From the NCBI RefSeq assembly GCF_009914755.1, contig NC_060933.1: a stretch of 64,000 nt of DNA. One strand, given 5' to 3'. The notes under the pieces are model-generated. The model had not been told where the DNA came from. It ran no database searches and saw only the letters and a list, made by a program, of their open reading frames with translations. The stretch is from the human T2T-CHM13v2.0 reference genome, Homo sapiens. Made by a program: the position numbers and the translations under genes. Below are positions 1-64,000 of this stretch, piece by piece; position 1 is the first letter of the stretch, and every line of letters starts with the position of its first letter.

Positions 1-238
1 TTCCATGTCATGTCACTATATGAGTCATATATTTGCATTTTTATTTTTACCCAAAATATTGATGATAAACTTGTTTTGTTTTAGGGCAATGTAATAGAGC
101 TTATTGTAATTATTAAATGTTGTGGGTGAAATTTACTAAATGACAGAGTCAAACAAATTTTGGAACACCAAAAACTCATTGATCCTCTTGCATGAAGATT
201 TTTTTCTACATTTATCCTTTTCTTCTCTTCAAATTTAG

Positions 239-329
239 GGCCTTGGAACTGATGAAGATACTCTAATTGAGATTTTGGCATCAAGAACTAACAAAGAAAT
301 CAGAGACATTAACAGGGTCTACAGAGAGG
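239..329 (+). CDS. ANXA1: Annexin A1 coding exon 6 ([31 protein letters not shown])
   Basis: Pyrimidine tract and AG at 237-238, GTAAGT donor at 330. 91 nt translating to the annexin repeat 2 GLGTDE motif, matching the known human ANXA1 protein. Confidence 0.98.
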
Positions 330-1320
330 GTAAGTTGTAATGTCCAACAGTCCAAACGCCTTATTTGAAAAGGAAATCTAATATACTTTCTTAAAATTGA
401 CTGTCTATGGTAATTATGGCAGCTTTGGAATCTCCACATATCAAAATGTTTCTTTATTGTTTGGCACATGTCTATTAAATGCTGTTACCAGGCAACGCTT
501 GAGTTGCTAGGTTGCTGACAAGGGAGATGGTGTCCCAATCCGCATCAAGCTTGCGTTTTAATAGAAAATGTTCCTCTAGGATAAATGGCCACATACGATT
601 ATAATGGAAACCTCAATTCAGAGCATTGAATTTTTAAAAATTTCTGAAAAACACTTTTCTATTATTCTGGAATGTATTTTATAAAAATGTCCCAAGGTCA
701 TTTTTTTTGAAAAGAATATATAATAACAAAAAAATCTCCTAACAAAATGTTTTTCATTTGTCCTTGAAAAAGTAAAGAATTAGGTGCTTATAATTCTCTG
801 TTGGAAACCTTAACTTTATCGTTATGAACATAAGAGACTCACTTTATCTCTAGTTAAATTCACAGAATAAAAGACTAGTCTTAGCTTATTTTATCTCTCC
901 AGTGAAGCATCTCATTTAAATGATGTGCTCAACACTGAAAAGAGGGTAATTGCAAGTCTCTTACCATTTTCCTACTCTCATTTCCCTGAGCTGCTGGCTT
1001 TTTGGCTTTCCCAATGCAATATATGGCATATAGAAGATCTTTCTGCTTGATTCTCATACCAAGCATGGAGAATACAATAGCTTTTGCATATCATTTTCAG
1101 AGGAATTTAATAAAAGAATAAAAATAAGGAAGCTTTTAAACCTCATTTTCTGCAATTCTTATTTAATTACCAATGTTTATGTTAGATCCATGTGTCAGTG
1201 GTAATAATGATGATTATTTTTGTTTGATAAAACATAGTTTATAAAAATAAGTGTTTATATATTTTTCATATGGCCAAGATATAGGCCAGTGATAGTTTAT
1301 TACATTGCCCAGTTTCAAGT

Positions 1321-1690
1321 TGTTTTAGTCCGTTTGTGTTGCTATAAAGAAATATCTGAGACCAAGTAATGTAAAAAGAAAGGAAATACTGTACAAGTAG
1401 TATGGGACCAGCGTCTGCTTTTGATGAGGGCCTCATACTACTTCTACTCATGGCAGAAAGCAGACAGAAGCAGATGTGTGCAGAGAGGGAGAGAGAGAAA
1501 AGGAGGTGCCAGGCTCTTTTCAACAGCCAGTTCTTAAAGAAACTATGAATGAGAACTCACTCCGAGCCATTCATGAGGGATCTGCCCCCATCATCCAAAC
1601 ATCTCCCAACAGGCCCCACCTTCAACAGTGGAGAATAAATTGCAACATGAGACTTGGCAGGGCCAAACAAACAATATGAAAACCATAGCA
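1321..1690 (-). mobile_element. MaLR solo LTR (MSTB-like) in ANXA1 intron 6
   Basis: Termini tgttttagtccgtttgtgttgctataaag...aaaccatagca; degenerate 5-bp TSD caagt/ctagt. Confidence 0.85.
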
Positions 1691-2217
1691 CTAGTCAATT
1701 ATAAATTCAATTATTTTTTCCTATTACAGTATTATTTTATGTAGTTAAGCAGAAGTGTTTACACACACATAAATCATCAAACTGCATTACTTATAAGACA
1801 TTTATAGTTTTTAAACTAAATAAATAATTTGCATTCAAGCAAGTACCTCATTTTGTTCTTTTAAACAATTATTTTATTCATTCTATTGCTTAAATTCTGC
1901 CATGTTGTATTTCAGAATTAATTACTAATGTATACCTATACAATTTATTCTTAACGAAAGCTTTATGACTGTGAGTTTTCAATCACAGTATTATCTAAAT
2001 TGCTCCCATTGCTTCATATGAAATAAATTCAATGATCCAAAAATTTACCTGCTTTAATTTTTCTCTTCTTATTTAAAAATGATAATATTTTGCAACATGT
2101 TCCATAAGTCATTGAACACTGTGGCACTGTGAATTTTCAACCAACTTAGAGATGTCAGATATTCTTATTATTATTCATCACTGGTTTACTATAAAATCTA
2201 TTTTTCTTTTTTCTCAG

Positions 2218-2297
2218 AACTGAAGAGAGATCTGGCCAAAGACATAACCTCAGACACATCTGGAGATTTTCGGAACGCTTTGCTTTCTCTTGCTAAG
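2218..2297 (+). CDS. ANXA1: Annexin A1 coding exon 7 ([27 protein letters not shown])
   Basis: ttctcAG acceptor, GT donor at 2298. 80 nt, phase-compatible with exon 6. Confidence 0.98.
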
Positions 2298-2345
2298 GTA
2301 CAACTCAGATACTTTAGGAAATGCCTCTTGTTTTATAAAGACTAA

Positions 2346-2761
2346 TTTCTTAGTCCATTTTGTGTTGCTATAAGGGAATATCTGAGGCTAGGTAATTTTT
2401 AAAGATAAAAAGGTTTATTTGGCTCAGGATTCTGATGGCTAACAAATTCAAGTTTGGGTATCTATGTCTGGTGAGAGCCTCAGGCTGCTTCCACTCCTGA
2501 CAGAAGAGGAAAGGGAGCTGGTGTGTGCAGAGACCACATGGCAAGAAAGGAAGCAAGAGAGAGAATGGGGAGGTGCCAGCCTCGTTAACAACCAGCTCTC
2601 GTGGTTCTCATGAGCAAGAACTCATTCCCAGTGACGGCATTAATCTCTTCATGAGAGATCAGCCCCAGGACCCAAATACCTCCCTCTAGGCCCCACCTTT
2701 AACACTGGGGATCAAATTTCAACATGAGGTTTGGAGGGGAAGAACATCTAAAACCATCGCA
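2346..2761 (-). mobile_element. MaLR solo LTR (MSTB/MSTC-like) in ANXA1 intron 7
   Basis: ttagtccattttgtgttgctataaggga...aaatttcaacatgaggtttggagggg...aaaccatcgca. Confidence 0.85.
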
Positions 2762-2911
2762 AGTAAAATCTTGTATCTGAGCTCCTTCTAGAAATGAGTA
2801 ATAGAATACCTTTTTCTCAAAAAATATTATTTATCTGAGTTTAAGATAATTAAGTAAATCATGCAATTACATGCTAGAGAAGAGCTTACAATAGAATGGG
2901 ATTTCTTTCAG

Positions 2912-2968
2912 GGTGACCGATCTGAGGACTTTGGTGTGAATGAAGACTTGGCTGATTCAGATGCCAGG
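2912..2968 (+). CDS. ANXA1: Annexin A1 coding exon 8 (GDRSEDFGVNEDLADSDAR)
   Basis: tttcAG acceptor, GTAAGG donor, 57 nt. Confidence 0.98.
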
Positions 2969-4551
2969 GTAAGGAAGTGCTTACAAAATACTGCTGCAGT
3001 TCATCTTCCTACCTTAAGTGGGGCTACCACATGATCCCCTGTGAAAGCAAATCTAAGATCTTCTGAGAGACCAATGGCTTCTTAATGTTCATTTCCTGAA
3101 TGAGGCATGTCTTTCTGTAGCCCCCACACACAAAAAAGTAGTCTTTGTAAGTTTTCAATATCTCTCATTATTCGTAAAACCAGAGAGAACTGAAGAAGGA
3201 CAATACAAATTTGATTTGTCATTCCCAAGAATTGTTTGTTAAAAAAAACTCTGACCTTTCGTTGTACTAGGTATAAGAAGGGGAAATGTAATTTTTTTAT
3301 TATGTGCAATGGAAAGAGTAAGCATATTTAACGTTATTTTTAACAGAGAACTTTGGAATGGTTTATAGATGTCAATTTATATTGTCAAAATATTACTGCA
3401 ATGATATAACAAGAGTATAGGATAAATTATAATAATATATGCTTTCTAACATATTGTTTTATTTAGTTTCAGTGACATTGCTGATTATTTATATGCCAAA
3501 CCACTGGCAACATAAGAAAAATCATATCATTTTAAAGCCTGGAATTTCCATTTAAAACAAACAAACAACTAATATTTGCATTATGCCTTCTCATGGAACA
3601 GTATTCTCTAGAGAATTCATTACAGTGCTTCACTAAGGATAGAGATTTCTTTGTGCACCCCCATCCACTTCTGCTATACCAGTACATTATCATGTACATA
3701 ATAGGCACTCATGAACTTTTTGTTCAACAAATGCATACATATCAGATCAATTTGCTTGAAAAATGCAAAATAATTTTTACATACATTGAAGGTTTTATCA
3801 TTTTAATAGAAATTGTTCAAGCATATTAAGGAACAAGAGTTAGCATTTGAATAATTGCCCATAATAAAAAATTCTTATTTGCTTTTGACATTTCTGAATT
3901 TGCTTTCCATTTTAAGACTATCAGGGTTCTTAATATATATTTATGGAGGTTACATGGATTAGTGTGACCCAAGAGAATGATGGTAGTCAACATTTCAAAG
4001 TTAATAAAGACCGCTTGTGACAATAGGGCAGGGATTATATTTTTCATATATAAAAGAAAAAAATCTGTCATTTAGTAAGGTTGATCTATTTGTCTAAGAT
4101 TATGCAGCTTTGAAATTGCAGAGTCAGAATTTGAATACAGAAATTCTAACATCAAAATGCAAGGTCCAGGTTACGGTTGAATTATTGATTTATAAGTAAC
4201 ATTTGCTGATAATTACTTTGAACAACACAGAGTAAAAAATCTTTAGAGATCCCCTTGGAGTTGTCTTACTATAGAGCATAATCTTAAAGCAATTTAGTTC
4301 AGCAAACATTTATTCTGCAAACATATATTCAGACTCTAGTGTTTACAAGGCACCTTGAGAGAAACTGTGGAAGATATTTGACAAACAAAATAAGGTCCCT
4401 ATCTTTAAAGAACTTGCAATCTTATTGTTGACTACTCTGATTGTATTGGGCACAAAGCGATTGCCTATATAATCTTTGACAAGGTCTAACATTATTGTGC
4501 AGATATCATTTCAGCAGATAGTGAAGTGTTTACTTTTGTGTTTCTTGACAG

Positions 4552-4645
4552 GCCTTGTATGAAGCAGGAGAAAGGAGAAAGGGGACAGACGTAAACGTGT
4601 TCAATACCATCCTTACCACCAGAAGCTATCCACAACTTCGCAGAG
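4552..4645 (+). CDS. ANXA1: Annexin A1 coding exon 9 ([32 protein letters not shown])
   Basis: tgacAG acceptor, GTAACA donor, 94 nt. Confidence 0.98.
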
Positions 4646-5532
4646 GTAACAATAAATTTCTTTTTCTGGAATCTGTTTATGGAAGATGCAATTTTCTTTT
4701 TTGATGACAAATAAGAGAAAGTAAAAACAGAACCCTTTTTCAATATCACTCCTGTATCAAACAGATACAGTGTTCCTGACCCATTGTTATTTGTCAATTT
4801 GTCCAATTTTGTACAGCCGCTACTTTATCATATTTAATACATTTTGTGACTTGGGCATGTGGAACATAATTTTGTTATTTTCACTGCTTTTACTCCCCTA
4901 AAAGATTTGGAATATGTGTGGGAAAAGACATGCATAACAGAACAAATGAAATTAGAATGAAGAAAAACAAAAAAAAAAAAACAAAAAACCCTCAGAGCTA
5001 AATGAAGAAAGAAATATGTAGGTGCTTTGGAAAAACAACAACAAGACAAAACTCAGAAAAAGTCCTGGCCTTTGAGTGCAAGATTTAGCTCTGGGCCTCT
5101 TGGAAGTGAAGGCGATGGAAAAGTTATGACAATTACCAAAGTTCACCATCTTATAATAGTATACTGATTTCTACTGTTAAATGTAAGAGAAATTTAGTGC
5201 ACAGGTCTTTATATAAGGGAAGATCCATTTGCTGTGGCTCTTAGAACTGCTGTAGGAAGTGCTATAGTTGTCAATCACATGCCGTTTCTAATAACTGTCA
5301 ACATTTGCAAACATTTCGCCAAAATATATAGGAATACCAAAATGGCCAGGTAAGTTACATTCCTAGGAGAGGATGAAGTATTCACGTTATGATTAATTGG
5401 GTATATTGCTTTAAAAGGTGTAGCCAAAGTTGTTATTCTAAAAAATTCTTTGAGTCAGTTGCCTTGATTTTGCTAAAGCTTTCTAAAGAAAAGGATGTTT
5501 TGCATGTATCTTAGTTTGAATTTAATATTCAG

Positions 5533-5628
5533 TGTTTCAGAAATACACCAAGTACAGTAAGCATGACATGAACAAAGTTCTGGACCTGGAGTTGAAAGGT
5601 GACATTGAGAAATGCCTCACAGCTATCG
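5533..5628 (+). CDS. ANXA1: Annexin A1 coding exon 10 ([33 protein letters not shown])
   Basis: attcAG acceptor, GTATGT donor, 96 nt. Confidence 0.98.
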
Positions 5629-5914
5629 GTATGTAGTCCAGCAGTTGAAAGAGTTTTCTAACTAGAAATTGTATTTTCAAAGCTATCCTATACTTAACAA
5701 GAACAACAGCAACAAAACCAATAAAAGAAAACAAAAAACAATCAGAAGTAGTGCATCTGTTTCAATTGAAGCAACGTAAAAGATTGGCAAAGTACTATAA
5801 CCTTAATAACAATAGATATTATTCCCCTTTTCAAAAATAGAGAGAGATAGACTATACTTATTGAGCACCTACTTATATCAAACAATGTACCAGGCTGGGC
5901 ACACCACAGAGGCA

Positions 5915-6020
5915 ATTCAGAATGGTCACTGAGAGCATGGGATCTGGAATAAATGTAACATCTGGATAAATGTAACTTCAAGTCCTGGTCTACTGCTTGT
6001 TAATTGTACAATCTTGGGCA
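5915..6020 (+). mobile_element. MIR fragment
   Basis: ttcaagtcctggtctactgcttgttaattgtacaatcttgggca resembles the MIR core. Confidence 0.55.
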
Positions 6021-6300
6021 GGTCCAGGAGAGTCTGATTCAGTGGGTCCGAGTTGGCCTCTAAAAATCGGTACTTTTTAAAGATCTCCCAGGTTATTCAG
6101 ACAACCATCAGGGTTGGGGAACCTATGTTCTCAAGCAGTGTTTCTCATTCATGACTATGCACTTGAATCCCCTGGAAAGCTTGTTAAAATGCAGATTCTG
6201 ATTCCCCAGGTCTGGGGTGGAGCTTAGATTCTGCTTTTCTAACAAGCTCCCCATTGATGCCAATGCTGTTGGTCCATAGATCTCGACAAGATGAAGAACA
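6021..6300. mobile_element. Two adjacent MER5A/B (hAT-Charlie) fragments
   Basis: cagtgtttctc...gcttgttaaaatgcagattc...ttctaacaagctcccca MER5 hallmarks, present twice. Confidence 0.7.
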
Positions 6301-6389
6301 CTATGAACTGGAATGTGCTAGTATTATTTGGGTTCTGTTTTATATTTAAGCCCATCCTATCCCAGAGTTTTTTCTTCATTTATTCATTT

Positions 6390-6562
6390 ATTTTTACTTA
6401 TTTGTTTGTGCAACTCTTACTTTAGACACAGAGGTACATGTGCACGTTTGTTCCATGGGTGTTCTGCACTCAGGCAGTGAGCATAGTACCCAATAAGTAG
6501 TTTTTTGACCAATGCCCCTTCTCTCCCTGCCCTCTCTAGTAGTCTGCAGTGTCTGTTGTTCA
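6390..6562 (-). mobile_element. L1 3' end fragment (L1PA15/16- or L1PB-like)
   Basis: gaggtacatgtgcacgtttgttccatggg...gagcatagtacccaataagtag. Confidence 0.75.
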
Positions 6563-6932
6563 TAGGGTGTTCTTTTTAAATGTTCTTATAGTAACATAAA
6601 TAAAGTATTTACATAGGCTTGAACACCTAGTGGCTTCTCCACTCCCAAGGAGAATATATGTTGGATAGCGCAAACTACTGAAGTTGCTCTTGAGATGTAT
6701 TTAAGGTAATAAAAAAATTGATCGTCAGGGAAAAGAATATTCAAAACCACCATCTAGAGAGTCACAAATACCTTCTCAGAAGTTAACTGCCCTATATTGG
6801 GAGATGAGAGGTGAAGAATGATGATGAGGGATAGAACACTGTTGGCAAAATTCTATATTTCCTGTTTCTTTCATATGGATATTTCATTTTTTTCATGGTA
6901 AATACATCAACTAAAATTTTCTTCTCTAACAG

Positions 6933-6991
6933 TGAAGTGCGCCACAAGCAAACCAGCTTTCTTTGCAGAGAAGCTTCATCAAGCCATGAAA
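6933..6991 (+). CDS. ANXA1: Annexin A1 coding exon 11 ([20 protein letters not shown])
   Basis: ctaacAG acceptor, GTATGT donor, 59 nt. Confidence 0.98.
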
Positions 6992-8314
6992 GTATGTACC
7001 ATTCTACTTATATGTCCTGCTTAGAGGAAGAATTATTTGTAGAAAGAACAGAAAACCTCATGTTGTTTGAAAATCTCACATTTAATATCTTCCCATTAAT
7101 GAGAATCATTGTTCTATTTGATGAAAGAGGTAATACACTACCTTCTCAGAATAAACTTCTGTTAGATTCGGTGCTTTTTTTTACAGATGAGATTGTAAAG
7201 TGAGCCTGTAAGTGATTTACGGCTCACTTGTGATTTGCTTAAAACATGTGTCACCACGGGAAGGGTGATGTACTTTCTTTTTTAACGTGTAATTTTAGTG
7301 GCCTACTTCCTCTAAGGTTGTGAGTTTTATAATCTCCCACTTTATGAGTCTGATTTGTTGTTTTTATTATTCTGTCTTTTATGCCACAGATTAATAGTTG
7401 AAACTTTTGAAATGTCATTCTATGATTAAGGATGTAGAATGATGTATTTGAGATCAACTATGTCACTTTAACTTTACTGTCTGACATGCATGGTATTATA
7501 CAAGGTACCTCTTCTATTCTGACATTTTGAGCCCACAAATGAATAGTTATGAAGTTATCTTCCTTTTTTCTTTGCAGCTCCAAAATAAGGAGGTTTTCAG
7601 AGAGAGAGAGAAAGAAAGATCTAACTATTTGAATAATATGAAGGAATATTTTGAATATATATGAATAATTTGAATAATATGAAATGATAGACATGCTAGG
7701 TACTGCTCTGTAGTGGTTAGCATAGTTGCTGCCCCCTTTCTGCCATAGTCTAGTGTGATATTTCGTTGGGTAATGATGAATACCTGGTGCCATGGAAGAG
7801 AAAAGTGGGACATATACTCCAGACTTTGGAAATCCAGGTAGCATTGCTGTCAGCTAAATTAACACCTGAAGTTTAAATAGAAATGAGCCAGATGAGGGCA
7901 AGAGTGGAAGAGATGGGGATAAAGCAAGGGTGGTCCAAGAGGAAGAAGTAACCCACACACAGGCTTGAAGGCAAAAGGTAACATAACCTTCTCAAGACAG
8001 TAAGTATAGAGTGATGGTGCACACTGGAAGAGATGGTAGAATTAGGCAGGATATTGTAAGCCTTGAAAAAGAATTAGGCAGGATATCGGAAGCCCTGATT
8101 AGATTCTATCCTAAGAGCAACAGAAGATCACTGACAGTGTTTTAAATAGATAGACTAGTTTATTAGATTTGCAGTTTAGAAGTTCCCTTTTTTTGTAATT
8201 ATTGGACAGTGTAGAGACCGGATGGTGAGAGATGAGTTAGGAAGTTGTGACAGCTCTCTATACCTACCGCTAATGTAGAGGATTATTTATTTTCATTTCA
8301 TTACCATTCGTGTA

Positions 8315-8316
<2 letters not shown>

Positions 8317-8348
<32 letters not shown>
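8317..8348 (+). repeat. (GT)16 microsatellite in ANXA1 intron 11
   Basis: Direct reading, 32 bp perfect. Confidence 0.97.
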
Positions 8349-8351
<3 letters not shown>

Positions 8352-8467
8352 GCTAGTTTCTCTATAGAAATTATATGGAAGAGTAAGAAGGCTTCACTTT
8401 AAAATTCATGTTTTTAATGAGAGTATTTTCTGAATATGAGACACTTACCCTCATTTATTTTGGCCAG

Positions 8468-8590
8468 GGTGTTGGAACTCGCCATAAGGCATTGATCAGG
8501 ATTATGGTTTCCCGTTCTGAAATTGACATGAATGATATCAAAGCATTCTATCAGAAGATGTATGGTATCTCCCTTTGCCAAGCCATCCTG
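8468..8590 (+). CDS. ANXA1: Annexin A1 coding exon 12 ([41 protein letters not shown])
   Basis: ggccAG acceptor, GTATGT donor, 123 nt. Lies within ORF 8408..8665 of the track. Confidence 0.98.
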
Positions 8591-9486
8591 GTATGTTTTG
8601 ATTCCTCTAATGCCATCCCAACAAATGAAAGTTCTTTTTGCAAGATCTTCAAGGAGAAGAGTTGACTTATTGTATCTATAAATTTAATATGTAAGATTAA
8701 TTTAATATATTATGGTGTATACTTCATGAGTAAATTGAACTTTCACTGGTAAAATCTACTAGTGAGTTCTCTACTGAAATACTGGGTACATTTTTCAACT
8801 AAAGTCATGGAAACATTTAGTTTCCCATGCATAAATTCAGCAAGCAGAATATTCTAGTGTTCCCCCTAGGGTAGATAGACATTGTGGTTTATTTTGCCAT
8901 TAATATTTGTCAGAGGATTAGAAACTCCTTATTCAAAATATTTATCTTAATTCTATCACATGTAAAATGTTTAAAATTTATGTTCAAATTGTCTCATAAG
9001 AATGTTAAAAAATAAGACAAAGAACAGTCAAGGGTTTTGGACTTACTGAAAGGTAGATAACGATTCAAATTTAATTAATTAGTCATATTGGATAACTAAA
9101 ATCTACCCAGAAAATGTGAGAAAATTACAGGCACTATACATTTCTCTTCTTCTGGTGAGTGAATCAGGTATCTCCTCACATAAGATATGAGATTATATTG
9201 TGTTATACTTATTTAATTTTGTGTGATATTTCATTCATAGAAAATAATGGCACTAATATAAAACATAATTAATTCAGAAAAGTTTGTAATCTCAGTCTTG
9301 AAGGCTATTGCTTTTTTATGCAATGATAAAAAATCAGTTATCTGTTGTATATATTGTTTAATTAAGTGAATGGTAATGTGTAATCTCATCTACAGCTAAG
9401 TCTAAAAATAATTCTTCTATAAGTAAAAAAAAATAGAGAATTATGGTTTCGACTAACATTAAGTATACCTTTTTTTGAATCAACAG

Positions 9487-9543
9487 GATGAAACCAAAGG
9501 AGATTATGAGAAAATCCTGGTGGCTCTTTGTGGAGGAAACTAA
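9487..9543 (+). CDS. ANXA1: Annexin A1 last coding exon 13 (DETKGDYEKILVALCGGN-stop)
   Basis: caacAG acceptor, TAA at 9541-9543. The eight exons total 657 nt = 218 aa + stop, matching residues 129-346. Confidence 0.98.
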   Translation, partial: DETKGDYEKILVALCGGN

Positions 9544-9829
9544 ACATTCCCTTGATGGTCTCAAGCTATGATCAGAAGACTTTAATTATATATTTTCATC
9601 CTATAAGCTTAAATAGGAAAGTTTCTTCAACAGGATTACAGTGTAGCTACCTACATGCTGAAAAATATAGCCTTTAAATCATTTTTATATTATAACTCTG
9701 TATAATAGAGATAAGTCCATTTTTTAAAAATGTTTTCCCCAAACCATAAAACCCTATACAAGTTGTTCTAGTAACAATACATGAGAAAGATGTCTATGTA
9801 GCTGAAAATAAAATGACGTCACAAGACAA
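9544..9829 (+). other. ANXA1: ANXA1 3'UTR (end approximate)
   Basis: AT-rich sequence between the stop codon and the expected cleavage site ~15-20 nt after AATAAA. Confidence 0.85.
9807..9812 (+). terminator. ANXA1 polyadenylation signal AATAAA
   Basis: AATAAA with upstream TGTA element and downstream GU/U-rich element (tggtgtgtc...ttttgattttctttt). Confidence 0.9.
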
Positions 9830-10101
9830 TTGGTGTGTCATTGACTCTTCTATTTTGATTTTCTTTTCTGTGTAATTCAGTGGTTTAATTTGACATTAAG
9901 GGATACAAGCCTGAATTCTAGATTATAATTATTTAATGAAATAGAGTTCACATTCTGAATTGAAGAAAATACTTATAGCTTTTGAAAAGGGATACTACAT
10001 TTTATCGTATGTGTACAGACTATTGAGATTGTGTCTCTGTATAATAAATTTATTGCACTAGCATTATAACAATTTGATATATTCTATATTTCATTAACTA
10101 G

Positions 10102-11130
<1,029 letters not shown>

Positions 11131-11365
11131 TTTTTGATATTTATATTTAATGAAAATATAAAACCTTGCAATTTCTCATTCTCTATGAATAGATGATAGA
11201 TATCAATTTAGTTAAGCTCTTTATTTCAAGGAGAGCATCAGCCATGGTACGAGCTCTTTTTTCAAAAAGGCAATGGGAAGAGTTACTTTCCCGTGAGCGC
11301 CTTCTCACTAGGTAGAGCTGGATAAAGGTGGTAACAATTTATTCACCCTCAAAAGACTTGGGTTG

Positions 11366-11461
11366 TGGGAGGCAGAGCTTGCAGTGAGCCGAGATCGCGC
11401 CACTGCACTCCAGTCTAGGCAACAGAGCAAGACTCCATTTCAAAAGAAAAGAAAAAAAAAG
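11366..11461 (+). mobile_element. 5'-truncated AluY-like 3' fragment with 13-bp TSD
   Basis: gagcttgcagtgagccgagatcgcgcc; TSD aagacttgggttg at 11353-11365 and 11462-11474. Confidence 0.93.
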
Positions 11462-11823
11462 AAGACTTGGGTTGGCCATGGGATATTCTGATCACTCTGA
11501 GCTGCATTCAGAGTTAACCCTCCTTCACCTGGTTGTAGCTTGTCTTGATCGCTGACCTTAACTTTCTTCTACACACACCTGTCCCGCGTATCATGTGTTA
11601 TAGTCACGATTACTTGGTGCACAGCATATTGGCAAATGGGTTGACAGATATGCTGCCCCTTATGGCCTCTGGATTTTATTATATACCATATCGCCTTTGT
11701 ATGCTTGATTTGGAAGAAGTACCTATGTGGGAAATCAGAGGGAACCTGGAGCTGTTATATCAAGGCAGGATGAAGTTATCAAGATACTTTTGTTAGCACT
11801 ATTCTAATAATTGGGGCCAGGTG

Positions 11824-12119
<296 letters not shown>

Positions 12120-12249
12120 AAAATTTTTGCCAGTCAGTAAGAGAGCTACCTTGTTCAGATTGCATCCCCACATCTTCCTACTTCCAATTAATTTTAAAGA
12201 AACTGCCTGAGCTCTTTACTCTCTCTTTGCCTTCCTTTCCCTCCCTGCC

Positions 12250-12685
12250 CAACATTTGCTCTTTTCTGTTCTGCTCTGATATGTGACTTCTGAAGACTTT
12301 ATCATGCAGGTTCTCTTGCCTTCTGATTTCTGCCTGAATTCAGCTTATGGAAGAACCTGGCAGGAGCTGGGAGATGAGGCGGAGGTACTCCTGCTCCCTC
12401 CCTGATTCTAGAGACTTATTAACATTTGTGTTCTTCTACAGTCACAACTTCCATCAGGTGTCACCTTGTCTGAGGCTCTAGCTCTCAACTATTTCCTCTC
12501 CTTGCCCTTTGGACTTGGGATTCCTGCTGCTGCTGCTCCGTAGATACTGCAATATCTCATGTGGGTTCTCTTAACTTGCCTACACCTCTAAGGAAGTACA
12601 CCTCAGTATTCCCATAATTAAAACAATCGTCAAATGTCCAGCTTGTTATACTAGCCATTTCCTTCTAGGGCCCTGTCTGATATAC
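12250..12685 (+). mobile_element. Ancient ERVL LTR (LTR33-like)
   Basis: ctcttgccttctgatttctg...ggaagaacctggcaggagctgggag...gggccctgtctgatata resembles the LTR33 family. Confidence 0.5.
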
Positions 12686-12849
12686 CTTCCGAAAGTGCTG
12701 AACTTACTTACTTTATCAAAACTACTTGGAAGGCTCCTGAATAAATTCTAGACAAGGTGACAGGTAAGTGGATACACAAATGAATAGGAGAGCCACCTCA
12801 GTAAGTAGTAGTAAAAAGCAAAATTTTAGAAAACAAAAATATATAGCTT

Positions 12850-13980
12850 TCCATAATCCATGGAAAAAATGGTAAGGTGAATTTCACTAAAATTAAAAAC
12901 TTCTTCTTTGCAAATACACTATTATGAGACTAAAAAGATAAACTACAGACTTGGAGAAAATTTTTGCAAGACAAATATCTGTTAGAGAACTGATAAACAA
13001 AAATATAAAAAAACCTCTAAAGTCTGAACAGTAAAAGAAGTTAAAAAATTTTAAAAAATAAGCGAAAGATCTGAACAGGTACCTCACTAAAGAAGATATA
13101 AAGATGGTAAATAAGCATATGAAAATATGCTCAACATCATATATCATTAGGGAATTGCAAATTAAAACAATGAGACACCGCTACACTCCTATTAGAATAA
13201 CTAAAATCCATTCCATGTCAAGCAACAGAAACTCTCTTTCATTCCTGGTGTGAATGCAAAATGGCACAGCCGCTTTGGAAAACAATTTGGCCTTTTTTTT
13301 TTTTTTTTTTTTAACAAAGCTAAACACAGTCTTACATCATTCAGCAATCATGCTCCTAGGTATTTATGCAAACAAGTTGAAAATTTATGTCCACAAGCAA
13401 GAAACCTGCACACAAATGATTATAGCAGGGTTACTTGTCATTTCCAAAACTTAGAAGCAACCAAGATGCCTTTCAAAAGGTGAGTGAATAAACAAACAGT
13501 AGAATACTATTTAATAATAAAAGGAAATGAGCTATCAAGCAAAAGACATGGAAGAATCTTAAACACATACTGCTGAGTGAAAAAAGCCAGTCTGAAAGTC
13601 TACATATTACATGATTCCAACTATATAAATACTGAAAATATTGAAAAAGACAAAACTTATGGAGACAGTAAAAAGATCAATGATTTCCAGGGGTTAGGTT
13701 GAAGGGGGGAGGGATAAATAGGTGGAGCACAGAACAGTTTTAGGGCAATGAAACTATTCTGTATGATACTATAATGGTAGATACATGGCAGTTACACATT
13801 TCCAAGAACCTGTAGAACTGTATAATACAAAGAGTGAATCTTATGTAAACTATGGATATTGGTTAATAATATATCAAGGGAAAAATAAGGGAGAGGTAGA
13901 AAGGGTGTATGGAGACTCTAATTTCCGTGCAATTTTTCTGTAAACCTAAAACTGCTCTATAAAAATAAAGTCTATTAAAA
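12850..13980 (+). mobile_element. L1MC1/2-like 3' portion
   Basis: ORF2 end and 3'UTR ending tgtaaacctaaaactgctct...aaataaagtctattaaaa. Confidence 0.85.
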
Positions 13981-14239
13981 TAGCTATCTAATTGTAAAGC
14001 TCATAATATAGCCAGGGAGAAAAAAGCTATGCAAAATATGATGGTATAATGTATTAAAGGTAATATATAGGCACATAGGAAGCGCTTTGGTAAATCAAGA
14101 GAGAGTAATGGATTCAGGAAAGGCTACAAAACAGCAAAAACCTGAATGGCTGGTGGCATTTCATATTCCTGAATGAATTAATTATCTTTTGTATTGAGAA
14201 TTAAGACCTAACAACTATAATTAGATGCATTTTTACAAA

Positions 14240-14410
14240 AATATTATTCGGTTTTCAAATAAACCTGGGAGGGAGGTGTTATCTGCTTTCTACAAATGAA
14301 GAAATCAAAGTTTCCAGATTTCTCTGGACTTGTCCAAGTTCATACAGTAGGTCAATGAATAAACACAAATTTGAACACAGGCTTTCTGACTATGGATCCA
14401 TTTCACTAAA
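14240..14410 (-). mobile_element. MIR fragment
   Basis: tacaaatgaagaaatcaaag...acttgtccaagttcatacag...atttgaacacagg. Confidence 0.6.
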
Positions 14411-15034
14411 GTTACAGGAAGAAAATTATGAGAAGAAAGACCATAGATATGAGGAAAAAATGAAACTAAATGAGAACCTGCTTCAGATGCCAGGTCTTGT
14501 TGCAAGATACTATTATAAAATAAGTTGGTTTTGTCATGGAGTAGTGGAAACTCTGTACAATCAGTGAGGAATCTCTTAAACACAATGGTAATAATATTTT
14601 CAAATATATAAAAATCTAGGAAGTATATATAATAATAAGTACATTTTTACCCAAAAAGTAAAAAATAGAAATATTGTCTTTTGCTTACAGATATAGTGAT
14701 TTTTTTTTTTTGGCAAATCTAATAAACAAGGCCATGAAATGCAATTGTATATTTTCTACTTTTTTTGATATCATATTCCCCTTCAATGGTTAGGTTTAAA
14801 GAAAAAAATACTTGAGAGTTGTAAATGTCAAATATTAGAAAGAAATATATTTATTATCAAGATTTAGGAGAAAAGGCTGCTCTGCTTATGGAGTAGCCAT
14901 TCTTTATTTCTTTACTTTCTTAATGAACTTGCTTTCACTTTACTCTATGGACTTGCCCCAGATTCTTTCTTGCGTGAGATCCAAGAACCCTCTCTTGGGG
15001 TCTGGATCAGGACCCTTTTCTGGTAACATCTTCC

Positions 15035-15052
15035 TGGTGACCATGAAGGGAC
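15035..15052 (+). other. Retroviral primer-binding site (tRNA-Arg(TCG) type)
   Basis: tggtgaccatgaagggac = TGGCGACCACGAAGGGAC with two CpG>TpG changes, 6 nt after the LTR-terminal CA. Confidence 0.75.
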
Positions 15053-15214
15053 TATACTGAAGAGACCCCTGACCTGAAGGAAATAGATTGCAGCACCAAC
15101 TTTGAGAAAGTGGTGGGGTACATTTTACCCCAGTAAAGGATGATGTTGGGTTAGAGGCCCAACTTAGGAGAGTCTCTCCTAAGACAAAGAAGGTTAAAAT
15201 TCCCCCCACCCCAC

Positions 15215-15464
15215 TTTTTTTTTTTGAGACGGAGTTTCGCTCTTGTTGTCCAGGCTGTGCAACCTCTGCTTCCCAGGTTCAAGCCATTCTCATGCTTCCG
15301 CCTCCCGAGTAGCTGGGATTACAGGCATGTGCTACCACACCCAGCTAATTTTTGTATTTTTTAGTAGAGACGGGGCTTCACCAGGTTGGTCAGGCTGGTG
15401 GAACTCCTGACCTCAGGTGATCCACCCACCTCGGCCTCCAAAAGTGCTGGAATTACAGGCGTGA
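15215..15464 (-). mobile_element. AluS(p/q) with internal deletion and clipped 5' end
   Basis: gagacggagtttcgctcttgttg...; lacks ~27 nt of the right arm and ~15-20 nt at the 5' end. Confidence 0.9.
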
Positions 15465-16249
15465 ATAAAAGGCAAGGACGCTTGACCAAACTTGGGTTTG
15501 AGGACCAGCATAGGAAGGTTAGAGTGCTTCCTAAAATGTAGGGGGTTAGAGGCCCCTCTCAGTAAAGTCTCTCTTTGTTAAAAATGGATTTGCCACTATG
15601 GGATGTTAACCACTATTCTCTGTGGATTAATCTGCCTTGCACTGTTTGCTGATGGCTATGGGTGAAAGGATTAGGCGTGTACAGGATCATGGGACATGGG
15701 GAGCTTTTTCCTCCCCAAAGGGGGAAACTTGAGAGCTGATAGGACCCCTGGAAAAGATCCCTTCACAACTGTCAAGCGACCGCCTGAACTTTTGATTCAG
15801 TGTTGCTACAATGGGTGGGTCTTTCTCTGGCCTTCCTGAGCTACTTGCCTTCCCTACCTCATCACAGGCTATGCTTTTCTCTCTCTTTCTCTCCTTTCCC
15901 TTTCCTATCTTTTCTTTTACTCAGGGCAGCCATCTTTCCCAGAGACCACGTGTTGAAACTTCTTTAATCCACTTTGAATGGATTAAAGATGACAGAGCCT
16001 TACCAGGGGCAAGTGTGAGCCTTGCCAGTTCAATACTGGCACTAAGCTGAGTGACTAATGTCTATATTTTGTCACACGTATTTTGCTCTGCCCAGATGGC
16101 AAATGTTAATGTGGTTACCCCATGCAACCCCTTGGGTGGCACCTTACAATACTGAGAAGCTTTTGTTTGTGATTCCACAAAATGCCAGTCTCCTTAGTCA
16201 CTCAGCTTAGTGCCAGTAGGGCGTGGCTTCCCCCCCAGCTCTCCATCTT

Positions 16250-16645
16250 CTTTGGGCGGCATACTTTTCAGCACTCTCTGTATTCCCCTGCACTGGCCTT
16301 CTACAAGCCTTACTCTGTCTATGCTTCCTCCTGTCTCAAGGGCTTTGGACTTCCTCAGCCTAAACACTATATTTTTCTCATTTCATTCTTGTTAACTTTG
16401 CTAATTCTTCAAATATCAGCTCAAATATCTCATAGACCCTTTTAACACTACATATCTCTGTACTATATTAAATGCCAGAGTTGTAATTTTATATTTAAGC
16501 GATTATTTAGTTAATATTTGTCACTTCTTCTAGAATATGAACAGGTTGTTTGCATAGACTATTTCTTTTCTTTCTTCTTTTTTTTTGCCTTTTATTGTTG
16601 TATTGCTATTGTCTGGTACAATAGCTAGCACTTAGTAAAATTATG
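16250..16645 (+). mobile_element. L2 3' fragment
   Basis: ttcttcaaatatcagctcaaatatc...tctggtacaatagctagcacttagtaa. Confidence 0.55.
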
Positions 16646-18799
16646 ACAAAAAATGATAGCTTGTGCTATTACAGGTTAGCTCAAAGTGCTTATTCTTTAT
16701 GCTAAGGCATTTGGTGGACATCAAGAATTATACTCGAATACCAAGGATACAAGACTGGAGCACTGCTGTGTCATACGGTCTCTCTAGCTCTCTTTTCTTG
16801 GTTAGTCCAACATGTTGGGGGAAAGATCCATTCTAGAGAAGACACCAGGGCCACAACTGCAGCAGGAAAGTTGCTTTACCTCAAGGACTAGCATGCTTCT
16901 GTAAAATCTCTTAGGGATGGAGTGGTTCTACCATTTCAAAATAGCCCTAATTGACAGGGAGCATTTGTTTTCAGCATTTTGCTTTTTTGCTAATCATAAG
17001 ATGAGCTGAATGAACATCATTGCTAAACTCTATTGAAGGTCTGAGCATAGACAAGATCCAGACTGATGTGAGACAGATTGAGAGCAAAATAGGACCTGAA
17101 AGATCGGGAAAGCACCATGGGAGCATCATGGACACAGCTTTCTTCTGGTCCCCTGGAATGTCCCTTTTACATTCACTTGAACACTGGGTTTAAAGAATCA
17201 CTAATCTAACACTACTATTTCTAAAACTCCTTCAATAATGTATGTGTTACCTATATCTGCTGTTTGGTCTACGTTCCTTCATTCTTCCACATTCACAAAC
17301 CAAAGATTAGGCTTTCTTGACTTTCTGTAAATTGAAAGTTGTATTGTTATTTATGTATTCATTGTGACACACAAAGAGCTCTGGGAATGAATGTTAACTA
17401 AGCAAAGCTGTTTCACCCTCTATTTGTTGAATGAAATTTGTCTTTTGTTTTTTTTAATCTAGTGACACCTAATTGCAACCTGTATTGTCTTTTAATTTAT
17501 AGAAACATGAATACTTTTATGAAAACATTCAAAATGCTTTCTTATAGGACATCTGATAATTTGAGAAAATAATTTAGGTACTTAGCCAAAAATTTTATAC
17601 AGTTCTAAAAGTGATGACTAAGTGGCACCTTAAACTAATCCTTTTACTCAGAAACAGAACTAGGTGATTATGTGAGTATGCTGATACGAATCAATAGGCC
17701 TCTAAAAGCTTAAATGTGAGGAATAGCAGTTGAGTCCTTGGTTGCAAGCAAGAGAAACTGATGAGCGGACTTATGAAAGAGGAACTTATAGAAGCATCTA
17801 AGAGTGTTGGAGTAAAGGACTCAGAGTGGGTGGAGGATTGGAAGCCCAGGTTGAGAACTAGGCAAGAAATTTAGGAGTTACGAAGTACAAGAAGCAGAGG
17901 GAAACAAACGTACAGCCATTTTCTCATTGCTCACACATCCTAATCAGGAGACCACCACTCTGCTGTCACCAAGACCTCTGCAGGGAAATATATCCAAATC
18001 TATCTCTTCCTGACAGGTGGTTCTGGCTACAGGAATCACTTGCAATTGCAGTCAAATGGTGGCTGAAGCTGAAAATGGAGGATGGAGCAGCTGAGGGCTG
18101 GCCAGGCAGCTCTTTCTTTATATAATAATCTCAGGGCCTGTCCAAGGAGACTAGATTCAGCGTTCTCCCTGCATGACAGTCTCAGGGAAGTAAGCCCACT
18201 GAGGCAGCAGCCCAGGGCTTCAATACAAGTGTTCCAGCTACCAAGGCAGATGCTACACCATCTTCTGCCACCTAGTCTCACAAATCACAAATGATTTGTG
18301 TCACATTCTTTTGGTTACAAGCAAGTTACAGGCTCAGTTTCAAAGCAACAGTAATTAGACTACCTTTCAAAGGGTGAGTAATGAGGTCTTAGATGATTTG
18401 GAGAAGAACAGAGAGATCGTTGGAACCATTTAGAGGAAACACTATTATCCCTGTATAAAGGACAATAATATATTTAATCACATTCCTTGTACTTCATTTG
18501 CAATATCTTCCATAGAGTGGCTATGAAAATTCGTAGATCATTGTTACTTTAAAAAAGAAAGCCATGGCTCTCACATTCTTATTATTTTAATACAAGAAAT
18601 AACTGCCTTGGGCAATACTTTTTGGGGGATGTTGACAAGCCATGTTCAATGTATTAGCTACATTGTGCTGAAGATTATACTCAGTAAATGAAGATTGAGA
18701 TTAATCATGATTATTTTCTTTTGCAAAAGCCATGAAACATTGCTAGCCAATAAGAAGGAAAAAACATTTGTATGTATTTGCTAAGGATTCATTATAGTG

Positions 18800-18935
18800 T
18801 GGGAGCAGAGTGGATAGTGACTTGGGAGCCAGAGAAATCTGAGTTTGAATCAAGCCTCCACCACTTATTGATTAAGTGACCTCAAAGATAGTAATTGCCT
18901 CTTTTAAGTGATAGTTTCTTATCAGTGAAATACTA
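18800..18935 (+). mobile_element. MIR
   Basis: ggagccagagaaatctgagtttgaatcaagcctccaccacttatt...gtgacct. Confidence 0.7.
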
Positions 18936-19284
18936 CTACTACTGCTACCAACTGCTGTACAGAAGACAGAATGATCTGAGAAGGAATTTTTGGACTGGAG
19001 TTTGTGTACCAGCTACAGGCTGTACCAGAAATACAGGAAGAGAAAGGGCTTTTAGTAACTGGAAACCCAAAATGCAGTCATGTGGAAATGATCCTTTTTT
19101 CTTAACTTCAATGGTAAAGATGTGGGAGGTTGACTCAATAGTCAAGTGACCCACCTGCTAAATCCTTTGACTTTGATGTGTAAACAACGTGCCTTCTTAC
19201 AATTATTAACATTGCTTACTTTTTTGACCCTGAAGACTGACTCAGAGGAGTTCAGTGTCCTCACAACCCTAACTCAGAATTAGG

Positions 19285-19460
19285 CTATGTGATTCAAATC
19301 CCAGCCCGACTCCTCACTGGCTGTGGAGCTTGGCCAAGTTATGTAACTCAGGTTGCTCATACGTAAAATCAGGATATTGATGGTCATGATCAAAACTAAA
19401 TTAGATAGTCCACATCTAGCACACAGAAAGCACTCTGTAAATATTAATACACAGTAGCTG
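19285..19460 (+). mobile_element. MIR
   Basis: ttcaaatcccagcccgactcctcactggctgtggagcttggccaagttatgtaac. Confidence 0.7.
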
Positions 19461-19665
19461 CTGCTACTGTAAGAAGCTTATAATGCATTTCCAACCAAGA
19501 AACTTTCCTTTAACAAGATAATGCATTATGAAATATCCTATATTATTTGAAACATTAGATCATTTCCAGCTATTGGAAAGAAAAATGTAATGAGATTTTT
19601 CACATGTAGTAAACTAAGTTATGGGTTATATTTATTATATTCTTGTCTCACTGCAGATTAAAGTT

Positions 19666-19728
19666 TACATATGTAACAAACCTGCACGTTGTGCACATGT
19701 ACCCTAGAACTTAAAGTATAATAAAAAA
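19666..19728 (+). mobile_element. Extremely 5'-truncated L1PA 3' terminus (~60 bp)
   Basis: tacatatgtaacaaacctgcacgttgtgcacatgtaccctagaacttaaagtataataaaaaa; aaagtt on both sides. Confidence 0.92.
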
Positions 19729-20448
19729 GTTAATCTTTTAAGTAGTAGAAAGTTTATTTATAGGCTGTTCTTTTCTGCATAACGGAACTACAAATGACTC
19801 CAATGTGGGAGTAAAGAATGTGTCTGTGAAAAAGAGCAGAGTAGAATGCAAAAAATTGATATGAGAGAAAAGAAAGGAAATGAAAATGTCATTCATATAT
19901 CTGCATATTAATAATTTTACTTTTTTTTTTTAGGACCCAGCTATGGAGTCTATAAAAAACTCAGGTTTATCCCCAAGCTGAGTCATCAACCGAACAGCCC
20001 ATCTGGAGAGCAGACTGGTTTTGGCTAGACTAATGGAAATACACTTTTAGTCTCTGGGGTCTAACTGGAAATGATTATTGTCATTCCATTTTCATGGAGA
20101 TTGTGACTGTTGGAAACTCCATGTTGGCAGAATGCAAACCAGCTGTTGATTTCAAATGCCTCAACTTTATACTTTAACTATCTTTATCCTGTTTTATCTA
20201 TCATCTATGTATCTTTCTTTTAGATTAGTCTTTCTAAATGTATTACTATAGAAGAAAAGTGTCAAAGAAGCACACACAAAATCTGTCTACATAGAGAAAA
20301 CTAAATTGTATGTTAATTCTCAAGAGAAAAAGAAAGAAGAAAGGGAGGGAGAAATAATACAAGGTTTTGGCTTGTGTTTAGTGGGATAACAAGTTGAACT
20401 CACATCATAATTTGAAAAAAGCAAGAAAAATAAACAAGAAAATATAGT

Positions 20449-20622
20449 CAAGCATGGCTACATAACTTGTGGGGACAATGCAAAATAAAAATAAGGGGGC
20501 CCCTATCAAAAAATTACTAATTTCAAGAAGATGAGAGTAGATTATTAAATCAAATATGGGGCTGTTCTGAGCATAGGACCCTGTGAGCTTGTGCAGATTG
20601 TACATCCATGAAGATGGCCTTG
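20449..20622 (-). mobile_element. MER91A-like hAT-Tip100 DNA transposon
   Basis: ggctacataacttgtggggacaatgcaaaataaaa...gtgcagattgtacatccatgaagatggccttg. Confidence 0.7.
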
Positions 20623-20728
20623 AATATAGTTTCTTTTTTTGCTTAAAAATAATCTATTCTCCTTAATGAATACTCACACTCAAGGAGGGGAGACATTAAC
20701 TTTTATTGCCATCTGGTATGACTTTTAG

Positions 20729-21048
<320 letters not shown>

Positions 21049-21080
21049 TCTGTTAATTTACCTTTTATTATTTCTCAATT

Positions 21081-21149
21081 TGTTTAGTAAAACAAAGCTT
21101 AGTTTTCAATTTCATCTGTTTAGAAAAATAAAGCTTAGTTTTCAATTTC
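21081..21149 (+). repeat. Two-copy tandem duplication, period 36
   Basis: tgtttagtaaaacaaagcttagttttcaatttc / tgtttagaaaaataaagcttagttttcaatttc (31/33 identical). Confidence 0.92.
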
Positions 21150-22719
21150 TCTTCCACCTCTTCCTTCCCTGGCTGGGAAGTGTGTACAGGGGGACGGATA
21201 TCATTGTAGAGTTTAAGGGTTGACATCTCTGGCCCAGTGTCTTCTGACTCCACTGTTTGCTTGTTAACATCTCTTCTCCACTTGGGGGATCCTTGATATT
21301 GGAGGCCAAAGTCTGTATTTGGTTAACTGGGATGTGAGAGACTGCTATTATTCCAAGAAGGACAGTCATCATCAGATCTTAAATAAGGTAAGACACAAAG
21401 TTATTTTTATTTCTAGTGTATGAAAACTAGGGAGATTAGAAAGGTCAGATTAACTGAAGACAAATTAAAAGGATTGTACATTTGCTGTACATATAAGCTG
21501 TGATTCATAGTAAATGTATGTCCTAGGCATATGTGATAGTTTTTCTAAAATTATTTTAAATGTACAAAAAAATCTTTGTTTATGCTTTCAGTGAGTTTTG
21601 TAAACGTTTTCGAGACAACAAATAAACAAAAATCTCATTTATTTTTAAAAGTTACAAATTTGACTTCCTATATAAAAGAACACTGCAACAAAACCATGTA
21701 TTAAGTGAAGATTTTTAAAAAGTGAATACATTTTGCCCATTGTTTCTCTGTGACTTGTTTTGATGAGTTTAGTAGGAAAAGACATTGGTGGGGGCATATT
21801 ATTGCTCCTTCATACTTTAAATCTTTCTTTACTGGTTCTCTTCAGCCTTCATTTAAAACATTTAAGAATTTTCCATCTGCAAAAAATAAAAACAAAAATA
21901 AATAGCATCTGATCTAATATATGTCCATGGCTTCTGCTGCCACCGTAAGCTAAGGACAGCATTACCCTCTTCAGTGAAATAATGGGTAAATCATCATGAG
22001 GGCTGTTTAGTGAAAAATAACATCAAAACAGAGCTGAGAGGAGGAATTTCTGATTCACTGGGTTCTTCACCAAACTATCCTACTTCTGTGGTAGGAGGTG
22101 AGTATGTCTATGTGGACGTTAAAAGTATCCTTTGAGTTTTGATTAAAGGGCCTAAATGGTGTTGTTCAGAGTGCAAAGCCTTGATAACTAAAATATCCTA
22201 TCATAACTACTCATATTTGACAGTGAAGAACAGTATAACCTTTCTCCAATAAAATGGTGGCATAAAAATTAAGAACCATGAAATTATTTTAAATAGAAAA
22301 ACTTGGCTAGTAAATATATTTACTATAGAATGATGACGTACTGTCTTAATAATGTTTGATATTAGCCAATTATTCTAGAAAAATGAGGAAAGTGTTGGAA
22401 TAAAGAATGCTAGAATACTAAATAAAGAAATTTATCTATTGCACTTTTTGGAGAACATATTTTCTGACAGAAAGAACAGAAATGAACTATAATATTTTCA
22501 ACATGATTCTCATATCCTGTAGAAAGCTTGTAAGTTTTTCTCTAGGGAGCTGTAAAAGACACAACTGTGATACAAACAGGCATAGCGTTACTAGGCTGAA
22601 ATTTTTAATCTGTTGGCTTCAGTATTTCCATAGATTTCCCAAGTATGTCAGCATATTTTTTGATATGCATTAGCTATAGTATTTGGCAATATAATTTATA
22701 ATGATTTTAAATGTACAAT

Positions 22720-23470
22720 TTCAACTCTTGTACACTGTTGATGGAAATTTAAATTAATAAAGGTATTGTAAAAAACTGGTGGAGGTTCCTCAAAAACAAG
22801 AATTACCATATCATCCGAAAATTTCACTTTTGGGTATGCACCCCCAAAAATTGAAGTCAGTTTGTTAAAGAGATGTCTACACTCCTATGTTCATTGCAGC
22901 ACTGTTCACAATAGCCAAGTTTTTTAATCAACCTCAGTGACCAGGCACAGGTGGGTGGATAAAGAAAATGTGGTACATATGCACAATCAAGTGCATATTC
23001 AACCTTAAAAAAGAAGGATATTTTCTCATGTGTGGCAACATAGATGAAATTGGAGAACACTATGCTAAGTGAAATAAGCCAGAAACAAAGACAAATACCA
23101 CATGTTCTAACTTACATGTGGAGTCCAAAACAATTTAACTCATAGAAGCAGAGAGCAGAATGGTGGTTACAGAGACCAGTGAGTGGGAGGAATGGGAAGA
23201 TGATGGTCAGATGGTACAACATCTCAGAAAAGAGAAAAAATTCTTTTGAGTTTTATGACATAGAATGAGAAATGTAGTTAATAATACAGAATTGTACATT
23301 TTAAAATTTAAATTGCAAATGTTCTCACCACAAAAAAATATTGTTTGAGGTAATGGATATATAAAGTAGCTTAATTTAACTATACCACATTGTATTCATA
23401 AACCATAACATCACTTTGTACTCCATAAATTTATATAATCATAAATTGTCAATTTATAATAAAAGATAAA
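22720..23470 (+). mobile_element. L1MA-type 3' end
   Basis: cactcctatgttcattgcagcactgttcacaatagccaag...aaatgttctcaccacaaaaaa...A-rich tail. Confidence 0.88.
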
Positions 23471-23537
23471 AATATTTATTTTAAATGATCACTCATGAAA
23501 ATGTTTGCCTCTGGTTTCATCCAACTTTTGATCTTTT

Positions 23538-23553
23538 CTGCCATCTAGTGGTA
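23538..23553 (-). promoter_or_regulatory. CTCF consensus-like motif (reverse orientation)
   Basis: Minus strand reads TACCACTAGATGGCAG, matching CCASYAGRKGGCRS. Motif only. Confidence 0.6.
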
Positions 23554-23924
23554 ATGTTTTAAAACTTCCTTCTAAGTGTATACAAATAATTAAAAAATGA
23601 AAAAGTACTGTATTACAAAATGTAAAAGTAAAATGTAAAAGCATGTTCTGTTGCTTCACAAGGTCTGAAATCTAACCTAGGACCCATAAGCCCTAGGCAT
23701 GAAAAATATTGGGGAAAAAATTTAAAGAATATAAAATAACTAAAATTGTCAACAATGGGTAAGAAGTATATATTATATATATGTGTATATATATAGTATA
23801 TATACACACACACATATATACACTGTGGAAATATAGAATGATTTTATATAATATATTTATAATATTTATTTGAAATAAAGCATCAGAAAGATAATTTGGA
23901 TTTACCTTGCATAGTATTAATGGA

Positions 23925-25576
23925 TGGGAGGGGCTTCAATATGGCTGAATAAAGGTGCCTGGCACTCGTCTCCTCCACAAAGAACAACCAATGCAGTACA
24001 TAACTGCACATCCATCGAATAGAACATCTAAAAGAGAAGACTGGAATTCATCTGGAGTCCACACAATGGCATTACTCCAAAGAGGGAATTAATGCTGAGT
24101 CACACTCACCCACTGAGACCCAAGAAGTTGGCACCATGGCATCAGTTTGAGAACTCAGATCCCACTAGACTGCATTTCTTCCCTCAGGCCCAACAGTCCC
24201 ATACATCCCCACATCCCTGGAGAACCATTGACATCCCTCCGCATTCACCTAGAGGGCTGCAGCAGCACAATGCTGGTTAGACCAGGCAGTGAGACAGGGT
24301 TTCCAGCATTTTAGCCAACACAGTGTCCTACACCCCAAGGAATGTGTGGTGAGGCACACTAGGGAGGCTGCCCCAGGACAAAGAGATCAGAAGTGTGCAC
24401 TCCTCAGAGCCTGAGAGATGGCTGCCACTGCCACTGACAGCAACTATCCCCTTCAGTGGCAAGAATACTTTGCAACTGCATATGCCTTCAGAGGACCTAA
24501 AGACTGGTTCTGGGGCCTGAGGAAAGACACATGATGCCCACTGCCACCATCAGCACCACCACCAGTGCCAACACACATCATTCTGGGGCCTGGGGACAGA
24601 TCAACCTGCCCACTTGATATGGTTTGGCTGTGTCCTCACCCAAATCTCATCTTGAATTGTAGCTCCCATAATTCCCATGTGGCATGGGAGGGATCCAGGT
24701 GGGAGGTAATTGAGTCATGTGGAAGAGTCTTTCCCATGCTGTTCTCATGACAGTGAGTACGTCTCACAAGATCTGATGGTTTTATAAAGGGAAGTTCCCC
24801 TACACATGCTCTTTTTGCCTGCTGCCATGTAAGACGTGACTTTGCTCCTCCTTCACCTTCCACCATGATTGTGAGACCTCTCCAGCCACGTGGAATTGTG
24901 AGTCAATTAAGCCTCTTTATTATAAATTACCCAGTCTTGGGTATGTCTTTATTAGCAGCATGAGAACAGACTAATACACTGCCATTGCCAGCACCCATGT
25001 ACACCTTAAGGATCCTGAGGAAAGACCCTTTCTGCCCACTGCCAACCCCACACACACTACCTGAGGACCCAGGGACCTACCCACCTGCCCAGCCCACCGC
25101 CACTACTAAGAAAACTGCCTGGAAGCCTGAGGACTGGCCCTCCTCGACCCACTACCACCAACACCCATGTATACTGCCTGAAGTCCCAAGAACCAGCGCC
25201 CCCCGCCAGCTGTTGCCACCACTGGTGCCTGAGGACTGCCTCACCTGGTGTCTCCATCCCCAGTAAAGGCTCACCAAAGCATCCACTTGCAGCTGTAGCC
25301 TAAGTCACTGAGAAACTCACAGACACCACTAACACTGATTATAGCCAAAGAAATCAGAGACTACACTACTGCATTCACCAGAATCAGAGCCAAAACACCT
25401 TACTCAACCAACACTATAGATACTTCTATTTAAAAAAAATAAAAGCCAATCAATAAAGTTGGAAGACGTGACAGTTAGATCAGATACACAGATATCAATG
25501 ACACAAAGAAGCATGATAAAACAAGGAAACATTACACTCCAATAGGAATACAATAATTCTCTAGTAACAGATACCA

Positions 25577-25608
<32 letters not shown>

Positions 25609-28600
25609 TAAAATACCTGAGAAAGAATTCAAAATAATGATATTAAAGAAACTCAAAAACTCAAAGAGATATAAGAGAATACAGATAAACAATACAGAGT
25701 GATCAGAAAAATACATATATATTCTGAAAGAGAAATTCAACAAAAAGATAGATATTAAAGAGAAATAAATAGAAATCCTGGAACTGAAGAGTCCAAGCTA
25801 AGAAATAAGAAATACAATCAAGAGCCACAACAATAGACTAGATCAAGCAGAAGGAAGAATTTCTGAACGTGAAGACAGGTCATTTGAAATAACCCAGTAA
25901 AACCCATAAATAAATAATAAAAAGAATGAAAGCCTATGTCACATATGGGACACCATAAAGTAATCAGATATTTGAAGTTTGGAATTTCTAGAAGAAGAGA
26001 TAGCCGAGGACATTTAAAAACTATTTAGCAAAAAATAGATGAAAACTTTCCAAGTCTTACAGGATATGTAGATATTCAGGTACAGGATATTCAAAGATAA
26101 CCAAATAGATTCAACTCAAAAAGATATTCTCCTAGGCATATTATTGTCAAACTCTCAAAAGAAGACAGAAATAGATTCTAAAAACAGAAAAAATACCAAG
26201 TTACATGTAAGGGAATTCTCATCAGATTAACAGCAAACTTCTTGCATAAATCTTACAGGCCAGAAGAGAATGGGATGATATATTCAAAGTATTAAAAACC
26301 CCAAACCCCAATGACCAAGAATACTACACCCAAAAAAGCTGTCCTTCAAAAATGAAAGACAAATAAAATCTTTTCCAGACAAGCAAACCCTGAGGGAATT
26401 CATCACCACTAGACTGACCCTACAAGAAATGCCTAAATGAGTTCTACATTTGAAAATGAAAGGAAAATATTTATCATCAACATAACAAAGAAAGTATATA
26501 ACTAATTTGTAGAGCTGATACACAAATGAGAAGAAGAAAGGAGTCAAATGTTATCACAAAAAAAGCCCAACAACTCATAGGGTAAACAATGGAAGAGACA
26601 AAAGGAAACAGAATATACAAAACGATCAGAAAACAATGAACAAAGTGATAGGAACAAGTCCTCACCTATCAATAACAACCTTAAATGCACATGTTTTAAA
26701 TTCCTCAATTAAAAGATATGGACTTGCTGAATGGATAAAAACATAAATAAATAAAACACACAAAAAACCAAGACACATCTATATGCCATCTACAAAAAAT
26801 TCATTTAAACCTGTAAAGACATACATAGACTGAAAGAAAAGGGATGGAAAAAATATTCCACACAAATGAAAACCAAAAATATGCAGAAGTAACTACACTC
26901 TTTTCAGAAAAAAATAGTCTTTTAGTCAAACATAAAAATAGACAAAGAAGATTATTATATAAAGATAATTCAGCAAGAAGATATAACAATTGTAAATATA
27001 TCTGCACCCAACACTGGAGCTCTTAAATATATAAAGCAAGTATTATGAGAATCAAAGAGAAAGGCACTTAAATACAATAATAGCTGAGAACTTCAACACC
27101 CCACTTTCAGCATGGGACACATCATCTAGACAAATATTTATCAATAAACATGGTACTTGGAATGTACGATAGACTAAATGGACCTAACAGACGTTTACAG
27201 AATATTTCATCACACAACTGCAGAATATATATTCTTCTCATCAGCACATAAAACATTCTCCAGGACAAACCATATGTTAGAACATGAAACAAGTCTCAGC
27301 AAATTTTAAAAATCAAAATTGTATCAAGTACTTTTTCAGATCTCAATAAAATAAAGCTAGAAATCAATAACCCGAGAACTTTGGAAGCTGTGCAAATACA
27401 TGGAAATTAAACAACAGACCCCTGGACAATCATTTGATCAATAAAGAAGTTAAGAAAAAACTTCAAACATTCTCGAAACAAATAAAAATTGGCACACAAT
27501 ATATCAAAACCTATGGAATATAGCAAAAACAGTGCTAAGAGAAGTTTATCACCATAAAAGCCTACATCAAAAAGTAGAAAGATTTCAAATAACCTAATGA
27601 AGGTTCTCAAATAACTAGAAAAGCAGGAACAACCCAAAATTAGGAAAGAAATAATAAAGATCAGAGCAGAACTGAACAAAATGGAAACAAACAATAGAAA
27701 AATAAAAAACCCCAAAAATTGGTTTTATGAAGAGATAAACAAATTTGATAAACCACTAGCTATACTGACCAAAAGAAAAGAAGAGAAAGAAGACCCAAAC
27801 AAATACAATTAGAAACAAATAAGGAGGCGTTACAACTGATACCACAGAAATACAAAGGGTCATTAGAGAGTGTTACGAACCACTATATGATAACAAGTTG
27901 GAAAATGTAGAGAAAATAGATAAATTCCTGGATCCAATCTATGAAGACTGAACCAGGAAGACACAGAAAAACAGCACAAATAAGTGACATGTGATGAGAC
28001 TGAATCAGCAATAAACAGTCTTCCTAAAAAGAAAAACCTAGGATTAAATGACTTTACTGTTAAATTCCACAAAAGTATAAAGAAGAGCTAAGACCAATTC
28101 TTTTTAAACTATTTCAAAAAATTGAAGAGGTGGAAATTTTTTCTAACGCATTCTACCAGATCAGCATTACCTGATGCCAAAACCAGACAAGAATACAACA
28201 ACAAAAAAAGAGAACTACATGACAATATCCCTGATGAACATGGATGCATAAATTCTCAACAAAATATTAGCCAACTGAATTAAATAGCACATCTAAAAGA
28301 TAGTACATCATAATCAAGTGGGAGTTAACCCAGGGATGCAAGGATGGTTCAACACATGCAAATCAATAAATGTGACACATTGCATTAACAGAATGAAGCC
28401 TGAAAACCATATGATTATCTAGATAGATGCAGAAAAAGCATTTGATAAAATTTAACATGCATTTATGATAAAAACTATCAGCAAGTTAGGCATAGTAGGA
28501 ATATACCTCAACATAATAAAGGCTATATATAGCAAACCCATAGCTAACATCATGCTGAATGGAGAAAAGCCGAAAACCTTACCTCTGACAACTGGAACAA

Positions 28601-29621
28601 GATAAGGATGCCACTCTCGCCACTCTACTAAACACAACATGAAAGTCCTAGTGAGAGGAATTAGGCAAGAAAAATAAATAAAAAGGCATCCAAACTGGAA
28701 AAGAGGAAGTCAAATTTTCCCTCTCTGCAGGAAGGATTATCTTATATATAGAAAAAACTAAAGACTACACCAGGAAACCCTTAGAACTGATAAACAAGTA
28801 AAGCTGCAAGATACAAAATCAAAATACAAAAATCAGTAGTTTTTCTACACACTAATCACAAACTGCTGAAAAAGAAATCAATGAAGCAATGCCTTTTACA
28901 ATAGCTACCAGAAATACCTAGGAATAAATTTAAACAATAAGATGAAAGATTTCTAAAAGAAAAACTGTAAAATTTCCATTCAATTATTTAATGAAAGAAA
29001 TTGAAGAGGACACAAATAAATGGAAAAACATGCCACACTTATAGATCAGAAGAACTAATGTTGTTAAAATAGCCATATTATATAAAGCAATCTACAGATT
29101 CAATGCAGTTCCTACCATAATGCCAATGTCATTCTTCACAGAAATGAAAAAATATTCCTACAATTTGTATAGAATTACAAAATACCCTGAATAGACCCAG
29201 CAATCCTGAGCAAAAAGAACAAAGCTGGAGGCATCACACTACCTGAATTCTAAATATACTACAAAGCTATAGTAACCAAAACAGCATGATATTGGTCTAA
29301 AATCACACACATAGAACAATAAACAGAATAGAGAACCCATAAATAAATTCATGTATTTACAGCAAACTCATTCTTTACAAAGGTGCCAAGAACATATACT
29401 GGGGAAAAGATACTTTCTTCAGTTCTTCACGTTGGAAAAACTGGATTTCTATATGCAGAGGGATAAAACTAGACTCTTATCTCTCACCTTATATAAAAAT
29501 CAACTCAAAATGAAACAAAGTTTAAGCATAAGGTCTAAAACTATAAAACGACTATAAGAGAGCATAGGGGAAATGCTTAGGAAATTGTTCAAGTCAAAGT
29601 TTTTATGGCTAAGACTTCACA
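23925..29621 (+). mobile_element. Large decayed L1 (L1M1/M2 or L1MA-type): 5'UTR, ORF1 and most of ORF2; 3' end missing
   Basis: 5' end cttcaatatggctgaataaaggtgcctggcactcg; ORF1 remnants ~25.4-26.5 kb; EN/RT remnants (gatgcagaaaaagcatttgataaaat, tctgcaggaaggattatc) with many stops. Confidence 0.92.
24615..24978 (+). mobile_element. THE1 (B/C-like) solo LTR nested in the L1 5'UTR
   Basis: tgatatggtttggctgtgtcctcacccaaatctc...gagaacagactaataca. Confidence 0.95.
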
Positions 29622-30050
29622 ACCTTTTAACAGAATCATCATCTGCACTGGTAATAAATGAAAATGTAGTGAGGGCACTGATTGCTGCCAGTGCTGATCA
29701 CTGGGGATGGAAACAAACAAAAGGAAACAGTGATGTTTACTGGCAGGATCATTTTGCTGGCTTTTAACTATAGAAACTATCAATAAGAATGAATAACTTC
29801 ATTTAGAACTCAGTAATTTTAAGAGAAAAATCTGGCAAGTCACAGTCCCTGGATGAATGATTCTTGCTTTTTTTTTTTTTTTTTTTCAGGAGATGAGTCT
29901 ACTTTATTTTTGGTACCAATTGAAAAAAAGTCAGAAATTTACAATAAAATTCAAAGGGCCCAAAATACCCAAGACAACTATGAACCAGAAAAACAGTGTG
30001 AGGAATATACAATACAATATCTCAGAAGTTAATACGAAATGTGTATTTAT

Positions 30051-30332
30051 CCTATGTCCAAATGTTCTCATTGTTCAATTCCCACCTATGAGTGAGAACA
30101 TGCGGTGTTTGGTTTTCTGTCCTTGCGATAGTTTGCTTAGAATAATGGTGAACATCACACACCAGGGCCTGTTGTGGGGTTGGCGGAGAGGGGAGGGATA
30201 GCATTAGGAGATATACCCAATGTAAATGATGAGTTAATGGATGCAGCACACCAACATGGCACATGCACACATATGTAACAAACCTGCACGTTGTGCACAT
30301 GTACCCTAGAACTTAAAGTACAACAAAAAAAA
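30051..30332 (+). mobile_element. 5'-inverted (twin-primed) L1PA 3' end with 15-bp TSD
   Basis: 30051-30149 is antisense L1, 30150-30332 is sense L1 3'UTR plus A tail; TSD gaaatgtgtatttat at 30036-30050 and 30333-30347. Confidence 0.93.
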
Positions 30333-30609
30333 GAAATGTGTATTTATTAAGATAGTGTACTATTGGTACAAGAGGAGCAAAAGCAGAAACATGCACAAAT
30401 GTTCACTTGATTGATGATCAAGGTTATGATTCAGTGTAATAAAGAAAGGACAGTCTTCAAATAAATTGTGAATGTTTAATTTTATATCTTTATGTGTATA
30501 TTGTGTGTATACACACACACACACATAAACTACAAACTGATTGCAGATCTAAATGAAAATGATAAAAAGTATGCCAAATATCTTGAGAAAAACAGAGCAA
30601 CACACATTA

Positions 30610-30790
30610 AGTCCTATGTGTTATCTGTAAGTATTTGCTGCATGGCAAATACTTAGAGGCTTAAAACGATGGGTCATTTATTATTTTATGTTTTCTTTGG
30701 GCCAGGAATGAAGGTGTGGCTTAGATGGCCAATTATGGCTTAAAATCTCCCACACAGTATTGTTAAGATGAAGCTCTCCTGGTTCTGAGT
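30610..30790 (-). mobile_element. Old MLT1-type LTR fragment
   Basis: acttagaggcttaaaac...atttattatt...gggccaggaat...ggcttagatgg. Confidence 0.5.
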
Positions 30791-30827
30791 GCTGTTTAAT
30801 TCATGAATCATACTGCACTTCAATAAA

Positions 30828-30869
30828 CAGCTATATTTCTCTTTTTTTTTTTTTTCAGCTATATTTCTC
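30828..30869 (-). repeat. T14 tract flanked by a perfect 14-bp direct repeat
   Basis: cagctatatttctc-(T)14-cagctatatttctc. Confidence 0.92.
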
Positions 30870-31659
30870 ATGAGAACTAAGGAGACATGAGAATTTTGCA
30901 ATGCTTGATTCTGAACTGGATTATTTTGCTATAAAATGCTAGGATTGTGATGTTTGGGAAAATCTGAATGGAGTCCGAGCATTAGATATTAATAATACAT
31001 CATTATTTTATGATTTTGAAGGGTCTAGGGTGCTGATGTAGAATAACCCATTTCTATGTAAGAACTACATAGATGTATGTAGTGTTCACAGAACACATTG
31101 CCGGCCTCTTAACTGTTTCAGAAAACAAAATTTATTTTTTTGGGCCATATTTGCATTATTTCTTTAAGTTTGAGATTATTACAAAATTACCCAAAATTAC
31201 ACATTAAGTAGTATACTTAAATGTATAGAAATACAAAAAATAAAACAAAATAAAAGGAATCTAGAATTTGTACAATTTATATACCTCAGTATTGGGATAA
31301 CTTTTTTGATTAATTTTAACAAAGAACAAGTAATTATGATTTTTCATTAACACAATCAACCAAATTTTATTTCTTAATGTTGATAATAATAGGATATACT
31401 CAAATGGAGCTTATTGTGTACCAAATATTATTGAGTGCGTTACCATTTTAACTTTCTTTACTCTCTCAGTGTCTATCATATCAAATTACAATAGCAAATA
31501 ATTTATTTTTTGCTTATCACCTGTATTAAAAATAAAAGCATTCTCTTCTCCTTTTGGCTCTTCTCTAAGTGAAGTAGTTCAGAATTCATAGCATTTTGTT
31601 GAGGAGTATTACTTTGATTCTTTTAGTCTATTTATCTAAGAAGTACAATTTAATTTTAG

Positions 31660-31843
31660 ATGATCCCATGGTATGAAGTTTTTTAGCAGTTGCAGCATGG
31701 ATGGATTTAAACGGATAGTTCTGCAGCCTGAACTTAAATGTTTTCAGGATAAAACAGTTTCAAAAATGACTTACCGAAAATCTTCAACTTGTGGCAATGG
31801 AATTTTGGAACCTACAGAGCAGTGTGATTGTGGCTATAAAGAG
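31660..31843 (+). pseudogene. Orphan ADAM-family exon (end of reprolysin domain and start of disintegrin domain; cyritestin/ADAM3-like) with in-frame stop
   Basis: ttttAG acceptor and GAG|GTTAGT donor. Translation *SHGMKFFSSCSMDGFKRIVLQPELKCFQDKTVSKMTYRKSSTCGNGILEPTEQCDCGYKE has the FSxCS and CGNxxxExxEqCDCG signatures; TGA at 31661-31663. Confidence 0.88.
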
Positions 31844-32399
31844 GTTAGTGGCAAAGCTTACAGGTTATCCAGAGATTTGTTCTTTCATTATGTTTTGTGT
31901 TTATTTTTTATGGCATCTATAGATATAGATATGATATGTATAAGGGGGAAATTTGAAAAAATATATTTACTATTTTGTCAAATATAAGATAGGGAGATAT
32001 GGGGCATGCAATAACTGACTCATCCTAAATTTGAAACGTTTAGAGTCTAAACCCTGGGTAAGTGTGACATCAATTTAAAAAACAGATTTTTATCATTTTA
32101 GAAACATTAGTAGCAATATCACTTTTAGTACCATACACATCAGTAGCATCAATAATATCATTATCATCTAATCATCCCTTAAATTCCACCAAAGTGACTA
32201 CATTGGTTGGCTAAGTTATTAAATGTGTGTTTTCATTTATTTTCTTACCTCCTAATTTTAGTCCTTGCATCTGTAGCAACTTCATTTATGTTAACTTGCT
32301 TCCAAAGAATTAGACTAATTATAGTCTTTGGTTCATTGTCATTTATGATAATATACATGATGCAATAATGATACATCCATGGCCCAATTATTCCTAATT

Positions 32400-33750
<1,351 letters not shown>

Positions 33751-35405
33751 CAATATTTGACATCTTTGAAATTTCCATTTGGTTCTTTTTTTAAAGATTC
33801 TTGCTTTTAAATACAATACTCTTCGCTGCTTGTCTCCTGGCGCTGTGACTCTTGGATTTATTGCAGATTGTCCAAAGCCAGGTCACACCCTCAAGAGTGA
33901 TTTTCAATTGTTTAAAATCACTAACATCAAATTGAGGGTGTGAACCTGACACCATGAGAAGACATGAAAAGAGATAACTGCAAATGGAAATGTAAGGCAG
34001 ATGGGAAAAATCACCTATTAATAGCATATGAAATCAGACAATTATTTAGTTACTGCTTTCCAGGGATTTAAAAAATCTGCTCCCAAAGACCATATATTTT
34101 CTTTCCATTGTGAACATTTTATTCTTTGTCAGCTGTGTGAAGAAAAAAGCTTTTTGATTTTCTTTTGTCTATTCTTGAGAAAAAATTGCAAAACACATAC
34201 TAGAAAATATTTTCAATAATTTTATGTATTTCTTTATAAATGCCATAAGGAAATATATGTACAAATAAATATAAACATGTTACTAAATTAAGAAAATGAT
34301 ATCAGATACCATATTCTATATCTTCCCTCATCTCATAGTCTCAACATATATCATTTGTATTATTTTATTTGAAATGCATATGTCATTTTTTTAAATTCAT
34401 TTTTCCATTACCTGAGAAAGTACCATGGTCCCAGGTAAATCCATTTGAAAAATCCGTATTTTTACTTTTATAGGTAGCTCAATTCAGTAATTCTTACTAC
34501 AAACATGTAAATTTCTTTCTTAATTCATTAACTTTTAAAAATATATATTAACAGCCCTATTGCAAAAGATGAAGATAGTATCTTTCTTACACAATCTTTC
34601 TGGCCCTACTTACTCCTACTACTATTTGTTAATTACATAGTTATTTTGAGTTTTTCTGATAATTGCATTTACACATCTAAATGTTGAGTCAGTTCTGGAA
34701 TATTTTTGGTTCTAGATAAAAGAAAACTTGATTATCATTATGGCTTATGTGGGTAAGAATTTATTTGCTATTCATAGCAAGAGATCTAGAAGTGCATGGT
34801 TGCAGGGTTGACCAATAGGCTTAATAACATCAAGGCCCCTGGACAGCAGCTTTGCAATCTCTTAGCCTTCCCTTCTATGGCTGAATAGACATCTATAAGT
34901 CTACCTTCTCCTTCCATCCCATTTTTTGGGTGTATATATCTCCGCCAGCTGCAAACATGGAGGCTAATGCATTCTGTGTTCAGCCTTTTACTTATTACTC
35001 TGACAGTAACCCCTGCTCTCACCTTTTTTTTCTGCCTTCTCAAGCACATGTTTCGTGTTGTTTTCTAAATTCTAATTTATCCATCAGCAGGACTTTATCA
35101 GCTTTCCATATTATAGAAATTCAACATTTAAGTGGCTGGTTGATGGTACATTTTCTTGCCTTTATCATTGTGAATAATTTATTCTTCTTGGGTATGTAAG
35201 AAGAAGGGAAGGAAAACTCTGTATTCAGGTCAGTTTTTTAAAAAACTAAAAAACTGAAGGTTTATAAGCATCATTGTGAAGTGTCTTTTCTAACCTAAAT
35301 ATAACACACAGATATTTTTCTTTTTACTTTGTGAATTAAAAATTTACCTTGTGAATTAAAAGTTGAATGGCAGAGATTTATTTACTTTGTTTTGTCATAT
35401 CAAGT

Positions 35406-35825
35406 TGATATTGTTTGGATCTGTATCCCCACCAAATCGCTTGTCAAATTGTAATCCCCAGTGTTGGAGGCAGGGCCTGGTGGGAGGTGATTGGATCATG
35501 GGGATGATTTCTCATGAATGGTTTAGCACCATCCTGTTGGTACCATCCTCATGACAGTGTGTGCGTTCTCGTGAGATCTGGTCATTTAGAAGTGTGTGGC
35601 ACCTCCTCCTTCACTCCCTCTTGCTCCTGCCACGTAAGACGTGCCTGTTTCTCCTTCGCCTTCTGTCATCATTGTAAGTTTCCCGAATCCTCTCCAGACA
35701 CTAAGCAGATGCCAGTGCCATGCTTCCTGTACAGCCTGTGGAACTGCGTAAGCCAATTAAACCTCTTTTCTTTAAAAATTACCTAGTTGCAGGTATTTCT
35801 TTATAGCAATGTAAGAACTAAAACG
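35406..35825 (+). mobile_element. MSTA/B solo LTR
   Basis: tgatattgtttggatctgtatccccacc...ttctttatagcaatgtaagaac; TSD caagt/taagt. Confidence 0.9.
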
Positions 35826-35934
35826 TAAGTGGTGAATTCATAATTTCAGTGAAAACTATGAATCTAAGCTTGACACTCATGAAGAATTTATGTGCCAGGA
35901 ACCATGCTCAGTATGATTTTTCAAACACTGTTTG

Positions 35935-36265
35935 TATTTTTTTTTTATTTTGAAGAATTTCAGACTTACAGAAATGTTGTAAAAATAGAACAAAGAATTC
36001 TGATATACTTTTTACACAGATCCTCAAATTTTAATATTTTACTCCTTTTCTGTCCTTTTTCCACACACACACACACATACACACACACAACATACACGCA
36101 CACACACATTTTTGACCTATTGAAAAGTAACTTTTAGGCATGATGGCTCTGTGCCACTGAATAGTTAAACGTGTGTTTTCTGAAAACACCATGTTTTCTT
36201 ACAAAATCATAGTAAAATTATCAAAATCAGGAAATTTACATTGACACAATACTGCTATCTAATTT
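35935..36265 (-). mobile_element. L1MC4/5-like 3' end with embedded (CA)n
   Basis: ttttgaagaatttcagacttacagaaatgttg...aattatcaaaatcaggaaatttacattgacacaatact. Confidence 0.7.
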
Positions 36266-36739
36266 GCTTGCTTACTTTACAGTAGAATCTAAAATATATA
36301 ATTCTAATACTATTCAGACAAGAGGAGAGAGTGCAGTATTTTTGATTGCCATAGCATTATTAGATTATTTTATCAATTTGAACTTTACTTTTTGCTTTTA
36401 TATGAATATAAAACAGGAATAAACATGTCCTGAAAATCTGAGCCTCTAGAGCTAGGACTGGGGCTTAAATTGATTCTTGGAGGCTGTTAAAAACATTTTA
36501 TGTCTTTGATAACTCATTAGCTTTTTATTACTTTAGACCAATGATTCCCAACAGTGAATCACCTTTGTTACTATATTCTTCTAGTTTCTTGAAATTCTTC
36601 TTGGAGCTTATGATAATTAAAATTAAACTGTTTAATTTGTAATAAGTTATTAATATGTCTTCTCCATTAAAATGAAAGCCCTATTTCTTAAAACTAAAAC
36701 TTGAGATTCTATGTAGCTCCTAGAAGTTAGAAAGAGCAG

Positions 36740-37000
36740 TACATATTTATGTATAATATATATGTTGAATATACATATATTTAATATATGTATATATATA
36801 GAATATATGTATAGAGGTGTATATATACACAGCTGTTTATATATTGTGTATTCAATATATACAATATACATATATGTATATTTAATATATATTTATGCAC
36901 ACATATATTTTGTATATTTTGTTTATTTTTATATTCACATTTATTATGCTTTTAATATTACATATTCATTATCTATATAATTTATACCTGTATTTATAAA
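36740..37000. repeat. (TA)-rich low-complexity tract
   Basis: Degenerate tatatatg/tata repeats. Confidence 0.85.
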
Positions 37001-37304
37001 TATTGCTGAATGAATACACTGGATATGGATATTTCTTTTTCTGAGACTATTATAACTGTGTCTACATGAGAAATTTTAATTTCCATGTATTTATTAACAC
37101 ATTCAAGAAACATTTATTTAATAGCTATTACTCACTAGACACTGTGGGGTCAGAAAATCCATTGATTCTTTAGATAATGCTACCTTATGCTTTGTCTGTA
37201 ATACACATCAAGCACTCTATTTTATGTAATTTGACTGTCCGTAATAATCCTTTAATGGTGTGAGGATATGTGAAATATTATTTTTTATTTATTAAGAAAT
37301 TTTT

Positions 37305-37660
37305 TTCCTTTCCTTTCTTTTCCTTTCCTTTCCTTTCTCTCTTTCTTTCTCTCTTTTTCTCCTTCTTCTTTTTTTTTTTTGGCAGGGTCTTGCTCTGTCA
37401 CCCAGGCTGGAGTGCACTGGTGCAATCCTGGCTTACTGCAGCCTTGAAATTCCAGGTCAAGTGATCCTCCCACTTCAGCCTCCTAAGTAGCTGGGACTTC
37501 AGACATGAGCCACGATGCTCAGCTAATTTTTAAATTTTCTTGTAGAGACAAGATTTTGCTATGTTACCCAGGCTGGTCTCAAACTCCTGGGCTCAAGTGA
37601 TCTGCCTACCTCAGCCTCTCAAAGTGCTGAAATTACAGGTATGAGCCACTGTGTTTGGTC
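37305..37660 (-). mobile_element. AluJ with (TTTCC/TTTC)n tail
   Basis: gggtcttgctctgtcacccagg...aaactcctgggctcaagtgatc. Confidence 0.92.
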
Positions 37661-38939
37661 CCTTTACCAAGAAATTTTAATATGACAGGCATTCTTAAGC
37701 TTTAGTGGTGCAGAAAATAAATGAAAGCATTGACTATTTTAAAACTGTGAATCTCTTTTGAAGAATATCTTTAAAGTTTTAACCATGCTTCAATAAAAAA
37801 TGATACTCTTTCATGCAGTTTAAATATTGCTATTTTCAACCTGGATTCTACACTTACCTTCTTTCATCACTATTTTCAATACCCTCACATTTATAATGCT
37901 TACTGCTTATTTCTTCTGTATCATGTCAATTGAGGATAGTGAATTTGGGGCACCAAAGCGTTAATTTTTTGAAATGAAATAATATAACAAATATTTTAAA
38001 CTACATAAAATTAGCAAAATGGTTATATTTGACATTGTATATTTTCTCAGGTGGCTATAAATCCATTTTATAAACTCAATTTTTTCTTCTTAAAATATAA
38101 TGTGTGTGCATAGACACATAAATGTCAGGTATGGAGAAATATAGGAAAGTCCTCATAACTTAAAATTAAGGTACAAATTAATACATAATGGATGAGATTA
38201 GTCATCTATACAAGTGAGTGAGAGATCATCTGTGAATATGTCACTGAAGAACCATATTGTTCAATAGGGGTGTAGTTCAAGAAAGTACGATTGCCATATT
38301 TTATTTAAGGTAACTGCAGCCTAATATTTTCATAAAGTAAAGAAAGATGAGGAAAATGTAAACATAAAGGCTACAATGTGTAAGAAAAAGTATAATGTCC
38401 AAAAAGTCTAAAAATGCCAGGCTCAAAACCTGTCCACATAAGCAAGACTCCAGATCTTGAGAATACAGTTACTTTATAACCTAGATTTGTACATATGTAT
38501 ATGAAATGTACAATTCATATGTACTACCTTATTAAAAAAGAGAGCTCTAATCTTTGTCTCATCATGGCACTCCTTTCATTTGCTTCATGGCACTTATCAC
38601 AAGCCATAATATTTTTTGTTAAACTGTTCATTTTCTGTCCAGAATGCAGACTCTTTGAGAACATCTATCTGATTTGATCACTGTTGCATCCTGATTACAT
38701 AGTGTCCAAAAAATATATTCTGAATTAATAAATTGAACAATTTACTTAATGAAAGTATCCCTCAGTTTACTCCTACTGTATGCATAGGTTAGAATAGTTA
38801 AGGTTAGAAGGATTAAATTAGATAATCTCAGTAAAGTTCTTACAACAGAGACTGGCACATACAAACATATTTTTCCCTTTTATTTGTTGCTATTAATCTT
38901 ATTAGTGTTATTATTAAGAGAAAGAAGCCAGGGAAGGGC

Positions 38940-39190
38940 ACTGAGAGGGAGGATGGAAAGAATAAAGGAAAGAAGGAGTATAGAAAGAAAGAAGGAAAAA
39001 AAAGAAAGGAAGGAAAGAAAGAAGGAAAAGAAAAAGGAAGGAAAAAAGAAAAATGGAAGGAAAAAGGAAAGAGGAAAGAGGAGGAGGAAAAGAAAAAGGC
39101 AGGAAAAAAGAAAAATGGAAGGAAAAAGGAAAGAGGAAAGAGGAGGAGGAAGAGAAGGAAGGAGATGGGGAAAGAGGGAGGGAAGAAAGT
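38940..39190 (+). repeat. GA-rich polypurine tract with internal 62-bp tandem duplication
   Basis: Units at ~39023-39084 and ~39085-39146 differ at about one base. Confidence 0.9.
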
Positions 39191-39512
39191 ATTGGACAGA
39201 AAAAAGTCACCGGATTTTGACATAAGCTGGATAAAACACTTGTCCAGGCCACAAACTCGTTCAAATTCTTAGATACCCTGACATCAGATTCTTTGGGTAA
39301 CACATTCCAATATTAACATATCAGAAAAAAAATACGTTCAATTTTACATTAATCAGTTGGCATTCTGGATTGAAAGATCGGACTCTGTTGCATCGAGTTA
39401 CTGGACTCAGTCCCTCTGGAGATACCAAACTGCCATGGCACACAAACCAACCTGGGGTTCAGGGGCTCCGAGTACAAGCAGCAGGATTTGAAACAAGCTG
39501 AGACCGTGCGCG

Positions 39513-39528
39513 TGCTGCCATCTAACGG
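39513..39528 (-). promoter_or_regulatory. CTCF-like motif (reverse) in a CpG-retaining patch
   Basis: Minus strand CCGTTAGATGGCAGCA; several nearby CpGs in otherwise CpG-poor DNA. Confidence 0.5.
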
Positions 39529-40296
39529 GCTCTGCTGTGTGCCCAGAGGCCGCCTTCACTCTCCTGGTTTTTCTACCTTGTGACTCCATATTTATATTTA
39601 CCTAAATAAATGTGTGAGTACAAGCTGTATAATTGGAGATGAGTAGGAATATTAGTTAAAACAATTTCCCACTTGCATTAACAATAACGAAAATGCAATC
39701 AAGAGCATTCGTAAAAGACAGCCTTAAATAACTGGTTTCATGTTGCAAGAGCTTTTTATGATTGAGGTTGCAATAAGTTATAAAATAGGGAAAACCTTAA
39801 CATTCTGCTTTAGCCTTTATTTTTTCAAAGAAAAATATTATTTCTTTGTATATACGTGAAAAATGTATACTAGTTTACTGTGGCGTAATTGCTATACCAT
39901 TGATGAAAAAATAGTTTTATGAGAGATGAGAAATTGGCTGAGTAATTTACTTCTTAGATCGAATATAAGTCCATATAAAATTCATTCAGCTTGTTATTTC
40001 ATTACACTTTGTCACTACTTCCCTCCCAATACCTTGTAAAAGAAAAAACCATGAAAAAAATTATGGACAAATTCTGTGTACCCAGGTATCAGGTGACAGT
40101 GGAAGACAAACTTCTTTTGAGGTAAACAGAATTACTTTTTCCCTTGCAAAGGCCATGGGATGGGTCCAATGTGATATGACGAACATCTATTCTTCTTGGG
40201 AAAACATTTATATTGTGAAGGTAAAATACAAATTACGTTCTGAGACAAATTTGTGGCTTTTTCTCAACTGACAGTAAAGACAATTAAGGTAATTTT

Positions 40297-40313
40297 CACC
40301 ACTAGATGGAGAT
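40297..40313 (+). promoter_or_regulatory. CTCF-like motif (forward)
   Basis: CACCACTAGATGGAGAT. Confidence 0.55.
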
Positions 40314-42444
40314 ATTGCCATTTATAGGAGAGAGTAATGTCTGGGTTGTGTATTTTTTTTTTTTTTTTTTTTTGCACTCAGAATCAGAGAGATTATATAT
40401 GTCCTCTGTGACCCACTGCGTGCATTTACTATCACCCACCCTCCCTTCCAACACACACATACACATAATAGTGAGCTAGTTTGAAAGACACAGAGCAAAA
40501 CTAAGACAACACGCCATCTCATGAGTTAATAATGGATTGGCCACAATGGAGCTACAAAATAAATTCAGAGTGAAATTTCCAGCTATGAGTCTGACATTGT
40601 AATTACGGGAGTTGAGTGCAGGTTTCTCTCGAAGCATCAAAGCATTTCACATGGCTAGGATAGAACCATAATCCGATCAGCTGCAACTGCCACAGCAACA
40701 GAAGGACCCTAAAAATAGGACCCCTATGGTAATCTGTCTGGGTTACTAAATTCAGTGACGGCTTGGCAACAAATCAGGGAAATGTTTGCGGAAAAGGATT
40801 TAAATATATCATGAAGTTCTATCTGCATTATGGAGAAATCCATAAGGCCCCCAATTCCAAGCTACTGCTTCAGGGCTGCTTCCAAACAACCCAGCTCATT
40901 TTGTCAAAACATCACCTTTCTGTCATGCCTTTTGCAATTTAATCATCTTAAATCCATTAGTGGGGGCAGGGGAAAAAAAGAGATTTCAAAGAAGGCCTAC
41001 CTACACCATTCTCTGGTACCTAAGTTTTACGCCACGGAGTCTTTATAAATATAATTTTAATTTATTAATGGTGATAGAGAAATTAATTGGGGACAATATG
41101 GATTCTTATAAAAATATTATTTAAATAGGTAAGGGTAAGATTTTTTTAACTATGCAAAGATGCCTGTGACATATTCATAGGTAAATAAACAGAAGGTAGC
41201 TAAATATCTGGGGTGTGTGCTCAGTTTTACTAACTAAAGAGAAAGATATTTTTGTTGACTATGGACTGATTCAGAATCTAGAATAAAGCAAAGATACAGG
41301 TACTCTGGTGTACATATTTCTCAGCATTTATGGTTAATTATTTTATGGGCTCTCATTGAAGTTTTCTAACATGTCAGGGAGTTGCACACAACTTCTCAGC
41401 CCTACATTCCCTTTTCAGGTCTAGAAAAGCTCCCCAAGGTTACCTTTGCCCAGGCCTCTCATATTCAGAATGTTTCTATTTTCTTTCCACAGTTGCCACA
41501 GATCACACTCTCCCCATTTCCTCAGGATCCTATCTTTTTCTCTCCCAAGATGCTGCAGCTTTCCTATCCCCTCATTCTGGATACCCCCAAAACAATCCTA
41601 TAGAACAATCTTTTTTGAGTCTTTCACTGAAAAGCACTTAAAAGGATTCAGGAAGTTAATAAATAGCAAATATAGGAAAGCTACAGAACGTGCAGGCAAG
41701 ATTTCTCTTCTAAATCCTCTATCTGCCCCTAGAGTTTCTTGTATTCAAAGTCTATAACCCTGAAAAATCTTAATCTTTCTTTTAATTGCTATACTATTTC
41801 CTAAGACATCAAGTTGTGTATGCCAATGTTAATTTCACATGGGATGATATTCTTTGCAAATTGATAAAATACCTGGAACTTTGAACTCTGACTCAAGTTA
41901 GCACTCCTTTTGTTTTTAATACATGTATCTATTTTGAGTCTTATTATTTTTTGTGGGGTATTTTGGGGAGAGGTGGGAGATTTCCTTTACTAATCAGAGT
42001 CAGATGTTCTGCAACTATTATTACTTTTGCTTTAGCAAGCTCATCTACTTTCAGAATCTTCTCAATACTGGAAATTTTGATACCAACCAATAAAAGCAGA
42101 CTCATCATCCATACGAAATTATGCATGTGTGAAATAGGATAATGAAAGATTGTCAAGAAGCACAAATTATAACCAACGTGTAGCAAATTTTCATAACCCC
42201 GTGATTTTAATATATAAGCAAGATATCTATAGCCTTTGACATCATTGTGCATAATATTAAAGAAAACTGATAACTTTGTACAGCCTAAAAAATGTACCTT
42301 GCCTTTTGTTGGTGTATGTTGATCAGAAAATGAAAACTATGCATTTTAGTGTGTTTTCTCTTTCCCCTTTACTGTGAAAATGCTTAGATTCAGAATCACT
42401 GACCAATTGAACTACTGTGCTCTTTTTGATACCTGGGAATATCT

Positions 42445-42930
42445 AAATATTCTGCTGCATTCATAACAGAAAGCATGCCACCCAAAACTTAGTGGCTTAA
42501 AAGGTTCATTTTTAGTTCACAATTCTGTGGTTTGGAAATTTGGCAATATTCAGTCAGCAGTTCCTCCCCTTGTCTGACCTTGATTCCCTCATGCAGCTGC
42601 AATCAGCTAGTAGGACAATTGGGGCTGTGGTCCCAGATGGCTTCACTTACATGTCTAATGGTTGGCTGAGATGATAAGAAATATCAAGCCATGTGTCTAC
42701 AAACACCTAGTAGACAAGCCTTGTCAAGTGGCAGCTGGGTTTCAAAATCAACAAGAAAAGGCAAACCCCAATGTGAAAACCTTTTTCAAGTCTTTGCTTA
42801 TGTCATATTTGCTAATGTCCCATTGGCCAAAGTAAATCACAAAACCAGCCTGGAATCAATGGGTAGGGTAATAGAGTATTCTTCCTCTTGAATGGGAAGA
42901 GCTACAAGGGATTGCAACCTATCATCTCTG
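42445..42930 (-). mobile_element. Old MLT1 (G/H-like) LTR
   Basis: ccacccaaaacttagtggcttaaa...tttgctaatgtcccattggccaaag...cctcttgaatgggaagagctacaa. Confidence 0.7.
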
Positions 42931-42999
42931 CCTTATTATTATTTTAATTTTGTTTTACTTTTTTCTTACATTTATTTCAACTTCTTTTTTTTTGGGTCA

Positions 43000-43440
43000 C
43001 TGTGACACACATAACTAGGAAGTACATAACATATATTTACAGATTAATTCATAGTTATAAAGTGAATGCCTGCAGTAACACCACCCAGATGAAGAAGTAA
43101 TCAGGTTAATAATAATCCTGTTATAACCCCATCCCTTCCATGCAAAGGAATCTATCATCTTGACTTTTATAGTAAGCCATTCTTTGTTTTTCTGTATGGT
43201 TTTACTATGTATATAAGCAATACATTTTTGTTTCACCTGTTATTGTATCTTTTTTGAATGGAGTAATACTATATGTATCATTTTGTGTCTTACTTCATTT
43301 ATCCAATATGATTAATCATGTTGCATACAGCTATGGCTCTTTCACCTTTTCTAAAATATAATTTTTATACACATTATATTTCTGATAAACATGTAGGTTG
43401 CTTTAGTATTTTTATTATTATGAACTATGTTGCTACAAGT
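43000..43440 (-). mobile_element. L1ME-type 3' fragment
   Basis: ctatcatcttgacttttatagtaa...atggagtaatactatatgtatcattttgtgtct. Confidence 0.6.
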
Positions 43441-43690
43441 TTATAAAACCTTGCTGAGAGATATTTTAAAACTTCAGTAAATGGAGCAATACATCATGTT
43501 CATCACTGAAAGACTTATTTTAAAAATGTCAATTCTTTCAGATCATTCATAAATTCAATACAATCTCAGGAGTACTTCTCATTCCCTCATCCCCCAGACT
43601 TGCCTAAACACACCTGCCAAATTAATCTGCCTAAAATACTGTCTTTCTCTTGTTATTCTCTGCTGAAAACCTATAGTGACTTCCTAGTCT

Positions 43691-43898
43691 CTAGAGCTCT
43701 GCTATTTAATACTGATACTACTAGCGTCATGTGGCTACTTAAATTTAAATTTTAATTAATTAAAATTAAATGAAATTAAAATTCACTTTCTCACTTGTAC
43801 TACTCATTCAAGCGTTCCATAGCTGTGTGTGTCTACAATGTTGAACAGTTCAGATATAAAGCCTTTCCCGTATCACAGAAAGTTCTACTGGGCAGCAT
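43691..43898. mobile_element. MER3 (hAT-Charlie) DNA transposon
   Basis: catgtggctacttaaatttaaattttaattaattaaaattaaa...atcacagaaagttctactgggcagc. Confidence 0.78.
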
Positions 43899-46800
43899 AA
43901 CGTGCCAGAGAATAACGTCAATTTCAACATGGCAATCAAGAAGTTCACAGTCTAGAATGTAATGCTTAGGCCAATCTATTCAAAATCCCTCTAAAAGACT
44001 GTGAACTGCGATCATTCCTGCCTATACATACTTGTACCTAACAATTTAGATATACTTCTCTTGTTTGAATATCATTTTGAAATCTATTTGGCCAACTCTT
44101 ATTCTAATTATTCTCTTATTAATGTTAAACTTCTTTTCTAAACAAGAATGATAATTATCTTCAGCACAATTTTTGTAACTATATCCATGTATACTAGTAT
44201 TTATTATTGACTCTTGTTTGTGGATGTTTCATGTTGAACATAAGTTTCTTGATGAGAGGACTATCATCATTACTTCTATGCACTCCCTCAATATTATCAA
44301 CTGCTGGGCTGTTGTCCACTGATAATAACCAGTTCTAGTAGATGACAACATTATATTTCCTCAGTAATGTTACCCAACCACTGTTGACCTTTTTCTCTAA
44401 TGAAAATATCTCTCTCAGCAATAATACAGTTCTATATCTTCCTTGCTACCACCATCTTCATTCTTATGTAACGACCTGTATGCACGAGAGCTTCCATTCA
44501 ATATCAAGGCCCTTGGAAGATCTCTGTCCAGCACTTCAACAACATCTCAAAAGGTACACTTTCACCTTCCTCCCTGTAAATTCTTGCATTGCACCACTGA
44601 CTGTGACAGCAGTGGTGGTCAAAACTGTCTACTGACTATGTCATGCCTAATTACTTATGTATTGTTGCTAGAGTTGAATAATACAAATTATTAATGGGTA
44701 GTACGCCCTTCATACCTAATTTCCCAAGTTAAATTTATATCTGTTGTTATTGGCCACATGTCATAGGCTGATACATGCCATATGTAATATTTTCAGAAAG
44801 CTTTGTTAAATATTGGTTTAAAAAGAACTGCTAGACTCAGTACATTTCTCAACAACTGAAGTGCCCATGTCACTGGCAATTTTACCAGAGTTGACATTTA
44901 TGTAGCCTGACTCTCCTTTCCCATTCTAGTACAGAATGCCAATGACTACACTTAAATGCTCAAAATACACTCTTCAGACTCTCTGCAATTTAGTAAAAGA
45001 CCCATTTTGTTGGCTTGCTGTTTATTTTAATATGATTTATACTAGGACATTTAATTGTTGATGATTCTGTGACACTGATGAGAAAAAAAATGGAAATGTG
45101 AGCTATTTGTCTGTTAGCTATTGTTCTATCTCTGCACCAAACAAAAACAAAAACAAAAAGTCACTAGACTAAGTTATTTTAGAGATGAAATCAGGATAGC
45201 CCATTCCAGTTGAAGTTTGGCTCCCAAATATTCGTAAGACTAAGCAAATCATTTCACCTCTTGTTTCTTTGGTGTTGGCCTGGATGCTGTGTAACATCCT
45301 CTGAAATTCAAACTAAAATGGAAGAGACACCAAAGTAGAGGGAATTTGTGTTTTTAAAAATATATAACAAAAATAATTCACATTTTTTTGTATGAGTTTG
45401 AAAATTACTTTTGTAGAATTAGTTGTAAGTTATCCTGAATCAGTCTGGTATCAGTATTTACTATCCATGCCTGTCAAGGGAAATTTTTCATTGCACACCT
45501 TAAATGCTCTGCTTTCTTTGACTTGGCACTGTTGTGTTCTAAATTTTAAAAATTATCTTGCTTTTTAACACAAATGTCCTAGAAAGGGCAGACATCAGGC
45601 CCTTATTCTTGGCATTTGCCAGCCGTCTGGTCTCTTAGTTTGATTAGTAGAATGGTGTTATGAGAGGTGCTGTCTTAACTCCCTCGCATCTCTATCCTAC
45701 CATGAATCGATTCATAGACACTTGATCATAACTACAACTGCAACAGATTTTGTTGTTGTTGTTGTCTCTGAGGTCATGATTTTTATATCTTAAAACAAAA
45801 ATATATTTAGATTTATTCCTTAGAAGGCAAAGAGATGATTTTAGTTGTTATTTTGTTTTGTTTTATTTCCAGAAGGACCATTTATCTGTGATCACCATGT
45901 TGATCTTTTTTTTTCAGAGGAAGTTCTACTTTTCACTCTTTATGATATTCTTATAGGCCTAGATAGCAGGAACAAAATTACACAAGAGGTATTTATTTCT
46001 TCTGTGCTAAATATTAACATAGGGTAGCAGTATCTGTGTGTAGAAAATTACCAATGCTTCTTTTATCTGGTTAATACAGGTAAAATAGAAATATTATCAG
46101 AATTGAATGTGTAGTGTTTATTGCAATGAAACATTTGTATTAGGTTTGCTATGTAAGTGTCTATAAACTTTTAGACTCTTAGCTCTCTAGTTACAGAAGC
46201 CTATGGCTGGATTTTACCATATAAACAAGTTTGTTGGGATTGTCTTCAATTGGTTTATGTAAATTGTACTTTGAAATATTCCCTTAAAACAATCGATACA
46301 CTACAAATTGTGACTCATTCTTATTTACATTCTTATTTAGTAAAGTAGTTTCTCTAATGACTGCTTCTAGCAACATTTTATTAGCCTAGTGTGAGGTACT
46401 GAACATACTAAGGAGAGAAAAAGATAGCTTTGACTTCAACATATTAATTTAGACTACTTCCCTTTTAGTTCAAAATAGGGGAATTTGCTAAAGCTCTTAC
46501 TTATTTTCCCCTGCCTCAACACAATTGAAATCCCCAAAATTATACAAACACATAAAACTCTAAGCTTCTTTCCTTTTAAAGATACTGCCAGAAGATACTA
46601 CAACATAGAAAATGTGTAGTGTTTGTGAGTTTGGTATATTGAGCCTAACAAATGGGTGAATGGGAAGGTTATTTTATTGCTACTTTTTAAAAGGTTGTTA
46701 CAAATAATGAAAGAAAAAATTAAAACATTATTTTCTGAATTGATTCTCATCCTTTTGTCTTTGGCAATGATGCGTAGAAGTAGAATATATTGTAATTCAA

Positions 46801-48253
46801 CTTCATTCATAAATTCCCTGTCTTTTATCAGTGGCTGGCTTTGAAAACTGTCAGGGACGTAGGTACCACATATGGCTTTGTACAGGAGTTTAAAATCTTC
46901 TTGCTTATGTCTGTGTGTGTATGTGTGTATGTATATTTGTGTGTGAGTAAATATGTGCACAGGCGTAGATAACTTATTTTTCTTGCTGTCTGAAGTTGAA
47001 TAAAATGGGGGAACAATGATGATTTTCTTGTTGTCCATGTCACTTATTTAGAGAGGGCTTCCATGGCAATGTGGTAACCATAACCATATAAGCACAGTAT
47101 GTCCTTATCCATTCAAGAAACTCCTAGTAGAGTTTTAAATTTTCTCTCCTCCAGCTCTTACTCCCCAGGGCACAAACTGTGGTTTATATCTGACCAACAG
47201 AATATTAAGCTGTTCAGGGAAAATATGACATTTCTTTCAAGCTAACAGTGGCAGCCACTTTGCCCCCTTCTACCTGGTTCCTAGCATGAGATGTCTTTAA
47301 ATTATAATCATTAGCTGTAATCACGGCCACATTATTAATGGTCTTACAACACTATGTGCAACAGTATAATTATTTTCCCTCTGTTCCCTTCACAAGACCT
47401 ACCATAGACCTTTGGTAAAATATAGCTAAATTGGAAATAATTCCTAGTTGTTTTAAAGTAATTCTTATTTTATTTTTGTTGTTGATGGTAGGCAAATAGT
47501 TATGAGTTCATTATATCCTTCTATATATATCTCCACATCTGTGGTGTCTATCTGTCTAGTTATTTAACTGAATCACATATGAAGAACCAGGGCTAATCTG
47601 GCAAGCGACTCACTTTAATACATACGGACATAGATAGCACTTTACTGATTCCTGATTGCTGAAGAGGACTTTCCCTAGACACCTTTATTATTAATGAGTG
47701 AAGATGAGTTAGAAAAAAAGGGAAGATTTTCATGTCATTTCTTTCATAAATCAATCTCCCTTACTAATAAGTTTGATGCTATCATCCCACCACACGTGGA
47801 ACACCAATTTTAAGCTGTTTTCTTAGCAGTGATAATGGATATGAGCTAATTCTTTCATGTTGTCTTTTCCATGTGTCTTCCCAAAGTGAGACTTTTAATC
47901 TTGGTCTCAAATACTTTATGCTAAACAAATGGACCAAATAGCCCCTACTCTCACTGCAGAGATGACAAGGGAGAACTGCCCTAACATATAACTTCTGACC
48001 CGTACCCACTGCTCATGCTGTATTCTAACAATGCTGTATAAAGAGAGAGAAGGGCATAGGAAAAAAGTGAAAATGGTTATGGGGACAGGGAGGTTGCTAA
48101 TTTATTTGAGTAATCAGAAACTACTTATTGAGAGTTTTTAAGCATTTACTGTATATCATCAGTCACCAGTTCATAAGTCTTTCTCTTCTGAAGACTATGA
48201 GTTTTTAAAAACAGGGAGTGTATACCTTCTTTATATTTATTTATATTGGGATT

Positions 48254-48354
48254 CTCAGCTCCAAACACAGTATATTTTGGGCTCAGCACGAAACTGAGCT
48301 CAGCACCAAACACAGTATAGATACTGTGGGCTCAGCACCAAACTCAGTATATAC
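48254..48354 (+). repeat. Degenerate 4-unit minisatellite (ctcagcaccaaac...)
   Basis: Units start at 48254, 48282, 48299 and 48331. Confidence 0.85.
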
Positions 48355-48548
48355 AACATGGGGGCTTGGGGCATGTCACCTGAATGAATTGTATTGTGAT
48401 TGGGCACTAAAAGAACACAATGATTAGCTACATGCCTATCATATAAACGGCACTGTGATTAGCATCAAGGATAAAAAGCAAGGGAAAAAAGTGAAAAAGA
48501 AAATATTGCTAGAACATGGTGTATGGTTGATGAATCATTAATTCATTT

Positions 48549-48813
48549 GTCTTAGTTTGATTTCTTCCAGGTGAAAACCCTGAAACAGGGGTTCAAGTAC
48601 ATTCATGTATTGATTAGGAGGTGACTCCCAGAAACACTACAAGGGAAGGAGGAAAGTTATACAGAAAAGGCAACACAGTCAATAAAATGGTACACTCTCA
48701 AGCAAGTGTTCACTGTAGGTAACTGGAGATTAATCCCAATGGAGACCTCTGGAAGACAAACTAGAACAAACACCTCAGAGTTATGTCCCCACATAGGCAA
48801 GGGAGCTGGAGTA
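48549..48813 (-). mobile_element. LTR16-family ERVL LTR, left part (continues ~50442-50570)
   Basis: tgtcttagtttg...aaccctgaaacagggg...agggagctggagtattt; resumes with gggggatgtgaattccctggcattt after the inserts. Confidence 0.65.
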
Positions 48814-50060
48814 TTTGCATTGTTGGAATTGCTGTTTGATACAGGAATACATTCTTAAATAAATGTGCTTCTGTTATACATCATTTTAATGCACATTTCT
48901 CGCTTTATGTTATCTTGCTAATGACTTATTACTTGCTATTTACTTTATATTTATTTTAGACTATGGAAATAATGTTAGACAAAAAGCAAATTCAAGCAAT
49001 TTTCTTATTTAAGTTCAAAATGGGGCATAAAGCAGCGGAAACAGTCAACATCAACAGTGCATTTGGCCCAGGAACTGCTAACAAACATACGCACAGTGGT
49101 GGCTCAAGATTTGCAGAGGACAGGAGAAACTTGCAGAGGAGCATAGTGGCCACCATTGGAAGTTGATAATGATCAGTTGAGAGCAATCATTGAAGCTGAT
49201 CCTCTTACAACTACTTGAGAAGTTGCTGAAGAACTCAACATTGGTCATTTGGCATTTGATGCAAATTAGAAAGGTGAAAAACCTCAATAAGTGGGTGCCT
49301 CATAAGCTGAGCGAAGATTAAAAAAAATCATTTTGAAGCGTCGTCTTCCTTTGTTTTACACAACAATGAACCATTTCTAGATCAAATTGCCACATGCAAG
49401 GAAAAGTGGATTGTATGTGACAATTGGCAACAACCTGCTCAGTGGTTGGACTGAGAAGAAGCTCCAAAACACTTCCCAAAGCCAAACTTGCACCAATTAA
49501 AAAAAAAAAAAAAAAAAAGGTCATGGTCATTGTTTGGTGGTCTGCTGCTAGTCTGATCCACTACAACTTTCTGAATCCCGGCAAAACCATTAAATCTGAG
49601 AAGTATGCTCAGCAAATCGATGAGCTGCACAAAACCTGCAACGCCTGCAGCCGGCGTTGGTCAACAGAAAGGGCCCGAGTCTTCTCCATGACAACACCAG
49701 GCCACACATCGCACAACCAACACTTCAAAAGTAGAACGAATTGGGCTATCAGGTTTTGCCTTATCTGCCATATTCACCTGACCTCTTGCCAACCGACTAT
49801 CACTTCTTTAAGCATCTCAACATCTTTTTGAAGGGAAAATACTTCCACAACCAGCAGGATGCAGAAAATGCTTTCCAGAGCTCATCAAATCCCGAAGCAC
49901 GGATTTTTACACTACAGGAATAAACAAAGTTATTTCTCCTTGGCAAAAATGTGTTGATTGTAATGGTTCCTATATGATTAATAAAGATGTGTTTGAGCCT
50001 AGTTATAATAATTTAAAATTCACAGTCCAAAGCTGCAATAACATTTGCACTAACCTAATA
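48814..50060 (+). mobile_element. Hsmar1 mariner DNA transposon, near full length, inactivated transposase (ATG 48963)
   Basis: MEIMLDKKQIQAIFLFKFKMG, WVPH(K)L, HDNTRPH and YSPDLLPTDY motifs in broken frames; 3' TIR gcaataacatttgcactaacctaa+TA present, 5' TIR absent. Confidence 0.95.
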
Positions 50061-50063
50061 TAT

Positions 50064-50441
50064 TGTTTTAGTCTGTTCAAGCTGCTATAAGAAAATGCCA
50101 TGAAGTGAGTGGCCTATCAACCACAGAAAATTATTTCTCATAGTTTTGGAGGCTGAAAAGTCCAAGATCAAGGTGCCAGTATATTTGGTGAGTAAGTGAA
50201 GGTCTCCTTTCTGGTTCATCGACGGACCTCTTTTCACTGTAACATAACATGGCAGAAGGGGCAAGGTTAAAAAAATCTTGGGATTTTTTTTTAATATGGC
50301 ATTAATCCCATTAATTTCCATAATGACAAAGTCCTCATTAGGTAATCACTTCCCAAAGGCCCCTCCTCCTAATATTATCACCTTGGGGGTTAGGATTTCA
50401 ACATATGAATCCTAGGGGAACACAACATTCTGGCCATGGTG
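50064..50441 (-). mobile_element. MLT1A0-like solo LTR
   Basis: tgttttagtctgttcaagctgctataag...gttaggatttcaacatatgaat. Confidence 0.85.
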
Positions 50442-51259
50442 TACATAACTCTTATTAATTGGAAGTACTCCCGGGGGATGTGAATTCCCTGGCATTTCTC
50501 ACCTGCTTGCAGGTGAGAAACATGGGCCCTTGAAGCCAAGGATAGTTCTCAAAGGAATGCCAGCATGGAAGCTGGAAGTAAGATTGACTTACAATCTCCC
50601 ACGGAAAGGACATCATGTGAAAGAAAGAAAATATGTTTTATTCATATTTGTGTGTACTATTATATTTTTAAACGGTTACTAAATTGTTAGAAAATAAATA
50701 CTTTTTCAGTGTTTCATTTAACCACTTAATAAATGAAACTGTAAGCTATTAATTTGGTGTAGGTATCATAGAAATATTATTAAACATTAAGTGTGCTATG
50801 AACCAAGAAAGTTCTAATCTAAACCATATGCCTCTTTTTTATGTGTTTGTCCTTGTAGAGAACCTTCTCCATGAGTAATGTCTATGCATTGCATAAGTCT
50901 ATAAGAGCAGACTTTCCTTCTGCAGTTTAAAGTTATTTGAATTTCAGAAGCAGGAGAAATCTCACATGACTATGCACACCCTGAATTTCTGTATATGATG
51001 AATACATATCATATGTTGATGTGCTTTATATTTCTGGTAACAGTATATAATTTTTATGAAAAATGTGACCAAAATTATCCTCATATTCTCTTTGGCCCCT
51101 TGATTTTAGAAGAGGTTTCCAATTCTTTCCTCGGTATCTTTGCTCATATTGAACAAGAAAGTAGCTCTGGGTTAAAAACCTTGCTGTTTGTACATTGTCT
51201 ATTAAATAGCTTATAGACAACTATCTAGCCAGCAATGACAAATGTGTAGGTCATTGTGA

Positions 51260-51565
<306 letters not shown>

Positions 51566-51680
51566 TGTTTTTAGTCTCATTCATTACTTTGATCTATGAT
51601 TGAGTTGTGTCTGGCTTTATTTGCCACCTTTTAAATTTTATACACTTTATGTGTTATTGTAAGTCATTTAGAAAACTTTG

Positions 51681-52012
51681 GGCCAGGCGCGGTAGCTCCA
51701 CGCCTGTAATTCCAGCACTTTGGGAGGCCAAGCAGGGCAGATCACCTGAGGTCAGGAGTTTGAGACAAGCCTGGCCAACATGGCAAAACCCCGTCTCTAC
51801 TAAAAATGCAAAAATTAGCCAGTTGTGGTGGTGGGTGCCTGTAATCCCTGCTCCTTGGGAGGCTGAGACACAGAATTGCTTGAACCCTGGAGACAGAGGT
51901 TGCAATGAGCTGAGATCATGCCACTGTGCTCTAGCCTGGGCAATGGAGTGAGACTCCATCCACCTCAAAAAAAAAAAAAAACAAAAAACAACAACAACAA
52001 CAACAAAAACAA
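51681..52012 (+). mobile_element. AluS element
   Basis: Full dimer with A15/(CAA)n tail. Confidence 0.95.
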
Positions 52013-52246
52013 CTTGTGGAATAGGTAAAGAATACATTAAAATGCACAGAGATGAATGATTACTAAGCCAAAAAATGAATATATAACAAGCTAATAAAAT
52101 ATATATCATAATCATAATACAGGCACAACACAATAAAAGATATTACATACAGAGCAAATGTGGCTTTTATGCGTGTATCCACTTTATCCTAACAGCACTC
52201 TGGTGATGCAGGTTCTATTATTTTTCCGTGTGCATCACATTCATCC

Positions 52247-52531
52247 TGTAGCAGAACCTGCTGGTTCCCTACCACATTCCCTAGGGCTTTACCAGGTCAC
52301 ACATGGAGTTCTGATTTCTCACTGCCAGACTCTGCACCTCTTTGCCCAATGGCTCTTCTGACAGCTGGAGACAGGTGTGCCCCTTGCACAGCAGTCTAGA
52401 AGTACAGGAGAATTAACACAACTTTTACTTATCCCTCTTCACCCATGTTTCCTGGGATAACATCCTAAAAAAACTATTTGTACTCAAATTCTTATCTTAG
52501 AGTTGTCTTCTGGAGGAACCCAAACTAAGAC
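52247..52531 (+). mobile_element. LTR16A-like LTR (internally deleted)
   Basis: tgtagcaga...ctgcacctctttgccc...tctggaggaacccaaactaagaca. Confidence 0.7.
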
Positions 52532-53859
52532 ACATCTGAAAATTCATTTGTTCCTCCATGTACGCATAAATATGAAACTACCTGGACTTGGAGAAATAAG
52601 TAAGTGTGTTTCTGGGACTGAGAATGTATTGACTCAGACTTGCATAATGGGAGTTGCTCAGAGGAAAGATAAGGGAGTAAAATGGATATCACATTAAGAA
52701 AAGGTACTAACAGTATAGGTTCAAGTTATGACAATTAGCCAAAACCATTTTATTTCTAAGTAAAGTAGTTAAATGAAATGGTGATCACATTGCACAAAGG
52801 CATGGCTATGCTATATTACACTTGCAGAGAGAGAGAGAGATGACTGGTGGAAATGATTGGCTACTTACTGACTCTGGGTTTTCTATCAGTTGGCAAAATG
52901 ATGTGGGAAGACAATTAGTAAATTAAGTCTGATGTGCTGAGTGAAATCTGAAACGTTGGCAGCCATATTCTGTGGGGAAGTCCGTGGCAGGGGCCAGACT
53001 GGGTAGTTTAGTAACACTTACATAAAAGACAAAGACACTCACACTCAAACCCATCCATTTTGTGAAGCAGATAAGCTGTACTGGTCTAGGGAAAGTGTTA
53101 AGAGGACTGTATTTTCCTTAATATCACTAAAATTTTTTAAATTGATGTTATATCTCTCAGGCACTGGCATTTCTAAGAATTGTGATTGACAGTGAACTTG
53201 GATGAGAATGAGGTTTCCATCAGATTCCTAACTTATTTTAATTTGTTAACCTTTAATAATCTTTTTTGGTAAATTTCACAATTTGCTGTAAATATTCCTT
53301 TTTCCTTTTTGATTATATTTTTATTTATTACAATTTAAAATATTATTTTATGATAGTGGTGTGTGTGTGTTAAAGTATGCTAATGACAATAAAGTATTGT
53401 TTAATCTATGATTGCCTGAAACTAGGTATGATCACATTTGGCAGCCTATTCAGGACTGAATGGAAGCTATGAGCTTTTCCACTGGAGTCATTACAGTGCA
53501 CACTGTGAGTGTGAATGTTCATTAGCATATTATGGATCTATAATTTCTGCCTAAAAAAACTATGCAAAGCAATTACCCAGCATGGTAGGAGCTCTGTTTT
53601 GAACTTCAACATTTTCTCCTTTCCTTCCTCTTTTTAGTGTACCTTCTCCGTACCCCTGGATATTTGTTTTTCACTAAATAGAAATATTGCATAGTTCAAG
53701 ATCTCCGACACTGTGTCATTTCATAGAGCTCACACACTCTGACCAGAAGGAAAGATGGGTTCCGGGAAGCTGAGGCTACTGAAGATTATCTGAATTCTGG
53801 TTGAAAGGCCAAAAGAAAATGTGTATTATGGAAAAGTGATGCTCTTAAAGCAGGAAGTG

Positions 53860-54050
53860 GTCTCTGGGCCATTTACTTGTTGTGTGACTTTGGGATACTC
53901 AGCCTCTCAGAGCTTTGTTTTATTGCCTTTCTTTCAATGGGATCAATAAGGTCTAACTGGCAGAGTGGTTTTGAACAGAAAAGAAGATGATATATGAGAA
54001 AGAGCTTTATAAAGAGTTCATAGCTGTACAAAAACAAAGTTATTGCCATC
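53860..54050 (+). mobile_element. MIR
   Basis: gccatttacttgttgtgtgactttggga...cagcctctcagagctttgttt. Confidence 0.6.
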
Positions 54051-54330
54051 ATTACTTGTGTAGCAGGTGGTAATCTACAAATTGCTTTAATATGTATTGT
54101 TTAATTTGGTTTTTAGAGCTGCACTCTATCTAGAGTAGAAAGAGAAACTCCCTATTGCACAAGATGGGAACACTGAAGTTCTGCAAGATCAGGTAGAGCC
54201 AGGCATAACCAATTTTACAACTTAAAAAACTGAATAGAAATGCTTGGCTTCTGAATTTGGAATTCAAATTTAAATGCTCATTTTAATTTAATTATTTTGT
54301 ATACAAATACACATGTGTATGGACATACAG

Positions 54331-54399
54331 GAAAAAAGAGAGAGGAGAGAGAGGAAAGGCAGAGAGGAGAGAGAGAGAGAGAGAAAAAGAGAGACAGAG
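54331..54399 (+). repeat. (GA)n-rich microsatellite
   Basis: Direct reading. Confidence 0.85.
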
Positions 54400-56299
54400 T
54401 CTATAATGTATCTTAGCACAGATCTCCATTGTGCCTGTTAAAATCAGCACAGATTTTCATTTCAAATTCTGTATCGGAGTTTCTGAGTTTTCCTGTGGCT
54501 AAATGTTTACCTAGATATCTCTGCTGTAGTTTCCAGCTTCTGTAGAATGTCTGGTGATTGCTCCTGTCATACAGTAGATTGTTGTGGTTATTCTCATGTA
54601 ATGGTGAAGGTCTTTACACATATTGCTGCTCAACAGATATTTTGAAATTGGGTATTAGAAGATCTAGCTTTTCAGGTTTTTTTTTTTTAAGTCATTTTCT
54701 CTATCCCAGGCTTAAACTTTTCACCTTATTACTTGGTCTTCTCTTTCCTCTGAAACTCTTAACTTCTATTTGTTTTTATGCGCATCCCTGCTCTAAATTC
54801 CTGTCCCTTTCTTATGCTAAGCTTGTCATGAATCTCTTTTGTTATTTCCTCACCTAAACCTTCAGAACCTCACTTTCACTTCAGGTGGTTTGTCAAGATG
54901 AGCTCAGACTAGAATGCAGGCTCCACGTGGGGAGAGAGGATTGATCATTTCAGCCCTGTGTCTCCGGTGTCTGAAAGTAGTGGCTGACATGTAGTGGATA
55001 AAGAATAAATAAGCATTGAATGGTACATAAAAGTATTTCCTAAGAGGGATTCTCATACTAATTAGAAAAGCAATTAGAAGTATATTGTACGTATATTTCA
55101 CCCCATTATATATTTAAATTGGATTCAGAAAAATTATAATAGATAATTCCTAAACAGACAGTAATATTTTACCAAAAGCATATTTTAAATGTGTTACATA
55201 TTCCTTGACACTTAAATTACTTCCCTTAAACACAGCACTTGCTACAAATTCACATCATTTTTTTTTCATCGCTTTTGTTTCATTTTTTTCCTTGCCCTAG
55301 AGATTGCTATTGTGCTGGATGTAGGCATATTCTGAAAACTTCATTTAAAAATTAATAAATGTGTTTAATTGGAAAATGAGAACTGCTATGTTTTCATGGG
55401 TACTGGGCAGATACTTCCCTGCTAACCCTTATCCCCAGATTCTTTTTCTTTAATGTCACTCTCTGTAGAATTGCTTGATCAACGAAAGCGTGTCTCTTGA
55501 TGAAAACAGACTGTTCCTCAAAGAACAAATTAAGGACTTTCAGTCCTGGAGGTAAAACACTGTGAGTTCATCATGCAGTGCTGTTAAACAAATGTGTTAT
55601 GTGCCTGGCAACTCTGTCACACAATCAACAGGAAGCCTGAAACACAGAGATGAGCTGATTTGCACATTTTCATCAGATACTTGCAAATGCAATCAAAATA
55701 AACCAATAAGATTTAAAACTTCTTGTCATGACTCAACCTCTTGGAATTTCCCACCTTTTAACAAATCATTTATTTCACATTAAATGAATATGTTGAAGTT
55801 TTGCAAGCCATTTTAAATTCTAAGTTCTGTTTGAGGGTCTAAGTGTACTTTAAGAATGACCTCTCAAGGAGCTGCATAGTGTAATGAAGAGAATGGAGGA
55901 ATTGCAGTCTCTTCTTAATCAATTATAATGTCCTCCTCTCTTTTCTTCCCTCCTTTTTTGGTCATTTCTTTCCATCCTTCTGTCTTCAGCCTTTTCGCTC
56001 TTACCCCTATTCTCTCTTTTTTAGTCTCCAGCTCAAATTTTGTTCCTAGTGAATATAGGCAAATGGAAAAAAAGTGTTGATTTCTTGGTAAATTGTTGCT
56101 ATTCACTCAACGAACTCTTTCTTGGAGGAGCCACTATGTGCTAAGCACTCTATTAGGCATAAATGTGATTTTCAGCAAGCCACAGTCCATATCAACATGT
56201 GGCTCAGTAAACTACGTTTATTTAACTAACTCTTTCCCAAATAGAGCTTTGTTGGTAAAATGCATACCCAAAGTCCACAACTAATGTGCTTCATCAAAT

Positions 56300-56513
56300 T
56301 TTTTTTTTCTTTTTTTCTGAGACAGGGTCTTACGCTGTCACCCAGGCTGAATGCAGTGGCACAATCATGGTTCACTGCAGCCTTAAATTCTCAGGTTCAA
56401 TCGATCCTCGCACCTCAGCCTCCTGTGTAGCTGGAACTACAGGTGTGCATCATCACACCCAGTTAATTTTTGTACTTTTTGCCGAGACAGAATTTCACCA
56501 TGTTGCCCAGGCT
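56300..56513 (-). mobile_element. 5'-truncated AluJ with degenerate ~16-bp TSD
   Basis: tgtgcttcatcaaatt / tgcacttcaccaaatt flanks. Confidence 0.88.
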
Positions 56514-57209
56514 GCACTTCACCAAATTCTATATCCCAATGTGAAAGGCAAGGACTCGCCTCTTTAAAGCTGAAATAATTTAGAGTGACTGGATGAAGGG
56601 AGGAAAATCTATATCAAGCTCCATCTTTTATGAAATGTGGATTGGAGTATTGAACAATTGACAATTAATTTATCTAAATTGGTGTTAACATATTTGCAGT
56701 TTTATACTACAATTTAGGTTTTCATAATAAGGTCTGTCTAGGCTTCGTATATGGACTCAGCTCTGTTACTTTTTAATGAACCAGTGTCGTATGTAAGAAC
56801 CTGAATGCTTTGCTGGTGTGTGTTTAGGAATTGCTTATACATCACTGTAAACCTCAGCTACATTACGGAAAATATGTTATTTCTACTTGTACAGTCAAAT
56901 CGTAGTTAACATAACAGTTTCTGTGTTCCTCTCAGTGTTTCTAGTGCACCCTTTGAAAAGCTTGGGAGTCCTACCTTACAATTTCATCTACCAGGGATGA
57001 ATCTGAAAAATAGGATTTCTTTTCAGAGACTAGGTCTTAGAATAAAGTAAATGATTCGTAAATAAAATTATATATCCAAATGTTTTATTCCTTCACTGTG
57101 TCTCCCTCAGAATTTCTATGTTGAAATCCTAATCCCCAGTACCTCAGAATGTGACCTTATTTGGAAAAAGTCCCATTGTAGATATAATTAGTTAAATTAA
57201 GATGAAGTC

Positions 57210-59767
<2,558 letters not shown>

Positions 59768-60894
59768 AAATCACAGTAGACTAGGGTGGGCCTCTAATCC
59801 AATATGACTGGTGTCCTTGCGAAAGAGAGAATTTGTACACAAAGAGAGACACTCAGATAGGGAGAAAGCCCAGTGGGGATTAGTCATACTGCCACAAGCC
59901 AAGAAACTTGCAGAAGTTAGAAGACTACTGGAACTTCCCTAGCACCTTAAAGAGAACATGGCCTTTTGAACACATTACTCAGACATTTGCCTCTAGCACT
60001 GCAAAACAATACATTGCTGTTGCTTAAGCCAGTCAGTTTGTGGTACTTCATTATGTCAGCCCTAGGACACTAATACAGTATTGTTCTTTGAGTTAGTTCT
60101 TTTGTTATATTAAAAAGTCAAAATAACATAGTGAGAAGTTTGCAATAATAACTACAAATTAGGAAAGTTCCTTTTCCATACTTGTGTATCCTCTCTGAAG
60201 TACAGCTGAGAAACAGAGATGAGATAAGAATTTGAACCTACAAACTTAAGAATAAATCAAGGTGATAACACTGAATGCCTTGAGAGGATTTAGATTGATA
60301 ATTTATCTTCAGCAGAAGCAAAATGATAAAAGCATTCAAGGTTGGTCCATTAATTTTGAAAGCAAAATCCCCCATCAAAGTTTATAAATACTTCCAGAAT
60401 TCCTGAAGGTTCTAATCTCCATTTATGCTGCAGAGGTAGCTATAAGGTAAGTTAAATCTCAAGCAGCCAGATCCCTATTGATTATGTATCAGCAGAGGCT
60501 AGAAGATTTTATTTCTTCTCCCAAGTGGATTGTGAGAGCTTCATTCTGACAACATACCCGTGCACATCTAAATGAATCAAGCTTTTTAAAAAGTTGACAA
60601 TACAAAAAAAGAGATGCAATTCAACATCTAAGGGTCTGAGAACACATCTTTGAAAATGAAATACAGCAAAAACCTAGGCCACCAACATCCTCCATTATGC
60701 AAGGCAACAATGCAAGCAACTACAGGGTCTTAAGAGAAGATAATAGGAAATGAAATAGAGCAAAGTAGAGGAAAATGTAGAAATTTAATGAACAACATTA
60801 AAAAACATTGTTATGTGGGGAAATCTGACATTTCTAGATTTTAACTACAGGACCAAATTGACCTTGAAACATGTATGCATAAGATCAATGCAAT

Positions 60895-61160
60895 AATAAT
60901 GCCTTCAATCTTAAATGTGCCAGTTGCTTTTCTAAGCACATAATATATTATATTATATATAATCATATATAATATATTATATATTATATAATATTTACAT
61001 ACACCTTTTTAGTTGGGTTATCTTATTATTTCATTTTACAGATAAGTAACCTGAAGCTTAAAGAAGTATTTTTTTAGGATGAAACAGCTAACTGGCTGGA
61101 GGCTAGAGTTGATCCAAAGTATGACTCCAAAACCAACGATCTGTACTATAGCTGTGTTTA
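60895..61160 (-). mobile_element. MIR with embedded (TA)-rich tract
   Basis: cattttacagataagtaacctgaagcttaaaga...tgactccaaaacc. Confidence 0.65.
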
Positions 61161-61991
61161 CAGAATTTCATTTTCAAAGTTAGACATTTTCAATGTAACA
61201 ACAACAATAAGGAACATATTTAGTGTTGGTAATAATTTCCTTAGCCCAACCAATTAATTAGTATAAGATTTGTGTTCCTACAAATTTACATTGTTTTACC
61301 TAAAATCACCTCAGAGTCAAAGACTTAATCTCTACTTGACACAGTTTGGAGAACATCTGTCTTAACATTATTATCCATTACCGTTTAAGAATCAAGAATT
61401 TCTTCAATCCATAGGCATTATTGATAAGGAAGAGTGTTTTTAAAAGTATCTTCTGTGATGCTGTATCTACAGGCTTGCATGCCTCCTTGGAAGGAAGGAA
61501 AATAATGTCTGGAAATCGAATGCCACAATTTGGCATTCAATTATATGTACATCTGATGAAGTTTTATTTTTTGGTTGCCAAAAATTAAGTGTTCTCCCTG
61601 GGGGAAGTACTGCCAAGTTAAATACTTGTCTTTTTTTTTGTTTTGTTTTCCTTGGTATTATTAGACATGGGTGTTATAACCAATCTGTTTCAACAATGCT
61701 TAGAGAAAACCATTTTTGCTAAGATCCCTCCTTCTAATGGACTGTACAGAGCATTGCTTATTCTAAGAAGGGAAAAAAATATCCCCTTAAAACAAAAGAG
61801 AAGCTGATGTTGGCATTTTGAATGGATTCTTTGATTTCAAAAATTGTGCCCTCTCAAAATGCTCTCAAAAACAAGTAGCAATTAAAGCATGTGTGAAATC
61901 CAAACATATGCATGGAGACCATTAGCAAGTTAATTAAAAAGTCAAATGTTTTCCATACTTTGCCCATTTATGAATTATTTTTAAGATGTTT

Positions 61992-62301
<310 letters not shown>

Positions 62302-62974
62302 TTACTATAATTGTATACTACAAATACTATTGGTTACAGTGTATTTTCTTTAGATTAATTACTTTTTTCTTAAACATTTTAAGAAATACTATCTTTGAAA
62401 TTCACAAATTTTTATATACAAGTTACAGACATGAAATGAAATATATTGCTATTAAAATAAAACAGCATTTAACTCTGTGCAACTTAATGTGATCTGCTTC
62501 ACAGTCTCAACATACTCACTATGTGAGAAATGTGTGGGCTTAAAGCTGCCAACAAGATGATAGCTAGCCTCTTCATCCCACAAAGTTCCCCACTCCAAAC
62601 TACAACCTCAGTTGAAAAATAAGTTAAAATAAAATCTGTTCCAGAATGCAGATCTTTCAAATACCTGTTCAGTTAATAATATTTCTAATCACAGTGAATC
62701 TCATGCAGTGTCTGAAGTTTTTTTTAAACTCCCAAGGAGGCTCATCCCTGGATTCTCCCTTTGCTTATCTGAATATCCTATCACCCCCATTCCTACTTTC
62801 TCTCTAAGAGTCCCTTCTGGCGGGTGAGTCCTGCAGGAAAAATCAAAAAAGGACAAATTCTGTCTTTACTCACCAAAACCAACTTCTCCCAAATGGCTAA
62901 CACTGTCCCATATCGATGCTGGCTCTGCAGCTGAAATATGGAAATATTTTTGCTTGGTTGAAACCACACCCTGG

Positions 62975-64000
62975 ATCACTCCTGCTTGCGGGGCACGGAG
63001 AAGGCACCCACACCTGCACCTCCCAGTTTCTTGCCCTAAGCCAACACCACCTCCAGCCTGACCACCCACACAGTCACCATCAGCCCCCAACCCCACTCCC
63101 TTTCAGCTGCATTGACTCTATTACTGTGGTGAACACCTGCAGGAAGGTAGGTACTCCAGCACCTGCTAGCAGTCTACTGCAGCTGCCGCTATCACTGCTG
63201 CTGGCATGCACAAATGAGGACGGATCCCACTTACCACATCACAGAACCTTTTGGCTGACACCACCCATGGGAGTGTGATGAGAAGCAGTCTGTGAGAACC
63301 TCAGCATCCCCAGTGCAGTAGATTCCTGACCTCCAGGAGACAGAGAACAAAGTTGCAGCCCAGTACAAGTCTCCCATATTTAAAGCACACAGTCCAGGAG
63401 TTAGGAGCTGAGTGTTGGCTCCCTAAAATCTTCTAGAAATGAAGCCAGTCAGCTGAATCCACCTTATACCAGAATCAAACACTCAAGGTTATCAAATAGG
63501 ATAAGAGAAAAAAAAATCCAAACACCAGCAACCTAAAAAATTGAAGGAAGATAAGCCCAAAACGATGAGAAAGAATCAGTGCAAGAACCCTGAGAACTTA
63601 AAAAGCCAGAGTGCCTTCTTTCTTCCAAATGACTGCATCACCTCTATAGCAAGGGTTCTGACTGGGTTGAGATGGCTGAAATTACAGAAATAGAATTCAG
63701 AATATGGATAGTAACAAAGATCCTTGAGCTATAGGAGAACATTAAAACCCTATACAAGGAAGCTACAAATCATGATAAAACAATGCAGGAGCTGACAGAA
63801 AAAAATACTCAGTATAGAAAAAATACCATAAAGCAACCTGATAGAGCTGAAAAACACACTATAAGAATTTTACAATGCAAATTGCAAGTATTAAAAGAAA
63901 AATATACCAAGTGAAGAATAGACTCTCAGAGCTTGAAGACTGGCTTTCTGAAATAAGACAGGCAGACAAGAATACAGAAAAACAGAATGAAAAAAGAATG
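62975..64000 (+). mobile_element. L1 (L1PA13-16/L1PB-like) 5'UTR and ORF1 start, running off the window
   Basis: atgagaaagaatcagtgcaagaac...gagatggctgaaattacagaaatagaattcagaatatggata...tcagagcttgaagactgg. Confidence 0.85.

What the first reader, a model, noticed from the sequence alone, without database searches (positions are those of the whole stretch)
31660..31843. Orphan ADAM (cyritestin/ADAM3-like) exon 22 kb downstream of ANXA1
Seen: a 184-nt segment bounded by AG and GTTAGT encodes the end of a reprolysin metalloprotease domain (FSSCS) and the start of a disintegrin domain (CGNGILEPTEQCDCG). I found no other ADAM exon in the 64 kb. Known: this junction is typical of the sperm ADAMs clustered at 8p11 (ADAM2/3A/5/18/32), and I know of no ADAM gene beside ANXA1. 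Inference: my recollection of rodent cyritestin (SSCS..EFK....QPEL.C) points to ADAM3. Retained splice sites and intron-like flanks argue against a processed pseudogene and for a copied piece of genomic DNA or pre-mRNA.
Basis: partly seen in the sequence, partly recalled or inferred. Interest (0 to 1): 0.85.

Follow-up and report, generated by a model that had tools for sequence, protein, structure and literature searches.

The report
Unspliced ADAM3A retrocopy beside ANXA1
The lone ADAM exon near ANXA1 is part of a 3.9-kb dead copy of unspliced RNA from the sperm pseudogene ADAM3A on chromosome 8, pasted into chromosome 9 by the LINE-1 copying machinery a few million years ago; it is an ordinary kind of event with an unusually clear anatomy.

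Summary
Window 31660-31843 is an AG...GT-bounded 184-nt segment whose peptide aligns to the metalloprotease/disintegrin junction of ADAM-type proteins. It is the only ADAM-like piece in the 64 kb.

It sits in a 3,924-bp insert (29872-33795). The only near-identical match shown in the genome lies inside RefSeq ADAM3A at 8p11, 40 differences in 3,871 aligned bases.

The insert has every mark of LINE-1 target-primed reverse transcription:
- a 13-bp target-site duplication, 2 matches in the window against 0.01 expected;
- a TTTT/AAA nick site;
- a poly(A) tail added 16 nt after an AATAAA inside an ADAM3A intron;
- the two halves of the source in opposite orientation, as twin priming predicts.

So it is a 5'-truncated, 5'-inverted retrocopy of an unspliced, intron-polyadenylated ADAM3A transcript, roughly 4-10 My old and dead on arrival. 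RefSeq does not annotate it.

The kind is known, so interest is modest.

One extra: five clustered copy-specific A-to-G changes (RNA sense) in an antisense LINE-1 stretch look like fossil A-to-I editing. This is unproven.

The parts
29859..29871 (+). Left copy of the 13-bp target-site duplication (GATTCTTGCTTTT).
   Evidence: exactly 2 matches in the window (29859-29871 and 33796-33808), 0.01 expected, 0 of 100 shuffles with 2 or more. family D5.
29872..29886 (-). Poly(A) tail of the retrocopy, read as 15 T on the + strand. Up to 3 of these could be templated by the parent's TTT.
   Evidence: the parent (chr8) has ...CTTTCAGGAG where the window has a 19-T run followed by CAGGAG.
29887..30841 (-). 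Non-inverted cDNA arm 'Q': the 3' 955 nt of the source RNA. ADAM3A-sense lies on the window minus strand. It corresponds to chr8 39766153-39767106, all intron.
   Evidence: 14 mismatches in 954 aligned bases.
29903..29908 (-). AATAAA polyadenylation signal (TTTATT on +), 16 nt upstream of the poly(A) addition point. It is present in the parent intron too.
   Evidence: read directly from both sequences.
30053..30350 (.). LINE-1 3' piece carried over from the parent intron, itself 5'-inverted and with its own TSD (30031-30050 and 30328-30347). The ORF2p C-terminus lies on the minus strand (30078-30152). The 3'-end stretch plus A-run lies on the plus strand (30150-30330), so it is antisense in the ADAM3A RNA.
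   Evidence: ORF2p residues 1252-1275 of 1275, E 2.5e-7. family D4. RefSeq soft-masked; four other dispersed copies in held sequence. The 'L1 3' UTR' label for 30150-30330 is my recollection plus adjacency.
30218..30324 (-). Cluster of five copy-specific T>C changes at 30218, 30266, 30268, 30321 and 30324. These are A>G on the ADAM3A-sense RNA. Candidate fossil of A-to-I editing.
   Evidence: One search lists the differences; the parent carries T at all five; of the 3-4 other L1 copies with a base there, all carry T at four sites, and at 30324 three carry T and one A; 5' neighbour is U at 5 of 5. P(5 or more in 107 bp) = 1.4e-4, with the stretch chosen post hoc.
30842..30869 (.). Inversion junction filler: 14 T, then a second exact copy of the 14-mer found at 30828-30841.
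   Evidence: family D8. Not in the parent. Mechanism unresolved.
30870..33798 (+). Inverted cDNA arm 'P': the 5' 2.9 kb of the captured RNA. ADAM3A-sense lies on the window plus strand. It corresponds to chr8 39770057 down to 39767136. The last 3 nt (GAT, 33796-33798) are shared with the TSD (microhomology).
   Evidence: 26 mismatches in 2,917 aligned bases.
31660..31843 (+). Copy of the ADAM3A exon that spans the metalloprotease/disintegrin boundary (chr8 39769088-39769271, minus strand). No nucleotide difference from the parent. In-frame TGA at 31661-31663.
   Evidence: 60 of 60 residues identical. AG and GT sit at the same places in ADAM5, ADAM18, ADAM32, ADAM2 and ADAM9; nearest differences are at 31629 and 31903.
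33087..33483 (-). Alu-type repeat carried over from the parent intron (label recalled), antisense in the ADAM3A RNA.
   Evidence: masked; sequence; 33 other copies in held sequence.
33796..33808 (+). Right copy of the target-site duplication. It is followed by AAATAC, so the pre-insertion target read ...TTTT/AAA..., the L1 endonuclease preference.
   Evidence: The preference is described in PMC2912911 (passages).

Best explanation
A LINE-1-mediated retrocopy of an unspliced ADAM3A transcript. Shown: the source is a contiguous 3.9-kb stretch of ADAM3A on chr8 (intron, one exon, intron). Inferred chain of events: in a germline or early-embryo cell, an ADAM3A-sense transcript was cleaved and polyadenylated at a cryptic AATAAA about 2.9 kb into the intron that follows the metalloprotease/disintegrin exon. 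L1 ORF2p nicked chr9 at TTTT/AAA, about 22 kb downstream of ANXA1, and primed reverse transcription on the poly(A) tail. That made arm Q. The second nick, 13 bp away, left a 3' end that annealed inside the same RNA through a 3-nt GAU match. It primed a second cDNA running towards the RNA's 5' end, which made arm P and carries the exon. The two cDNAs were joined untidily. The result is a 5'-truncated, 5'-inverted insert flanked by a 13-bp duplication. It brought no promoter, one exon out of about twenty, and a stop codon already in that exon. It is therefore an inert fossil with no expected function. At 1.03% divergence from the parent it dates to roughly 4-10 My ago.
For: (1) Only one near-identical source is shown in the genome, and it lies inside RefSeq ADAM3A.
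(2) Two adjoining pieces of the source appear in opposite orientation. The piece next to the poly(A) tail is the 3' part in ADAM3A sense, and the shared breakpoint lies at the outer end of the inverted arm. This is the geometry of twin priming (coordinates; model in passages of PMC12016303, and PMC2912911).
(3) A run of 15 T directly abuts the end of homology, and AATAAA lies 16 nt upstream in ADAM3A sense, in both copies.
(4) The 13-bp direct repeat sits exactly at both ends: 2 matches against 0.01 expected (D5). This is within the 10-17 bp TSD range quoted in PMC2912911.
(5) The target reads TTTT/AAA.
(6) A 3-nt microhomology lies at the 5' junction. About 70% of 5'-inverted L1 insertions have 2-5 bp (PMC2912911).
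(7) A small loss of 29 or 12 nt lies between the arms.
(8) Divergence of 40 in 3,871 with no change in the exon fits neutral decay of both copies.
(9) 5' inversions are reported in 3 of 23 processed-pseudogene insertions (PMC12016303), and partially processed retrogenes are a recognised class (PMC5470649).
(10) RefSeq labels ADAM3A a transcribed pseudogene. Testicular ADAMs are described as expressed predominantly in testis (PMC4550289, start of abstract in the and 53 listings), so a germline RNA source is plausible.
Against: No empty orthologous site could be examined, because no primate or other human assembly was available. The insertion is therefore inferred from its ends only. The inversion junction is not the clean microhomology join of the textbook model: it carries 28 nt of filler (D8). 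Current use of the intronic poly(A) site in ADAM3A RNA was not tested. Matches in closed regions of the reference are not shown, so another, closer source copy cannot be excluded. The substitution rates used for dating are recalled values, not tool results.
Confidence: 0.9

Rival explanations
1. Orphan L1 3' transduction. An L1 sitting in sense orientation upstream in ADAM3A read through its own poly(A) signal to the intronic AATAAA. Severe 5' truncation plus twin priming then left only the flanking ADAM3A sequence.
For: The ends would be identical: poly(A), TSD, nick site and inversion. Cis-preference of L1 proteins would explain why a non-L1 RNA was copied.
Against: A probe from the L1 3' end found no L1 3' end on either strand in the 36 kb upstream (in ADAM3A sense) of the copied stretch. 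The only hit was 18 nt, E 0.6. In the whole 80 kb there are only two such ends, both downstream. The upstream ADAM3A exon lies just 320 nt beyond the copy's 5' end, so the RNA looks like ordinary ADAM3A pre-mRNA. The test covers this one haplotype only.
Confidence: 0.05
2. DNA-mediated segmental duplication with an inversion (replication-template switching or break repair), with no RNA involved.
For: Intron sequence is retained. At 3.9 kb and about 99% identity it meets the usual working definition of a segmental duplication. The junction has templated-looking filler.
Against: A poly(A) tract absent from the parent sits exactly 16 nt after an AATAAA in gene sense. There is a perfect 13-bp TSD and a TTTT/AAA target. 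The inversion geometry is the specific one twin priming predicts. A DNA mechanism predicts none of these together.
Confidence: 0.03
3. Remnant of a resident ADAM gene that once lay beside ANXA1.
For: The exon has intact splice-site dinucleotides.
Against: No other ADAM-like exon occurs in the 64 kb. The flanking 'introns' are about 99% identical to ADAM3A introns, repeats included, which is impossible for an old paralogue. The next-best paralogues are only 32-45% identical at the protein level.
Confidence: 0.005
4. Assembly chimera in T2T-CHM13.
For: None specific. I could check no reads or other assemblies.
Against: The copy differs from chr8 at 40 sites and by several indels. It has its own poly(A), TSD and junction filler. 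A mis-join of chr8 sequence would be identical and would lack these.
Confidence: 0.01

Closest known systems
Processed pseudogenes / gene retrocopies made by LINE-1 in trans
   Same: Poly(A) tail, 13-bp TSD, TTTT/AA-type nick site, 5' truncation, and origin from a Pol II transcript of a germline-expressed gene (hallmarks as listed in passages of PMC12016303, and PMC7692494).
   Different: It is not processed. It keeps 790 nt of the upstream intron and 2.9 kb of the downstream intron, holds a single exon, and ends at an intronic rather than the gene's terminal poly(A) site. Searches that rely on exon-exon junctions would miss it (PMC5470649, says intron-containing retrocopies may be overlooked).
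Partially processed (semi-processed) retrogenes
   Same: A retrocopy that retains intron sequence (class named in PMC5470649).
   Different: Those cases usually keep one intron within an otherwise spliced mRNA. Here nothing is spliced, and the RNA ended inside an intron.
5'-inverted L1 insertions (twin priming; Ostertag and Kazazian 2001, seen only as a reference)
   Same: Inverted 5' arm, direct 3' arm with poly(A), small loss between the arms, microhomology at the 5' junction, and a normal-length TSD (PMC2912911).
   Different: The template is a cellular pre-mRNA, not L1. The inversion junction carries 28 nt of filler, including a duplicated 14-mer.
Orphan L1 3' transductions
   Same: Unique non-L1 sequence with poly(A) and TSD at a new locus.
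   Different: No source L1 lies upstream of the copied stretch in this haplotype.
ADAM3A (cyritestin, CYRN1) at 8p11
   Same: It is the parent locus. The exon peptide is identical at 60 of 60 residues, and the exon borders are conserved with ADAM5, 18, 32, 2 and 9.
   Different: The chr9 piece is one exon of a gene that is itself a pseudogene in humans (RefSeq type; title of Grzmil et al. 2001 seen in a reference list; paper not held).

Membership tests
L1-mediated (TPRT) retrocopy | Poly(A) tail at the 3' end that is absent from the source DNA | tested here: met
   15 T on the + strand at 29872-29886; the parent has at most TTT there.
L1-mediated (TPRT) retrocopy | Target-site duplication flanking the insert | tested here: met
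   The 13-mer occurs at 29859-29871 and 33796-33808, the only 2 matches in the window, 0.01 expected (D5).
L1-mediated (TPRT) retrocopy | L1 endonuclease-type nick site (TTTT/AA) | tested here: met
   The target reads ...GCTTTT/AAATAC. The preference is quoted from PMC2912911.
L1-mediated (TPRT) retrocopy | Empty (pre-insertion) allele at the orthologous site in an outgroup | not testable with these tools
Processed pseudogene (strict sense) | Introns removed (exon-exon junctions) | tested here: not met
   The single exon is flanked by about 99%-identical ADAM3A intron on both sides. It should not be filed as a processed pseudogene.
Twin-priming 5' inversion | Two arms that are contiguous in the source but lie in opposite orientation, with the direct arm next to the poly(A) and the inverted arm derived from the stretch just 5' of it | tested here: met
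   Window 29884-30857 corresponds to chr8 39766150-39767123 (+). Window 30869-33808 corresponds to chr8 39770058-39767125 (-).
Twin-priming 5' inversion | Microhomology between the target overhang and the internal priming site | tested here: met
   GAT is shared by the TSD and the parent at 33796-33798.
Twin-priming 5' inversion | Microhomology-type join at the inversion junction | tested here: inconclusive
   28 nt of filler (T14 plus a duplicated 14-mer) instead of a simple join.
ADAM (reprolysin + disintegrin) gene | Sequence homology to the metalloprotease-end / disintegrin-start junction | tested here: met
   PDB phmmer aligns residues 2-54, best E 1.4e-5. All 18 own-genome protein matches are in ADAM loci or are the window copy. 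Pfam was below its cut-offs.
ADAM (reprolysin + disintegrin) gene | A full set of exons and an open frame | tested here: not met
   One exon only in the 64 kb, with an in-frame TGA at 31661-31663. It is a fragment, not a gene.
Orphan L1 3' transduction | Source L1 in sense orientation directly upstream of the transduced stretch | tested here: not met
   No L1 3' end in the 36 kb upstream, this haplotype only.
ADAR A-to-I editing footprint | Cluster of A>G on the RNA-sense strand, derived in the copy | tested here: met
   5 of 5 clustered changes. The parent and other L1 copies keep the unedited base. A shared private marker at 30241 argues against conversion of the parent.
ADAR A-to-I editing footprint | G depleted one base upstream of the edited A | tested here: met
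   The 5' neighbour is U at 5 of 5 cluster sites, and at 7 of 8 candidate sites in arm Q, where the background is 0.29. The motif is from PMC4365171.
ADAR A-to-I editing footprint | Long dsRNA partner in the same transcript | tested here: not met
   No inverted match to the cluster in 80 kb of ADAM3A; the best was 43 nt at 74%, E 1.4. The MFE fold shows no long duplex. Pairing in trans with L1 mRNA is not testable here.

The most novel reading that the evidence does not exclude
The chr9 copy is a molecular fossil of one germline ADAM3A pre-mRNA molecule and records more than its sequence. It shows that the transcript ended at an intronic poly(A) site. Through five clustered A-to-G changes, confined to the stretch that is antisense to the LINE-1 3' end, it also suggests that this stretch was in a duplex when ADAR saw it. 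No partner exists in cis, so the partner would have been an L1 mRNA. The same RNA-RNA pairing could have been what delivered a non-L1, unspliced RNA to the L1 ORF2 protein. That would be 'hitch-hiking' by antisense pairing as a route around L1 cis-preference.
Probability: 0.1. Interest if true: 0.6.

Novelty: new member of a known kind. Interest (0 to 1): 0.3.

Why it matters
It matters mainly as housekeeping. RefSeq annotates nothing at this spot, so a 3.9-kb copy at about 99% identity to ADAM3A sits unlabelled on chr9.

ADAM3A and ADAM5 are studied as copy-number variants (PMC9778539, search listing and start of abstract). Probes, primers or short reads placed on this exon or its flanking intron could cross-map to chr9. 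I did not check any assay design.

As biology, it is a clean worked example showing that unspliced, intron-polyadenylated transcripts are substrates for L1 in the germline, and that twin priming acts on them. Retrocopy screens built on exon-exon junctions miss this class (PMC5470649).

The possible A-to-I footprint, if confirmed with outgroups, would be a small but concrete case of RNA editing written into the genome. That idea already has a literature: I saw only the title of Knisbacher and Levanon 2015 in a reference list, and the paper is not held.

Tried and rejected
Pfam on the 55-aa peptide gave only sub-threshold hits. The PDB sequence search was more informative.

I considered a costly word search for ADAM3 orthologues. 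I left it out because the length window of that tool excludes full-length ADAMs for a 60-aa query, and the RefSeq gene span already names the parent.

Rfam on 29500-34200 gave 0 matches at gathering score, so no RNA gene explains the piece.

I translated the masked repeat on the plus strand and found nothing in Pfam or PDB. That was the wrong strand. The minus strand gave the L1 ORF2p C-terminus.

A search for a cis dsRNA partner of the A>G cluster found nothing convincing.

Counted over the whole insert, transitions are not skewed. In source-to-copy direction on the RNA sense strand, my tally from the list gives A>G 10, C>T 11, G>A 6, T>C 4. The editing claim therefore rests on the L1 cluster alone.

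The two arms differ in divergence (1.47% against 0.89%), but not significantly (Fisher p 0.14).

In the Alu the asymmetry runs against the copy: 4 parent-derived changes against 1 copy-derived. The two copy-derived G>A changes at 30054 and 30062 have no explanation.

I could not work out the junction filler.

Literature. In one search, 533 papers hold 2 or more of the 4 terms and 15 were listed, those with more terms first. The four papers with three terms never combine ADAM3A with ANXA1, so no held paper links ADAM3A, ANXA1 and a retro- term. A paper holding only the two gene names could sit among the unlisted ones. Supplementary tables of retrocopy and structural-variant catalogues (for example PMC4558860 and PMC12350158, both seen only in listings) are closed and may list this locus. 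Presence in GRCh38, in segmental-duplication tracks, in other humans or in apes could not be checked.

Full report
OBSERVATION

The sequence is as described. AG sits at 31658-31659, a 184-nt segment at 31660-31843, and GTTAGT at 31844-31849. The frame from 31673 gives MKFFSSCS...CGNGILEPTEQCDCGYKE. Pfam alone is weak: Reprolysin E 0.17 at the last 25 of 200 profile positions, below cut-off. A sequence search of PDB chains aligns residues 2-54 to the metalloprotease-to-disintegrin junction of P-III snake-venom metalloproteinases (best E 1.4e-5), and more weakly to ADAM10 and ADAM22; 19 chains matched at E<=1.

Searched as protein against the whole reference, the 60 codons 31664-31843 give 18 matches. 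Two are 100% identical: this window and chr8:39769088-39769267. The other 16 lie in ADAM5, ADAM18, ADAM1A, ADAM32, ADAM2, ADAM9, ADAM29, ADAM15, ADAM19, ADAM21P1, ADAMDEC1, ADAM21, two chr15 pseudogenes, ADAM8 and ADAM10.

In ADAM5, ADAM18, ADAM32, ADAM2 and ADAM9 the aligned block is bounded by AG and GT at the same places. These are therefore the borders of a real, conserved ADAM exon.

tblastn with four long ADAM open frames finds only 31682-31834 in the 64 kb. The other 8 hits have E 0.86-6.6.

WHERE IT COMES FROM

A 701-nt query around the exon has one other match in the reference, at 99% identity: chr8:39768831-39769531, minus strand. That lies inside RefSeq ADAM3A (chr8:39728311-39800254, minus strand, 'transcribed pseudogene').

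A 20-kb query and local BLAST define two pieces:
- Window 30869-33808 corresponds to chr8 39770058 down to 39767125. ADAM3A sense is on the window plus strand.
- Window 29884-30857 corresponds to chr8 39766150 up to 39767123. ADAM3A antisense is on the window plus strand.

Nothing else in the window matches the 80 kb around ADAM3A at 90% or better, apart from a 66-nt repeat fragment at 19663-19728. RefSeq annotates nothing at the insert. Matches in closed regions of the reference are not shown, so further copies cannot be excluded.

ANATOMY OF THE ENDS

Left end. The flank ends ...GATTCTTGCTTTT. Then come 15 more T, and then homology to chr8 starts at CAGGAG. In ADAM3A sense this is ...AATAAA, 16 nt, then poly(A). 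The AATAAA is also in the parent.

Right end. Homology to chr8 stops at ...AAAGAT, and the window continues TCTTGCTTTT/AAATAC.

Target-site duplication. The 13-mer GATTCTTGCTTTT occurs exactly twice in the window, at 29859-29871 and 33796-33808. The expected count is 0.01, and 0 of 100 shuffles gave two (D5). The pre-insertion target therefore read ...TTTT/AAA..., the L1 endonuclease preference (PMC2912911, passages). The first three bases of the right-hand repeat (GAT) are also in the parent, giving a 3-nt microhomology.

Geometry. On the strand where the poly(A) is at the right, the order is: TSD, inverted 5' arm, direct 3' arm, poly(A), TSD. The breakpoint the two arms share in the source lies at the outer end of the inverted arm. 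That is the twin-priming arrangement (PMC12016303; PMC2912911; Ostertag and Kazazian 2001 seen only as a cited reference).

Gap and junction. Between the arms, 29 nt of the parent are missing, or 12 nt if the T-run is read as a slipped copy. The junction (30842-30869) holds 14 T and a second exact copy of the 14-mer at 30828-30841 (D8). I cannot explain this filler.

WHAT THE RNA WAS

The captured RNA ran from 790 nt upstream of the exon, through the exon, to a cryptic poly(A) site about 2.9 kb into the next intron. The neighbouring upstream ADAM3A exon, found by homology at chr8 39770385-39770483, lies only about 320 nt beyond the copy's 5' end. The next detectable downstream exon is about 17 kb away. 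So the template was unspliced, intron-polyadenylated ADAM3A pre-mRNA, copied with 5' truncation.

A probe for L1 3' ends finds none in the 36 kb upstream. This argues against read-through from an upstream L1 (orphan 3' transduction), at least in this haplotype.

AGE

After trimming the ambiguous ends, 40 of 3,871 aligned bases differ (1.03%; Jukes-Cantor 0.0104), plus a few small indels. By arm, this is 14 of 954 and 26 of 2,917 (Fisher p 0.14). None is in the exon.

With recalled substitution rates of 0.5-1.2e-9 per site per year, this gives about 4-10 My. Leaving out the seven copy-lineage changes in the L1 piece gives 33 of 3,871, or 0.85%, about 3.5-8.5 My (my arithmetic). That brackets the human-chimpanzee split, so whether apes share the insert is open.

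SIDE FINDING: A POSSIBLE RNA-EDITING FOSSIL

The parent intron carries a small L1 3' piece that came along (window 30053-30350, soft-masked). Its own TSD is at 30031-30050 and 30328-30347 (D4). The minus strand of 30078-30152 encodes the last 24 residues of L1 ORF2p (E 2.5e-7). The stretch 30150-30330 is the L1 3' end with its A-run on the plus strand; that label is recalled and supported by four dispersed copies. In the ADAM3A RNA the second stretch is therefore antisense to L1.

Within it the copy differs from the parent by five T>C changes at 30218, 30266, 30268, 30321 and 30324. On the RNA strand these are A>G.

Evidence for editing:
- The parent carries T at all five sites. Of the three or four independent L1 copies that have a base there, all carry T at four sites; at 30324 three carry T and one A. 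The copy is therefore the derived one.
- A private marker shared by parent and copy at 30241 lies inside the tract, which argues against later gene conversion of the parent.
- All five have U as the 5' neighbour in the RNA. In arm Q as a whole, 7 of 8 candidate sites do, against a background of 0.29, P about 0.001. This fits the ADAR preference for a non-G 5' neighbour (PMC4365171, passages).
- Given the rate elsewhere, five or more copy-lineage changes in 107 bp has P about 1.4e-4, with the window chosen post hoc.

Evidence against, or limits:
- There is no inverted partner for this stretch in 80 kb of ADAM3A, and no long duplex in an MFE fold.
- Two further copy-derived changes nearby are of another type (G>A at 30054 and 30062).
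- In the Alu at 33087-33483 the parent, not the copy, carries 4 of the 5 polarised changes.
- Over the whole insert, transition types are not skewed (my tally).

A duplex in trans with L1 mRNA would fit the confinement to the antisense stretch. Intermolecular editing is discussed in a 2026 preprint seen only in a listing. This remains conjecture. I put editing at about even odds.

COMPARISON WITH WHAT IS KNOWN

The mechanism is textbook LINE-1 target-primed reverse transcription acting in trans on a cellular RNA, with twin priming. 5' inversions occur in about 18-31% of L1 insertions and in 3 of 23 processed-pseudogene insertions.

The insert fails the defining feature of a processed pseudogene, intron loss. 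It belongs with the less-catalogued 'partially processed' or unspliced retrocopies. Retrocopies have been used before to infer how the parent was transcribed (PMC7692494).

No held paper combines ADAM3A, ANXA1 and a retro- term. Supplements were closed.

VERDICT

The feature is real and is an unannotated member of a known kind. It has no expected function. Its practical relevance is cross-mapping with ADAM3A. Its scientific interest is as a clean example, plus an unproven editing footprint. Interest is 0.3.

Noticed in passing
window 31661-31663 (and chr8 ADAM3A): In-frame TGA as the second codon of the exon, in the phase shared with ADAM5, 18, 32, 2 and 9. It is present in both copies, so it predates the retrocopy. 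It fits ADAM3A being a pseudogene.
   Followed up: partly
window 30218-30324: Five clustered copy-specific T>C changes (A>G on the ADAM3A RNA) in the stretch that is antisense to the L1 3' end. All have a 5' U. Candidate A-to-I editing fossil with no cis partner found.
   Followed up: yes
window 30054 and 30062: Two further copy-derived changes (G>A on +, C>U-type on the RNA) in the adjacent L1-sense stretch. Three of three other L1 copies and the parent have G. Unexplained.
   Followed up: partly
window 30842-30869: The inversion junction holds 14 T plus an exact second copy of the neighbouring 14-mer (30828-30841). Neither is in the parent. Mechanism unresolved.
   Followed up: partly
window 30031-30350: The L1 piece inherited from the ADAM3A intron is itself a 5'-inverted insertion with its own TSD (30031-30050 and 30328-30347). 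This is a twin-primed insert nested inside a twin-primed insert.
   Followed up: partly
window 33087-33483: In the inherited Alu-type repeat, 4 of 5 differences are derived on the chr8 parent and 1 on the copy. This is the opposite asymmetry to the L1 piece.
   Followed up: partly
L003 / chr8 about 39770040-39770075: The parent has a 17-nt tandem duplication exactly where the copy's 5' end falls. The copy starts within the first unit.
   Followed up: no
window about 25217-29623: A large old dispersed repeat directly left of the insertion site, with many genome-wide matches at 69-76% identity. It is probably an ancient LINE (label recalled) and is unrelated in age to the retrocopy.
   Followed up: no
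window 19663-19728: A 66-nt fragment 98.5% identical to the parent's L1 3'-end stretch. It is another L1 3' end and was used as one of the comparison copies.
   Followed up: partly
window 54442-55113, 59350-59489, 59560-59829: RefSeq functional-element rows (an OCT4-NANOG hESC enhancer and two 'active regions') downstream of the insert.
   Followed up: no
G000 chr15:17951262-17951417 and chr15:19614249-19614404: Two ADAM-like matches (40% identity to the exon peptide, 375-aa open frames) in the pseudogenes LOC646071 and LOC283804.
   Followed up: no
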